From Anaeromyxobacter sp. (GTDB lineage Bacteria > Myxococcota > Myxococcia > Myxococcales > Anaeromyxobacteraceae): a DNA stretch of 64,000 bases. The stretch covers positions 32,001 through 96,000 of the forward strand of contig JASGJN010000017.1 in assembly GCA_049840735.1 (NCBI GenBank), read 5' to 3'. The notes beneath the pieces are model-generated. The model was not told where the DNA came from. It was given only the letters and a program-made list of their open reading frames with translations, and ran no database searches. Shown in pieces: positions 1-64,000 of this stretch (positions are counted from its first letter, which is position 1; every line of letters begins with the position of its first letter). The position numbers were made by a program, and so were the translations under genes.

Positions 1-178
1 CCGGGACCTCCAGGTCGCCCAGGGCCTCGCCCAGCAGGCGGTAGGAGAGGATCAGGGCCCGGCAGTCGGGGCAGCCGGCGGCGTGGGCCTCGTGCGCGGT
101 GGCCTCGAAGGGCAGCAGCGCGCCGTCGACCAGCAGCTGCGCCTGCGCGTCGGACAGGTGTGGGGTGGGCGTGGTCAT
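1..178 (-). CDS. anti-sigma factor with zf-HC2 motif, N-terminal part (runs off window)
   Basis: ATG overlaps the sigma-factor stop (ATGA); translation MTTPTPHLSDAQAQLLVDGAL..HAAGCPDC contains HxxxCxxC. Confidence 0.75.
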   Translation of the reverse strand, partial: MTTPTPHLSDAQAQLLVDGALLPFEATAHEAHAAGCPDCRALILSYRLLGEALGDLEVP

Positions 179-840
179 GGCGCGAGCTCCTGGCCGGGCT
201 GCGAGAGCGCGTCGCGCAGCTTGGCGCGGGCGCGGTGCAGCCAGGTCATGACGGTGCCGATGGGGACGTCGAGCGTGGCGGCGATCTCCTTGTAGGAGAG
301 CTGCTCGACGTGGAAGAGGTGGACCACCTCGCGGTAGTTGGGCGGCAGGGCCGCGACCGCCTGCTCGAGCGCGCCGGCCACCTGCCGCCGCTCCAAGAGC
401 TCGTCGCCGCGGGGCGCGTCGGGGTCGGCCAGCTCGCGCGGCGCCGCGCCCTCCTCGGGCTCGGCGTCGAGCGCGACCTGCTGCGCTTCCGGCATGCGCC
501 GGCGGATCACGTCGAGGCAGTGGTTGCGGGCGATGCGGAGCACCCAGGGCGCGAAGGGCTGCGCGGGGTCGAAGGTGCCGACGGCGGCGTAGGCGCGGAC
601 GAACGCCTCCTGGGCGGCGTCGCGGGCCTCCTCCTGGTCGCGCAGCAGGCGGAAGCACAGGCCAAAGACGGACCGCTTGTGCAGGTCCACCAGCCGAGAG
701 AAGGCCTGCTTGTCCCCCCGGGCGGCGGCCTGGGCCCAGGCGGCCTCCCCGGTGACCGGTTGCGCCACCCCGCGTTCCTCCGTGCGGAGGGACAGTAGCC
801 CGAAATCGAGAGCGGCGACGGCGGCAACGACCATGCCCAA
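175..840 (-). CDS. ECF RNA polymerase sigma-70 factor
   Basis: Region 2 (DAAQEAFVRAY..FAPWVLRIARNHCLD) and region 4 (LSYKEIAATLDVPIGTVMTWLHRAR); start uncertain. Confidence 0.92.
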   Translation of the reverse strand: MGMVVAAVAALDFGLLSLRTEERGVAQPVTGEAAWAQAAARGDKQAFSRLVDLHKRSVFGLCFRLLRDQEEARDAAQEAFVRAYAAVGTFDPAQPFAPWVLRIARNHCLDVIRRRMPEAQQVALDAEPEEGAAPRELADPDAPRGDELLERRQVAGALEQAVAALPPNYREVVHLFHVEQLSYKEIAATLDVPIGTVMTWLHRARAKLRDALSQPGQELAP

Positions 841-1005
841 CCCTACGGCGCTCCTCGGGTTCTATTTCAGTTGCCGGGCCGATCGTCCCGGGTGCGGCCG
901 ACCCGGCGACCTGGCCGGGGAGGCAGCAGGTGAATACCTATACAGTACGGCAGCTTGAGCCGTGCGCGAGCGACCTGCGGCGGGGCTGGCGGCGGCGTAA
1001 GCCGC

Positions 1006-2245
1006 TCAGATCCAGCCGAGCTGGTGCTCGAGCAGGAGCAGCCCCAGGCCGGCCACCAGCGTGGCGGCGGTGATCAGGGCGCCGATTTTCAGGAAGCGCC
1101 AGAAGGAGATTCTGGGCGCGCGAGCCGGCCAGCTCCAGCACGATCAGGTTGGCCACCGAGCCCACCACCGTCAGGTTGCCGGCCAGCGTGGCGCAGAGCG
1201 CGGTGGCGAGCCAGGCCAGGCGCGCCGAGGCTAGGCGCGGGATCGACTCGCCCGCCAGCACCACGAACGGCACGTTGGAGACCACCTGCGAGCCGAGGAC
1301 CGAGAACAGGCCGAACCCCACCGCCTGGCCGGCCGGGTCGCTGCCCAGCGCCGGCGCCACCGCCGCGTACATGCGCTCGGTCACCCCGGCGTGGCCGATG
1401 CCGGCCACCACCACGAAGAGCGCCGCGAAGAAGACCAGCAGCGGCCAGTCCACCTGCTGCAGCGCCTCGCGCGGCGCCCGGCCGGCGACGGCCATCAGCA
1501 GCGCCGCGGTGAAGAGCGCGGTCCAGGAGAGCGCGAAGCCCGCCAGGAAGCCCGCCACGGCCAGCGCCAGCGCCCCCAGCGCCTTGGCCAGCAGCACCCG
1601 GTCCACCTCCGCCGGCGCCCCGTGCCCCTCCGCCAGCCGCCCGGGGGGCAGCCGCCGCCGGAAGAGCAGGTGCAGCAGCACGGCCACCACCAGCAGCGAG
1701 GCCAGCGCCGGCAGCGCCAGCGCCGCGGCGAACGACGCGTAGGAGATGCCGGAGAGCGTGCCGGCGATCATGTTCTGCGGGTTGCCGGTGAGCGTGGCGG
1801 CCGAGCCGGCGTTGGCGCCGAAGCAGACCGCCAGCAGGTAGGGCAGGGCGGGCAGGTCGGCGTCGTCCACGATCCTGATCACGAGCGGCGTGACCATCAC
1901 GCAGACGGTGTCGTTCACCAGCACGGCCGAGAGCGCACCGCACGTGAACACCAGCCCCCACAGCAGCGTGCGCGGCGTGCCGGCCGCCCGGATCACCCGC
2001 GCGCTGGCCCAGCGGAAGAACCCGGCCTCGGCCAGGTAGGCGTTCAGGATCATCATCCCGAGCAGGAGCCCGAGCGTGTCCCCGTTCACCGCCGCGCCGG
2101 CCTGCGCCGGGCTGAGCACGCCCGCCGCCACCATCAGCACCGCGCCCAGCAGCGCCGCGGCCGGCCGGTCCACCGAGAGCAGCGGGAAACGTCCAGCGGC
2201 GACGGCCAGGTACGTCAGCGCGAAGAGGAGCACGGCGACGAGCAC
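1006..2245 (-). CDS. ArsB/NhaD/SLC13-family anion permease (apparent frameshift at ~1110)
   Basis: Multi-TM protein with LVNDTVC, GNPQN, SNVP and GSVANLIV motifs; removing one base at GATTC 1108-1112 restores ISFWRFLKIG..LGWI-stop. Confidence 0.85.
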
Positions 2246-2347
2246 GGGACCTCTCTATCACGCCCCGGCCGGGGCGAGGGCGGCTGAGGCGGGCTTGGCC
2301 CCCGCGCCGCGCTTAACGCCGGGACCGGACCGCACTAGATTGCCCCG

Positions 2348-3463
2348 GTGCCGGACGAACGGGCGGTGACGCTGGACGGGAGCGCGGGCGAGGGCGGCGG
2401 CCAGATCCTCCGAACCGCGCTCTCGCTGTCGGCGGTGACGGGGCGCCCCTTCACCATCGCCCAGGTGCGCGCCGGGCGGATCAAGCCCGGCCTGCGGCCC
2501 CAGCACCAGGAGGCGGCCCGCGCCGTGGCGCGGCTGACCGACGCCGAGCTGGAGGGCGACGAGGTCGGCTCGATGGCGCTCTCCTTCCGGCCGCGCGCGC
2601 CGGCGCGGGCGGGCGAGTGGGCGCTGGACATCGGCACGGCCGGCTCGACGCCGCTGCTGTTCCAGACCGTCTGCTGGCCGCTGGCGCTGGCCGGCGGAGC
2701 GTCGTCGCTCACGCTGCGCGGCGGCACGCACCAGGACCACGCGCCCAGCTTCCACTACCTGGCGCTGGTCTGGGGGCCGGCGGTGGCGCGCCTGGGGTTC
2801 CGCTTTGCCGTGGAGCTGCAGGCGGCCGGCTTCTACCCGGAGGGCGGCGGCGAGTTCACCGCCCGCGTCGAGCCGCCCCACGCCATGCCGCCGCTCGACC
2901 TGCGCCACCGCGGCACGCTGCGCGAGGTGGAGGTCGTGTCGATGGTGGGCGGCCTCGGGTACGAGGTCGCCGAGCGCCAGGCGGAGCGGGCCCTCAAGGC
3001 GCTGCGCGACATGGGCATCGCCGCCGAGGCGGAGCGCGTGCCGGTGCCCTGCCGCACCTCGCGAGGCGGGCACGTCCTGATCGTCTCCAGCTTCGAGCGG
3101 ACCCGCGCCGGCCACGGCGCGGTGGGGGGCCGGGAGCGCGGGCCGGAGGAGACGGCCGATCAGGCCGTCGGGGCCTTCCGCGCCTACCTCTCCGGCGGCG
3201 CGGCGGTGGACCGGCACCTCGGCGATCAGCTGCTGGTCCCGGCCGCCCTGGTGGCCGCTGGGCGGGTCCCCGCGGCCGCCGGGCTGGCGCCGCTGGTCCG
3301 CTTCACCGTCAGCCAGGTCACGCCCCACCTCACCACCAACGCCGAGGTGATCCGGCGCTTCCTGGACGTGGAGATCCACGTCGACGGCGCCGAGGGCGAG
3401 CCGGGCGAGGTGCGGGTGGTGGGACCGGCCAGCAACGGGCAGGTCGTGCCGCTGCCGCGCTGA
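2348..3463 (+). CDS. rtcA: RNA 3'-terminal phosphate cyclase
   Basis: DGSAGEGGGQILRTAL, PGLRPQH, GFYPEGGG, DRHLGDQL and HLTTN motifs. Confidence 0.95.
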   Translation: MPDERAVTLDGSAGEGGGQILRTALSLSAVTGRPFTIAQVRAGRIKPGLRPQHQEAARAVARLTDAELEGDEVGSMALSFRPRAPARAGEWALDIGTAGSTPLLFQTVCWPLALAGGASSLTLRGGTHQDHAPSFHYLALVWGPAVARLGFRFAVELQAAGFYPEGGGEFTARVEPPHAMPPLDLRHRGTLREVEVVSMVGGLGYEVAERQAERALKALRDMGIAAEAERVPVPCRTSRGGHVLIVSSFERTRAGHGAVGGRERGPEETADQAVGAFRAYLSGGAAVDRHLGDQLLVPAALVAAGRVPAAAGLAPLVRFTVSQVTPHLTTNAEVIRRFLDVEIHVDGAEGEPGEVRVVGPASNGQVVPLPR

Positions 3464-3489
3464 GCCGTTTCCGACTCGAGCTCGTCCGT

Positions 3490-4435
3490 CTAGAGCCAGC
3501 TCTTCTTCTTGAAAGATCAGGTACATCGCCGCCGGCAGCACCACCATGGCCACCAGCACCAGCGGGATGGCCACGTGCGGGTGGACGATCTCCAGGTTCA
3601 TCCCGAAGAAGCCGGCCAGGAAGTTGAGGGGGAGGAAGATGGTGGAGATGAGGGTGAGCCGCGCCATCACCGTCGAGAGCCGGTTGTTGGTGTGCGAGAG
3701 GTACGCGTCCATGGCGGAGGCCAGGAGCTCGCGCCCCATGTCCACCTCCTCGGTGAGGCGGACCGCGTGGTCCACCACGTCGCGGAAGTAGACCGAGGCC
3801 TGCGGCGTCACCAGCCCGAGCCCGGGCCGGGCCAGCGCGGCGAAGACCTCGCGCTGCGGCCCCAGCCGCTTGCGCAGCATGGCGTGCCCCCGGCGCCCCA
3901 GGATGATCCGGTCCAGCAGCTCCTGGTCGCGGTTGCTCTCGGGGCGCGTGAGGACCTCGTCGGCCAGCTCCTCCACGTCCTGCGAGAGCGCGTCCACCAG
4001 CGCGTAGTGCACGTCGGCCAGCGCGTCGTACACGAGGTAGAGCGCGAAGTCGGCGCCGCGCCCCAGCAGCTCAGGCTCGTGCGCGCAGCGGGCGAAGATC
4101 CGGTCCACCTCGCCGATGGGCGCGGAGTGGACCGTGACCAGCGCCTCCGGCGTGAGGAAGGCGTGCAGCTCGAACGCCATCAGCTCGGAGTCGTCCGGCG
4201 CCGGCATGACCCGGTGGACCACCAGGAACAGGTGATCGCCGTACTGCTCCCACTTCACCCGCTGGTCCTCGTGGGCGCAGTCCTCCAGCGCCAGGGGGTG
4301 GAAGTGGAACCGCTCGGCCAGGAAGGCCAGGTTCTCGGGGGTGGGCTGCATGTCCACCCAGAGCAGCGCGCCGGGCGCGGCGAACTCCTGCCCGCCCTGC
4401 TGCACCTTCCCGTCCTGGAACCGGAGCACCCGCAT
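3490..4435 (-). CDS. corA: CorA-family Mg/Co transporter (apparent frameshift at ~3513)
   Basis: FHPLALED and GFFGMN signature; removing one A beside GATC 3515 gives the C-terminus IFKKKSWL-stop. Confidence 0.88.
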
Positions 4436-4489
4436 GCGCCCGCAGAGTACCGCGTGCGGTCGGGCGGGGGATGGTGTAATCGAGCCGTC

Positions 4490-4904
4490 ATGCGCCGGTT
4501 CCTGCCGACCCTCGCCACCGCCCTGGCCCTGGGCTGCGCTTCCCTGCCGCCAGGGCCTCCGGCGGAGCGCCCCGTGCCGCCGCCGCTGGGGCTGGGGGAA
4601 GCCCAGGCGCGGCAGGTGCTGGCCCGCTTCGTGGACGCCGGCGAGGCCGGGCGCTGGGACGAGGCCTGCGCGCTGCTCTCCGCGCGCTGGCGCGCGGTCT
4701 ACACCCCGGGGCGGCTGGCCCAGGACCAGGCCGGGGCCGGGCCGGTGGCCCGGGAGGCCGCGGCCCGGGTCAAGGCGGCGCTGGCCGCGGGGGCGCCGGT
4801 TCTCGATGGCCCGGCCCGGGCGCGCCTCGCTGGACGTCGGCCCGGGGCGGGCGGCGGTGGTGGTGGCGGAGGGGCAGGGCTGGCGGGTCGACGCGCTGGA
4901 GTGA
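4490..4904 (+). CDS. hypothetical lipoprotein (apparent frameshift ~4801)
   Basis: Lipobox ALALGC; continues in another frame to GWRVDALE-stop. Confidence 0.55.
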
Positions 4905-4955
4905 GGCGCGAGCGGCGTTGAGAACCCCCCGGTCGCCCGCTATAAAGGCGCGGCC

Positions 4956-6041
4956 ATGCCACTCGACAACCAGCACGCGCTCGAAGCCCTGAAGAAGGTC
5001 ATGGATCCCGAGCTGCACCGGGATCTCGTCTCCCTCGGGATGATCAAGGACCTGGCCGTCTCCGGTGAGGCCGTGAAGCTCAAGGTGGAGCTGACCACGC
5101 CGGCCTGTCCGCTCAAGGACACCATCGGCAAGGACGTCGAGGCCGCGCTCCGCGGCGCCGGGTTCACCAAGGTCGAGATCAGCTGGGGCGCGCAGGTCCG
5201 GGCCGCGCCCGGCGCGGCGCAGGGGCAGCTCACGCCGGGCGTGAAGAACATCGTGCTGGTCGGCGCCGGCAAGGGCGGCGTGGGCAAGAGCACCGTGGCC
5301 ATCAACGTGGCGGTCGGGCTGGCCAGGCTCGGCGCCAAGGTCGGCATCCTCGACGCCGACATCTACGGCCCCTCGGTGCCCATCCTCACCGGCATCACCG
5401 AGAAGCCCTCGTCGAGCGACGGCCAGCGGCTCGACCCGTTCACGGCCCACGGCATCAAGGTCATGTCCATCGGCTTCCTGATCGAGCCGGACCAGGCGCT
5501 GGTATGGCGCGGCCCCATGGTCACCGGCGCGCTCATCCAGCTGCTGCGCGACGTGAACTGGGGCGAGCTGGACTACCTGGTGCTGGACCTGCCGCCCGGC
5601 ACCGGCGACATCCCGCTGACCCTGGCCCAGAACGTCCGCGCCGCCGGCGTGGTGCTGGTCTCCACTCCGCAGGACGTGGCGCTGGCCGACGTCATCCGCG
5701 CCAAGCTCATGTTCGACAAGGTCTCCATCCCGGTGCTGGGGCTGGTGGAGAACATGTCCGCCTTCGTCTGCCCGCACTGCCGGCACGAGACCGCCATCTT
5801 CGACAAGGGCGGGGCCCGCACCGCGGCCGAGCGGATGGGCATCCCGTTCCTGGGCGAGGTGCCCATCGACCTCGCCATCCGCGAGGGCGGCGATCAGGGC
5901 GTGCCGGTGGTCGCCGGCAAGCCGGAGAGCCCGCAGGCGGAGGCCTTCCTGGCGGTGGCGCGGCAGGTGGCCGGGGCCGTCAGCAAGCAGGTCATGAAGG
6001 CGCCGCGCCTGCCGGTGATCGGCGCGCAGCCGCGCGCCTGA
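4956..6041 (+). CDS. apbC: Mrp/NBP35 Fe-S cluster carrier ATPase
   Basis: DUF59-like N-terminus, GKGGVGKST, DADIYGPS, WRGPM, ENMS..CPHC. Confidence 0.95.
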   Translation: MPLDNQHALEALKKVMDPELHRDLVSLGMIKDLAVSGEAVKLKVELTTPACPLKDTIGKDVEAALRGAGFTKVEISWGAQVRAAPGAAQGQLTPGVKNIVLVGAGKGGVGKSTVAINVAVGLARLGAKVGILDADIYGPSVPILTGITEKPSSSDGQRLDPFTAHGIKVMSIGFLIEPDQALVWRGPMVTGALIQLLRDVNWGELDYLVLDLPPGTGDIPLTLAQNVRAAGVVLVSTPQDVALADVIRAKLMFDKVSIPVLGLVENMSAFVCPHCRHETAIFDKGGARTAAERMGIPFLGEVPIDLAIREGGDQGVPVVAGKPESPQAEAFLAVARQVAGAVSKQVMKAPRLPVIGAQPRA

Positions 6042-6052
6042 GGGGAGCGCAC

Positions 6053-6511
6053 ATGGCGCCCAACCCGTTCGACGACGATGCGGACCAGCCGGCGCCGCCC
6101 TCGGCGGAGGACGTGACCGGCGAGCCGGGCGGCGCAGCCGGCGCAGGGCGCAGCGGGCTCATCCCGGACGGCGTGAAGAAGGCGCTGCTGGCCGGCGTGG
6201 GCGCGCTCTTCATGACCGAGGAGGGCGCGCGCCGCCTGGCCCGCGACTGGAAGCTGCCCAAGGACGTGATCGGCTTCGTCGGGCAGCAGGCGCAGGGGGC
6301 GAAGGAGGAGATCCTCCGGGTCCTCTCGGAGGAGATCCGCCGCTTCCTCGAGTCCGAGGTGGTCCGGCGGGAGCTCGGCAAGCAGCTGGCGGGCATGGCC
6401 ATCGAGGTGAACGCCGAGATCCGCTTCCGTCCGGTGGACGGCGAGGCGCCGCGCCCGGAGGTGAAGGCGCGCGTGCAGCCTCGCCGGCGCGCCAAGAAGA
6501 GGCGCGGGTGA
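6053..6511 (+). CDS. hypothetical protein
   Basis: GGGGAG RBS; MAPNPFDDD..; stop overlaps the next GTG. Confidence 0.7.
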   Translation: MAPNPFDDDADQPAPPSAEDVTGEPGGAAGAGRSGLIPDGVKKALLAGVGALFMTEEGARRLARDWKLPKDVIGFVGQQAQGAKEEILRVLSEEIRRFLESEVVRRELGKQLAGMAIEVNAEIRFRPVDGEAPRPEVKARVQPRRRAKKRRG

Positions 6512-6840
6512 AGCGGGCGGCCAAGCTGCTCCTCGTGCTGGGTGCGCTGGGCGTGGGCTGGCTGCTCTTCGCCGAGGGCCCCCGCGAGCTGGTGCTGGTC
6601 TACGACCTGGGCCACCTCGGCCCGGCCGACCTGACCGTGGACCTGCTGCGCGGCCCGGAGCTGGTGCGCCACGCCGAGTTCCACCTCGACGCCGGGAGCC
6701 AGCAGGTGCGCCACGCCGTCAAGCTCCCCGACGGCGACTACCGGCTGCGCTGGGCCACGCGCGGAGCCGCCGCGGCCCAGGGGGAGCGGACCGTCGAGGT
6801 GCGCGAGGCGGGGACGCAGGTCTTCTCGCTCGCCCCCTGA
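6508..6840 (+). CDS. hypothetical exported protein
   Basis: N-terminal hydrophobic segment; coupled to the upstream gene. Confidence 0.6.
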   Translation: MKRAAKLLLVLGALGVGWLLFAEGPRELVLVYDLGHLGPADLTVDLLRGPELVRHAEFHLDAGSQQVRHAVKLPDGDYRLRWATRGAAAAQGERTVEVREAGTQVFSLAP

Positions 6841-6900
6841 GCGGCCAGGCGGGCGGTCGCGCGCCATGCACCGCGGCGGCTGCGGCAGCAACGTTGGCCG

Positions 6901-7470
6901 GTGATCGACCTGCACTTCGTGGCCCCCGGGCTGGCGGTGGGGGCGCGCTATCCCATGGAGGCCGCCGCCCGGCTGGCGCGGGAGCACCGGATCGCCCGGG
7001 TGATCGACGTCCGCGTCGAGGCCTGCGACGACGAGGTCCTGCTGCGGGTGCACGGCATCCGCCTGCTGCACCTGCCCACCGAGGACTGCCGCGCCGTGTC
7101 CCAGCGGCGCCTGCGGGACGGCGTCGCCTTCGCGCTGGAGGGGCTGGAGCGCGGGGAGGGGGTCTTCATCCATTGCCAGTACGGCATCGGCCGCAGCGCG
7201 CTGCTCACGCTGTGCGTGCTGGTGGCCCGGGGCGGAGCGCCGCTCCAGGCGCTGGAGGAGCTCAAGCGCGCGCGCCCGGTGGTGTCTCCCAGCCCGGAGC
7301 AGCTGGAGGCCTTCATGGCGTTCAGCGGACGGCTGCGGGCCGAGCGAGGAGCCACCTGGCCAGTCCCCACGCTCGAGGAGCTGGGCGCCATCGCGTGGCG
7401 CCACCTGCGCGACGGAGAGGGCGTGGTGGATCTGGAGACGGCCGCGGCCGGTGCCACACAGGCAGGCTAA
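6901..7470 (+). CDS. dual-specificity/tyrosine protein phosphatase
   Basis: HCQYGIGRS = HCX5RS catalytic loop. Confidence 0.9.
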   Translation: MIDLHFVAPGLAVGARYPMEAAARLAREHRIARVIDVRVEACDDEVLLRVHGIRLLHLPTEDCRAVSQRRLRDGVAFALEGLERGEGVFIHCQYGIGRSALLTLCVLVARGGAPLQALEELKRARPVVSPSPEQLEAFMAFSGRLRAERGATWPVPTLEELGAIAWRHLRDGEGVVDLETAAAGATQAG

Positions 7471-7703
7471 AACCCGTCCGGATACCCACCTCGGCGGCTA
7501 CGGGATTACCCAGGGTGGACAAGAACCCCTGCCCGTGGAGGACTTCCACGCTGCTGAAATCCGGTGCTTCCCGCGTGATCACAGTCGCTTGCGCCGGTTC
7601 GGCGTTCGCACGCAAACGGTCACGTCCAGGCCAGGTTCTGGCATCCCAGGGTCCTGCCCGCCCGATCCCCTGATCCGGGGACGCGGCGGCTGGAGCAGAC
7701 CAC

Positions 7704-10700
7704 GTGACCCTCCGCGCCACCTCGCTTCGCCACAAGCTGGTCTACCTCGGCATCCTCCCGCCAGCCGTGCTGACGCTGGTGTTCCTGGCCGTCCTCTTCA
7801 CGGCCAACCTCGTGGCCAGCCGCCGCGTCTCGAGCACCGTGGCGGAGCTGGCGGAGGGCAACCTGGATCGGGCGGCGCGCGACGTGCGGCTGCTCTGCGA
7901 CACGGCCCACGCCGAGCTGACCCGCCACCTCGACGCCAGCCTGCGGGTGGTCCGCGACGCCGCCGACCGCGCCGGCGGGATCTCGCCGGAGGCGAGGGGC
8001 CAGCCCATCCGCTGGACCGCGGTGAGCCAGGTGGACGGGCGCACCATCGAGATCGCGCTGCCGCGCATGCTGGCCGGGAAGGCGTGGCTGGGGCAGGTGG
8101 AGGCCCTCGACCAGCCGGTGCCGGTGGTGGACGACGCGGCCCGCCTGAGCGGCGCCGCCGTCACGGTCTTCCAGCGCATGAACCCGGCCGGCGACATGCT
8201 CCGCGTGGCCACCACCGTGCGCAAGGAAGGGCAGCGCGCGGTGGGCACCTTCATCCCGGCGGCGGGGGCCGACGGCCAGCCCACGCCGGTCGTCGCCGAG
8301 GTGCTGGCCGGGCGCACCTACCGCGGCCGCGCCTTCGTGGTGGACGCCTGGTACCTGACGGTCTACGCGCCGCTCAGGGACGCCAGCGGCGGCGTGGTGG
8401 GGATGCTCTTCGTCGGCCAGCGGCAGGACGGCGTGGAGGCGCTGCGCACGGCCATCCAGGAGATGCGCATCGGCCGGACGGGCTCGGTGCGCGTGGTCGG
8501 CGGCAAGGGGAGCCAGCGCGGCAAGGTGGTGATCGCGCCGGCCGGCCAGGAGGCCGGGGCGGCGCTGCTGGAGAGCCCGCCCGAGGCGAAGGCCTCAGCC
8601 GAGGCGCTGATCGCGAGCGCCACGGCGCTGGAAGGCGAGGCGCTGGCCCGTCACGCGCCGGCGTCGGTGGACGGGCGCGCCCAGGTGGCCTCGGTCTCCT
8701 ACTTCGAGCCATGGGACTGGATCGTCGTGGCCCAGATGGACGCGGCGGAGGCGGTGGAGGTCGCCGACGGCCTGGGGCGGACGCTCCGCCTGGCCGCGCT
8801 GCTCGCGATCCTGGCCGCGGCGGCGCTGCTGGCTGGCTCGACCGTGCTGGCCATGCGCAGCGCGCGCCGGCTGGCCGCCCCGGTGGAGGAGATGGCGCGC
8901 GCGGGCGAGGCCATCGCCGCGGGTGACACCACGCTGGAGGTCGAGCACCGCGGAGCGGACGAGGTGGGCCGGCTGGCCGACGCCTTCCGCGGGCTCATCG
9001 ACTACGTCCGCGACAGCACGCGCGCCGCGGAGGGGATCGCCGCCGGCGACCTGGACATCGCGCTCACGCCTCGCTCCGAGGCCGACGCGCTCACCCGCAG
9101 CCTGGCCCGGGCCCAGGCGGAGCTGCGCCGCCTGCGCGAGGTCACCACCCACCTCTCCGCCGCGGCGGTGGAGGGACGGCTGGGCGAGCGGGGCGACGCG
9201 GAGTCGTTCGCCGGCGCCTACCGGGAGGTGGTGCGGGGCATGAACGACACGCTGGACGCGCTGATCATGCCGCTGGGCGTGGCCGCGGCGCAGGTGGAGC
9301 GGCTGGCCGGCGGCGACATCCCGCCGCCGCTCGGGGTGGGCTGGCAGGGCGACTTCGCCGGCGTGGAGAGCAGCCTCGATCGCTGCAGCGCGGCCATCCG
9401 GGCGCTCTCCGAGGACACCCAGGCGCTGGCCGCCGCGGCGGTGGCCGGGCAGCTGGCCACCCGGGCCGACGCCGGGCGCCACGGCGGCGAGTTCCGCCGC
9501 ATCGTGGAGGGCGTGAACGGCGCGCTCGACGCGGTCACCGGCCCGCTCTCGACCGCGGCCGCCGAGCTGGATCGGGTCTCGCGCGGCCAGCTGCCGGAGC
9601 GGATCGAGGGGAGCTTCCCGGGCGACTTCGCGGCGGTGCGCGACAGCCTGGCCCGCGCCGCCGGCGCGGTCTCGGCGCTGGTGGCCGACGTGGACGCGCT
9701 GGCGCGGGAGGCGGTGGAGGGGCACCTGTCGGTCCGCGCCGATCCGGCGCGCCACCAGGGCGACTACCGGCGCATCGTGGAGGGGTTCAACCGCACCCTG
9801 GACGCCGCGGTGGCGCCGGTGGACGACGCCACCCAGGTGCTGGAGCGGATGGCGGCGCGCGACCTGCGCGCCCGCGTGGAGGGCGCCTACGCCGGCGACC
9901 ACGCGCGGCTGAAGGAGGCGGTGAACGCCTCGGCGGAGGCGCTCGCGGAGGCGCTGGCCTCGGTCTCCGAGGCGGCCAGCCAGGTCTCCGGCGCGGCCAC
10001 CCAGAATCGCCAGCTCCAGCCAGGCGGTGGCCTCCGGCGCCTCCGAGCAGGCCCGCTCGACCGCCGAGATCTCGCAGAAGGTGGAGGTGATCGCCTCCGA
10101 GGCCGGCCAGACGGTCCAGCGCGCGGACCAGGCGGCCCGCATCGTGGGCGGGGCGCAGGTCTCGGCCAGCGACGGCGCGGCCGCGGCGCAGGCCATGTCG
10201 GCGGCGCTGGAGAAGATCCGGGCCGCGGCGCAGGGCACGGCCGTGATCCTCCGCGACATGAGCGACATCGCCTTCCAGACCAACCTGCTGGCCCTCAACG
10301 CCGCGGTGGAGGCGGCCCGGGCCGGCGACGCCGGGCGCGGCTTCGCGGTGGTGGCCGAGGAGGTCCGCTCGCTGGCCCTCCGCTCCAAGCAGGCGGCGGC
10401 CCGCACCGAGAAGATCATCGCCGAGACGGTCAAGGAGACCGAGGGCGGCGCGGCCGCCGGCGCGGCGCTGGCCGGCCGGCTGCAGGCCATCGGCAGCACG
10501 GTGGCGCAGGCGGTGGAGGTGGTGGCCGGCATCCGGCAGGCCGCCGGCCGCCAGGCCTCGGCCGTGGATGGCGTGACCCGCGCGGTGGGCGAGATGGACC
10601 GGGTCACCCAGGGCAACGCCGCCAGCGCCGAGGAGACCAGCGCCGCGGTCAACGAGCTGTCCGGCCAGGCCGACACGCTGGCGGCCATGGTGGGGCAGTT

Positions 10701-10725
10701 CGAGCTGCCGGAGAAGCAGGCCTAG
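7704..10725 (+). CDS. methyl-accepting chemotaxis protein, Cache + poly-HAMP (apparent frameshift at ~10005)
   Basis: Two TMs, Cache ([13 protein letters not shown]), HAMP repeats, [17 protein letters not shown]; removing one base at GAATC 10004-10008 joins the frames ([17 protein letters not shown]). Confidence 0.9.
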
Positions 10726-12942
10726 CCGCCGGCCGGGGGCGGAGGCGCCGCGGGCGCCTGCGCGGCGGCCGCCGCCACCGGGTCGGCCCGCAGGCTGAAG
10801 CGGAAGGTGGTGCCGCGGCCGGGGCGGGAGCGGACCTTCACCTCGCCGCCGTGCGCCTCGACGATCTCCTTCACGATGGCGAGCCCGATCCCCAGCGCGC
10901 CGCCCTTGCGGCCGGACTGGTCGTCGCGCACCTGGTAGAGCCGATCGAAGATGTGGCCCAGGTGCTCGGGCGCGATGCCGGCGCCCTGGTCGCTCACCGC
11001 CACCTCGACCAGGCCGGGCGCGGGTCTCGGCGGCGGCCACGTGCACCGCGCCGTTCTCCGGGCTGTACCGCTCGGCGTTGGCGATCAGGTTGACCAGCAC
11101 CTGCTGCACGCGGTCGCGGTCGGCCCACACGCGCGGGGTGCCGCGGCGGACGCGGGCGCGGATGGTGAGGCCGCGCTCGGCGAAGCGCGGGGCCAGGGCC
11201 AGCACGGCCTGGCGCAGCACCTCGGCCACCTCCACCGCCTCGAAGGCGTAGGACTCGCGCGAGAGGGCGTGGCGCGACAGCTCCAGCAGCTCGTCGATGA
11301 AGGCCTTGAGCCGGCGGCCGCTCTGGGCCACCACCTGCAGCGCCGAGCGCTGGCGCGGGACCAGCTCGCCCAGCTTCTCGCCCAGCATGAGATCGGTGTA
11401 GCCGAGGATGGTGACCAGCGGCGTGCGCAGCTCGTGCGAGACGTTGGCGACGAAGTTGTCCTTCTGCTGGTGGGCGGCCTGCAGCTCGGTCACGGCGCGC
11501 GTCAGCTCCTGGGTGCGCCGGGCCACCTCGGTCTCCAGGCGGGCGCGCTCCTCGCGCAGGGCGCCGAAGAGGCGGGCCTTCTCCAGCGCGATGGAGGCCT
11601 GCAGCGCGAAGGCGTCGATGGCCTCGGGATCGCTCTTGCGGGCCTGCGGCGCGGCCACCGCCAGCACGCCCACCGGGCGCCCCTCGCGCCGCAGCGGCGC
11701 CAGGATCACCCGCCGCACCTTGAGCAGCCGGTAGAGCCGGCGCAGCTCGCGCTCGCCGGCCCCGCCCAGCAGCTCCTGCACCGCGCGGCGCGGCTCGTCG
11801 GTGTGGACGGTGCGCCGCTCGGTCAGGCAGCGCCGGACCAGCGGGGCCTCCAGCGGGTCGATCCGGACCGCGCCCAGCGGCCTCCCCAGCGCGCGGTCGA
11901 TGGCGGTGCGCAGGCCGGGGGCGAAGGAGAGGAAGCGCCAGGCCAGGCCGGAGGTGCCGTCCAGCGTGGGGCCCAGCACGCCGCAGTGGAAGCCGAGCCG
12001 CGCCAGCTCGCGCCCCAGCACGCCGTACATGGCGGTCTCGTCGGTCTCCACCATCAGGTGGGCGCCGGCCAGGTGGAGCGCGGCCAGCGTCTCCTTGGCC
12101 TGCCGCAGGTCGGCCAGCGCCTTGCGCTCGCGGGTGGTGTCGCGGGCGATGACGTGGAGCACCGGCCGGCCGTCCACCTCGATGTGCGAGGACGTGACCG
12201 CCACCGGCACCGGCCCGCCGCGCCGCCGCTTGAGCACGGCCTCGTCCTCGCGCACCACCGCGCCGCTGGAGAGGCGCGCCAGCAGGGTGGGCGGGTCGAG
12301 CAGCGGGTGCTCGATGAGCTTGCCCAGCGAGAGCCGGCGCAGCTCGGCCCGGGTCTGGCCGGTCACCTCCAGCACCTTCTGGTTGCCGTCGAGGATCCGG
12401 CCGGACTGCGCGTCCACCACCAGGATGGCCTCGCCCGCGCCCTCCTGCAGCGCGCGGTACATGGCGTTGCGGCCGGCAATCTCCTGCCGGAACCCCTCCG
12501 CCTCGAGCCGCGCCGCCGCCAGCCGGGCCACCGCGTCCAGGCCGCGCTCCGCCACGCCGCGCTGGCGACCGGAGAGGACCACCCGGAGCACGGTGATCTC
12601 CTCCGGCGCGAAGGTGAGGCGCAGGAAGGCCGACTGGAGGTGGGTGGCGCCCGGCTCGAGCCCCAGCCAGAGGAGATCCACCAGGTCCTGCTCGCAGGCC
12701 GAGGTGACGCGCGCCGGCCCGTTCTCCGCCAGCAGCGTCACGGCTGGGGCGTGTCCGGGTTCCGCCAGGAGCTTCTCGGTGACCCGGTTCCGGGCGGGGC
12801 CGGACAGGAGGGCCAGGCCGTCCACGGCCAGCGTCTCCGCCGTCACTTCGCCGGCGCGGCTCCGCACCACCAGCAGCTGCACCAGTGGGGAGGCCGTGAC
12901 CCGGGCCGCGTCGCGGGCGATCTCGCGGTGGATTCGAAGCAT
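10722..12942 (-). CDS. PAS-GAF sensor histidine kinase (apparent frameshift ~11030)
   Basis: H-box SHELRTPL, N-box [31 protein letters not shown]; start uncertain. Confidence 0.88.
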
Positions 12943-13121
12943 CTGGAGGGAGCACGAGCACGCCCCTAGCGAGGTCGCGCATCCACTCATGGATGGTCCC
13001 ATGCTCTGACGCTCGTTGACAAGCGAGTCAGCCGTTCCTTACAAGCCGGGCGGATCGTCGCGGTTCCAGGTCGGCTGCAGTCCCCAGCGGGGCACTGTCG
13101 GGACGCCCCAGGAGGCTTTCG

Positions 13122-13976
<855 letters not shown>

Positions 13977-13979
13977 GCC

Positions 13980-14759
13980 ATGACGCTCGAGAACATCCTC
14001 TGGAAGGTCGAGGACGGGGTCGGCGTCGCCACCTTCAACCGGCCCAAGGTCCTCAACGCGCTCGACGCGCGCACGGTGGACGAGCTCTCGGCGGTGGTGG
14101 CCGAGGTGGAGGCGGGCGCGGCGCGGGCCCTGGTGCTGACCGGCGGCGGCGAGAAGGCCTTCGTGGCGGGCGCGGACATCGCCGCCATGTCCACCATGAC
14201 CGCCACCGAGGCGCGCGCCTTCGCCGAGCGGATGCACCGCGTGCTGGACCGCATGGAGGCGCTGGCGGTGCCCACGCTGGCGGCGGTGAACGGCTTCGCG
14301 CTGGGCGGCGGGTGCGAGGTGGCGCTGGCCTGCGACCTGGTCTACGCCGGCGAGCGGGCGCGCTTCGGGCAGCCGGAGGTGAACCTGGGGCTGGTGCCGG
14401 GGTTCGGCGGCTCGCAGCGGCTGGCGCGCCGGGTCGGCAGCATGGCGGCCATGGAGCTGGTGCTGACCGGCGATCCCATCGACGCCGCGCGGGCGCGCGA
14501 GCTGGGGCTGGTGCTGGCGGTGCTGCCGCCGGAGCAGCTCCTGCCGCACGTGCTGGGGCAGGCCCGGAAGATCGCCTCCCGCGGGCCGGTGGCGGTGGCG
14601 CAGGCCAAGCGGCTGGTCAGGGTGGGGCTGGACGGGCCGCTCTCGACCGGCAACGAGCTGGAGCGGCAGGCGTTCTCGGCGGTGTTCGCCACCGAGGACG
14701 CGCGCGAGGGGATGCGGGCCTTCCTGGAGAAGCGGCCCGCGCAGTTCCAGGGACGCTAG
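13980..14759 (+). CDS. crt: enoyl-CoA hydratase (crotonase)
   Basis: AFVAGADI, GGGCE, FGQPEVNLG. Confidence 0.92.
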   Translation: MTLENILWKVEDGVGVATFNRPKVLNALDARTVDELSAVVAEVEAGAARALVLTGGGEKAFVAGADIAAMSTMTATEARAFAERMHRVLDRMEALAVPTLAAVNGFALGGGCEVALACDLVYAGERARFGQPEVNLGLVPGFGGSQRLARRVGSMAAMELVLTGDPIDAARARELGLVLAVLPPEQLLPHVLGQARKIASRGPVAVAQAKRLVRVGLDGPLSTGNELERQAFSAVFATEDAREGMRAFLEKRPAQFQGR

Positions 14760-14783
14760 ACACTTCACCAAGCGAGGATCGAC

Positions 14784-15926
<1,143 letters not shown>

Positions 15927-15936
15927 ATCCGGCGCC

Positions 15937-17088
15937 GTGGACTTCGACCTGAGCGAAACCCAGCGGGCGGTCCAGGAGACCGCCCGCGCGTACGCCCGCG
16001 AGCGGATCGCCCCGGCCGCGGCCGCCAACGATCAGGCCGGCCGCTTCCCGGTCGAGCTCGTCCGCGGGCTGGGCGAGCTGGGACTGCTGGCCGTCAACGT
16101 GCCGGCCGAGCACGGCGGCTCCGAGGCCGGCGCGGTGGCCTACGCGCTCGCGCTGATGGAGATCGCCGCCGCGGACCCGGCGGTGTCCACCACCATGGCC
16201 GTCACCAACATGGTGGCGGAGACCATCGCGCGCTGGGGCACCGAGGCGCAGCGCGCCCGCCACCTGCCGAAGCTGGCCAGCGCGGAGCACCTGGCCGGCG
16301 CGTTCGGCCTCTCCGAGCCGCAGTCAGGCAGCGACGCGGCCAGCATGACCACCCGGGCCACGCGGCGCGGCGACGGCTGGGTGCTGGACGGCGCCAAGCA
16401 GTGGATCACCTCCGGCGACGTGGCCGGGGTGATGGTGGTCTGGGCCAAGACCGACCCGGCCGCCGGCCACAAGGGCGTCACCGCCTTCCTGGTCGAGGCC
16501 GGGACGCCGGGGCTGGAGGTGGGGCGGCACGAGGACAAGCTGGGGCTGCGCGCCAGCTCCACCGTCTCGCTCACGTTCGACGGCTGCGCGGTTCCCGACG
16601 AGGCGCGGCTGGGCGGCGTGGGGGAGGGGTTCCGGATCGCCCTCTCGGCCCTGGACGGCGGCCGCATCGGGATCTCCGCCCAGGCCGCCGGGACCATGAC
16701 GGCCGCGCTGGAGGCCAGCGTCCGGTACGCGAAGGACCGGCGCAGCTTCGGCGTGCCCATCGCCGACCACCAGGCCATCCAGTTCATGCTGGCCGACATG
16801 GCCACCGCGCGCGACACCGCCAGGCTGCTCTGCCTGCGGGCGGCCAGCCTCAAGGAGGCCGGGCGGCCGTTCACCCGCGAGGCCGCCATGGCCAAGGTCT
16901 GGGCCTCCGAGGCGTCGCAGAAGGTGGTCAGCCAGGCCGTGCAGATCCACGGCGGCTACGGCTACACCGACGACTTCCCGGTGGCGAAGCTGTTCCGCGA
17001 CGCGCGGGTGCAGACCATCTACGAGGGGACCAGCGAGATCCAGCGGCTGGTGATCGCGCGGGAGCTGCTGAAGGGCGCCCAGTCGTAG
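15937..17088 (+). CDS. acyl-CoA dehydrogenase, tandem paralogue
   Basis: FGLSEPQSGSD, QIHGGYGY, IYEGTSEIQR. Confidence 0.95.
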   Translation: MDFDLSETQRAVQETARAYARERIAPAAAANDQAGRFPVELVRGLGELGLLAVNVPAEHGGSEAGAVAYALALMEIAAADPAVSTTMAVTNMVAETIARWGTEAQRARHLPKLASAEHLAGAFGLSEPQSGSDAASMTTRATRRGDGWVLDGAKQWITSGDVAGVMVVWAKTDPAAGHKGVTAFLVEAGTPGLEVGRHEDKLGLRASSTVSLTFDGCAVPDEARLGGVGEGFRIALSALDGGRIGISAQAAGTMTAALEASVRYAKDRRSFGVPIADHQAIQFMLADMATARDTARLLCLRAASLKEAGRPFTREAAMAKVWASEASQKVVSQAVQIHGGYGYTDDFPVAKLFRDARVQTIYEGTSEIQRLVIARELLKGAQS

Positions 17089-17153
17089 CCTGAAGCGCAG
17101 CGAGCCGGCCGGGCGTACCCGGACCGGCTCGCTGGCGAGGCGCGCGCGCTGGC

Positions 17154-17816
17154 TCAGCCCGCGGCCTTGACCTCGTCGTCGGTGGTGATGAGGTGGCCGG
17201 TCTGCTCGCGCTTCACCTTGAGATAGTTCACGTTGTGCGGGTTGGTGGGGGAGGGCAGCGGGATCCGGCCGCGGATGGTGATGCCGGCGTCCACCAGCCC
17301 CGAGACCTTCAGCGGGTTGTTGGTGATGAGCTCCACCGAGCGGACGCCCAGGAGGCGCAGCATCTCGGCGGCGACGTCGTAGCGGCGCAGGTCGTCCGGG
17401 AACCCCAGCAGCCGGTTGGCCTCGTAGGTGTCGTGGCCCTGGGCCTGGAGCGCGTAGGCGCGGATCTTGTTGCCGAGGCCGATGCCGCGGCCTTCCTGGC
17501 GCAGGTAGAGGACGACGCCGCGCCCCTGGGCGGCGACGTGATCCAGCGCGCGGTCGAGCTGCGCGCGGCAGTCGCACTTGAGCGAGCCCAGCACCTCGCT
17601 GGTGAGGCACTCGGAGTGGACGCGGACGTGTACGCCTTCACCGGACACGTCGCCCTTCACCATGGCCACGTGCTCGGCGCCGGTGCGCCGGTCCTTGAAG
17701 ACGATGGCGCGGAACTCGCCGCGCTCGGTGGGGAGCGGGGCCTCGGCGTACAGCTCGACGTTGCCGCGTGCCTCGGCGCTCTCGCCAGGGCCAGGGACAG
17801 CTCTCAGGTTGCGCAT
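17154..17816 (-). CDS. ribA: GTP cyclohydrolase II
   Basis: RVHSECLT..SLKCDC, QEGRGIGL.NK, TNNP. Confidence 0.95.
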   Translation of the reverse strand: MRNLRAVPGPGESAEARGNVELYAEAPLPTERGEFRAIVFKDRRTGAEHVAMVKGDVSGEGVHVRVHSECLTSEVLGSLKCDCRAQLDRALDHVAAQGRGVVLYLRQEGRGIGLGNKIRAYALQAQGHDTYEANRLLGFPDDLRRYDVAAEMLRLLGVRSVELITNNPLKVSGLVDAGITIRGRIPLPSPTNPHNVNYLKVKREQTGHLITTDDEVKAAG

Positions 17817-17867
17817 GCCGCGATGCTCCTCGCCGTCTCGTCGCTTGGCTCTTCGATGTGTGCGCAG

Positions 17868-17970
17868 GAGAACTAATGAGCCCCACTGACCGGGGTCAAG
17901 GCCATCGCGGGTTGAAGGGGGACCTGCGCGCGAGTGCGCGTTGACACCGCAGTTTCCGGCGGTTAGGTGA
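17868..17970. promoter_or_regulatory. divergent ribA/merR promoters with dyads in the -35/-10 spacers
   Basis: Minus strand: TTGACC at 17899-17894 with a CCCC-N7-GGGG dyad; plus strand: TTGACA at 17941 with an ACCGC-N8-GCGGT dyad. Confidence 0.45.
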
Positions 17971-17977
17971 CGGGCGG

Positions 17978-18577
17978 ATGCGCGCCGACCTTTCCTCAGG
18001 AGATCTCGCCCGGGCCACCGGCAGCACGGTCCGGACGATCCGTTTCTACGAGGAGGAAGGGCTGCTGAAGCCGGCCGTGGTGAGCGACGGCGGGCACCGG
18101 CGCTACACCGAGGACGACCTCGAGCGGCTGCGCCTCATCACCGATCTGCGCGAGCTGGGCCTGTCGCTCTGCGAGATCCGGTCGATCCTCGAGCTGCGCA
18201 GCGGCTGCCGCACGGCCGCCGAGTTCGCCATCCGGATCCAGCAGGTGCTGGGCGGCCACCTGGAGCAGGCGCAGCGACGGCTGGAGTGCCTGCGCCGGAT
18301 GAAGCGCGAGATGGTCGACGCGCTCGAGGCCATCCAGGACCGGCTCTCGTCGCAGGGCACCGAGCAGTGCCCGTGCGCGGTGGCCGAGGCCGACGGCGTG
18401 CCGCGCATCGTCCGCGTGCTGGCGCGGCAGCAGGGCTGCACCTGCGAGGCCCGGCACGAGCACGCTGGGCACGAGCACGCGCATCAGCCGGAGGCGGGCG
18501 GCGCGCAGCTGCTGGCCGACGACGGCATGGGCAGCGCCGCGGAAGCGCGTGACGCCCGGCGCGTGCACCGGCTCTAG
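17978..18577 (+). CDS. MerR-family transcriptional regulator
   Basis: GDLARATGSTVRTIRFYEEEGLL..GHRRY; Cys/His-rich C-terminus. Confidence 0.9.
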   Translation: MRADLSSGDLARATGSTVRTIRFYEEEGLLKPAVVSDGGHRRYTEDDLERLRLITDLRELGLSLCEIRSILELRSGCRTAAEFAIRIQQVLGGHLEQAQRRLECLRRMKREMVDALEAIQDRLSSQGTEQCPCAVAEADGVPRIVRVLARQQGCTCEARHEHAGHEHAHQPEAGGAQLLADDGMGSAAEARDARRVHRL

Positions 18578-18703
18578 CGCCGGGCCGGGGCGGGTGGTTC
18601 GCCGTCGCCCGTAATCCCAACACGAGCGGAGCCGCGTCGGAGCGAAAAGCCCGAAAGCGCTGGGCCGCAGGGGATCCAGCCCCTCCGGCCCGTTCGCGCG
18701 CCT

Positions 18704-18731
18704 AGTTACCATAATCCATATTATCGGACGT
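18704..18731 (-). other. dif site (XerCD chromosome dimer resolution)
   Basis: Minus strand ACGTCCGATAA-TATGGA-TTATGGTAACT: 11-6-11 layout with ATAA-N6-TTAT core, AT-rich island in GC-rich DNA; KOPS-like octamers switch strand around it. Confidence 0.88.
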
Positions 18732-19397
18732 ACTGGGTGGGCGAGGGGAACGGGCTGGATCCGGGCCCGGATGCGGCTGGAAGCCGCCGGAATCGGGCCC
18801 CGGCCTCTATCCCGGTGGCCCCGTTACGCCTTCGGCTCGCCTTCCATCCCCGCGCGGCCTGAGCCTGTCGAAGGCCGCGGTCCCGATCGCCGTTAGGCTC
18901 CCGACCATGAGCGCCCCACACGTCCATCCCGTCCCCGTCCCGCTCGACGGACGCGCCGCGCGCGCGCTCGACCGCCTCGACTTCTCCGACGCCTACGCCG
19001 TCGAGCTGCCGCCCGGCGCCGACGCCGCCTCGGCGCCGCCCTGGGTCCTTGCGCCCATGGCCGTCCGCCACCTGGTGGTCGCGCCGCTCGGCCTCATCGC
19101 CAGCCCCGGCGCGCTCAGTCGCGCCGCCGTGGCCCAGAACCGGACCGGCGATCGCGTCGGAGCCTTCCCCGCCCAGGCGTGCGCGCGGCGAACTGCTGCT
19201 CGGCCTCGACGATCGGCGCCTCGACTTGCGATGCCGGCCAGTTCGGCGTGGTCACGATGCTGGTGCAGCTCAACGGCCCGCTCGGCCGGGCCTACTTCGG
19301 CGTGGTGAAGCTTCTCCACCGGATCATCGTCCGGGCCATGCTCCGGCGCGCCGCCCGTGGGGTGGACCGGCCCAGGTGATATCGATATCGACGGGGT
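18724..19397 (+). repeat. copy 1 of a diverged ~0.7-kb direct repeat starting in the XerC arm of dif
   Basis: Shares TCGGACGTAC.GGGTGGGCGAGGGGAA, CCCCGCGCGGCCTGAGCCTGTCGAAGGCCG and terminal AGGTGATATCGAT with 25603-26320. Confidence 0.88.
18907..19379 (+). pseudogene. degenerate DUF2867-like gene
   Basis: Paralogue of 25775-26302 with multi-codon deletions (SALAAAVF and RVSVRVV segments missing) and a frameshift. Confidence 0.8.
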
Positions 19398-19696
19398 CCG
19401 GGAGGGCGCGCCGAGCCTCGCCGCTCACGGGCAAGGCGATCTTGATTCGGGAGGATGTTGTCACGGGCCTCCGGGGTCGCGGGACAGGGAGCGCCGGTCG
19501 AGCGCGGTCCGCCACGCCGCGCTCACGGGGACCGCTCCCCTTCCGCAAGGGATGTTGAGCGGGGAGGGGACCCAGCTCCCCTGCCCTTCCCTTCCTCCTG
19601 GGCGGCACATCGGGACGCGCCAGTGCGCGCTCCACCTGTCCACCGACAACGATCAGGAGCGCCTGTTCGGTGTATGAACAGGGGTAAGGGGGAACC

Positions 19697-20360
19697 ATGT
19701 TTCGAGTGAAGTTGCTGGCCCTGGTCGTCGTTGGCGTCATGTCACCGGGCGCGATGGTGCGAGCGCAGGGCAAGCCGACCGAGCAGGTCGAGGAGATCCG
19801 GAGGAGTACCTGGATCGAGACCATCCCGGTCGCTCTACCCGCCGGCGTGCCGCTGGCTGGTGTCGTGGGAACGGACGCCGATGGTTATCCGACCCAGTTC
19901 GTGGATCGGCCGGCGCTGAGGAGTCTGCTGCGCAATCGACAGTTCGCGGAGCTCACGGCCGCGTTCGAGTACTTCCAGGCCGAGTTCGAGCGTGACCCGC
20001 ACCGCGAGGTCTGGATGAGCGATGCGACCACGACGGTCGGCATGCCGCATCCGGTGGAGCTCGGGCTGATCGAGGAGTGGATCAAGACGACGCCTCGATC
20101 ATTCGCTCCCTATCTGGCCCGCGCTCGCTACGGTTTCGAGCTTGGATTCCTCTACCGCGGAGACCGGTTGGCCAAGGACACCTCCGCAGCCGAGTTCGCT
20201 GCTATGAAGCGGTCGTTCGCAAATGCGGAGCGTGACGCAAGGAAGGCGCTCGAGCTCAGGCCGCGACTCATCGAGGTCCGGAGCTTCATGATGAAGGCAG
20301 CCATCGCGCGCGGCGATCGGGCTGATGCAACCAGGTGGGTGGCTGAGGGCCTGCGCCAAT
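19697..20360 (+). pseudogene. DUF4034-like/TPR exported protein, 5' part, interrupted by transposon
   Basis: Signal peptide; W..TPRSFAPYLARA..GFLYRG; rejoins in frame with 24053 (LRQ-CPTCYEIR). Confidence 0.8.
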
Positions 20361-20540
20361 TGTTAGCGCGCGAGCCTGTTGAGGGTCGGAGGCCGGATTT
20401 CGCGCAGGCTGGCTGACGGGCGGGCCGGCAGCGCCATGTAGGTGCCCGCCGCCCAGCCTGCAAACTGGCGGTCACTCACGGTGATGGTAGTCGGTTTAGG
20501 TGGAGGCGGGGCGCTGGCGCGTCGCTGACCACAAATAGGT

Positions 20541-20572
20541 GACGGGGGCGTGCCGCAAACACGCACCCCGTC
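20541..20572. promoter_or_regulatory. strong hairpin in the transposon left end
   Basis: GACGGGGGCGTG-ccgcaaa-CACGCACCCCGTC just upstream of ORF1. Confidence 0.5.
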
Positions 20573-20586
20573 GTGCCCTGACTTAC

Positions 20587-21213
20587 TTGCTTGGAGGAAG
20601 CCAGAGCAGTTCTCGAATCGTCTACTTCCGCATCGACGTCAAGTCCTGGGCGGCCAAGCTCCCCACCGTGGACGAGGCGCGTCCGGGTCTCTGCACCGGC
20701 TGCGGCGCTGGTAGCCGGCCGGCCGGTGGTCGCCTGGTGCTGCACGGCCACGGGGTCCGGCGCCGGGATCAGTGGGGCCCGCCCGACGCGACCGCGCCGC
20801 CCCAGGTCACCGAGGTGATCGCCCGCCGGTATGCCTGCCAGGTCTGCGGAGCGGTGCTCCTGGTCGTGCCCAGCGGCGTCCAGCGGCGCCGGCTCTACTC
20901 GGCGCCGGCGGTCGCGCTGGCGCTCGCGGTCTGGAGCCTGGAGCAGCAGACGCCGGCCGCGGTCCGGGCCCGCGTCAGCCCTTGGCGGATCGTCGGGGCG
21001 GCGGCGGCGACACGCTGGACCTCGCTGCGGCGCTGGGCCAAGGCCATCCGCGCCGGGCAGCTCTTCCCGGAAGTCCGCGCCGCGCCGGATGGAGCCTGCC
21101 TCCGCGCCATAGCCGCCCGCGCCGCGACCACGCTGGCGGCCCTGGCCCCGTCGGTTGCTGACGGCCTCCCGCTCGCGACACGAGCCTTCCTCGGAGCCGC
21201 GCATGTGAGCTGA
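20587..21213 (+). CDS. transposon ORF1, Zn-finger protein (DUF6431-like)
   Basis: CTGC..HGHG..RRYACQVC..RRLYS, late W.SLRRW; start uncertain (TTG 20587 or GTG 20539). Confidence 0.7.
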   Translation: MLGGSQSSSRIVYFRIDVKSWAAKLPTVDEARPGLCTGCGAGSRPAGGRLVLHGHGVRRRDQWGPPDATAPPQVTEVIARRYACQVCGAVLLVVPSGVQRRRLYSAPAVALALAVWSLEQQTPAAVRARVSPWRIVGAAAATRWTSLRRWAKAIRAGQLFPEVRAAPDGACLRAIAARAATTLAALAPSVADGLPLATRAFLGAAHVS

Positions 21214-21342
21214 GGGCCATCGCCGCGACGGCGCTGGGGATCTCGCGCCCACCATCCGCGATCCCTGCCCCCGTCGGCGGCCACGTGGGAGGGCTCACGC
21301 TCGGCGGGCGCGGTGATCAGCGGCCGGCCGAGGAGGAGCCCG

Positions 21343-22701
21343 ATGACGAAGTCGTCCCCGAAGTCGCCCAAGCTCGCGCCGAGGGACCACGCAGAGGCGG
21401 TGGCCAGGTTCCGGGCGGAGCTGGTTGGCGCGCTCACCCGCCGCGATCTCGACCACGGACAGCTGCGCGCAGTGCTGAGGGCGCTATCCGCCGAGCGCTT
21501 CCGGCCGCCGGGGGCCGAGGTCACGAAGACGATCTCGTTCACCACGCTGGAGCGGTGGTTCTACGCCTACAAGCGCGGCGGCCTGGACGCCCTGCGCCCG
21601 GCGCCTCGAGGGGATCGCGGCCACGGCCGCGAGCTCTCGCCCGACCAGCGGACCCTGCTTCTCGACATCCGGCGCGAACACCCGTCCGCCTCCGTTCCCC
21701 TGATCCTGCGCACCCTGGTGGCCGACGGGCGCCTGCAGCGGGACGCCGTGTCGGAGTCCACCATCCGCCGCCTCTACCAGGCCAACGGCCTCGACCGCGT
21801 GCCACTGCGCGACGGCGCCGGCGAGCGGGTCCGGCTCCGCTGGCAGGCGGCCGAGCCGGGCGCGCTCTGGCACGCCGACGTCTGCCACGGCCCGGCGCTG
21901 ACCATCGGCGGCCAGTCCCGGCCGCTGCGGATCCACGCGCTCTTGGACGACGCCAGCCGGTACATCCTGGCCATCGAGGCCCGCCACACCGAGCGCGAGG
22001 CCGACATGCTGCAGCTGCTGGTGAAGGCCCTGCGCCGGCACGGTGCGCCCGACGTCCTCTACCTCGACAACGGCTCCACCTACACCGGCGAGGTGCTGCG
22101 GACGGCGTGCCCGCGGCTCGGGATCGCTCTCGTCCACGCCCAGCCGTACGACGCGCCCGCCCGCGGGAAGATGGAGCGGTTCTGGCGCACGCTGCGGGAG
22201 GGCTGTCTCGACCACCTGCCGCCCATGGCCTCGCTCCACGACGTCGAGGTGCGGCTCCTCGCGTTCGTGGACCGCCACTACCACGTGGCCCCGCACGCCT
22301 CGTTGATGGGACGGTCGCCGGGGACGGTCTACGCCGCCCGGACCCGCCTCGCGGACACCCTCGACGAAGCCAAGCTGCGGGAGGCGCTGACGGTGCGTGA
22401 ACGCCGCCGGGTCCGCCGCGACACCACCGTCTCAGTGATGGGCAAGGACTGGGAGCTCGACCAGGGCTTCCTCACCGGCCGCGTGGTGACGCTCGCCTAC
22501 TCGCTCCTCGACGGCGCGCCCTGGATCGAGCACGAGGGCCGGCGCCTCGATCTCCACCCCGTGGATCCGGTCGCCAACGCGCGCCGCAAACGCCTGCCCC
22601 GCAGGCCTGGCGAGGCTCCGACCACCACCACCGACTTCGACCCCACCCAGACGCTGCTCGACGCGGCCACCGGCCGCCGTCGCAAGGATGACGACCGATG
22701 A
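21343..22701 (+). CDS. DDE integrase/transposase (HTH + rve + Mu-transposase C-terminal-like domain)
   Basis: GAGGAG RBS; LWHAD, YLDNGS and GKMERFWRT supply the D-D-E triad; RRVRRDTTVS C-terminal region. Confidence 0.93.
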   Translation: MTKSSPKSPKLAPRDHAEAVARFRAELVGALTRRDLDHGQLRAVLRALSAERFRPPGAEVTKTISFTTLERWFYAYKRGGLDALRPAPRGDRGHGRELSPDQRTLLLDIRREHPSASVPLILRTLVADGRLQRDAVSESTIRRLYQANGLDRVPLRDGAGERVRLRWQAAEPGALWHADVCHGPALTIGGQSRPLRIHALLDDASRYILAIEARHTEREADMLQLLVKALRRHGAPDVLYLDNGSTYTGEVLRTACPRLGIALVHAQPYDAPARGKMERFWRTLREGCLDHLPPMASLHDVEVRLLAFVDRHYHVAPHASLMGRSPGTVYAARTRLADTLDEAKLREALTVRERRRVRRDTTVSVMGKDWELDQGFLTGRVVTLAYSLLDGAPWIEHEGRRLDLHPVDPVANARRKRLPRRPGEAPTTTTDFDPTQTLLDAATGRRRKDDDR

Positions 22702-23518
22702 AGGACTCGTACCTGACCGCCTTCGGGCTGCAGGAGCCGCCGTTCTCGAAGGAGATCGCCGATCAGGATCTTCTGGCTGCCGACGTCCAAGGCCGCCGTG
22801 GTGGAGGAGCTGGTGGACGCCGTCGAGGACCGGGCGTCGGTGCTCCTCACCGGCGAACCGGGCGTCGGCAAGACCTGCGTGCTTCGCGCCCTGCGGGCCA
22901 GGCTGCCGGCCGCCGGGTTCCGGCTCACCTACTGCCACAACGCGACCCTCGGCCGCCGCGACTTCTACCGCCAGCTCTGCCTGGCGCTGGGGCTGTCGCC
23001 CCACGCCACCGCGGCCGCCGTTTTCTACGCGGTCTCCACCAACGTGGAGGAGCTGGCCAAGGAGCGCGTCCATCCCGTCTTCCTCATCGACGAGGCCCAC
23101 CTGCTCCACGAGCAGATGCTGGGCCACCTCCACATCCTCCTCAACTACGAGTGGGATTCCCGGGCGCTGCTGTCGCTGATGCTGGTGGGACTGCCCGAAC
23201 TGAACGACCTGCTCCAGATGCGGCGCTACCGCTCGCTGTACTCCCGCCTGCACGTCCGGCTGCACGTGGACGCCCTCACGCCGGAGGACACCGCGGAGTA
23301 CCTCCGCTACCGGCTCAAGCGGGCTGGCGTGGACCGCGAGAATCTTCGCCGGTGACGCCGTCGCCCTGCTCCACGAGGCCGCCTCCGGCGGCATGCGGGA
23401 TCTCGACCGCCTCGCCACCGGCTGCCTCCGCGAGGCCGCCCGGCGGAAGCGGAAGTTGGTCGAGCGGGACATCCTGCCCCGGGTCTTGGACCGCGACCGC
23501 CTCGAGCGCGACACGTGA
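22698..23518 (+). CDS. ExeA/TnsC/IstB-like AAA+ ATPase (two apparent frameshifts at ~22771 and ~23341)
   Basis: FGL..PPF N-terminus, Walker A GEPGVGKT, Walker B IDEAH, SGGMRDLD; ATGA overlap with the transposase; both shifts are at GATC. Confidence 0.9.
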
Positions 23519-23904
23519 TCGTCTGCGGGCTGTGGGCGGCCCGCCGGCACCTCGTGGCCGTCCTGGTCGGCGACCGGGGCGAGCCCCGCCGCACGGTCCG
23601 CGCCGCGGGCACCGACGACGCCCGATTCGGCCTGCTGGAGTACCTCGCCCACGCCGGCGCCGAGCTGGTCGCCACCGCCGCGCTGGCCCAGGCCGATCCG
23701 CTCCTCGCCCAGGCCGCTCGCCGCGGCATCGCCGTCTGGATCTTGGACGACCAGCTCGCAGCAGCGCTCCTGGCCGCCGCCGGCATCCGCGACCCGGTCC
23801 GCGCTGCGGCCCTGCTGGCCCGCCTGCGGATCGTCCCGGCCTGGCGCGCACATCTGCGCCCTCTCACGCCGGCGATGCCGGCCCGGCAGCTTCCGCTCCT
23901 CTGA
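23515..23904 (+). CDS. transposon ORF4: putative inactive RuvC/IS110-like fold with C-terminal QLPLL
   Basis: GTGA overlap with the ATPase stop; lies inside the element ends; pattern resembles the IS110 N-terminal domain without acidic catalytic residues (by eye). Confidence 0.7.
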   Translation: MIVCGLWAARRHLVAVLVGDRGEPRRTVRAAGTDDARFGLLEYLAHAGAELVATAALAQADPLLAQAARRGIAVWILDDQLAAALLAAAGIRDPVRAAALLARLRIVPAWRAHLRPLTPAMPARQLPLL

Positions 23905-23983
23905 CGCGGTGTAGCCATCACCCTGCGTGCACGCGACCCTGCCAAGCCAGCGATGGCCCTCGGCTTAGCTGCGCGCGCCCCTG

Positions 23984-24037
23984 TCAGGCAGGTGGTGCCC
24001 ACCAACCATGCTGACGGGATTCCCACCAATCAGGCTG
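23984..24037 (+). repeat. right-end repeats, putative transposase-binding sites
   Basis: CCCACCAACCATGCTG (23998-24013), CCCACCAATCAGGCTG (24022-24037), partial TCAGGCAG (23984-23991). Confidence 0.7.
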
Positions 24038-24052
24038 CGCGGCAACACCAAT

Positions 24053-24687
24053 GCCCGACCTGCTACGAGATCCGCGCCGAGTGGGCCGGCTGGGTACTCG
24101 ACGACAAGTGGGGAGGCTCGCCAGAAGAGATCGAGGACTTCGTCGCGAAACATGCCAATCCAGCAGAGCGACGCCACCGCCTCCTGGCCGGCTTCGCGGA
24201 TTACGACCGAGCCGTCGTGCTGCAAATCAAGGACGATCCGGCCGCGCTCAAGGCCATCGAGCGTGCCTGCGCCGTGGGTGACGACTGGCGGTTCTTGAGA
24301 GAGCGAGCCGGCATCAAGCGGCGGCTCGGGGACAACGCAGGCAGGCTGACTGATCTGGATCGTGCGGTCGCTGCTCGTCCCGGAATCCCATCCACGCTTG
24401 CAGTCCGGGCCTGGGCGCTTGCCGATGCGAATCGATGGGAGGACGCTGGCCGAGACCTCCTCTTCGCGCTGCGATGTGAGCCGACCTCCAGGCGAGGCGC
24501 CGTGCTCTATCCTGGGATCGTTGCGAAGCTCAACGCACTCGGCTGGACTGCGCATCAGGAAGGCCGCTCGACCGAAGCGATCCGGATCTTTAGCCTTCTC
24601 CATCTGCTGGCCCCGCAGGACGAGCAGATAGCAAGCCGTGCGGCGGCCGTTCGCCTGTCGGGCGCTGGCGAAGCAGAGCGGAAGTGA
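24053..24687 (+). pseudogene. DUF4034-like/TPR protein, 3' part
   Basis: KWGGS.EE motif and TPR-like helices; in frame with the 5' part after removing the element and one TSD copy. Confidence 0.8.
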
Positions 24688-25073
24688 AGGCTCCGCTGTC
24701 CCGTCGGCCGGGTGACGGGCTCAAACCTGGGGTGTGCTCTGCTGGAGCATTGAGGGTGCAGCGGCGGCAGTGGTCCCCGACGTGCGGGCGAAGGGCCGCC
24801 GCAGAGATGCGGGCAGGAGCTGTGCCGGGGGGCAGGCGCGCGGTTGGTAGCCCCTCATTGGCGGGAAGATGTACCCGCCTAGACGAGCGCGTCGACACCG
24901 TTCTCGCTTCCGAGGATCCCCTCGTACTCAAGCATCACCTCGAGGGCGCCGGAGCTCGCGCAGTGCGCTGCGGAGTTCCGTGGCGCGTGTATGCGGTGGC
25001 TGCCTGAGCCGCTGACCAGGGCGCACAGTTTCTGCGCTACTCTGGGAGCGCAGACCTCACGAAGGAGTAATCC

Positions 25074-25412
25074 GTGCGCTTTGCTCAGCCCCAGCCCGTA
25101 TCGAAGGAGGCAGCCGAGGCGCGACTGTCGAGCGGCTCGACGGAATCGGTGGCGGAGACGCTGGTCGCGCTCGCCTTTCATGAACCTGATCGCGCCTGGG
25201 TTCAGGACAAGTGCTTGCGGTTCGCCAAGGATGAGGACTGGCGAATCCGTGCGGTGGCCGCAACGTGCCTAGGGCATCTTGCCCGGATCCACAGGGCCTT
25301 GGACCTTGCCGTCGTCTGGCCTGTGCTGCTGAAGCTGCAGGAGGATGCGGACGTGCGTCCCTATGCGAACGACGCGCTGGACGACGTCCGAATGTTCGTG
25401 GGGCAGCCGTAG
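25074..25412 (+). CDS. small HEAT-repeat protein, possible orphan immunity protein
   Basis: AAGGAG RBS; DWRIRAVAATCLGHLARIH and VRPYANDALDD. Confidence 0.7.
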   Translation: MRFAQPQPVSKEAAEARLSSGSTESVAETLVALAFHEPDRAWVQDKCLRFAKDEDWRIRAVAATCLGHLARIHRALDLAVVWPVLLKLQEDADVRPYANDALDDVRMFVGQP

Positions 25413-25602
25413 CCGCAACGGCTGCTCGGGGACCTGCGGACCCCCGCCCTATTGGGTAGCGCGTAAACGCAACACTGCGCACCCTAGGTGAACAGCAACA
25501 GGCCCCTCTACCGCGCAGCCTCTTCCATGCTTGGTTTGTAAGGGCCGGGGCCTATTCTGTTGAGTTGCATCGAGGCGCATCACCGCCCGAAACGGCCCAG
25601 AT

Positions 25603-26320
25603 TCGGACGTACCGGGTGGGCGAGGGGAAGGGCTGGATCCAAGGCCTGGATGTGGCTGGAAGCCGCCGGAGTCGCCCCGGTCTCTGCCTCGGCCAACCCC
25701 CATTCCGCCACCCAACCCCGCGCGGCCTGAGCCTGTCGAAGGCCGTGGTCCCGATCGCCGTTAAGCTCACGACGATGACCGCTCCTCAGGTCCGCTCCGT
25801 CCCCGCCCCGCTCGACGGCTTCGCCGCGAACGCGCTCTCGCGCCTCGACTTCTCCGACGCGTACGCCGTCGAGCTGCCGCCCGGGGTCGATGCTTCCGCG
25901 CTGGCCGCCGCCGTGTTCGCCTCAGCGCCGCCCTGGGTCGTCGCGCTCATGGCCGTCCGCCACATGGTGGTCGCGCCGCTCGGCCTCATCGCCACCCCGG
26001 GCGCGCTCCGGCGCGCCGCCGTTGCCCAGAACCTGGCTGGCGAGCTCGTCGGCGCCTTCCCCGTCCTGGCTCGCTCCACCGGCGAGGTCCTCCTCGGCCT
26101 CGACGACCGCCACCTCGATTTCCGCGTCTCGGTCCGCGTGGTCGCCCAGGCCGGCCAGCCGCCCCTGGGCGTCGTGGCCACCTACGTCCGGCTCAACCGC
26201 TGGCTGGGGAGCGCCTACTTCGCCGCGGTGAAGCCGTTCCACCGGGTCATCGTCCCAGCGATGCTCCGGCGCGCGGCGCGGCGGCTGGCCCTGACGAGGT
26301 GATATCGATCTCGGCGGGGT
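25603..26320 (+). repeat. copy 2 of the dif-anchored direct repeat
   Basis: Begins with TCGGACGT (XerC-arm remnant); colinear with 18724-19397. Confidence 0.88.
25775..26302 (+). CDS. DUF2867-like protein
   Basis: DFSDAY, EVLLGLDDRHLDFRVSV, YF..VKPFHRVIV. Confidence 0.85.
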   Translation: MTAPQVRSVPAPLDGFAANALSRLDFSDAYAVELPPGVDASALAAAVFASAPPWVVALMAVRHMVVAPLGLIATPGALRRAAVAQNLAGELVGAFPVLARSTGEVLLGLDDRHLDFRVSVRVVAQAGQPPLGVVATYVRLNRWLGSAYFAAVKPFHRVIVPAMLRRAARRLALTR

Positions 26321-26602
26321 GAGTCGCGCAGCCGGCAGGTTCGCACGCGTCACTGGTAGTCACGAAGAGCGAAACCCGTGCTGTGGCGAAGGTCACGTCG
26401 GAAGCTAGACGGCGCGTCATGCGCGGATTTCCCGGAGCTGACCTGCGCCGCGCAAGCACGCTTCGCGAGCGAGCACGTCGCGGGCCCTGCTCGGCGGGCT
26501 TCGCAGGGAGCGCCTGCTCCTGAAGGGCCTTGAGCCTTGCCCTGCCGGGGTCTTCGCACGCTACGTCGTGCGCCAGGTGCTCACCGGCCCAATACCTCGC
26601 CC

Positions 26603-28168
26603 ATGGAGGAGTCCCAGGCGCCACTCGCTGGCCCCGATCTCACGCAGGGTTGCGCCGAGTCCGACATCCCGGACGATGGCTCGCTGCTGGGGCATGCGCA
26701 TGGGGAGGCTGTCCTCCTCGTCCGGCATCGGGGCGAGGTGCATGCGGTCAGCACTACCTGCACTCACTACGGTGGGCCGCTCGCCGAAGGGCTCGTGACC
26801 GACGGGCAGGTGCGCTGCCCGTGGCATCACGCCTGCTTCGACCTGCGGACGGGAGAAGCCGTCGGGCCGCCAGCCCTGAACCCGCTGCGCCGCTGGGCGG
26901 TGGAGCGCCGCGAGGCGCGTTGCTTCGTCGGCCCCCCGCTCCCGCCGAGCCCCTCCAGGACTTCCTCCAGCGCGCTCGAGAGCGTCCTCATCGTGGGCGC
27001 AGGCGCGGCGGGTAACGCCGCGGCCGAGACGCTTCGGCGTGAGGGGTATCGCGGGCCGGTGACCCTGATCGGCGCCGAGCCGAACGTGCCGGTGGACCGG
27101 CCCAACCTCTCCAAGGACTACCTGGCCGGCACGGCGCCAGAGGAGTGGGTTCCGCTGCGAGGAGCCGAGTTCTACGCGTCGCTGCAGATCGAACTCCTGC
27201 AGGGCACCCGGGTAATCGGGCTCGATCCAGGTGGCCGGCGCGTCCGGTTCGCCGACGGTTCCAGTCGCAGCTATGGCGCGCTGCTCCTGGCCACCGGCGC
27301 GGAGCCGGTGAAGCTCACGGTGCCAGGCGGGGACGGGCCCCTCGTCCATACCCTGCGCTCGCTCGCCGACAGCCGGGCGATCATCGCCGCCGCCGCCGCG
27401 GGTGCCGGCCGCGCAGTGATCGTCGGCGCGAGCTTCATCGGCATGGAGGTAGCGGCAGCGCTTCGCACCCGGGGGCTGGAGGTGCACGTGGTTGCGCCGG
27501 AGGCGCAGCCGCTGGCGCGCGTCCTGGGGGCGGAGCTGGGCGATCTCGTCCGGACGATCCACGAGGCGCACGGCGTCCACTTTCACCTGGAGCGGACCGT
27601 CGCGATGGCCGGCGACCGCTCCGTGGTCCTGGACGACGGGACGGCGCTCCCCGCCAACATGGTGGTGGCCGGGATCGGCGTCCGGCCCGCGGTGGGCCTG
27701 GCCGAGCAGGCTGGGCTTCGCCTCGACCGCGGCGTCGTCGTCGACGCGTACCTCGAGACGAGCGCGCCGGGCGTGTACGCGGCCGGCGACATCGCGCGCT
27801 GGTCGGACCCGCTGACAGGCAGGACCCTCCGGATCGAGCACTGGGTCGTGGCGGAGCGGCAGGGTCAGGTGGCAGCGCGGAACATCCTGGGCGCGCACGA
27901 GCCGTTCCAGGCCGTGCCGTTCTTCTGGTCCCAGCACTACGACGTGCCCATCAACTACGTCGGACACGCCGAGACCTGGGACCGCGTGGATGTTGCGGGA
28001 AGCATCGCCGAGCTGAGCTGTCTGGTGGCTTACCGGGACGGTGGACGGATCTCCGCGGTGGCCAGCGTCCATCGCGACCGGGAGAGCCTGCAGGCGGAGG
28101 CGCTGCTCGCCCGTGCGGATCAGGCCGGGCTGGAGGCGCTGCTGGCCAGGGCACGCCAGCCTCAATGA
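26603..28168 (+). CDS. Rieske ferredoxin fused to FAD/NAD ferredoxin reductase (AIF-like)
   Basis: CTHYG..CPWH Rieske ligands, GAGAAG, RPNLSKDYL, PFFWS.HY. Confidence 0.92.
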   Translation: MEESQAPLAGPDLTQGCAESDIPDDGSLLGHAHGEAVLLVRHRGEVHAVSTTCTHYGGPLAEGLVTDGQVRCPWHHACFDLRTGEAVGPPALNPLRRWAVERREARCFVGPPLPPSPSRTSSSALESVLIVGAGAAGNAAAETLRREGYRGPVTLIGAEPNVPVDRPNLSKDYLAGTAPEEWVPLRGAEFYASLQIELLQGTRVIGLDPGGRRVRFADGSSRSYGALLLATGAEPVKLTVPGGDGPLVHTLRSLADSRAIIAAAAAGAGRAVIVGASFIGMEVAAALRTRGLEVHVVAPEAQPLARVLGAELGDLVRTIHEAHGVHFHLERTVAMAGDRSVVLDDGTALPANMVVAGIGVRPAVGLAEQAGLRLDRGVVVDAYLETSAPGVYAAGDIARWSDPLTGRTLRIEHWVVAERQGQVAARNILGAHEPFQAVPFFWSQHYDVPINYVGHAETWDRVDVAGSIAELSCLVAYRDGGRISAVASVHRDRESLQAEALLARADQAGLEALLARARQPQ

Positions 28169-28169
28169 G

Positions 28170-28562
28170 TCAGGAGTGGCTCGCGGCCGGCTGGTCCCGG
28201 AGGAGCTGCTGGAGGGTCCACCTGTTGCCATCGGGATCTGCGAGCTCGGCGTGGATCGCGCCCCAGGGCTGACGCTCCGGTTCGGTCACCTGGACGCTCC
28301 TCCTTCGCAGCGCCTCGCAGGCCGCCCTGACGTCCGGCACCACGAGCAACAGCGAGTGGAGCGACCCGGGGGCCATGTCGGTGATGCCCTTCCCGACGGC
28401 GATCGAGCAACCCGAGCCCGGCGGTGTCAGCTGCACGAACCTCCGGCCGTCCGGGATGGTTCGATTGATGTCGGCGTGGAAGCCGAGCTTCTCTGTGTAG
28501 AAGGCCTTGGCGCGGTCGACGTCCGCGACGGGAACGGGAACGAGCTCGAGCTTCATGTCCAT
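28170..28562 (-). CDS. VOC/glyoxalase family protein
   Basis: VPVADVDRAKAFY, QLTPPGS, DPDGNRW. Confidence 0.9.
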   Translation of the reverse strand: MDMKLELVPVPVADVDRAKAFYTEKLGFHADINRTIPDGRRFVQLTPPGSGCSIAVGKGITDMAPGSLHSLLLVVPDVRAACEALRRRSVQVTEPERQPWGAIHAELADPDGNRWTLQQLLRDQPAASHS

Positions 28563-28883
28563 AGGTGGCCCAAATCTACGCACCGGGCTGGCGCCCGGTC
28601 ACGACCAAGGCCCTGCCTCGCCGGCAGGCCTGCATGCTCTCCGCTGCTGGGCGGGATGGCGGCGCGGTGCGCGGCGACGGCCCCCTCCCCTTCGCCGATC
28701 GGCGCCGAAGCCAGCACCGCAGCAGCCGCGCGGCCGATCTTCCGCAGCTGATCATCCGGGCGCTCTCCTGCATGGCGGGTGAACCTCGGGGCTCGCGGTC
28801 GCCCCCGACGAGCATTGCGTGCCCGTCCTGCGGCTCGCTAATCGCCGGTGCGCAACACCTGATCACAAGCACGGAGGTACGCC

Positions 28884-29363
28884 ATGGCAGCCGCCAGGAT
28901 CCGGGAGATGTTCGAGAAGGGCACCCGCGCGTTCAACACGCACGACATCGAGGCGATGGGGGAGTTGCTGCACGACGACTGCGAGGTGAACTCGCCGGGC
29001 TTCGAGGTCCAGGGCCAGCAGGCGGTCAAGGCGTTCTACCGCGGCTGGATCGACGCCTTCCCCGACGCACGCGTCGAGGTCGATCGGGTGACGTGCACGG
29101 ACGACCAGGCGATCGAGGAAGGTGTGTTCACGGGTACCCACCGCGGCACGCTCCGCGGGCCAGGCGGGGACATCCCCGCCACCGGCCGCCGGGTGCGCGT
29201 CGCCTACATCCAGATCGCCCGCTACCGGGGCGAAAAGGTGGCCGCGTTCCACCTCATGTTCGATCGGCTCGAGATGCTGGAGCAGCTCGGACTGACTCGC
29301 TCGGAGTCGGAGGCGCCTCGGCAGGCGGCCGACACTGGCCAGGGCGCGGGGCTGGCACACTGA
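28884..29363 (+). CDS. SnoaL-like ester cyclase
   Basis: AFPD, FTGTHRG..IPATGRRV, D.LEMLEQLG. Confidence 0.9.
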   Translation: MAAARIREMFEKGTRAFNTHDIEAMGELLHDDCEVNSPGFEVQGQQAVKAFYRGWIDAFPDARVEVDRVTCTDDQAIEEGVFTGTHRGTLRGPGGDIPATGRRVRVAYIQIARYRGEKVAAFHLMFDRLEMLEQLGLTRSESEAPRQAADTGQGAGLAH

Positions 29364-29498
29364 CCACGGGACGTCAGCCGCTCCGGCGGCCATGTCGCCC
29401 GTCACCGGGCGAGAGATTAGGGTTCGGTCAGGACGTCATCCTGGTGGGCCGATAGCCTCACTGCCGTGACGCCGAGGTGCGCACGAGGGAGGTCGCCC

Positions 29499-30182
29499 AT
29501 GGACATGGAGCTTGGTCGGAGCGGTTGCCTGGAGGACGGGAAGGACACCGGCGGGTGGTCCGAGCACCCGCTGCGCGCGCGGTTCAACGCCTGGATCTTC
29601 CGCGCGCTGGACGGCTACGTCCACCGCAAGTACCGGGACATCAAGCGCGAGCTCTTCGGAGGTCTCCCGCACACGGTGCTCGAGCTCGGCGCCGGGGACG
29701 GCGCCAACTTCCGCTACCTCTCGCCCGGGACGCACGTCATCGCCGTGGAGCCGAACCTGCACATGCACGCCAGCCTGCGCGCGGCGGCGGCGCGGAGCGG
29801 GGTCAGCGCGGACGTTCGCGCGGCGTTCGCCGAGCGGCTGCCGCTCCCGGACGCCAGCGTGGACGCGGTGATCTCGAGCCTGGTCCTCTGCTCGGTGACC
29901 GACCCGGGCCGCGCCCTGGCCGAGGTCCGGCGCGTCCTCCGCCCCGGCGGCCGGCTCTGGTGCATCGAGCACGTCGCGGCGCCGGCGAACACCTGGACGG
30001 CGCGCGCCCAGCGGCTCCTGAAGCGCCCCTGGGGCTGGTGCTTCGAAGGCTGCGACACCGGGCGCGACCTGGTCCGCTTCCTCCGGGAGGCCGGCTTCGC
30101 CTCGGTCGAGATCACGCCCTTCACGCTCCGCACCGTCTTCCTGCCCATCCGCTCGCAGATCGCCGCGGTCGCGGTCAGGTGA
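29499..30182 (+). CDS. class I SAM-dependent methyltransferase
   Basis: VLELGAGDGAN, LVLCSV, LRPGG..IEHV. Confidence 0.9.
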   Translation: MDMELGRSGCLEDGKDTGGWSEHPLRARFNAWIFRALDGYVHRKYRDIKRELFGGLPHTVLELGAGDGANFRYLSPGTHVIAVEPNLHMHASLRAAAARSGVSADVRAAFAERLPLPDASVDAVISSLVLCSVTDPGRALAEVRRVLRPGGRLWCIEHVAAPANTWTARAQRLLKRPWGWCFEGCDTGRDLVRFLREAGFASVEITPFTLRTVFLPIRSQIAAVAVR

Positions 30183-31365
30183 GCGACGCCCCTGGCTGCG
30201 CGACCGCTCGCTCCAGGAGCTGCAGGAGCTCCCGCTCCAGCGTCGGGCGCCCGCCGAACAGGAAGGCGTGGTCGTCCCCCGGGAGCTCCACCAGGCGGGC
30301 CTCCGGGATGGCCGTGGCGAGCCCGCGCCCGTTCCCCACGCGGACCACGTGGTCCTCGGTCGCGTGCAGCACGACCGTCGGTGCAGACACGCGCGGCAGC
30401 AGCGCTCGCACGTCCAGGCCGACGTTCATCTCCAGCAGCTCGAGCGCGGCGCCGGGGCTCGCGCCCGCCTGCTCGGCCCGGGCCGTCCAGGCGCGGAGCG
30501 CGGGGGTGAGGTGGCGGGCCGGGATGACGGCGCGCAGGGTAGCGCCGGTGCCCCAGCCCCGCGCGATGTAGGCGCGCAGCCCGGCGAGCTCCGCCTCGCT
30601 CCAGCCGGCCGGGTGATCCGGCGCGGCCACCATCCGCGCGAAGGCGCCCACCAGGGCCAGGCCTCGCACCCGGTGCGGTCTCGTCACGGCGAAGGTGAGC
30701 GCCAGCGGGCCGCCCTCGGAGAAGCCGACCAGCACCGCCCGCGGCGCCCGCGCAGCGTCGAGGACGACCTCCAGGTCCGCCACCCGCTCGCCGAGCCCAG
30801 GCAGCGCCTTGACGCGGTCGCTCGCCCCCGTGCCGCGCTTGTCGAACAGGATCACCCGGGCGCGCCGCGACAGCGCGCGGACCACGGCCGCGACCCCCGG
30901 CAGCTCGAGCGCCGCGTGCATCCCGAGCGACCAGCCCAGCACCAGGGCCACGTTGAGCGGGCCCTGCCCGACGATCCGGTAGGCCACGTGCACGTCACCG
31001 CAGCGGACGTAGCTGGGCGGCGCGGCCAGCGCTCCCCCGGCCGGCTCCGGCTCCTCCTCGGCGAGCTCGCCCACGAACCGGTAGCCCCGGCGGGCATGGG
31101 TGCGCAGCAGCCCGCGGTCGGCCGGGCGGAGCGCCCGCCGCGCCAGGCTCACCGCGCGCTGCAGCGAGGCGTCGGTCACGACCGCGTCCGGCCAGAGCTC
31201 GCGCAGGAGCTCCTCCTTCGGGACGACGCGCTCGTGGTGGCGGAGCAGATAGGCCAGCACCGCCAGCACCTGGGGCTGGAGCGGCCGCGCCTTCCCGGCC
31301 ACGCGCAGCTCGCGGCGGGCCAGGTCCAGCTCGTACGCTCCGAAGCGCCAGGGCATGGTGGCCAT
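30175..31365 (-). CDS. winged-helix regulator fused to an alpha/beta hydrolase
   Basis: OmpR-type wHTH (LQPQVLAVL..RRGYRF), then FDKRGTGASD and GFSEGG. Confidence 0.88.
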   Translation of the reverse strand: MATMPWRFGAYELDLARRELRVAGKARPLQPQVLAVLAYLLRHHERVVPKEELLRELWPDAVVTDASLQRAVSLARRALRPADRGLLRTHARRGYRFVGELAEEEPEPAGGALAAPPSYVRCGDVHVAYRIVGQGPLNVALVLGWSLGMHAALELPGVAAVVRALSRRARVILFDKRGTGASDRVKALPGLGERVADLEVVLDAARAPRAVLVGFSEGGPLALTFAVTRPHRVRGLALVGAFARMVAAPDHPAGWSEAELAGLRAYIARGWGTGATLRAVIPARHLTPALRAWTARAEQAGASPGAALELLEMNVGLDVRALLPRVSAPTVVLHATEDHVVRVGNGRGLATAIPEARLVELPGDDHAFLFGGRPTLERELLQLLERAVAQPGASLT

Positions 31366-31612
31366 CTAGCGCCGACGCCTCACGGGCGCCGCCGGCAGGC
31401 GAGGCACCACCCGGGGCAGCTGCCTGGAGACTGGACCGCCTAGCGCACCGGCCCGAGCGCCTTCACCGCAATCGCGTGCATACCGGGAACGGTCCCTCCC
31501 CGGTACGGCCACCCCCTCGCCCACTCACCGTGCTAAGCGTCTTGCAGTCCAGGCGTGGGCTTCGCGCCCTGCTGTCCTTCCTCGCCAGGGCCGATCACCG
31601 GGGGATTCCACC

Positions 31613-32182
31613 ATGGCCAAGACCCACGAGAAGACAGCCGCGCGGCGTCTCCTGCTCGCGCTCGGCGGCGTGGCCGCCGGCTGGCTGGTCTCGCTGCCGT
31701 TCGGTTCGCTCATCATCGCGTTCCTGCTGTCGCCGGTGCGCGCCGCGCTCCCTCCCGGTCACCAGCGCATCGTCTACCTGCATTTGCTCGATCCGCTCAG
31801 CCTGATGGTCGTGAAGGGCCCGCTGTTCGGGGCCGTCCTCCTGGCCACGCCCTGGGTGCTGTGGCAGCTCTGGCAGCTGCTCGCGCCCGTGGAGCACCGG
31901 GGACACCGGGGGCTGGCCCTCCGCGTCGCGGGGGTCGCCACGGCCCTGCTCTACGCCGGCGTCGCGTTCGCCTACTGGATGGTGCTGCCCAACACGCTCC
32001 CGCTGGCGCTGGCTCCGGTCGAGGGGATCGCGCCGATGGTGTCGGTCAGCGACGCGTTCGGGCTGGTCGTCATGCCGCTGATCGTCTGCGGCCTCCTCTT
32101 CGAGCTCCCCCTGGCGGTCGCGATCATGGTGGTGCTCTCGCGGCGCCCCGAGGCGCCGTCGCGTCTGCCCGCTGGCCCATGA
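31613..32182 (+). CDS. divergent, truncated TatC-like membrane protein
   Basis: RRLL, PWVLWQLW.LLAP, FAY.MVLP and GLLFELP match TatC TM1-4. Confidence 0.65.
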   Translation: MAKTHEKTAARRLLLALGGVAAGWLVSLPFGSLIIAFLLSPVRAALPPGHQRIVYLHLLDPLSLMVVKGPLFGAVLLATPWVLWQLWQLLAPVEHRGHRGLALRVAGVATALLYAGVAFAYWMVLPNTLPLALAPVEGIAPMVSVSDAFGLVVMPLIVCGLLFELPLAVAIMVVLSRRPEAPSRLPAGP

Positions 32183-32299
32183 GCAGGACCTGTTCGGTCG
32201 CTGCAGCCCTGCTCAGCCGCTTGAACACGTTCGGGGCATGGCCGCTGCGCGGGCCTCCGGGTAATTGAGCAGGCCTGACCCCAGCGTCCAGGAGAGGCC

Positions 32300-32826
32300 G
32301 TGCCCACCAAGACGAAGCGCCAAGCGCCTCGCCGCGCCACGAACGCCCGCAAGGCCAGAAGTCCCGCGGCGAAGGCCAAGGCCGCGGCCTCCCCGGCCAG
32401 GAGAGCGCCCTCGCGGCAGCCCCCCAAGCCGCGGCTGCTGAGCGGCGGCAACCCGCAGATCGCCAAGGGGGACGGCGACGCCCCGGTGCAGGCGTACATC
32501 GCGGCCATGCCCGGCTGGAAGCGCGAGGTCGGGCGCCGCCTCGACGCGCTCATCACCCGCACCGTCCCCGGCGTGCGCAAGGCGGTGAAGTGGAACTCGC
32601 CCTTCTACGGCGTCGAAGGGCAGGGCTGGTTCCTCTGGCCCATGTCTTCACGCGCTACGTGAAGGTGACCTTCTTCAAGGGTAGCTCGCTGCAGCCGCTC
32701 CCGCCCGGCGAGTCCAAGGTCGCCGAGACGCGGTACCTCGACCTCCACGAGGGCGAGCCGAAGGACGAAGCCCAGCTGGCGAGCTGGATCCGCCAGGCGG
32801 CCAGCGTGCCGGGCTGGGGAGGCTAA
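32300..32826 (+). CDS. DUF1801/YdhG-like protein (frameshift ~32638)
   Basis: LLSGGNPQIAKG, KAVKWNSPFYG; continues YVKVTFFKG..WIRQA. Confidence 0.8.
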
Positions 32827-32853
32827 GAGCTGAAGGGAAACCGCGCCACCATC

Positions 32854-33891
32854 CTACCGCTCCGCTCCCCTCACCAGCCCGAGCCGGACCAGGCTCTCCC
32901 CGGTCGCCACAATCGCCTCCTCCGCCGGCCGGGGGCACCAGCCCAGGAGGCGCTGCGCCTTCGCGCTGGTGGCGTTCTTCGGGTTCCCGAGCTCCGGCAG
33001 CACCTGCCGCGCCGCTGCGTCGCGGAGCGAGGCCAGGCGCAAGATCCAGTCCGGCACCTGGAGCGACGGCACGCGCCGCGCCGCGGCGCCCATCCGGCCC
33101 TTCAGCACCCTGGCGATCCCCAGCATGGTCAGGAAGTCGCCGGCCACGGCCAGGAACCGTTCGCCGCTGGCTGAGGGGTGCGTCATGGCCCGGACGTGCA
33201 GGTCGGCCACGTCGCGGACGTCCACCACGCCGAAGCTGACCTTCGGACACCCCGGCACCGCGCCGTCGAGCAGCCGCTTCACGATCAGGATGGACGTGGA
33301 GTACTCGGTCCCGAGCACCGGGCCGAGCACCACCACCGGGTTGACGGTCGCGAGCTCCAGCCCCCGCCCCTCGCGCGTGATGAAGTCCCACGCGGCGCGC
33401 TCAGCCAGGGTCTTGGACCGCGGATAGGGCTGCACCCCCGGCCCGTCCACGTCCGTCCAGGTGGTCTCGTCGAAGGGCGCCGTCCGCGGCGCGTGGCCGT
33501 ACCCGACGGCCGCGAACGACGACGTGAGCACCACCCGCCTCACGCCGGCGTCCCGGGCGGCGCGGAGGACGCGCAGCGCCCCCTCGCGCGCAGGAACCAC
33601 CAGCTCGTCAGCATCCTTCGGCAGCGTGGGCGGGAACGGCGAGGCCAGGTGCAGGACGCGCTCGCATCCCGCGGCGGCCTCCGCCCACCCCACGTCCGTG
33701 TTGAGGTCGGCCAGCGCGAAGCTGAGCCGGTCTGCCGGATCGACGCCGGCGGCGCGGAGCAGCGCCCGGAGCTCCGCCTCGCGCCGGGCGCTCCGGACCG
33801 TGGCGCGCACCCGGTGGCCGTCCGCGAGCAGCCTGAGGATGGTGTGGCTCCCGATGAACCCGGAACCGCCTGTCACGAGGACCGTCGACAT
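32854..33891 (-). CDS. NAD-dependent epimerase/aldehyde reductase (extended SDR)
   Basis: VTGGSGFIG, TSSFAA, YPRSKTLAERAAW. Confidence 0.92.
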   Translation of the reverse strand: MSTVLVTGGSGFIGSHTILRLLADGHRVRATVRSARREAELRALLRAAGVDPADRLSFALADLNTDVGWAEAAAGCERVLHLASPFPPTLPKDADELVVPAREGALRVLRAARDAGVRRVVLTSSFAAVGYGHAPRTAPFDETTWTDVDGPGVQPYPRSKTLAERAAWDFITREGRGLELATVNPVVVLGPVLGTEYSTSILIVKRLLDGAVPGCPKVSFGVVDVRDVADLHVRAMTHPSASGERFLAVAGDFLTMLGIARVLKGRMGAAARRVPSLQVPDWILRLASLRDAAARQVLPELGNPKNATSAKAQRLLGWCPRPAEEAIVATGESLVRLGLVRGAER

Positions 33892-34110
33892 CGCAGCTGC
33901 CTCCTGGCAGGCGAGCATACAGGCTACCGGGGAGGACCCGGCCAGCGAAGCGCAGCTGGTCCCTCGACCAGGTGCCGCCCGGGCTACCGCTGAGCCGGCT
34001 GAATGTGAACCCGCAGGATTCCGTCCCAGGCAGCGACGACGCTCTAACATCTCACAGGGGCCGCGGAGCGTAGCCTGCCGCCTCGGCCCGTTCGAGCCCC
34101 GGAGGAAGCA

Positions 34111-34875
34111 ATGCGAAGCAAGCCGTTCGTGATCGGAACGCTGGCGGTCCTGCTTGGTTGCGCGGGCGTCAGCAAGGACCAGTACAAGGCCAAGGAAATG
34201 GAGGCGGCGAAATACAAGCAATCGGCGCAGGAGCAGACGGACCAGATCGCGACGCTGCAGCAGCAGGTGACGTCACTCGAGCAGCAGAACAAGGAACTCC
34301 AGAACAAGTCCCAGGCCCTCGGGTCGCAGACCGAGAGCCTCCAGAGCCAGCTCCACGCCACCAGCGCGACGGCGGCGGACCTCCAGGGCAAGCGGCCGGT
34401 GAAGATCAACCAGCCCGTGCTCTTCAAGGAGAACTCCTCCAAGCTCACGACGGAGGGCAAGCGATCGCTGGACTCCATCGCCGATGCGCTCGCGGGGAGC
34501 AAGGACCGCGCGATCCTGGTCTCCGGCTTCACCGACGGCGCGGAGGCGCCGGGGAAGAGCGCCGACGCGAACCGCTGGCAGCTCTCGGCCAACCGGGCCC
34601 TCACCGTGGCCAAGTACCTGGCCGGCCGCGGGGTGGACCCGACCATGATCTCGGTGGCGGGCTTCGGCCAGGCGCGCCCGGTCGCCTCCAACGACACGCT
34701 GGCGACCCGGGCCCAGAACCGGCGGGTCGAGATCGTCCTCACGCCCGCCAACCAGGAGGTCCTGACCATCGACCTCAAGCCGGCCGAGCTCATGCATCAG
34801 GGGACCGGATCCGGGAGCGGTGAGCAGCAGGGCCAGCAGCAGGAGCAGCCGCAGCAACCGCAGCAGCAGCCATGA
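34111..34875 (+). CDS. OmpA/MotB-domain lipoprotein with coiled coil and Gln-rich tail
   Basis: Lipobox LLGC, GFTD, WQLS.NRA, NRRVEI. Confidence 0.88.
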   Translation: MRSKPFVIGTLAVLLGCAGVSKDQYKAKEMEAAKYKQSAQEQTDQIATLQQQVTSLEQQNKELQNKSQALGSQTESLQSQLHATSATAADLQGKRPVKINQPVLFKENSSKLTTEGKRSLDSIADALAGSKDRAILVSGFTDGAEAPGKSADANRWQLSANRALTVAKYLAGRGVDPTMISVAGFGQARPVASNDTLATRAQNRRVEIVLTPANQEVLTIDLKPAELMHQGTGSGSGEQQGQQQEQPQQPQQQP

Positions 34876-35010
34876 CGTGCGGCGACGGCGCGGCCCCCTC
34901 AGACCAAGGGGCGCATCCGATCGCGGTTCGACGAGCTCACCGCGATCGGAGTGCCGTCTACCCTGCACCGGCTCGCGCCAGCACCGGGGCGGTCCGCGGC
35001 CCCGCACCGC

Positions 35011-35670
35011 TCACGCCCGCCGCCGTCCCCGCAGCACCACGTCGCCCTCGGTCGCCCCACCGCGAAGCTCGCGGCACTCGACCCCACCAAACCCCGCCGC
35101 TGCCGCGGCCCGGGAGATATCCTCGGTGGCGTGGAGCTGGAACCCGTGCCGGGTGATCTGGCCGAAGCGGCGCAGCTTGTCGGCCGACGAGAAGCCGAGC
35201 GTGAGCAGGCCCCCGGGCGCGGTGACCCGGTGCAGCTCGCCGAACGCGTGGGCGAGGTCGGGCCAGAAGTAGACGGTGTTGGTGGAGGCGACCACGTCGA
35301 AGACAGCGTCCGGGAGCGGCAGCGCCTCCACCGGACCGCGCTCGAGGCGCACTCGCGCCGGAGCCAGCCGCCCTGTGCGCGGGCGGAGCCACGCCACGGC
35401 CGCCTCTGAGGGATCGACCCCGGTCAGGTCCAGGACCCCGCGGCCCGCGGCCAGCGTGAGGAGGCGGCCGCCTCCGAAGCCGACGTCGAGGAGGCGCACC
35501 GCCCCGGAGAGCGGGATGCCCTCGAGCGTGGCCTCGATGAGCGCCCGGTTCCCCCGGTTCAGGAAGCGCGTCATCACGACCCGGCCAAACCAGCCGCGCG
35601 GATGCGCCAGCTGGGCGGCCAGCGCGGCGCCGAAGGGGGCGGCCAGCTGGAAGATGCGGCGGGTGCGCAT
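35011..35670 (-). CDS. class I SAM-dependent methyltransferase
   Basis: QLAHPRGWFG, LDVGFGGG, NTVYFW. Confidence 0.88.
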   Translation of the reverse strand: MRTRRIFQLAAPFGAALAAQLAHPRGWFGRVVMTRFLNRGNRALIEATLEGIPLSGAVRLLDVGFGGGRLLTLAAGRGVLDLTGVDPSEAAVAWLRPRTGRLAPARVRLERGPVEALPLPDAVFDVVASTNTVYFWPDLAHAFGELHRVTAPGGLLTLGFSSADKLRRFGQITRHGFQLHATEDISRAAAAAGFGGVECRELRGGATEGDVVLRGRRRA

Positions 35671-36197
35671 GGGGAGCGCAGTCTAGCAGGCTGCCACCTT
35701 CGCCTCCGGGCCGAGCAAGCCCCTCCCCTCCTCGGCGCCGCGGGGACTTGAGCCGCGTCACTCCCTGTGAATCCGGTGGTGCATCCTGAGACCCGCGCTC
35801 AGGGCCAGCTGCCGAATGTGACCTGATTGCAGCGAGGTCTCGCGGCCCGTCGTCACGTTCCGTGAAGCGGCCTGAGAGCTTCTCAGCGCCGTTTAAGAGA
35901 ACGGACCAGTTTTCCGGTGGTTACACGTCCTTCTTGGGGCGAGGGCCCACGATTCAATCTCTCACGATTGGTGACCATCTCCACGTCCAAGCCGGCGTCA
36001 CCTTGTCGGGTTTTTGACGCCCATCAACGGACGGTCAACCACCCGCGGCGCCGGTGTACCGCTCCCCACCGACATGCCTCCCCTCGGGCTCGACAAAACC
36101 GTCGCCCGCGATGCGCCCGCCGAAGGGAAGTGCCGCGCGCCGTGACGGCGCCGGGAGCAGGGACGGCGGGGGCCACGAACCGAGGAGGAGGGTCCAG

Positions 36198-39100
36198 ATG
36201 AAGCGACTCACAGTGATGGTCCTGGCGGCGCTGGTCGCGGCGGGATGTGGAGGGCCGTCGGAGAAGCAGACGACGCGCCCCAGCGGTCCCAGGGTGGGCG
36301 GCACGTCCAAGGCGGAGCGGAAGGCGGCGCTCACGGCGGCGGCGCAGGCGCTGACCGACACCGAGCGCCACGTCCCGCACTACTTCGGCCCGTTCCCGAA
36401 CTGGGCCAACAGCCCGTACACCCTCCCCGACGCGCAGGTCGTCATCACCGGTGACGGCACCGGCGCGACCGCCACCGCGACCGTGGGCGCCGGCGGCGCC
36501 GTCACGGCCATCACCGTGACCGACCCCGGCAACGGCTACTCGAACGCCACCATCACCATCACCGGCGCGGGCACCGGGGCGACCGCCCGCCCCCGCATCA
36601 ACGAGAACGGCTACGTGAAGTCGATCGCGGTGACGGCCGCGGGCGCGGGCTACACCGCGCCGGCCGTGGCCATCACGGGCGGCCGCGGCAACGGCGCCAC
36701 CGCCAGCGCGTTCGGGGGCGTGGACGCCGTCCAGCTGGTCTCCGGCGGCAGCGGCTACACCTTCCCCACCGTGGACTTCGACCTGCCCGACGGGCCGGAC
36801 GGCGTCGCGGCGGTGGCGCACGCCGAGATGGACGCGACCGGCACCATCACCGCGGTGATCATCGACAGCCCCGGCTCCGGGTACTCGCGGGCGCCGAACG
36901 TCGTGATCCGCAACGGCACGATCTACGATCCTGCCCTGCCCGCCGAGGGCGCCACCTTCGCCGCCGCGACGGCCACGTCCACGCTGCGCGTGGACGCCAT
37001 CACCCTCGACAGCTTCGGCACCAGCTACAACAAGGCCCCCCTGGTCACCATCAGCGACACGGCCGGCACCGGCAGCGGCGCGCTGGCCACCGCCACCGTC
37101 CAGCGCGGCGGCGTCGTCTCCATCACGGTCCGCAACGGCGGGTCCGGATACGTGACCCCCGGCGGCATCCGCAAGTTCGTGGACACGCTGGCCGGCCTGG
37201 GGCCGAGCGCGGCCAACAACCTGGGCCAGTACATCCCGGTCGCGCAGCCGGACGTGGCCACCTTCCCGAACGCCGACTACTACGAGATCGCGGTGGTCGA
37301 ATACACGGAGAAGATGCACAGCGACCTGCCGCCCACCAAGCTGCGCGGCTACGTGCAGCTCGAAACTGCCCAGATCACCGGCGCGCACTACCCGCTGCCG
37401 GGCGGCCGCTTCGGCGTGGACCGCCCGCACTACCTGGGGCCGACGATCGTCGCGCAGAAGGATCGCCCGGTCCGCATCACCTTCTTCAACCTGCTGCCCA
37501 CCGGCGCGCAGGGCGACCTGTTCCTCCCGGTGGACTCCAGCATGATGGGCTCAGGCGAGGGCCAGATGATGATGCCCTGGGATCCGACCCCGACCACCGG
37601 CGGCACGGTGCTGGACGAGATCCGCAACCCGATGTGCACCGGGCAGAGCTACGACGCCGACATGGGCATGTGGATGACCATGCCCAAGATGACGGAGCAC
37701 TGCTTCGCCGACAACCGCGCCACGCTGCACCTCCACGGCGGCAACACGCCCTGGATCAGCGACGGCACCCCGCACCAGTGGATCACGCCGGCCGACGAGA
37801 TGACGCCGTGGCCGGAGGGCGTGGCGGTGAAGAGCGTGCCGGACATGGTGGGCGACACGCGGCCCGCCGGCGTGCCCGACTGCTCCGGGCCCAACGACGG
37901 CTGCATGAGCTTCTACTACACGAACCAGCAGAGCGCCCGGCTCATGTTCTACCACGACCACTCGTGGGGCATCACCCGGCTCAACGTCTACGGCGGTGAG
38001 GCCGCGGGCTACCTGATCCAGGACTCCACCGAGCAGTCGCTGGTCTCGAGGGGCGTCCTGCCGGCCGACCAGCTCCCGCTCATCATCCAGGACCGGACCT
38101 TCGTCCCGCAGGCCCCGCAGCTCGCAGAGCAGGACCCGACCTGGGACGCGGCGCGCTGGGGCGGCTGGGGCAGCCTCTGGTACCACCACGTCTACATGCC
38201 GGCGCAGAACCCGGGCGACCCGAGCGGCATGAGCGCGTACGGGCGCTGGATGTACGGCGCCTGGTTCTGGCCGCCTGCGACGGACGTGAAGTACGGGCCC
38301 ATCGCCAACCCCTACTTCGATCCCAACTGCCGCCTGGACGACCCGGCCACCTGGCAGTACGCCACCGACCCGTTCTGCGAGCCCGAGCTCATCCCCGGCA
38401 CGCCCAACATCTCGGCGGGCATGGAGCAGTTCAACGACACGCCGATCGTCAACGGCACGGCCTACCCCACCGTCACGCTGCAGCCCAAGGCCTACCGCCT
38501 GCGGATCCTGAACGCGGCCAACGACCGCTTCTTCAACCTGCAGTGGTACGTGGCCGACGCCACCGGCACCGAGGTGGCGCTCAACGCTGCCGAGCTGGCC
38601 GCCGCGCAGCTCGATCCGGTGGTCTTCCCCACGCCCGACACCACGCTCAGCCCGGTCGGCCCGAGCTGGATCCAGGTCGGCACCGAGGGCGGCTTCCTCC
38701 CAGCGCCGGTCGTCATCCCCAACCAGCCCATCACCTGGATCACCGATCCGACCCGCTTCGACGTCGGCAACGTGGACCTGCATTCGCTGCTGCTGGCGCC
38801 CGCCGAGCGCGCCGACGTGGTGGTGGACTTCTCCCAGTTCGCCGGGAGGACCCTCATCCTCTACAACGACGCGCCGGCCGCCTTCCCGGCCCGCGTGCCC
38901 AGCTACGACTACTACACCGGCGCCCCTGACCTGAGCCCGGTGGGCGCGCCCAAGATCTCCCCGGCTACGGCCCGAACACCCGGACCATCATGCAGGTGAG
39001 GATCGGCACCGGCGCCACCACGCCGTTCAACCTGGGCGCGCTCCAGGCGGCCTTCCGCCACCACGCCGACGGCTCGGGCGTCTTCGAGTCCGGCCAGCAC

Positions 39101-40261
39101 CCCATCATCGTCGGCCAGGCGGCCTACAACCAGACCTACGGCACGAGCTTCGCCGCGGCCGGCTGGTGCAGCTCGCCCACCTCCACCAACAAGTGCGACG
39201 GGTACGCCCGCATCTCGCAGCAGGGCACCGATCCCTTCACCTTCGACACGCTGCGCGGGGCCAAGCTCTCCATCCCCTTCCAGCCGAAGGCCATCCACGA
39301 CGAGATGAACGCGACCAGCTTCGACGAGTACGGGCGCATGCAGGCCAACCTGGGCGTCGAGGCCGTCCCGGCCACGCCCGGCCTGCAGAACGTGAACCTG
39401 TTCCCGTACGTGATGCCGCCGACCGAGCTCATCGACACCACCGACCTGCCGCGCACCAGCCACGTGACGCCGATCGCGGTGGCCAGCGACGGGACGCAGA
39501 TCTGGAAGATCACCCACAACGGCGTGGACACGCACCCCATCCACTTCCACGCCTTCGACGTCCAGGTCCTGAACCGCGTCACCTGGGACAACATCGTGAT
39601 GCCGCCTGATCCCAACGAGCTGGGCTGGAAGGACACGGTCCGCGTCAGCCCGCTGGAGGACACCATCGTGGCGCTGCGGCCCATCATCCCGGTGCTACCC
39701 TGGGAGCTGCCCAACAGCGTCCGGCTCCTCGACCCGAGCCGCCCGGACGGCGCGGTCATGACCAGCGCCACCATCGCCGACCCGCTGGGCCTGCCCATCC
39801 TCGCCAGCCCCACCGGTGAGCCCATCGACGTGAGCAACCACCTGGTCAACTTCGGCGGCGAGTACGTCTACCACTGCCACATCCTCAGCCACGAGGAGAT
39901 GGACATGATGCGGCCGGTGCTCCTGGCCTACCCGCCGCTCGCGGCCACGCCGGCCTACGACGGCGCGGCCATCGCCTGGACCGACGCGTCCGTGGCGGAG
40001 ACGGCCTACGCGGTGGAGCAGTGGGTGGACGGCGCCTGGGTCGAGGTGTGGCGCACCAACCGCGACCTGGCCAGCCCGAACGACACCGGTGAGCTGCTGA
40101 GCTACGCCGGGCCGTTCGTGAGCGGGGAGCGCTACCGGGTGGTGGCCGAGAACACGGTCGGTGACACCTGGAACTACGCCGACCCAGGCCTCAACGAGAT
40201 CGTGTCGGGCGGGTTCCCGACCGTCACTGCCCGGTCCACGGCGGAGCTCACCATCCCGTGA
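36198..40261 (+). CDS. large lipoprotein multicopper oxidase (apparent frameshift ~38958)
   Basis: GAGGAG RBS, lipobox VAAGC, HLHGG, FYHDH, HPIHFH, YHCHILSHEEMDMM; adding one base after GATC 38954 gives KILPGYGPNTRTIMQ. Confidence 0.92.
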
Positions 40262-40343
40262 CGTGATTCAGGTTCCGCCCAGGGCCGGGAGGCCCTGGGC
40301 GGTTCCTGGCACCTCCCAGACATCGTTTCCACTGGAGCCAAAG

Positions 40344-41330
40344 ATGGCCTTCCATGACCTGAAGCCGCACCACGCGGCGGCCCTGCTCGCCCTGACGCTG
40401 GCAGCGTGCGCCGGCAGCAGCGACCCCACCCTGCAGTCCCTCGCCATCGGCGACGGCACGAGCTACGCCGAGGTCGGGGTGCTGAAGCAGCTCCCCCTCA
40501 CCGGCCAGTTCTCGGATGGAGCGAGCAAGCCGATCACCGGGGGCGTCACCTGGACCTCGTCGGACCCGTCGCTTGCGGCCGTGGACGCGAACGGCGTCAT
40601 GTCCCCCTGGACCGACGGCACCGTCCAGATCACCGCCACGCACACCGCCACCGGCCTCACCGCCACGGCCGAGGTGGTCACGCGCCGTTTCACCGCCGTG
40701 CCCGCGGACGCGGCGCTCGTCTCCGGCCAGGTGGACACCGGGGCCGCGTACTTCCACGTCTCCGGCCTCACCCCCGGCATGATGTACGTCCCCGCCGCGT
40801 TCGGGATGACCGACGACGTGGACCTGCTGGTCTACCCGGACATCTCCATGACCCGCGGCACCGAGCTCTGCGCCTCCTTCTCGGTCGGCCGCTTCGACGA
40901 CTGGTGCATCGCGCCGGCCACCGGGACCGGCGAGCTGTGGGTGACGGTGGACGGGCAGTGGACGGGCCACGGGGCCAGCTTCGACCTGGACGTGCCCGCC
41001 GCCCCCGAGGTCGCCGCGGCGCTGACGCTCGGCCTGGCCGAGGTGCCCTACGCCGGCGCGATCGGCTCCAACCGCCAGGTGGTCAAGGTGACCGGGCTCG
41101 CGCCCGGCGCCGCCTACGAGGTGCGGCTCTCCGGGCTGACCGCCGACGTGGACCTGGAGGTCTACGCCGACCGCTACAAGTACGACTCGCTGTGCGAGTC
41201 CTTCGTCAGCGGGACGTCCGACGACGCCTGCGACGCCACCGCGGGCGAGTCCGGCGAGCTCTACCTGGAGCTCGACGGCGAGAGCTCGGCGGAGGGCGGG
41301 GACTACACGCTCTCGCTCACGGCGCGCTGA
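40344..41330 (+). CDS. lipoprotein with an Ig-like (Big_2-type) and two PPC-like domains
   Basis: Lipobox LAAC, VTWTSSDP..A.VDANG, two repeats of DxDLxVY..C......D.C. Confidence 0.75.
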   Translation: MAFHDLKPHHAAALLALTLAACAGSSDPTLQSLAIGDGTSYAEVGVLKQLPLTGQFSDGASKPITGGVTWTSSDPSLAAVDANGVMSPWTDGTVQITATHTATGLTATAEVVTRRFTAVPADAALVSGQVDTGAAYFHVSGLTPGMMYVPAAFGMTDDVDLLVYPDISMTRGTELCASFSVGRFDDWCIAPATGTGELWVTVDGQWTGHGASFDLDVPAAPEVAAALTLGLAEVPYAGAIGSNRQVVKVTGLAPGAAYEVRLSGLTADVDLEVYADRYKYDSLCESFVSGTSDDACDATAGESGELYLELDGESSAEGGDYTLSLTAR

Positions 41331-41358
41331 CCGCGATCAAGGGTTCATCACGCAGGTC

Positions 41359-41392
41359 CGGAGGGACGACGGCGCGAGCTGTCGTCCCTCCG
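41359..41392. terminator. hairpin between convergent genes
   Basis: CGGAGGGACGACGGC-gcga-GCTGTCGTCCCTCCG. Confidence 0.7.
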
Positions 41393-41405
41393 CTCATGTA
41401 GACCG

Positions 41406-41801
41406 TCAGCCCGGCTTCGCGCCCTGGTTCAGCTCGACCGCCTCGCGCACCAGCGCCTCGAGCGCCTTCTCATCCAGCTTCTCGCCCTCGCGAAGGTCGA
41501 TGGCGCGCCGGGCGTTGCCGTCCAGGCTGGAGTTGAACAGGCGGCCCGGGTCCGCGAGCGCCGCGCCCTTGAAGAAGGTGAGCTTCACGACGCTCTTGTA
41601 CGTCTCCCCGGTGCAGATGATCCCGCCGTGGGACCAGACCGGGACGCCTCGCCACTTCCACTCCTCGACCACCCCCGGATCGGCCTGCTTGATGACCGCG
41701 CGCACGCGGGCCAGCAGCTTGCCGCGCCAGTCGTCCAGCTCCGCGATCCGGGCGTCGATGAGCTCCGAGGGCTTCCCTGCGCTCGACGAGGTCTTCTTCA
41801 T
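41406..41801 (-). CDS. DUF1801/YdhG-like protein
   Basis: DWRG, EEWKWRGVPVW, KLTFFKGA.L.DP. Confidence 0.88.
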   Translation of the reverse strand: MKKTSSSAGKPSELIDARIAELDDWRGKLLARVRAVIKQADPGVVEEWKWRGVPVWSHGGIICTGETYKSVVKLTFFKGAALADPGRLFNSSLDGNARRAIDLREGEKLDEKALEALVREAVELNQGAKPG

Positions 41802-42133
41802 GTCCTCTCCAGGCGCCTCCGTGTAACCGGCGAAGCGCCCGGGAGCCGCAGATGGTGACCGGGGCCCCAAGCGGTCGGTGGGATCGTGGCGGGAGCGGAG
41901 CCTGGCCCAGCCCGTGAGCCCGCCCGGAACCTGGTGCTGGACCTGCGCCAGTTCCACGAGGTGGAGCCGGTGGATGGGGATGGGCGCGCCTAGCTGGGTG
42001 TCGAAGCGCTGCCGCCAACCCGGATCCGGTCAGCCTGAGCGTAGCCCCGCCACCAGGCGGGGCGGAGTCGAAGGCCGGCCGGCGATTCCCGTTCCCGCTT
42101 GCCTCGGCAGGGCGCGCCTGGTTCGATGACGGC

Positions 42134-42823
42134 ATGCGCCTCGCCTGTCCGGTCTGCCGGGCCGACATCCCCGACTCGAACGTGAACATGGACCGCGCCA
42201 TCGCGCGCTGTCCGGCCTGCGGCGACGTCTTCGGCTTCGCCGACCAGGTGCCTGGCGCGCTCCGCGGCTCACGCACCCGCCCGGCCGTCCCGCTGCCGAA
42301 GCGCTTCAAGGTCTCGGGCCCCCCGCTCCGGATCGCCTTCCGCTGGTTCTCCCCGGCGGCCTTCTTCTTCCTCTTCTTCACCCTGTTCTGGAACGGGATC
42401 CTCTCCGTCTTCCTGGTCCAGATCGTGACCAGCCACAGCTACGGCGTGCTGCTCTTCCTCTCCCTGCACCTCGCCGTCGGCCTGTTCATGACCTACCGCA
42501 CGCTCGCCTCGTTCCTCAACCGGACCGAGGTCACGGTGGAGTCGGGGCAGCTCTGCGTCCGCCACCGCCCCCTCCCCTGGCCCGGCAGCCGCCAGCTCCC
42601 GGGCCACACGCTCAAGCAGCTCTGGGTGCGCGAGCGGATCTCGCGGGGCAAGAACGGGACCTCGGTGACCTACGAGCTGCAGGCCGAACGTCACCAGGGG
42701 AAGCCCCTCAAGCTGCTGTCCGGCCTCGAGCAGCCCGAGCAGGCGATCTTCCTGGAGCAGCAGCTGGAGATGCACCTGGGCATCCAGGACCAGCCGGTCG
42801 CGGGCGAGCTGGCGCGATCGTGA
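42134..42823 (+). CDS. Zn-ribbon membrane protein
   Basis: CPVC..CPAC, then two TM segments and a soluble C-terminus. Confidence 0.75.
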   Translation: MRLACPVCRADIPDSNVNMDRAIARCPACGDVFGFADQVPGALRGSRTRPAVPLPKRFKVSGPPLRIAFRWFSPAAFFFLFFTLFWNGILSVFLVQIVTSHSYGVLLFLSLHLAVGLFMTYRTLASFLNRTEVTVESGQLCVRHRPLPWPGSRQLPGHTLKQLWVRERISRGKNGTSVTYELQAERHQGKPLKLLSGLEQPEQAIFLEQQLEMHLGIQDQPVAGELARS

Positions 42824-42870
42824 ACCCCACCTGACGACGTGGTGGTGTGACTCGCCGCGCGAACCTGAGC

Positions 42871-43305
42871 TCACCCCAGCAGCGCGTAGATGCGGCGGTC
42901 CGTGCCGCATCGGCGGCACCGCATGACGTGCACCGAGAGGTCCCGGCCCCGGTGGCGGAAGTACTCCGCCGGATCGCCCGGCGGATGCGTTCGCCCGCCG
43001 CAGGCCAGGCAGGAGTACGTGGCCGTCCGCTGCTCCAGCTCGGCGGCGTGGCGCGCCCGGATGAAGTCGTCCGGGGAGTCGCCCGTCGGAGCCGGCCGGG
43101 GCGGCCGGAGCTGGTGCCACAACCCTGCAATCATGGGCTCCAACGTCCCGGCGCGGAGCATGCCGAGCAGGATGACCGATGCGCCGGCGCAGAGGACGAT
43201 CAGCAGCTGCACCTGGCGCTCGGAGAAGCCGCCGGCCTGTGCCACCACTGGGAACAGGCAGAGCAGGCCGAAGCGGAGCGACGGGCAGAGCCAGGAGGAG
43301 CGCAC
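42871..43305 (-). CDS. hypothetical membrane protein with C-terminal Zn ribbon
   Basis: Hydrophobic segments, then CLAC..CRRC; start uncertain. Confidence 0.55.
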   Translation of the reverse strand: MRSSWLCPSLRFGLLCLFPVVAQAGGFSERQVQLLIVLCAGASVILLGMLRAGTLEPMIAGLWHQLRPPRPAPTGDSPDDFIRARHAAELEQRTATYSCLACGGRTHPPGDPAEYFRHRGRDLSVHVMRCRRCGTDRRIYALLG

Positions 43306-43404
43306 GCCGGGCAGTCTACCTGAACCTGCTGGGCGCGCGGGCCCCACGCCTGCGCCCGACGTTCCGCCTGCCGCCCCTCACCCCGGGTGCGGTAAGGTCG
43401 CGGG

Positions 43405-44993
43405 ATGCTCCGCCACCCTGCCCACCTCCTCGCACCTCTCGCCCTCTGCCTGGCCTGCACCGGCTCGGCCGGCTCCGGCTCCGGCGCGGGCGGCGGCGGG
43501 TGGGGCACGCCCGAGATCCGCCTTCACGCTCCCCCGCCCCTCCGGCTCGACGCCGGCGCTCTATCACCCCGACCTGGTCTCCGAGTACCCGGACGTCGAC
43601 TGGTCCCACCTCGACCGGCTCTACATCCCGGCGGGCGAGTACCGGACCATCCTGCTGGGCGGACTGCCGGCGCGCAGCCCCAGCCGGCCGCTGGTGATCA
43701 CCAACCTGGGCGGCCAGGTGAAGGTGGGCGGGCTGGCCTCGAACTACGTCTTCGTGCTGCGCGGCGGGAAGAACTGGGTGCTCACCGGCCGCCACGACGC
43801 CGTGGCCGGCACCGGCGACGCGGCCTACCCGGGCCACGGCCAGGGCGGCTTCGCCCACAGCCAGGGCACCTACGGCTTCCTCGTCGACGACGCGTTCAGC
43901 AAGGCCGGCCTGAGCGGCCTGGCGGTGGGCGGCGGCGCCTCGGACTTCGAGCTGGACATGCTGGAGGTGACGCGGGCCGAGTTCGCCGGGCTCGTGATCA
44001 AGACCGACAACGACGGCACCGCGACCATGCGCAACGTCCACCTCCACGACCTCTACGTCCACGACGTGGGCTCGGAGGGGATCTACCTGGGCAGCACGCA
44101 GGCCCAGCCCCAGCACGCCTTCGAGGGGCTGCGCATCCACGACAACCGGATCCTGCGCACCGGCACCGAGGCGCTCCAGGTAGGCCAGCTGGGGAGCGGC
44201 TGCGAGAATCCACCACAACGTGCTCGGCCCGGGCGCGGTGCGCTGGCGCTCCGCCTTCCAGCAGTGGCAGGACGGCAACGTGCAGTACGGGCAGCGCTAC
44301 GGCAGCTCCTCGTTCCACCACAACGTGGTCATCGGCGCCGGGGACCTGTTCGTGGAGCTGTTCCCGACGCGGGTGGACGGCGACCCCCGGCGCGCCGCCG
44401 ACGCGGTGACGTTCAGCGACAACTACTTCGCCGACACGTCCTCCTCCGGCGTCTACACCCACGCCGTGGACACGGGGGTGACCATCCGCTTCGAGCGCAA
44501 CAGCTTCCGCGGCTTCCGCTTCAACTACGACGAGGTCTACCCCACCGCCGCCGAGCCCGCCGGCATCTTCTCGGTCGGCTCCGGGTCTCCCAACCCGCAC
44601 GTGCTCCGCGACAACGTGGTGGATGGGCCCTACCGCTTCCTGGCCTGGAGCTCATCGGTGGTCCAGGCCGAGAACAACCTGTCCGCCGCCGTCGCGCAGG
44701 TGCGGTTCCGGGACTTCATGGGCCCGGAGCTGGACGCCGACTACCGCCGCCTGGAGTGGTGGACGCCCCGCGCCACGCTCAGCCCGGACCAGCGGGTGGT
44801 GGTGTATCCGGCCGGCGCCCGGGTGCTGCAGGGCGGCCTCATCTGGGAGGCGCTGGTCGAGAACCAGGAGACGGAGCCGGCCGCCCATCCGGCGACGTGG
44901 CGCCAGCTCGCCCTGCCCGCCGATGACGTGCGCCTGACCGCGGACTCGCCGCACGCCGGGCTGGGGATCCGCTGGCCGGTGCCGGCGCCGTAG
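43405..44993 (+). CDS. lipoprotein with right-handed beta-helix and CBM5/12-like module (apparent frameshifts ~43519, ~44207)
   Basis: Lipobox CLAC; HDLYVHDVGSEGIYLG, IHDNRILRTGTEALQVG; YPAGARV..G.IW.A..P...W; both shifts are at GATC. Confidence 0.7.
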
Positions 44994-45101
44994 CGCTACC
45001 GGCCGCGGCGCGACTGTGGCAAGCCGCGCGGCACCTGGACGCCGGGCGCTTGCGGTTGGGGGCGCGCCTGGTGACCGCACCTCCCGGCCCGAGAAACGCA
45101 C

Positions 45102-46167
45102 GTGCGCCCTGGTCGCAGCCTCGCCCCCGTCTACCTGCTGCTCCTGCTCGCCGCCGCACCCGGCTGCGACTCCCCGCGCCCACCGTCTCCTCCTGCGCGC
45201 GCCTTCTACTCTGGCGGACGCGGCTGGAGCTCTCGCCGGCGGAGCGGGATGCCCTCGAGAAGCTCCACGCCACCCGGCTCTACGTCCGCTTCTTCGACGT
45301 GGAGTGACGCCGAGGGCGCCGGAGGTCAGCCGGTGGCGCCGCTCGCGGCCAAGCCCGGCGCGCTCCCCGGCCGGCGTGGAGGTGGTCCCGGTGGTCTTCC
45401 TGCGCGCGCAGGTCTTCGAGCGCACCCGGCCGTCGGAGCTGGCAGCGCTCGCGGCGCGGACCTGGCGCCAGGTGGGATCGCTCGCCCGGGCGGGCGGACT
45501 CTCCTTCCGCGAGCTGCAGCTCGACTGCGACTGGACCGAGTCTACCCGCGGCGCCTACTTCGCCTTCCTCGAGCAGCTCGACAAGGAGGCGCGGGCGGCC
45601 GGGGTGGCGCTGGGGGCGTCCATCCGCCTCCACCAGGTGATGCCCCGCGAGCGCACCGGCGTGCCACCGGTCGGGCGCGGCATGCTGATGTTCTACAACA
45701 TGGGCCGCCTGTCGGCGGATGCGGACGGCGGCTACATCTTCGACCCGCAGGCGGCCGCCCGCTACACCGCGCGGCTGCGCGAGTACCCGCTGCCGCTCGA
45801 CGTGGCCCTGCCGCTCTGGGCCTGGACCGTGCAGCTCCGCGGCGACGCGGTGGTGGGGCTGCTGCAGGCCACCAATCCCGACGAGCTGCAGGCCATCCCC
45901 TGGCTGGTCCCCGCCGGCCCGGGCCGCTTCACCGCCAGCAAGACCACCTTCCTGCACGGCGCGCTAATCCGCGAGGGCGACGTCCTCAAGGCCGAGCGGA
46001 TCGGCCCCGCCGAAGCCCGGGCAGCCGCCGAGCTGGTGGCCGGCGCCCTCCCACCCCCTGCCGCGGGCGACCACCCCCGCGCCGTCGCCCTGTTCAATCT
46101 GTCCGAGAGGAACCTCGCACGCCATGGCCAGCCCAGCCTCGACCAGCTCTTTCCGCTCTTCCAGTAG
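45102..46167 (+). CDS. DUF3142-like putative TIM-barrel lipoprotein (5' frameshifts)
   Basis: LYVRFFDV, ELQLDCDWT, IRLHQV, PPV.RGMLMFYNMG, YPLPLDVALP. Confidence 0.7.
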
Positions 46168-48303
46168 CTTCGCCGCGGTCGCCGCCCTGGCTGCGGTCCT
46201 CACGGCCCTCCCCCCGGCTCCAGCGCGGGCCTGCGGTGGCGGCGAGGGTGACATCCGCGAGGAGACCACCTTCGACCCGGCGGTGCTCGGAGACGCCCAG
46301 CTGGCCGGGCTCTTCTACAATCCCTACACCGAGGGCTGGGGCGAGCCCTGCTCCGGGGACTGCGCGCGCCAGGAGCTGCTGGCGGACTGGGCGCCGTACC
46401 TGGCAGGCGTGGACCCCAAGGACTGGGCGAAGGCGCTGTTCGACGCCGATCTCCAGACCATCGACAGCCTCATCTTCCACCTGCAGGGCAAGCAGCCCAA
46501 GCCGCCTGCCGGCTGGGAGAAGAGCTCGCTCACCGCGCTGCCGCCCGACGGCCGTGCCCGGGCCGTGAAGGCGCTCTTCCTGGCCGGCTTCGCTCGCCGC
46601 GTCGAGCCGCTCTCGGGCGAGCAGGACCTCGACTGGTCCGACGACAGCGCGGTGGCCTGGCAGAGGCGCAGCAAGCGGTCTGGCGAGGCGGAGAAGCTGC
46701 AGCGGAGCGGTGAGAAGGCCTTCGCCGCGGCGACCGACCCCTTCCTGCGCCAGCGCTACGGCTTCCTGCTGCTGCGGCTCCGCTTCTATCGCCAGGACTG
46801 GGCCGGCGTGGCGGCGTTCCACAAGGCCAACACCGCGGCGCTGGAGGGGCCGTCGGACAGCCTGAAGTGGCGCGCAAGCCATTACCTGGCCGGCGCGTCC
46901 TGGCGCATGAAGAAGTACGCCGACGCGAACCTGGAGCTGGCCCGCGTGGCGGCCAACGCGCCTCGCCTGGCCGGCAGCGCCGTCCGTGACTTCCACCCCC
47001 ATGGAGGAGGCCGACTGGCAGGCCACGCTCGCCAGGGCGACCACCCCGCAGGAGAAGGCTTGGCTCTGGGCGCTGGTGGGGATCACGCAGGACGGCGCCG
47101 CGGCCATCGACGAGATCGTGAAGCTGGATCCGGGCTCGCGCTGGCTCCCGCTCCTCGCCCTGCGCGAGGTGAATCGGCTCGAGGCCGGGCAGAAGGACCT
47201 GGCCGGACTCGAAAGGCGCTGCCTGGACCTCGCCTCACGGAAGGGCGTTGACCGCCCCTGGGTGTTCGAGGCCGTGGCCGGTCACGCGGCCGCCTTGAGA
47301 GGCGATCTCCCGGCCGCGCGCGCCCGCCTGGCCAGCGCCGCCCACCACGCCCCTGCCGGCAATGCGCTGCTGCAGGAGCAGGTCCGCGCCAGCCTGGCGC
47401 TGGCCATCGCCCGCTCCTGGAAGCCGGGCGACGACAAGCTGGGGGCGGAGCTGGTGCAAGTGCTCCCGCCGCTCGGCGAACACGGCTGGAGCGCGCTCTC
47501 GACCGCGGAGACGGAGGTGCGCAAGAGCCTCGCCAAGGCCTGTGCCAGGGCCGGGAACCGTGTCGATGCCGAGCTGTTCTACCCCTTCTCCTCGGTGGGT
47601 CCGGACAAGGCGCACTGGGGCGAGCAGGCCTTCGTGGAGGCGCTGATGAAGCGCCACGCGACGCCCAGGACGCCCTTCGAGCAGTACATGGTGAAGGGCT
47701 CCGGGTTCACCCAGGACGGCCTGCGCGCCGAGCTGGGGCGGCTGCACCTGGTGCACGGGGACTACGCGGCCGCGAAGCAGGCGCTGGCCAGCCTCGCCCA
47801 GGCGCCGAAGCTCGGCGCCCATCCTTTTCGTGATGCACATCGTGGACTGCCACGACTGCGACCAGGAGAAGTACGCCGACGCGCCCTGGACGTTGCCGAG
47901 CTACGCGGCGCGGCTGGCCACGCTGGAGCAGGCCGCAAACGGCCCGGGCGAGGAGGCGGCCAAGGCGGCCTACGAGCTGGGGAGCGGGCTCTACAACCTC
48001 ACCTGGAACGGCAACGCCCGCGCGGCGTTCGACGGCGCCCACCTCGACCGCCCGGACACGACCGCGGCCGAGGCCTGGTTCAAGCGCGCCTACGAGCGCT
48101 CCTCGAACCCCGAGCTCAAGGCCAGGGCCGCCACCATGGCGGCCAAGTGCGAGCTGGCGCGGGACGAGGAGGCGCAGGCGTCGAAGACCTGGTACCCCGC
48201 GCTGCGCGGCCTGGCCGGCACGGCCTACGAGAAGGAGGTCCTCGGTGAGTGCGGCTGGTACCGGGACTGGAAGAGAGGCGGCGCTAGGCCGAGGAAGAAG
48301 TGA
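46124..48303 (+). CDS. large exported helical/TPR-like protein (frameshifts ~47000, ~47826)
   Basis: Signal peptide ..ARACGG; three consecutive ORF fragments with coherent helical repeats; overlaps the upstream gene. Confidence 0.65.
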
Positions 48304-49463
48304 CGCCCTCCTGGCGCCGCCGCCCCTTCCCCAGCGGCTGCGCCAGGGCCACCACCAGCAGCGCCGGGATGGCGGCCAGGTAGGCCGTGCGCAGCTCCAT
48401 CCCGGCGGCGATTCTGCTCCAGGGCCAGGGGCGCGCCCAGCACCGCCACGCCCGAGGCCACCGTGGCCAGCGCAGAGCCGCGCCGCAGGCCCAGCCCGGG
48501 CGTCTCCACCAGGCGCGCCTGCGCCACCGGGTAGAGCGCGGAGATGCCCAGCCCCGCGGCGGTCATGCCCACCGCCACCAGGGCCGGCCCCACCGGCGCG
48601 GTCACCAGCAGCGTCCCGGCCACCGCCAGCGTCACGCCCACCCCCACCGCCGAGAGCCGCCCCAGCGAACGCGGCCCGGCCAGCCGCCCCAGCCCCATGC
48701 CGATGGGGAAGGCAACCGCCGCCGCCGCGGCGCCGGCCTCGCTCAGGCCGCTGTCCTTGAGCCGCGCCGCGCCCCACACCAGGAAGGCGAACTCCGGGCA
48801 GACGGCGGCCACGATGGCCAGCCAGCGGACCGCGACCTGGAACGGCGGGACGTGCTCGTGGACGCCGGGCGAGACCGGGAGCTCGGGCGGCAAGGGATGC
48901 AGCGGCGCGCGCCGCAGCCGGAGCAGCAGCCAGAGCAGGGCCGGCACCGGGGCCAGCAGGGCCAGGCGCCCGTGGCCGGTGAGCCGATCGATGGCCCCCA
49001 GCAGCACCGGCGCTCCCACGCCGGCCAGGCTGCTGGCGGCGTTGACGCGGGTGAGCCGCGCGGCCACCCCCGCGCCGGTGATGAGCGCCGGCGCGGCCAG
49101 CACCACCCCCGCGCCGCCCACGCCGATCAGCAGCGCGCCGGCCTGCGCCGGCAGCACGGCGGGCGCCAGCGCCAGCAGCGCCGAGCCGGCGGCCAGCCCC
49201 AGGCAGCCGACCACCAGCAGCCGAGCCGCCCCCAGGTGCAGCACCGCCCGCCCGCCACCGCCCACCACCAGCAGCGCCACGCCGAAGCCGGCCGAGAGCC
49301 AGGCCAGCTCGCCGCGGGGCACCGCCAGGTCGCGCGAGAGCAGGATCAGGCACCCGCCCAGCCCGCCCAGCAGGTAGCCGAGGCAGGCGAAGGAGACCCC
49401 TACCGCCGCGTCCGCGCGGCCGGCCGCGCCCGGCTCCTCCACCGCCTCGATCTTGGTCGCCAT
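48284..49463 (-). CDS. MFS transporter (apparent frameshift ~48412)
   Basis: About 12 hydrophobic segments, GMGLGRLAG; shift at GATTC. Confidence 0.75.
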
Positions 49464-49508
49464 GTGCGGCGCGGAGTATAGCCCCCTGCCGGTTGGCGCG
49501 CGCCCCAG

Positions 49509-49893
49509 TCAACGCAGCAGGTCCCCCCGCGGCGGCGACCAGGCATCGACGGCCCTGGCCGGCAGCGCCTCCGTCCACGCCGCGTGGGGCGCGTTGGCGG
49601 GCAACGCCAGCACCTCCCCCGGGCCGACCCGCAGCACCGAGCCATCCTCCACCTCGAAGAAGAGCTCTCCCTCCAGCACCAGCGTGATTCTGCTCGGCCT
49701 CGTGCTGGTGCGCCGGGAAGCGCGCCCGCGCCGCCAGCTCGTAGTACGTCAGCATGGCCCGCTGGAGGGCCACGCCCCACATCGCCGCGCCGGGCACGTC
49801 CGGGCGGAGCGGCAGCTGCTCCCGGGTGAAGTGGCGCGACGCGCGCGCCGGAGGGATGGAGGCGGCCGGAGGCGAGTCAGCTGGATCGGACAT
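49509..49893 (-). CDS. cupin domain protein (apparent frameshift ~49688)
   Basis: Repaired sequence PAHQHEAEQITLVLEGEL..PANAPH..DAWSPPR. Confidence 0.82.
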
Positions 49894-50009
49894 GGCGCCA
49901 GGCTAGCGCGGGCCAGGCATCCTTCACATGGCGCGCCTTGCCGCCCTCACGGGCGGTCACACGACCCGGTCTCCCTCGTCTCCGGGGCTGTGCTCCGCGC
50001 GGGCCCGGT

Positions 50010-50831
50010 TCAGCGCTTCGGGTGGGCCAGCAGCCAGGCGTAGACGTCCCCGACCGCCGAGCCGTCGTAGACGCGGGTCCAGACGTCGTGGCCGGCGCCG
50101 GGGAACTCGGTCCACTCGGCGGCGCGCGGCGCCGGCGCGCTGCAGCCCTGCAGCTGCGCGAGCGTGTCGCGGTCGTTGCCGATGCCGACCACCGTGTCGG
50201 CGTCGCCGTGCAGCGACCAGACCGCCACCTCGCCCAGCCCGCACCCCGACCGCCCCCAGGCGCTCCAGCTCGACGCGACCGGGCCGGGATCGCCGGCGAT
50301 GAGCAGCGCCGCGGCCACCCGCTCCCCGCGGTGCTGACCCAGGTAGCCCCAGCCGCCGATGGCGCCGCAGGAGAGGCCGGTGAGCAGCACCTTGCGCGGG
50401 TCGATCCGGTAGGCGTCCACCGCCCAGGCCAGGAAGGCGTCCACCTCGGCCGCCGTGGGGCAGCCGCTGCCGACGTGCTGCGGCGAGAGCACCACCATGC
50501 GCCGCTCCGGCGGCCAGGCGTCGCGCGCGATCAGCTTCGGCGGCCCGTTGCGCGCCACGTTCGCGAGCGCGGTGGTGCCGTCGCCGTTCTCGCCGATGCC
50601 GTGCAGGAAGACCAGCAGCGGCCAGCGCCCGCCGGCGTCGTAGCCGGGCGGCAGGTACTCCAGGAAGCCGCTGGGGGCGCTGGTGCTGCCCAGCGGACGC
50701 GCCTGCTGCCGCGCCGACGAGGGACCGGGGTCGGGCGGGATGGGCGGCAGGCCGTCGCCGCCGTCCACGCCGGCGCAGCCGGCCACGATCGCGCCCAGGA
50801 ACGTGGCCAGGAGCATCACGGGCAGTCGCAT
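50010..50831 (-). CDS. alpha/beta hydrolase lipoprotein (phospholipase/peptidase-like)
   Basis: Lipobox VAGC, PLLVFLHG.GE, TGLSCG, HGDAD, GHDVW. Confidence 0.85.
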   Translation of the reverse strand: MRLPVMLLATFLGAIVAGCAGVDGGDGLPPIPPDPGPSSARQQARPLGSTSAPSGFLEYLPPGYDAGGRWPLLVFLHGIGENGDGTTALANVARNGPPKLIARDAWPPERRMVVLSPQHVGSGCPTAAEVDAFLAWAVDAYRIDPRKVLLTGLSCGAIGGWGYLGQHRGERVAAALLIAGDPGPVASSWSAWGRSGCGLGEVAVWSLHGDADTVVGIGNDRDTLAQLQGCSAPAPRAAEWTEFPGAGHDVWTRVYDGSAVGDVYAWLLAHPKR

Positions 50832-50953
50832 GGCGCGAACCTATCACGCTGCGTGCGGCCCCGTCCCGGGTTGGCCTCCGCCGCGCCGCGCCGCGAGGTG
50901 GGGGCAGGCGACGCCAGCGCGCACCCGTCACGGCGCCGGTGTAGGCTTGGGCC

Positions 50954-53206
50954 GTGTCCTGGCTCCCCTTGCTGGCCGCCCTCAGCCTCGCCGCCCCTGC
51001 TCCTCCCCGGCGCCCCGCCGAGCCCGCGCCCGTCCGCGCCGAGCCGCCGGCGGTGCCGCGCCTCGATGGCATCCCCAGCATGGTGGCGGCGGCCCGCTGG
51101 TGCCAGGCGCCGGTCCGGAAGGCGGACGCGGTGGCCTGGGAGCGGCTCAAGGTCAGCTCCGTCTGCTCGATCCTCCTGCAGGCGCCCGGCAACGCCACCG
51201 CGCAGGATTTGATCGCCACGCTGGCCAGCCGAAACCGGCTCTCCAGCGAGTGCGCGCGCCGCGTCCTGGCCGCCACGCAGCTGGGCTGGGTGGTGGCTCA
51301 CACCGAGAACGACCTGCTCGCCTCGCGCGCCTTCGTCGAGGCGGCCCGGGGCTGCCCGGGCAACCCCGCCGTGCTGGCCGAGTTCATGGCCAGCGGCCTG
51401 CCGGACCGCGGCACCTACCTCGACGCGCTGGAGCTGGCCCCGGATCCGGCCGGGCTGGCGGATCAGCTGCTCACCGCGGCGCTGCCCGACCTGCAGGAGG
51501 CAGGCTTCGGCTGGGTCAACGCGCTGCGCGCCGAGCTGCTGGTCCGGCGCAAGGGGGCGGTCGCCGGCGCCGTGGCCTCGCCCGACCTGCCCGACCAGCG
51601 CTCGGCCTACGGCTGGGCCCAGGGGACGGAGCTGGACGCCGTGGCGGTGGAGCTCACGCTGCTCGATCGCCAGCGCCGCGCAGGCGCCGGCGCGGAGGAG
51701 ATCGCCGCCACCGCCGCGCGGGCACTGCGGGCTGCCCTGCCCGGCTGGCCGCTGGCGGCGGCGGACATCTGGGGGCGCCTCCGCCCGGCGGAGCGGCCCC
51801 AGGCCCTGGCGCCCCTGGGCGCCGACAACCTGGACCTTGCCGCGGCGCTGCTGGCCTTCGGGGCGCCGGCCGACGCGCGGGCGCCCTGGGAGGCCTACCT
51901 GGCCGCCGCGGAGGGCACCAAGGACGCGCGCCGCCTGCTGGCGGCGGCGGTGGTGCGAGCCCGGGTCGAGGATCGCCGGCTCGACCTGACCACCCTGCCC
52001 GGCGCGGGCGACACCACCGAGCTGGTGGCCGCGCTGGGCCGGGAGGGGTTCGGGCCGGAGCCGCTCCTCCCGCCCGCCACCGCGCTGGCGGCGCTGCCGC
52101 TGCTGAAGGACGATCCTGGGCTGGCGCGCACGCTGCTGGACGATCCCGGCGGCGACCGCGGCGTGGTGGTGATCCCGCCCGAGCCCGCCGAGCCCTCCAC
52201 GGTAGCGCGCCTCCTCCCGGACGCACGGCGGGCGCTGGCCGCGCTGGAGCAGGCGCAGGACCGTCGCGTGGAGAAGGCCAGGGCGCCGCTGGCGGCGGCC
52301 ACGCCCGCGGAGCAGCGCGTGACCGCCACGGTGGCGCGGCTGCTGCGGGCGCCGCTGCCCGCCCCGTTCACGGCCCGCCCCGTGCCCGGGGCCTCGCCCC
52401 GCACGCTGGTGGTGTCGCGCGAGTGGCTCCGGGCCGAGCCTCCGCGGCCGCCGCGCGGGGCCAGGCCGCGCTTCGCGCTGGAGCTCTCCGGCGACCCGCT
52501 GCTGGACGGCTACCACCTGGTGGAGCGGGGCGCCTCGGGCCAGCCGGTCCGGACCTTCCTCGGCCTGCGTCCCGGGAAGCCGTACGTGATCGCGCCGGAC
52601 GCCACGCCCGAGCTGACCGGCGGGCTCCTGCGCATCCAGGCCACCATCGAGCAGATCGACGATCGGCCCGCCGGAGAGGAGGGCCCCTCGCCGGTGCGCG
52701 TCCGCGGCGGGCCGGTGGTGCTGGAGGCCTCGCTGGACGAGCTGCGGCGTGACACCGACGGCGACGGGCTCACCGATCTCGCCGAGGCCTACCTTGTGAC
52801 CGATCCCGAGGACCGCGACACCGATCGCGACGGGGTCCCGGACGGCGCCGATCTGCTGCCCCAGGTCCCCTCGGCGGCGCAGACGCCCTCGGGCGAGGCG
52901 GTCACGGCGGCCCTGCCGCTGGTCTTCAAGGGGGCGCTGCGGCTCGGCGCCGTCCAGGGCGACCGCTCCGCCTGGCGCGGCGTCAGCCCCCCGTCCCGCG
53001 CCCTCGTGCTGCAGGTGGACGAGCTGGAGCAGGCCCGGCAGAAGCTGGGCTGGTTCGAGCGGGTGGCGCTGTCGCCGGTGCACGTGGCCGCGGACGGCCG
53101 CTCGGCGCTGGTCCGCTACTTCGGCAGATCGAGCGGCGGCAGCTACATCCTGCGCCGCACCGCCACCGGCTGGACCGCCACGGCGCGCGGCGACTGGATG
53201 AAGTGA
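50954..53206 (+). CDS. hypothetical exported protein with DxDxDG Ca-binding repeats
   Basis: Signal peptide; DTDGDGLTDLAE..TDP..DTDRDGVPDGAD. Confidence 0.65.
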   Translation: MSWLPLLAALSLAAPAPPRRPAEPAPVRAEPPAVPRLDGIPSMVAAARWCQAPVRKADAVAWERLKVSSVCSILLQAPGNATAQDLIATLASRNRLSSECARRVLAATQLGWVVAHTENDLLASRAFVEAARGCPGNPAVLAEFMASGLPDRGTYLDALELAPDPAGLADQLLTAALPDLQEAGFGWVNALRAELLVRRKGAVAGAVASPDLPDQRSAYGWAQGTELDAVAVELTLLDRQRRAGAGAEEIAATAARALRAALPGWPLAAADIWGRLRPAERPQALAPLGADNLDLAAALLAFGAPADARAPWEAYLAAAEGTKDARRLLAAAVVRARVEDRRLDLTTLPGAGDTTELVAALGREGFGPEPLLPPATALAALPLLKDDPGLARTLLDDPGGDRGVVVIPPEPAEPSTVARLLPDARRALAALEQAQDRRVEKARAPLAAATPAEQRVTATVARLLRAPLPAPFTARPVPGASPRTLVVSREWLRAEPPRPPRGARPRFALELSGDPLLDGYHLVERGASGQPVRTFLGLRPGKPYVIAPDATPELTGGLLRIQATIEQIDDRPAGEEGPSPVRVRGGPVVLEASLDELRRDTDGDGLTDLAEAYLVTDPEDRDTDRDGVPDGADLLPQVPSAAQTPSGEAVTAALPLVFKGALRLGAVQGDRSAWRGVSPPSRALVLQVDELEQARQKLGWFERVALSPVHVAADGRSALVRYFGRSSGGSYILRRTATGWTATARGDWMK

Positions 53207-53281
53207 CTCATGGCCGGCGGCTTCGTGCTCCTGCAGGCGCTGCCCACCGTCCACCTCGGCCTCGGCCGCAGCTCCTGAGCG

Positions 53282-53732
53282 TCACCCCTCGCGCGTGAGC
53301 CCGTCCACCATGCGGGCCGCGCTGCGGACCAGCGCCGGGCAGCGGGTCTGGAAGAGCCCCTGCTTCGAGGCAGCCTCGCGCCCACCTGGCGTGCCCAGAT
53401 CTACGCCCAGCAGCTCGCGGCAGACGTCCGAGCCATGCTCGGCCCGGAACCGCGCCAGGAGCGCGTGCGTCTCGGCGTAGGTCCGCTCCCGGGCCGCCTC
53501 GTCCTCGATTCCGGCTCCGCCCGTGCATGAGCCCGAGCGCCATCAGGCCACCGGTGACCGCGCCGCAGGTCGAGCCGGAGCGCGCGATGCCGCCGCCGAA
53601 CGCGCAGGCGACCTTGAGCGCCGCGGGCCGCTCCAGCCCGCCGCGCTCGGCGAAGGCGGCCAGGACGGCCTGGCTGCAGGTGAAGCCCTGCGCGAACAGC
53701 TCGGCGGCGACGTCCTCGGGAGCGGATGACAT
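53282..53732 (-). CDS. C_GCAxxG_C_C family putative redox protein (apparent frameshift ~53509)
   Basis: CSQAVL, FGGG, TCGAVTG, then CRELLG and RC after repair. Confidence 0.85.
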
Positions 53733-53908
53733 GCACTCCATTGTAGGGGCTCCCGCTCGGGGACCCCCAGCTTTTCCCGCCCGCGACGCTGGAGCCTCGC
53801 ATACAGGCCCTGAGGGACCCAGGCGATGACCTCCCCGCTGGACATCGACCTCGACGACTCGGCGGCCCCTCCGCGACGCAACCTCTTCCTGCAGGGCGTG
53901 GTCGCCTC

Positions 53909-54340
53909 GTGAGCACCCCGGTCCCGCTGAGCGTGCTCGCCGCTCCCGCCGACCACAGCCTGGCGCTCGACTGGCGCGCCGGGCACGAGGGCGAACCGCT
54001 CTACCGCGCCTTGCTGGTCTCGCCGTCGCGCGAGGCGGCGCGGAACGGCCTGGACCCGTCCTGGGGTACCGCTGTGGTGACGCCGGGTGAGTACCAGGGG
54101 GCGCTGGCCGCGGTGGAGCGGAACGGCTTCGACTGGGAGGACGGCGAGCCGCCCTCGGGCGCCAGGGGCTACGTGGCGCGCGTGGACGCGGGCGGCCGGG
54201 TGGCCCACGCCCAGCTGGGCGCCGACGGGCGCACTTTGCGGGCGCTGGAGACCATCGGGCTGGCGCTCCAGCCGGCGCACCGGGGGCTGATGGACCGCGT
54301 GGTCCGGCGGGCCCGGGTGGCGCTGCACACCCTCCCCTGA
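53909..54340 (+). CDS. hypothetical protein
   Basis: Fills the gap before the NADAR gene with host-like codon use. Confidence 0.5.
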   Translation: MSTPVPLSVLAAPADHSLALDWRAGHEGEPLYRALLVSPSREAARNGLDPSWGTAVVTPGEYQGALAAVERNGFDWEDGEPPSGARGYVARVDAGGRVAHAQLGADGRTLRALETIGLALQPAHRGLMDRVVRRARVALHTLP

Positions 54341-54383
54341 CCCCCCTCGCCCTCACCTCGGCGCGGCGCAGTACACTGCGGCC

Positions 54384-54959
54384 ATGGCCCTCCCGCTCGA
54401 CCTCGAGGCCCTCCGCGCCGCGCTCCGCGCCGGCCAGTCCTTCCGCTACCGCTTCTTCTGGGGCCACACGCCCGGCGAGGACGGAGCGCTCTCGGACGCG
54501 GTGTTCAGCCAGTGGTGGCCCGCCACCTTCGAGCTGGAGGGGCACGTCTACCGCACCGCCGAGCAGTGGATGATGGCGGAGAAGGCGCGGCTCTCCGGCG
54601 ACGAGGCCACCCGCGCCGCCATCCTGGAGGCGCCCGAGCCGGCCCGGTCCAAGAAGCTGGGGCGCCAGGTGAAGGGGTTCGACGAGGCCCGCTGGGCGGC
54701 CGTCCGGTTCGACCTGGTCACGACCGGCAATCTCGCCAAGTTCGAGCAGGACCCGGCCCTGCGCGCCTACCTGCTCTCGACCGGCGACGACGTGCTGGTC
54801 GAGGCCTCGCCCTTCGACCAGATCTCGGGGATTCGGGCTGGAGGCCGCCTCGCCGGCGGCCCAGGACCCGGCCACCTGGCGTGGCCAGAACCTGCTCGGC
54901 TTCGCGCTCATGCGGACGCGCGCGGTGCTCCGGGCGAGCTGCCGCCACCCCGGCGCTGA
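54384..54959 (+). CDS. NADAR/YbiA family protein (apparent frameshift ~54832)
   Basis: FSQWW, TAEQWMMAEKA, K.LGR, KFEQ, LVEASPFD; WRGQNLLGFALM lies in the shifted frame. Confidence 0.88.
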   Translation: MALPLDLEALRAALRAGQSFRYRFFWGHTPGEDGALSDAVFSQWWPATFELEGHVYRTAEQWMMAEKARLSGDEATRAAILEAPEPARSKKLGRQVKGFDEARWAAVRFDLVTTGNLAKFEQDPALRAYLLSTGDDVLVEASPFDQISGIRAGGRLAGGPGPGHLAWPEPARLRAHADARGAPGELPPPRR

Positions 54960-55158
54960 ACCCGCCTCGCGTCGGCGGCAGCGCGGATTGGCGGCAGCCC
55001 GGTGAACGGAGAACGGGCGGCCCTGCTCCGGGATCACTGCCAGGCGATCGCCTGACCGAGTGAACCCATTGGAAGCACGAGCTTTTCGACCGCCTCCGCG
55101 GCGCCCCGCCGCACCGGCACGCTTCTTCCAAAGCGGCCCTGCGGACGGGGAGGCGGAC

Positions 55159-55464
55159 ATGGGCGGACGCGCCGAGCAGCAAGGCTTCCAGGCACTGGAG
55201 CACACCATCCACGTGGAGGGGCCGCTGGACGGGCTGGTGGCCCGCAGGCTGGAGACGCTGATCCTCGGCGCCAGCCCGGGAGAGCGGATCCGCATCGACC
55301 TCTCGCTGACCGTCGAGGCCAACGACTTCGTCATCGCCGTGCTGGCCGAGGCGCTCAACCGCTCCCGCGCCACGGTGGAGCTGCACGGGCTGGGCCCCCA
55401 CAGGCTGGCCGCGCTGGCGCGGCTGGGTGTGGACATCAGCGCGCTGCAGCGCGCGCTGCACTGA
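55159..55464 (+). CDS. small STAS-like protein
   Basis: GGGGAGG RBS; IHVEGPLD..IDLS..ELHGL. Confidence 0.55.
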   Translation: MGGRAEQQGFQALEHTIHVEGPLDGLVARRLETLILGASPGERIRIDLSLTVEANDFVIAVLAEALNRSRATVELHGLGPHRLAALARLGVDISALQRALH

Positions 55465-55657
55465 CCGCGCCGCCCCTGGCCGCTGGTCCATTGGCCGGCG
55501 CCCTGTCGCGCGCCTGAGGGACGCCTGACCGGGGTCACATCCCGGCCCCCTGATCGTCCAGACTGCAGCGGTGGCGAAGGCCCCGTGGCGAGGCGCGCAC
55601 GACCCAGGCACCCCGCTCCTGCGCAGCCCAGAGGCCGGCCCCGCCGGCGCATCAACC

Positions 55658-56656
55658 ATGTCCAGACATGAGCTCCTCGCGGCGCTGGCAACCTCCGTGC
55701 TCCTGCACGCCCTGCTGGCCGGCTGGCTCCTGACCCGGCCGCCGCTGGCGCCCCCGGCGCCGCAGCAGGCCGGGCGCTGGATCGCCGTCGATCCGCCGCC
55801 TCCGCCGCCCGTGGAGGTCCCCGCGCCGGCGCCCGAGCCCGCCCAGGAGCAGGCGCTGCCGCCCGGTCCGCCGGCGCAGCCCGCCGCCCCCGCGCTGCGC
55901 AGCGCCCCGGTCCAGCAGGCGGTGAGCGCCGCCGCGCTGCTGCAGGCGCTGCCGCCGGAGGCCGCGGCGCAGGCCGCGCCTGGCGGCGAGGATGGCCCCG
56001 TCGGCGAGCCGGGCGATCCGCTCAGCGGCACGCTGGCCGCGGCGGTGGCGGCCGGCGAGCGCTGGCCGACCATGGGCGCCGGCGGCACCGGCACGGTCGC
56101 GGCCGGACGCGCCGCCATCCCCCCGGTGATCCGGCTGGGGGAACGCGGCGCCGGCCCCGGGATTTCGGACGAGGTGGTCCAGGCCCTGGCCCGGGAGTTC
56201 AAGGCCGGCAAGAAGGCGGCCCTGATCCCCTCCAGCGTCCGCAAGCGGGTGGAGGACACCATCGTGCTGCCCGGCGTGGGCGAGGTCACGGCCGACAAGG
56301 TGTGCCTGACCGCGGACGGCTCGGCCTACCGCACCACCCTGGGATCCTTCGACGAGACCATCTGCGACGAGGGGGTCTGGGACTCGGTCACCGACTACCG
56401 CAAGCCCACCTTCCGCTGCCTCCGGTCCCACACCGAGCGCGTGGACACGCGCGTGGTGGAGGCCCCGGCCACCTACGTGGCCCACAAGTGCGTGAAGTGG
56501 GACTCGACCAAGGACTACCGGACTCCACCGTGCGTGAAATGGGCCGACGTGGTCGAGACCCAGATCACGAAGTACAACGAGGAGTCCTTCGCCATGGACG
56601 ACCCGCGCCACGAGCGCCCGATCCGCAAGCGGAAGACCATCCCCGTCTGCCCCTGA
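55658..56656 (+). CDS. TonB-like protein: TM anchor, Pro-rich linker, Cys-rich C-terminal domain
   Basis: SVLLHALL in the TM helix; directly upstream of exbB/exbD. Confidence 0.7.
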   Translation: MSRHELLAALATSVLLHALLAGWLLTRPPLAPPAPQQAGRWIAVDPPPPPPVEVPAPAPEPAQEQALPPGPPAQPAAPALRSAPVQQAVSAAALLQALPPEAAAQAAPGGEDGPVGEPGDPLSGTLAAAVAAGERWPTMGAGGTGTVAAGRAAIPPVIRLGERGAGPGISDEVVQALAREFKAGKKAALIPSSVRKRVEDTIVLPGVGEVTADKVCLTADGSAYRTTLGSFDETICDEGVWDSVTDYRKPTFRCLRSHTERVDTRVVEAPATYVAHKCVKWDSTKDYRTPPCVKWADVVETQITKYNEESFAMDDPRHERPIRKRKTIPVCP

Positions 56657-56720
56657 CTCCCCCGCGCGGCGCGCCGCGACGGGCGGCCGCGCAGCACCCC
56701 AGCGTCGCAGCGAGACCCCC

Positions 56721-57341
56721 ATGCTGACCAGCAGGCTCCTCTCCATCACGCACCTCGGCGCCGAGTGGGTGCTCTGGCTCCTCCTCGCCCTCTCCGTCCT
56801 CTCGGTCGCGATCATGATCGAGCGCGCGGTCTTCTTCCTCCGCCGCCGCCTGGGGGACCCCGACGGCGTGGCCCGGCTGCTGCTGGACGGCGACCTGGCC
56901 GGCGCGGTGCAGGCGGTGGAGGGCAGGCGCGGCCTGGAGGCCGACGTGGTCCGCGCCACCGTCGAGCACGCCGGCAAGGGGCCGGACGCGGTGGCCGAGG
57001 TGGTCAACGCGCGCATCGAGCGGGCGCGGCTGGACTACGAGGCCCGCCTGGCGGTGCTGGGCACGCTCGGCAACAACGCCCCCTTCATCGGCCTGTTCGG
57101 CACCGTGCTGGGCATCATCCGCGCCTTCGCCGACCTGGCCGCGGACCCGGCCGCCGCCGGCGCCGGGACGGTGATGGCCGGCATCTCCGACGCGCTGGTG
57201 GCCACCGCGGTAGGCCTGTTCGTGGCCCTCCCGGCGGTGGTGATGTTCAACCTCTACCAGCGCTGGGTCCGCCGCTCGGCGCAGCGCGCCTCGGTGCTCG
57301 GCCACGCGGTGGTGGCCTGGCTCCGCGCCGGGAGGAGCTAG
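56721..57341 (+). CDS. exbB: MotA/TolQ/ExbB proton channel
   Basis: APFIGLFGTV.GII.AF, GISDALVATA.GL.VA.PA. Confidence 0.9.
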   Translation: MLTSRLLSITHLGAEWVLWLLLALSVLSVAIMIERAVFFLRRRLGDPDGVARLLLDGDLAGAVQAVEGRRGLEADVVRATVEHAGKGPDAVAEVVNARIERARLDYEARLAVLGTLGNNAPFIGLFGTVLGIIRAFADLAADPAAAGAGTVMAGISDALVATAVGLFVALPAVVMFNLYQRWVRRSAQRASVLGHAVVAWLRAGRS

Positions 57342-57344
57342 GCC

Positions 57345-57761
57345 ATGGCCGGCGGCTCCTTCGGCAACGGCGGGGACGACGAGCTGATCAGCGGCATCAA
57401 CGTCACGCCGCTGGTGGACGTCGTGCTGGTGCTGCTGATCATCTTCATGGTGACCGCCACCGCCATCGTGCGGCAGGCCATCGCGGTGGACCTGCCGCGG
57501 GTGGCCCACGCCGGCGAGGGGCTGGGCGCGACGCTCTCGGTGGTGCTCACCGCCGACGGCGCGCTCTACGTGGACGGCAAGCTGCGCAGCGAGGTGGACC
57601 TCGAGGCGCAGGCCCGCGAGCTGGCCGGGCGCGACCGGGAGGCCCGCGCGGTGATCAGCGCCGATCAAGGCGCGCGGCACGGCGCGGTGGTCCGGGTCAT
57701 CGACCTGGTGCGGAGCGCGGGGATCTCCCGCTTCGCCATCGACGTGGAGCGGCAGCGCTGA
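57345..57761 (+). CDS. exbD: ExbD/TolR protein
   Basis: INVTPLVDVVLVLLIIFMV, ISAD..ARHG.VV.VID. Confidence 0.9.
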   Translation: MAGGSFGNGGDDELISGINVTPLVDVVLVLLIIFMVTATAIVRQAIAVDLPRVAHAGEGLGATLSVVLTADGALYVDGKLRSEVDLEAQARELAGRDREARAVISADQGARHGAVVRVIDLVRSAGISRFAIDVERQR

Positions 57762-57786
57762 GCGCGCTGGCCCGGTCGCCAGGGCC

Positions 57787-58752
57787 CTACCCCGGGATGG
57801 CCGTCTTCACCCAGGCCTCGGCGTTCTCGAGGTCCTTGCCCAGGTCCTTGACCCGCTCCGGAGGCAGCCCCAGCGCGCGCGCCGAGCTCACCACCTCCGC
57901 GACCGCACCCACGTGCGAGAGCGGCTCGCGCCGGTGCAGGTCGAGCGCCGAGACCATCCGGACCAGGTGGATGAACGGCGCCGACGGGCCGGCGGGCGCC
58001 GCGTCGTGGTGGTGGCCCGCCACCTCCGCCAGCGTGGGCGGCAGCCGCCAGATCCGGTGCAGGTCCACGCCGGCCTCGAGATGCACCGCCTGAACCACCC
58101 GGCCCACCGCCGCGTCCTCCAGCGCCGGGATCTTCTCGAACGCGGTCAGCTCGGCCAGCGCCCGCAGCGCGCCGGCGCGCCCGACGTCGTGCAGCAGGCC
58201 GGCCATGAAGGCCTGCTCGCTGCCGGGCGTGGGGGCCAGCTTGGCCTTGGCCAGGTCGGAGGCGCAGCGCCCCACCGTCACCGCGTGCAGGAAGGTCCGG
58301 CTCCAGGCCGGCGTGTACCGCTCGTGCGTGCGGCCGGCGTCGGGGCCGTACACCGAGCGCATGGCGATGGCCGCGGCCAGGCGGGCCACGTCGGACATGC
58401 CGATGCGCGACACCGCCTCCTTCACCGTGTCGATGCGGCGCACGGCGCGGTAGATGGCCGAGTTGGCCAGGGCCAGCACGCCGCCGGCCAGCGCCCCGTC
58501 CACGCGGATGTACTTGGAGAGCTCGTTCAGGTCCACGTCCGGGAACTGGACCAGGTCGAGGATGGTCATGGCGATCGACGGGAAGGCCGCCGGTCCCATG
58601 TGCGCGCCGGCCAGGTGGGCGCGGACCACCTCGATGGCGCGGGCCTCATCCTCGCTGGGCGCGGCCGGGGCGGCGGTCAGCGCGGCCGGATTGACCTCCA
58701 GCGCGGCGGCGTAGGCGGCCTCGGGTGGCAGGGGCGTGGGCGCAGGGCTCAT
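57787..58752 (-). CDS. HDOD domain protein
   Basis: D.ALAG.VL.LANSA.Y, AFMAGLLHDVG, WRLP..HH. Confidence 0.88.
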   Translation of the reverse strand: MSPAPTPLPPEAAYAAALEVNPAALTAAPAAPSEDEARAIEVVRAHLAGAHMGPAAFPSIAMTILDLVQFPDVDLNELSKYIRVDGALAGGVLALANSAIYRAVRRIDTVKEAVSRIGMSDVARLAAAIAMRSVYGPDAGRTHERYTPAWSRTFLHAVTVGRCASDLAKAKLAPTPGSEQAFMAGLLHDVGRAGALRALAELTAFEKIPALEDAAVGRVVQAVHLEAGVDLHRIWRLPPTLAEVAGHHHDAAPAGPSAPFIHLVRMVSALDLHRREPLSHVGAVAEVVSSARALGLPPERVKDLGKDLENAEAWVKTAIPG

Positions 58753-58859
58753 GGGGACAGGCATAGCACCGGCGCCCAGGCGGGGAAACTCGCCGCCCGG
58801 GTGGGCGGAGGTGGGCGCCTCCGCCGGGCGCCTCGCCCTGCCGTGGTAACCTGGCCGGC

Positions 58860-59408
58860 ATGCCGATCCGACGCGGCCTCCCCCTGCTCTGCCTGCTGGC
58901 CTGCACGGCCGCGCCCGAGCCCTCCGCGCCCCCTCCCGCGCCCGCCCCGGCGCCGCCGGCGGAGGCGGCACCGGCGCCGACCCCGCCGCCAGCGCCGGCC
59001 GGCCCGGTCCCGGTCCTGCCGCGGGTGGAGCAGGCCACGGCCATCGAGCCGTCGGGCCTGCGCTCGCCCATCAAGGCGGGGGAGGAGCTGGTGGTCGACC
59101 CCGGCACGCGCTTCGAGCTGGTGCTGGCCGGCGGCTTCCACGACGCCCGTCTCTCGCTGCTCGACGGGGCCGACGCCGCGGTCGAGGCCAGCGCCACGCG
59201 CGAGCTGGGCAGCCGCACCACCCTGACCCTGGTGCCCACCGCCCCGCTGACGCCGGCCGGCAAGTACCAGCTCCGGCTCGACGGCGCGGCCACCCGCGAG
59301 CTGCACGACGGCGACGGCGCGGCCTACCAGCCCGCCTCCTGGCAGGTCCTGGTGGCGGGGCAGCCCCTGCCTCCTCCGCCGAAGACGGGCAAGAAGAAGC
59401 GGCGGTAG
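58860..59408 (+). CDS. Pro-rich lipoprotein with Ig-like domain
   Basis: Lipobox LLAC, LVP.APL..AGKY.L. Confidence 0.7.
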   Translation: MPIRRGLPLLCLLACTAAPEPSAPPPAPAPAPPAEAAPAPTPPPAPAGPVPVLPRVEQATAIEPSGLRSPIKAGEELVVDPGTRFELVLAGGFHDARLSLLDGADAAVEASATRELGSRTTLTLVPTAPLTPAGKYQLRLDGAATRELHDGDGAAYQPASWQVLVAGQPLPPPPKTGKKKRR

Positions 59409-59469
59409 CGGCAGCGGCCGCTCAGCCCCGGGCGCGGTTCGCCCGGCTCACCGCCACCGGAGCGCGCGC

Positions 59470-59877
59470 TCAGCCCGGCAGCGCCGCGCTGCGGGCCGCC
59501 AGCTCGCCCAGCACGGCACGATCGGCCTCGAGGAAGTCGTAGCCGGTCAGCGCGCCGTCGGGCGCCCAGGCCAGCTCCGCCACGTCCAGCGCGGCCGGCT
59601 CGGCGCCGGGCGGGAAGCGGGCCGCGTAGAACGCCAGCTCCACCTCCAGCTCGGGGTAGCGGTGCGCGTGGCGGAGCAGCAGCGCCCCCACCTCCACCGC
59701 GCAGCCCAGCTCCTCGAGGATCTCGCGGCGCAGGGCCTCCGGCTCGGCCTCGCCCGGCTCAACCTTCCCGCCCGGGAACTCCCACTGGCCCCGGAGGCCC
59801 TCGCGATCCGCACGCCGGGTGATGAGCAGGGTCCCGCCCCGCCGCACCACCGCGGCCACGACGCGGATGCGCCTCAC
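59470..59877 (-). CDS. mutT: MutT/NudG-type Nudix pyrophosphohydrolase
   Basis: WEFPGGKVEPGE....ALRREILEELG. Confidence 0.85.
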   Translation of the reverse strand: MRRIRVVAAVVRRGGTLLITRRADREGLRGQWEFPGGKVEPGEAEPEALRREILEELGCAVEVGALLLRHAHRYPELEVELAFYAARFPPGAEPAALDVAELAWAPDGALTGYDFLEADRAVLGELAARSAALPG

Positions 59878-60977
59878 TTGAGGTCGAGGGCGAAGAGGTC
59901 GCCGCCGTTGGAGAGCACGTACAGCCGGTCGTCGCGGAGCCCAGGGGCGGCGGAGATGCCCGACCCCGGATCGAAGACCCGCACCGTCCGGCCGCGCCCC
60001 AGCTCGAGGAAGCGCAGCCCGCCCGCGCCGGCAGGGACGGCCAGCCAGCGCCCCGCCAGCAGCGGGAGGCCGCCCGGGTTGCCCTCGAACGGCTGCGTCC
60101 AGCGCAGCTCACCGGTCTTGAGATCCAGGCCGTGCACCTGCGTGGCGGTGACGGCCACGAGCAGGGCCCCCGCCACCACCACGCGTGAGGCGCCCTGGGT
60201 CCGGTGGGCCCAGAGCGGCGAGCCGCTGTCCAGGTCCAGCGCCAGCACCGCGCCGGAGTAGGCGGCCGCGTAGAGGCGGCGGCCGTCGGTGGCCAGGCCG
60301 TCCACGTCGATGTAGTCGCCCGCGGGCGCCACCTGGCGCTCCCAGACCACCTGGCCGCCGGCGGCGTCGAGCGCCGCAACGTAGCCGTCGGAGTAGGAGG
60401 TGTAGACGCGGCCGCCGGTCACCACCGGCGTGGAGATGCCGTGGATGGAGAACCCGGAGGCCTTGCCCTCGCGGCGGTGGTTCCAGAGCCAGGTGCCGGT
60501 CTTCGCGTCCAGGGCGAAGAGCCGATCCTGCGCGGTGGCGAGGAAGAGGCGCCCGCCGGACAGCACCGGCTGCGCCGCCACCTCCTCCTTCGAGTCGTAG
60601 CTCCAGCGCACCTCGCCGGTGGCGAGCTCCAGGGCCCGCACCTGCCCGGCGGCGGTGGCGGCGTACACCACGTTGCCGTCCACCAGGGGCGGCGCGATGT
60701 ACGCGTTGTCGCCGCGCTTCTCCCAGACCAGGGTCCCGTCCGGCCGCATGGCGTGCAGCCACCCGTCGCGCGTGCCGAAGACGGCCACGCCGCTGGCCGG
60801 ATCGACGGCCACGCCGCCCGGCTCCATGGGATAGGCCTCCAGCAGGCCCGGGAGCACCAGCCGCTTGTGCCAGGCCACGCCGTAGACCGCCAGCGGCGCC
60901 GGGGGGAGCCGCGAGAGCAGCGCCCCCTGGTCGGTCGCCCCGACCGCCAGCCCGAGCACCAGCGGGACGAGCATCAT
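59874..60977 (-). CDS. bamB: BamB-like PQQ beta-propeller protein
   Basis: Repeated ALD..TG...W blades; synteny with yfgM and der. Confidence 0.8.
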   Translation of the reverse strand: MMLVPLVLGLAVGATDQGALLSRLPPAPLAVYGVAWHKRLVLPGLLEAYPMEPGGVAVDPASGVAVFGTRDGWLHAMRPDGTLVWEKRGDNAYIAPPLVDGNVVYAATAAGQVRALELATGEVRWSYDSKEEVAAQPVLSGGRLFLATAQDRLFALDAKTGTWLWNHRREGKASGFSIHGISTPVVTGGRVYTSYSDGYVAALDAAGGQVVWERQVAPAGDYIDVDGLATDGRRLYAAAYSGAVLALDLDSGSPLWAHRTQGASRVVVAGALLVAVTATQVHGLDLKTGELRWTQPFEGNPGGLPLLAGRWLAVPAGAGGLRFLELGRGRTVRVFDPGSGISAAPGLRDDRLYVLSNGGDLFALDLK

Positions 60978-61706
60978 CTACTTCGCCCCGAGCGCCGTGA
61001 GCTGCTGGGCCGCGAGGCCGGACAGCTCCGAGTCCTTGTGGTTCTGGTCGAAGGCCTTGAGCAGCGCCACGGCCTCGTCCTTCTTGCCGGCCGCGGCCAG
61101 CACGCGGGCCCGCTCCATGTCGGCGCGATCGGCGTAGCGCGGCGCCTCGGCCGCCAGCTTGGCGTAGGCGTCGGCGGCGGCGGCCAGGTCCTTCTTGCCC
61201 TCGGCCACCAGCGCCAGCCCCTCCAGCGCGCTGAACCGCAGCGTCTCGGCGCTCCCGGACTGCGCCAGGAACGCCTGGTAGGCCTGCGCCGCCGCGTCCC
61301 ACTCGCCCAGGTGGAAGCTGGCGTCGCCCTTCATCAGCTGCGCCATGGCGCCGGCCGCGTCGCCGCCGTGGGCGGCGAGGACCTTGTCGGCCTCGGCGAC
61401 GATGGCGCGCTGCTTGGCCTCCTCGGTGGTGAAGAAGGGGCCGGGGCGGCCGGGCAGCGGCACGGCCGACACGGTGCCGGCCACCGTGCGGAGCAGCTCG
61501 CTGGTGGCGGCGCTCGCCGCGGCGGCGCGGGAGTCGTGGATCGCGACCAGCACCAGGATGATGGCCAGCGCGCCGACGGCGACGCCGCCGGCGATGGCCA
61601 CGTGGCGCTTGCGCGCGGCCAGCCACGTCGCGGCCTGCCCCGCTGCGGCCTGGAACTTGTCGGGGTCCTTGATGTCCTTGCGGCTGACCACGGTCGTCTT
61701 CGACAT
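60978..61706 (-). CDS. YfgM-like TPR membrane protein
   Basis: K.PD.F N-terminus, single TM, TPR helices; next to bamB. Confidence 0.8.
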   Translation of the reverse strand: MSKTTVVSRKDIKDPDKFQAAAGQAATWLAARKRHVAIAGGVAVGALAIILVLVAIHDSRAAAASAATSELLRTVAGTVSAVPLPGRPGPFFTTEEAKQRAIVAEADKVLAAHGGDAAGAMAQLMKGDASFHLGEWDAAAQAYQAFLAQSGSAETLRFSALEGLALVAEGKKDLAAAADAYAKLAAEAPRYADRADMERARVLAAAGKKDEAVALLKAFDQNHKDSELSGLAAQQLTALGAK

Positions 61707-61824
61707 GGCACCTCTCCGGCGCGATAAGCGCCGTGAATCCCGAGGGAAAAAGTCGCGCCAATCTAGGCGGGTGCCCCCGAACCGTCAAGCGAAAGCCGGG
61801 CAGGCGGCCGGTCCGGCGGAGCGG

Positions 61825-63249
61825 CTACTCGTCGTCCCGCCTGCGGGCCCCCGGCGGCGGCCGGGACCGGCGCTTCCGCTCCTTGAACACGATCCGCATC
61901 GGCACCTCCAGCCCGAACACGTCGCGGAAGCGGTTCTCGACGTAGCGCCGGTAGGGGTCGCCGATGGCCTCAGGGCGGCTGCACTGGATGACGAAGGTCG
62001 GCGGGGCGTACGCCACCTGGGCGACGTAGAAGAGCTTGACCGGCAGCCCCCTGGCCCGCGGCGCCGGGTGCTCCTCCTGGATCGACTCCAGCAGCTCGTT
62101 GAGCTGCGGGGTCGGGAAGCGCGCCCGGTACTGCTCGATGAGCTTGAGCGCCCGCTCCAGCACCTTGAAGACCCCCCGCCCCTCCTTCGCCGAGACGAAG
62201 ACGAAGGGCGCGAAGCCCACGAACGGCAGCCGCTTGATGAGCTCCTTCTTGTACCAGTCCTGGGTGGCGCCCTCGCGCTCGGCGATGTCCCACTTGTTCA
62301 CCACCACCACCAGCGCCTTGCCCTTCTCCGCCACCAGCCCGAGCAGCCGGGCGTCCTGCTCGACGCCGGCCTCGGTGGCGTCCAGCAGGCAGGCCACCAC
62401 CTCGGCCTGGTCGATGGCCTTCATCGACCGGACCACCGAGTAGGCCTCGACCTTCTGCGCGATGGAGCGCTTGCGCCGGATGCCGGCGGTGTCGGTGACC
62501 ACGAACCGCTTGCCCCGGTGCGTGACCACCGAGTCGATGGCGTCGCGGGTGGTGCCCGGCACGTCCGAGACCACGAACCGCTCCTCGCCCAGCAGCGCGT
62601 TCACGAACGTGCTCTTGCCGACGTTGGGCCGGCCCACGATGGCGAGCCGGATGTCGCCCACCGGCCGGTCGGCCTCGTCCACCTCGACCGGCTCGTCCGC
62701 CTCCTCCGGCGCCGGCGGCGCCTCGGGGAGCGCCAGCCTGGCGATGATGGCCTCGACCAGGTCCGACATGCCGCGGCCGTGCTCGGCCGACACGGCGTGC
62801 ACCTCGCCGAACCCCAGCTGGTAGAACTCCGCCAGCGGGATCTCCTCCTCGGTGCGGGCGGTGTCCACCTTGTTCACCGCCACGAAGAGCGGCTTGCCGG
62901 CGCGCCGCAGCAGCTCGGCCACGGCGCGATCGACGCTGGAGAGCCCCTCGCGGCCGTCCACCACCAGCACCACCGCGGCGGCCTCGTCCACGGCCAGCTG
63001 CGCCTGCTGGCGGACCAGGGTCATGAGCCGGTCGCGGGACTCGGGCTCGAAGCCGCCGGTGTCCACCACCGACATCTGGCGGTTGTCCCACTCGAAGTCG
63101 GCGTAGTTGCGGTCGCGCGTGACGCCGGGCACGTCCTCGACGATGGCGTTGCGCCGGCCGCTGAGCCGGTTGAACAGCGTCGACTTGCCGACGTTGGGCC
63201 GGCCCACGAGGGCGACCAGCGGGCGGGGGGCGGGACGGGGGGCGGTCAC
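61825..63249 (-). CDS. der: ribosome biogenesis GTPase Der
   Basis: Two GRPNVGKS G-domains, DTGG/DTAG, NKVD/NKWD, YVENRFR. Confidence 0.97.
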   Translation of the reverse strand: MTAPRPAPRPLVALVGRPNVGKSTLFNRLSGRRNAIVEDVPGVTRDRNYADFEWDNRQMSVVDTGGFEPESRDRLMTLVRQQAQLAVDEAAAVVLVVDGREGLSSVDRAVAELLRRAGKPLFVAVNKVDTARTEEEIPLAEFYQLGFGEVHAVSAEHGRGMSDLVEAIIARLALPEAPPAPEEADEPVEVDEADRPVGDIRLAIVGRPNVGKSTFVNALLGEERFVVSDVPGTTRDAIDSVVTHRGKRFVVTDTAGIRRKRSIAQKVEAYSVVRSMKAIDQAEVVACLLDATEAGVEQDARLLGLVAEKGKALVVVVNKWDIAEREGATQDWYKKELIKRLPFVGFAPFVFVSAKEGRGVFKVLERALKLIEQYRARFPTPQLNELLESIQEEHPAPRARGLPVKLFYVAQVAYAPPTFVIQCSRPEAIGDPYRRYVENRFRDVFGLEVPMRIVFKERKRRSRPPPGARRRDDE

Positions 63250-64000
63250 AGGCCGAACCTCTTGAGGGCGGCGTCGCGCTCGCTCCAGCGCTCGTCCACC
63301 TTGACGTTGAGGGCCAGGAACACCTTGCAGCCCAGGAGGCGCTCCAGGTTCTTGCGGGCCTGGGTGCCGATGGCCTTGAGCATGGCCCCGCCCTTGCCGA
63401 TGACGATGGCCTTCTGCGACTCGCGCTCGAGGTGGATCCGGGCGGAGATGCGCACCAGGCCGCCCTGATCGCGCCGGTCGGCCTCGTCGAACTCCTCGAT
63501 CTCCACCGCCGCGGCGTAGGGGATCTCCTGCCGCGTCTGCAGCATCACCTGCTCGCGCACGTACTCGGCCGCCAGCGTCCGCTCGGCCTGGTCGGTCATC
63601 ACGTCGGGCGGGAAGAGCGGCGCCTCGGACTCGGGCAGGAGCCCGGCCAGCGTCTCCAGCAGCCGGTCCACGTTCTCGCCGTCCAGGGCCGAGAACGGCA
63701 CGATCCCGGTCCAGGCGTGCAGGTCCTTGTACGCGTCGATGACCGGGAGGAGCGTGGCCCGCGGGGCGCGGTCCATCTTGTTCACGCCCAGCACCGACGG
63801 CTTGCCGGAGCGCTTCACCTCCTCGGCCACCCAGCGCGTGCTCTCGCCGATCTCCACCCGCCCCTCGGGGCCGGTGCCGGCCTCGACCAGCATCAGCACC
63901 ACGTCCACCTCGCCCAGCGTGGAGAGCGCGGTCTCGACCATGCGCTTGTTGAGGGCGCCCTTGGCCTTGTGCAGCCCGGGGGTGTCGAAGAACGCCAGCT
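63246..64000 (-). CDS. era: GTPase Era (5' end outside window)
   Basis: DTPGLH, NKMD, QEIPY, SQKAIVIGKGG.MLK.IG. Confidence 0.96.
   Translation of the reverse strand, partial: LAFFDTPGLHKAKGALNKRMVETALSTLGEVDVVLMLVEAGTGPEGRVEIGESTRWVAEEVKRSGKPSVLGVNKMDRAPRATLLPVIDAYKDLHAWTGIVPFSALDGENVDRLLETLAGLLPESEAPLFPPDVMTDQAERTLAAEYVREQVMLQTRQEIPYAAAVEIEEFDEADRRDQGGLVRISARIHLERESQKAIVIGKGGAMLKAIGTQARKNLERLLGCKVFLALNVKVDERWSERDAALKRFGL

Follow-up and report, generated by a model that had tools for sequence, protein, structure and literature searches.

The insertion described here raises the question of what kind of element it is, how such an element might select its target, and what the small gene at its right end might bring to that choice, which IS21-like two-component elements make without a TniQ or TnsE. 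The window analysed, a stretch of 64,000 nucleotides from Anaeromyxobacter sp., contains an element that is real and is inserted within a host gene, with the junctions CCAAT/TGTTAG on the left and GCAACA/CCAAT on the right, and with terminal inverted repeats matching at 9 of the 12 outermost bases. With a single copy of CCAAT the host gene reads as one open frame of 432 aa, and in a relative (G012) the two halves of the interrupted gene are joined in one frame, which supplies the empty site that a sequence-only reading had proposed to seek. The insertion is defined by the following features.

19697..20360, plus strand: 5' part of the host gene (DUF4034), from Pfam, the element edges and relative G012
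20356..20360, no strand: left target-site duplication CCAAT, from the sequence
20361..24047, plus strand: whole element, 3,687 bp, TGT..ACA ends, from the duplication and the second copy
20361..20488, plus strand: left end, terminal inverted repeat and three putative transposase-binding sites of ~19 bp (20368, 20402, 20470), from a weight matrix
23914..24047, minus strand: right end, terminal inverted repeat and three putative transposase-binding sites of ~19 bp (24022, 23956, 23914), from a weight matrix
24048..24052, no strand: right target-site duplication CCAAT, from the sequence
24053..24687, plus strand: 3' part of the host gene (TPR-like), from Pfam, the element edges and relative G012

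Searching the rest of the genome for copies, as the same reading had suggested, gave a second full-length copy on contig C14 (G000:C14:97824-101509, minus strand), which aligns over bases 1-3687 at 99.8%, and a partial copy beginning at element base 1, so that the boundaries are independently fixed; the exact 3.7-kb bounds, as first proposed, are confirmed, and the 5-bp duplication is present in the junction sequence. The comparison of target duplications at other copies fared worse, the C14 copy having none. Of the 17 relatives for which both ends and 300 bp or more of flanking sequence are present, only 6 carry a 5-6-bp duplication and, taken together with the C14 copy, this scarcity means that rearrangement or misassembly is common; in the duplications that were seen, at the element and its relatives, no fixed target sequence is evident. 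The ATPase frame of the window copy is broken by two single extra bases, both in GATC contexts (~22771 and ~23341) and both absent from the C14 copy, in which the ATPase is intact and an extra base of its own lies at a GATC within ORF1. Since all seven differences between the two copies (three indels and four substitutions) touch GATC, the frameshifts are likely sequencing or assembly errors, a verdict that rests on comparison with the second copy; the earlier suspicion of such errors is thus probable, and the near-identical second copy with its intact ATPase bears out the picture of a recent, probably intact element.

The weight matrix for the terminal sites, built from 78 sites at the ends of relatives and read here as marking probable transposase binding, gave three sites at each end of the element (scores 9.3-20.8) and three interior matches (6.5-8.7), the remainder of the window containing 60 matches above 6 in 60,313 bp. 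A general repeat search of the window was swamped by GC-rich chance repeats. An Rfam search of the element at E 1, which bears on a possible bridge RNA, returned zero matches, and scans for sigma-70 promoters and terminators found nothing.

The element encodes three core proteins, followed by the small protein ORF4.

20539..21213, plus strand: ORF1, DUF6431-like, with two CxxC pairs (zinc ribbon) and a helical C-terminal part, from homologue profiles
21343..22701, plus strand: DDE transposase, 452 aa, HTH and rve core, from profile matches
22698..23518, plus strand: ExeA-like AAA+ ATPase (AAA_22), 272 aa in the C14 copy, from profile matches
23515..23904, plus strand: ORF4, 129 aa, stand-alone IS110-type RuvC-like domain without DEDD, from fold and profile
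23887..23901, plus strand: beta-clamp-type motif of ORF4 (residues 125-129, QLPLL), from motif, consensus and complex prediction

The transposase and ATPase genes overlap by ATGA (22698-22701) and the ATPase and ORF4 genes by GTGA (23515-23518), in keeping with the gene order and the coupling of the last three genes as first read. The coordinates of ORF1 are those of the longest frame, with an uncertain start codon (a database record begins at ~20587). ORF1 itself has zero Pfam matches, and 21 of its 45 aligned homologues match PF20020; the Atlas clusters carry the name DUF6431, and all four Cys residues are invariant in the homologues. Its fold found no Foldseek match at E 0.001 and a best VIA Z of 3.9 (NrdR zinc ribbon, LuxR-type HTH); TniQ is unlisted there, and remote kinship is possible. 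The transposase, whose triad D179/D242/E278 with D-35-E spacing was assigned from motifs, has 185 Staphylococcus plasmid records among its sequence matches.

To which family, then, does this assemblage belong? With IS21 the element shares a DDE transposase and an AAA+ helper, TG..CA ends and several subterminal repeats, and some IS21 elements carry an ORF4-family gene too; but the 185-aa middle piece of the ATPase falls far under the IstB cut-offs (PF01695, 17.1 bits against 24.1; NF038214, 20.4 against 200), the intact 272-aa ATPase has no IstB match at E 0.001, the transposase scores 30.2 against the cut-off of 160 (NF033546), and there are four genes rather than two, with an extra DUF6431 gene. 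IS481, the best NCBIfam match of the transposase and a family with TGT..ACA ends, was rejected at 164.4 bits against a cut-off of 224 (NF033577), an ATPase and two further genes being present. IS481 elements consist of a single gene and are not known to have an ATPase; NCBI applies the label 'IS481 family' to the Geobacillus and Tn6049 transposases. As regards Tn7 and Tn5053, TniQ, TnsA and resolvase gave no match in the four proteins (Pfam and NCBIfam, E 0.1) or among 45 ORF1 and 82 ORF4 homologues. These scores and negative searches uphold the initial separation of the element from IS21, Tn7 and Tn5053.

Gene order, ends, duplication and the homology of transposase and ATPase agree that the element is, on sequence grounds, a Tn6049-like insertion element. 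Tn6049 of Cupriavidus metallidurans CH34, of 3.5 kb and with 12 copies, is also found on pHS87a, and its accounts, in their accessible parts, are descriptive and without mechanism. Its pMOL28 copy, the sequence used here, shares with the element a Cys-rich ORF, an rve transposase, an AAA_22 'gspA-like' ATPase and a small fourth ORF, as well as TG..CA ends and a 5-bp duplication (TATGG on pMOL28, CCAAT here). It represents a distant branch: the transposases are 27% identical over 428 aa (E 5e-25) and the ATPases 25% over 253 aa (E 2e-13), both E-values being against a small set, while ORF1 gives a no more than suggestive alignment with the first ORF of Tn6049, at an hhalign probability of 5% (E 0.008), with four Cys and a late Trp aligned, and the fourth ORF of Tn6049, in contrast to ORF4, has 71 aa, ends in DNDF and has no BLASTP match to it. 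The novelty that had been attributed to the four-gene layout is largely removed by this matching plan.

The core of DUF6431-like protein, DDE transposase and ExeA-like ATPase recurs among the 80 relatives examined, and the family extends across several phyla (Myxococcota, Proteobacteria, Bacillota and Actinomycetota); in the 80 GTDB loci ORF1 is present in 69 and the ATPase in 76, the misses lying at contig ends in 10 of 11 and 4 of 4 cases, respectively. The same trio occurs on Paraburkholderia, Acidithiobacillus, Geobacillus and Rhodococcus plasmids, and copy number reaches 12-15 per genome (Tn6049; Clostridium JS66). The like-annotated plasmid trios of Geobacillus, Paraburkholderia and Acidithiobacillus have the same core and order and no ORF4, with transposases 32-35% identical to that of the element. 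The 'repetitive gene cassette' of Clostridium sp. JS66, likened here by description, has the same DUF6431, DDE and AAA core in the same order and differs in having no ORF4; it is given no IS family name in the accessible part of its report (bioRxiv 10.64898/2026.08.16.744336). Our literature search found no mechanistic study of this element family, for which an ISfinder or TnCentral entry may exist. It gave no confirmation for IS1604/Rv2811-13 of M. tuberculosis, a conceivable relative.

Where the right end of a relative could be located (n=61), the fourth gene is lacking in 30 and unrelated in 23, implying that ORF4 is dispensable and optional. The description of a poorly characterised lineage holds. 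The three-gene core and the four-gene layout are already known, and ORF4 is the new part, no description of it having been found among the titles and abstract openings searched; minus ORF4, the element would be an unremarkable representative of a family already known but neglected.

Predicted structure and sequence profiles identify ORF4 as a stand-alone IS110 RuvC-like domain that has lost its catalytic residues. The model (pLDDT 90.7) has IS621/ISCro4 as its top Foldseek matches (E 5e-6) and a VIA Z of 13.3 (rmsd 4.7, 121 aligned; next 11.2), and the ORF4 profile matches the IS621 sequence at E 2.3e-5. Pfam gave no meaningful match, only 2 of 82 homologues touching PF01548 (E at least 0.07). 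The IS110 catalytic residues D11/E60/D102/D105 (PMC11208158) are represented by W7/T54/P94/A97, and acidic residues occupy these four columns in 0, 4, 0 and 0 of 82 homologues. In column 55, which lies one residue off that of E60, 62 of the 82 homologues carry D/E, with Ala here, so that one acidic site may be retained in the family. The family is uniform at ~130 aa over 193 clusters (50% identity), and a fusion origin for the homologues of 210-226 aa was rejected, their extension being of low complexity and overlapping a distinct Cys-rich ORF that lies upstream of the IS21-type copies. No internal stops occur in the sequence matches, and with dN/dS of 0.14-0.50 in 13 of 13 pairs ORF4 is, by this measure, under purifying selection; in a tree with six IS110 domains it forms one clade (support 100/98).

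The C-terminus offers a possible clue to function. In the accessible part of PMC3971601 the clamp consensus is QLSLF/L, with Q1 and L4 most conserved, and the motif is present in Tn7 TnsE and IS66 TnpB. In ORF4 homologues Q125 is kept in 80 of 82 and L128 in 73 of 82; a strict motif ends 56 of 82 homologues against 13 of 4597 host ORFs, and a loose one is found in 71 of 82 against 17 of 4597, frequencies that may be inflated because the homologues were gathered by a profile that included the tail. The tail is predicted to dock to the host beta sliding clamp: the complex prediction with host DnaN scored 0.48 against 0.00 for the best of three controls, with runs agreeing in at least 66% of contacts and a partner pLDDT of at least 83. 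Of the solved pairs 116 of 157 attained the mark applied, as did 2 of 215 mismatched ones; with a score of 0.60 or below, however, only 18 of the 157 solved pairs attained it, along with both mismatches. The score lies in a weak band, no interface was returned, and since clamp-peptide complexes have already been solved the pass may reflect structures known to the predictor.

ORF4 is shared between families. In 56 of 68 context loci it adjoins an ExeA-type ATPase (39), istB (6) or istA (11), the identity of IstB being confirmed by a separate check; among the 68 are both copies from this genome as well as several near-duplicates, and a single phylum supplies most of them. In the ORF4 tree (from which 4 exact duplicates, 1 fragment and ~10 duplicate, truncated or weak loci were left out) the starred branches require that the distant-ExeA label and the post-istB label each changed at least three times, implying exchange between ExeA-type and IS21 families. 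In 7 of 8 cases the ORF4 start codon lies at -4, with GTGA/ATGA coupling. The unrelated proteins of the fourth slot are small and helical, and in 17 of 23 the C-terminus consists of an acidic stretch with F/Y, a tail found in 72 of 4597 host ORFs and resembling the host SSB tail PDDIPF.

What might be the role of such a protein? Starting from the precise ends, the 5-bp duplication and two near-identical copies, transposase and ATPase likely move the element in the manner of MuA/MuB or IstA/IstB. On family knowledge, the transposase would bind the ~19-bp end repeats, nick at the terminal CA and join with a 5-bp stagger, while the ATPase would load on target DNA and activate it; the zinc protein, because it is almost always present, may be a core DNA-binding helper or regulator. 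ORF4, with its IS110 RuvC fold free of the tetrad and of the rest of the recombinase, under purifying selection and ending in a conserved QLxLL, is predicted to dock this tail in the clamp pocket; its dead RuvC body may bind branched or gapped DNA or transposition proteins, and the whole would optionally assist targeting or efficiency in the manner of Tn7 TnsE. That it serves both ExeA-type and IS21 elements would follow if its main partner is a host protein. We give slightly better than even chances to this proposal, in which a disarmed IS110 RuvC-like protein binds the beta clamp and couples Tn6049-like transposition to replication forks.

These motif and fold data would also fit an ORF4 that engages the clamp and has its effect following integration or alongside it, instead of on the choice of target, by stalling or re-routing the replisome, by recruiting gap repair and disassembly to the strand-transfer product, or by slowing host replication once the operon is expressed. 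RuvC-like folds bind branched DNA, and the SSB-like tails in the same slot point to general replisome interference rather than to one targeting route. We nonetheless consider such a role rather unlikely, given that TnsE and several IS-family clamp motifs are tied to insertion or orientation bias (PMC3971601, accessible part). Less probable again is that ORF4 partners the transposition proteins directly as a TnsA- or TniQ-like subunit, possibly with residual nuclease activity, and that its QLxLL binds ATPase or transposase and not the clamp: ORF4 as a rule lies beside one of these genes, translationally coupled, and one acidic column is kept in most homologues, but the ATPases it accompanies are as different as ExeA-type and IstB, all 82 homologues are devoid of acidic residues at three of the four catalytic positions, and the tail fits the clamp consensus in the accessible part of PMC3971601. 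That ORF4 is a passenger remnant of an IS110 once inserted beside these transposons, with no part in transposition, is very improbable in spite of its clear IS110 origin (Foldseek, VIA, profile), its absence from most relatives and the targeting of IS21 terminal repeats by some IS110 members (PMC3971601, accessible part), since uniform length, constraint, absence of stops, start coupling, the new conserved tail and the single clade all count against it.

The proposal of fork coupling through the clamp has a wider, more tentative form, namely that at least two unrelated ATPase-dependent families, Tn6049-like and IS21, have recruited and exchange a clamp-tagged dead IS110 RuvC as a portable TnsE-like fork-steering module, the slot being a swappable replisome-docking cassette in which others carry SSB-like tails; this is possible, although we would not expect it on balance. 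With a 130-aa factor and a mutable five-residue clamp motif, fork coupling is directly testable in two transposon families and, if true, an IS110 recombinase domain has been exapted by other transposons in parallel to dead TnpB derivatives.

Compared with known systems, ORF4 shares its fold and a remote sequence match with the N-terminal RuvC domain of the IS110 recombinases IS621 and ISCro4; it differs from them in the loss of DEDD, the lack of coiled-coil and Tnp (serine) domains, its stop codon being followed by the element end, and the new C-terminal clamp-type motif. Although no homology to TnsE or TnpB was detected, and ORF4 has a different fold and is much smaller than TnsE, it would resemble Tn7 TnsE and IS66 TnpB, as these appear in the accessible part of PMC3971601, in being a transposon accessory protein with a beta-clamp motif.

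The transposon is real, and its limits are those that the sequence-only reading had set. Coordinates in the window and on contig C14 of the same genome are as follows.

Window 20361-24047: the 3,687-bp element, CCAAT / TGTTAG...GCAACA / CCAAT, carrying ORF1, a DDE transposase, an ExeA-like ATPase and ORF4
Window 21214-21342: spacer between ORF1 and the transposase gene
G000:C14:97824-101509, minus strand: second full copy of the element

The genome (6.67 Mb in 26 contigs, the window lying on C17) has two full copies, alignable over all 3,687 bases at 99.8% identity, together with fragments on C17, C13, C14 and C4. The insertion splits a DUF4034/TPR gene, in which restoration of one CCAAT gives an open frame of 432 aa, and a relative, G012, carries both gene halves in one frame (40-43% identity). 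Each end of the element contains three sites of about 19 bp that match a weight matrix derived from relatives (78 terminal sites); these are read as putative transposase-binding sites, by analogy with Tn7, Tn5053 and Tn552 (PMC8649781). The spacer downstream of ORF1 varies little in length (about 110-170 bp) among elements as far apart as those of Myxococcota, Geobacillus and Tn6049, and includes a CCCACC motif conserved in 68 close relatives; it is a possible promoter or ORF1-binding site.

In the C14 copy the ATPase is intact (272 aa) and ORF1 has an extra base of its own. All seven differences between the two copies (three indels and four substitutions) touch GATC, and methylation-linked errors of long reads fit such differences, which suggests that the true sequences of the two copies are the same and intact; the intact C14 ATPase and this pattern support the earlier attribution of the ATPase frameshifts to errors at GATC. 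The C14 copy has no target duplication (flanks GGATG and GTTGG) and interrupts an OLD-like ABC-ATPase gene on one side, the opposite flank not being that gene's continuation, an arrangement that a deletion beside the element or recombination of one copy with another could explain. The cut gene sits inside a defence-like island (within the stretch G000:C14:90000-109999) in which inspection by eye recognised a large methyltransferase-like ORF, an HNH-like ORF and a PLD-like ORF. Near this copy there are also fragments of IS4-like and IS21 elements and a right end that has diverged.

HTH and rve domains make up the transposase, which carries the triad D179/D242/E278; its best NCBIfam model is IS481 (164 bits, cut-off 224), and it scores 30 on the IS21 model, whose cut-off is 160. 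The AAA_22/ExeA-like ATPase falls far under the IstB cut-offs. ORF1 itself has no Pfam match and its structure model (pLDDT 87.7) no clear structural match; DUF6431 is matched by 21 of 45 aligned ORF1 homologues, and in the Atlas ORF1 falls in DUF6431 clusters. Among the best 80 of 357 relatives from a GTDB scan, ORF1 lies upstream in 69, with 10 of the 11 misses at contig ends, and the ATPase downstream in 76, all four misses being at contig ends. The five plasmid records examined out of 1,026 matching ones, from Paraburkholderia, Thermobacillus, Rhodococcus, Acidithiobacillus and Geobacillus, carry transposase homologues (32-35% identity), with a DUF6431-type first gene annotated or matched in four and the ATPase annotated in four. 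A further relative (L111/L253, G381:C2:767500-771500) is internally deleted, keeping both ends, ORF1, the 3' half of the ATPase gene and ORF4 and losing the transposase.

Both ends and 300 bp or more of flanking sequence are available for 17 relatives, of which six have a duplication of 5 or 6 bp, one a 4-bp match and ten none. Clear ends accompany the lack of a duplication at L022, L036, L043, L045, L083, L085 and the C14 copy, a hint that neighbouring DNA was deleted, that cointegrates were resolved or that the assembly collapsed. For three distant plasmid members (L101, L102, L103), the pairs of ends that score best are flanked by apparent duplications of 5, 6 and 7 bp, and duplication length may vary by clade.

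The best match of the ORF4 model (63 sequences, pLDDT 90.7) is the RuvC domain of IS110 recombinases: IS621/ISCro4 take Foldseek ranks 1-7 (E 5e-6), and VIA-align places ISCro4 first (Z 13.3, rmsd 4.7 over 121 residues), followed by Tex (11.2) and RuvC (11.1). A profile of 82 diverse homologues likewise finds IS621 and ISCro4 in sequence searches at E 2-3e-5, the next match being at 0.27 or above, and the Atlas agrees. The catalytic residues of IS621, D11/E60/D102/D105 (PMC11208158), align with W7/T54/P94/A97 of ORF4, and an acidic residue occupies these columns in 0, 4, 0 and 0 of the 82 homologues, with the caveat that column 55 is D/E in 62. Unlike IS110 proteins, ORF4 has neither coiled-coil nor Tnp domain. 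The family comprises 193 clusters at 50% identity, full-length members being mostly about 130 aa, and 25 of the phylum's 401 genomes have it; against six IS110 domains it forms one clade (support 100/98, branches long), and dN/dS is 0.14-0.50 in all 13 pairs. This genome also has four IS110 transposase loci (C21, C22, C26 and C4; L174-L177), with intact DEDD-type motifs and three near-identical, none close to ORF4.

At the C-terminus Q125 is conserved in 80 and L128 in 73 of the 82 homologues, against a mean column identity of 36%. The strict motif Q[LIVM]x[LFM][LFIMW] occurs within the final 12 residues of 56/82 homologues versus 13/4,597 host ORFs, and a looser form in 71/82 versus 17/4,597, the host background having been called with a crude GC filter. 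The tail fits the beta-clamp consensus QLSLF/L, in which Q1 and L4 are most conserved and which is present in Tn7 TnsE and IS66 TnpB (PMC3971601). Co-folding with host DnaN lends weak support: the pair scored 0.48 where the best of three controls scored 0.00, runs shared at least 66% of their contacts, and partner pLDDT was at least 83. Of the solved pairs 116 of 157 reach the mark, and of the mismatched pairs 2 of 215; with scores no higher than 0.60, however, just 18 of the 157 do so, together with the two mismatched pairs, and no interface was returned for ORF4-DnaN. Because clamp-peptide complexes are already solved, the pass may reflect likeness to them. Clamp binding by ORF4 is judged probable.

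The 68 ORF4 loci gathered with the ORF4 profile alone (among them the two copies in this genome and several near-duplicates) place the gene after a close ExeA-type ATPase in 28, after a distant one (26-38% to the reference ATPases) in 11, after istB in 6 and ahead of istA in 11, with 9 lacking an assigned context and 3 being weak matches; IstA/IstB identity was confirmed at L146. In a tree with 48 rows of ORF4, the starred branches require three or more changes for each of two labels, distant-ExeA and post-istB, L115, for example, being nested among istB-linked copies; the gene has therefore probably passed from one family to another on more than one occasion. IS21-type loci with extra genes (L108, L140, L143, L145/L146, L158, L164, L166, L250, L251, L254) have a Cys-rich ORF with two CxxC clusters upstream of istA, and their ORF4 either precedes istA or follows istB. 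In the pre-istA group, conserved non-coding DNA that can form a strong hairpin lies ahead of the Cys-rich ORF. A second, distant ExeA-type element in this genome (G000:C22:20372-22839, L236), multiply frameshifted, carries its own ORF4 homologue ending RQVPLL, with IS66-like genes just beyond.

The fourth-gene slot is variable: among 77 close relatives with the ATPase, 16 have no located right end, 30 no fourth gene, 8 ORF4 and 23 another small coupled ORF. The alternative genes listed here encode 63-98 aa.

After the ATPase: alternative fourth genes at L036, L037, L039, L052, L056, L060-L070, L076, L078, L082, L084 and L099
L238:25366-25581: alternative fourth gene
L101:5138-5374: alternative fourth gene

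An acidic stretch with terminal F/Y is found in 17 of the 23 (six near-identical) versus 72 of 4,597 host ORFs, and resembles the host SSB tail, PDDIPF. The alternative proteins are possibly SSB-tail mimics, which we offer as a lead only.

What the analysis shows comprises the ends and the target duplication, the set of genes, the fold of ORF4 and its missing catalytic residues, the selection on it, its C-terminal motif and its neighbouring genes. In Mu, Tn7 and IS21 the two ends are paired by the transposase, which is activated by an ATPase loaded on target DNA (PMC11208146); by analogy, the transposase and ATPase of this element would act alike, with ORF1 as a presumed core zinc-binding, DNA-binding helper. 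ORF4, docking on the beta clamp as predicted, would couple insertion to forks or to gapped lagging-strand DNA in the manner of TnsE. This reading as a whole, ATPase-driven transposition with clamp-coupled insertion, has somewhat better than an even chance. A role for ORF4 that is likewise clamp-dependent and follows integration is unlikely; that ORF4 is a direct subunit of the transpososome is less likely still, and that it is a passenger the least likely of all.

A literature search found no mechanistic work on these elements; among titles and abstract openings of open-access papers it found no dead IS110-derived, clamp-tagged accessory common to IS21, and the supplements of PMC3971601 (table S5, motif lists) could bear on earlier notice of such ORFs. 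The four-gene layout, which had been taken as novel, is not: Tn6049 on pMOL28 (3,517 bp, TGTG..CACA ends, TATGG duplication) has four genes and a 5-bp duplication. PMC2864759 described it as a novel type, present in 12 copies, whose ATPase is gspA-like, and its ends are reported in PMC4739549. A DUF6431/DDE/AAA cassette is reported in 15 copies in Clostridium JS66, with no family named for it (2026 preprint, bioRxiv 10.64898/2026.08.16.744336). With the plan of Tn6049 and this cassette, the layout was therefore already known. The genes of Tn6049 are a Cys-rich ORF, a transposase (27% identity to that of the element), an ATPase (25%) and a fourth ORF, of 71 aa and ending DNDF, that is unrelated to ORF4; the element is a variant of a known, neglected kind.
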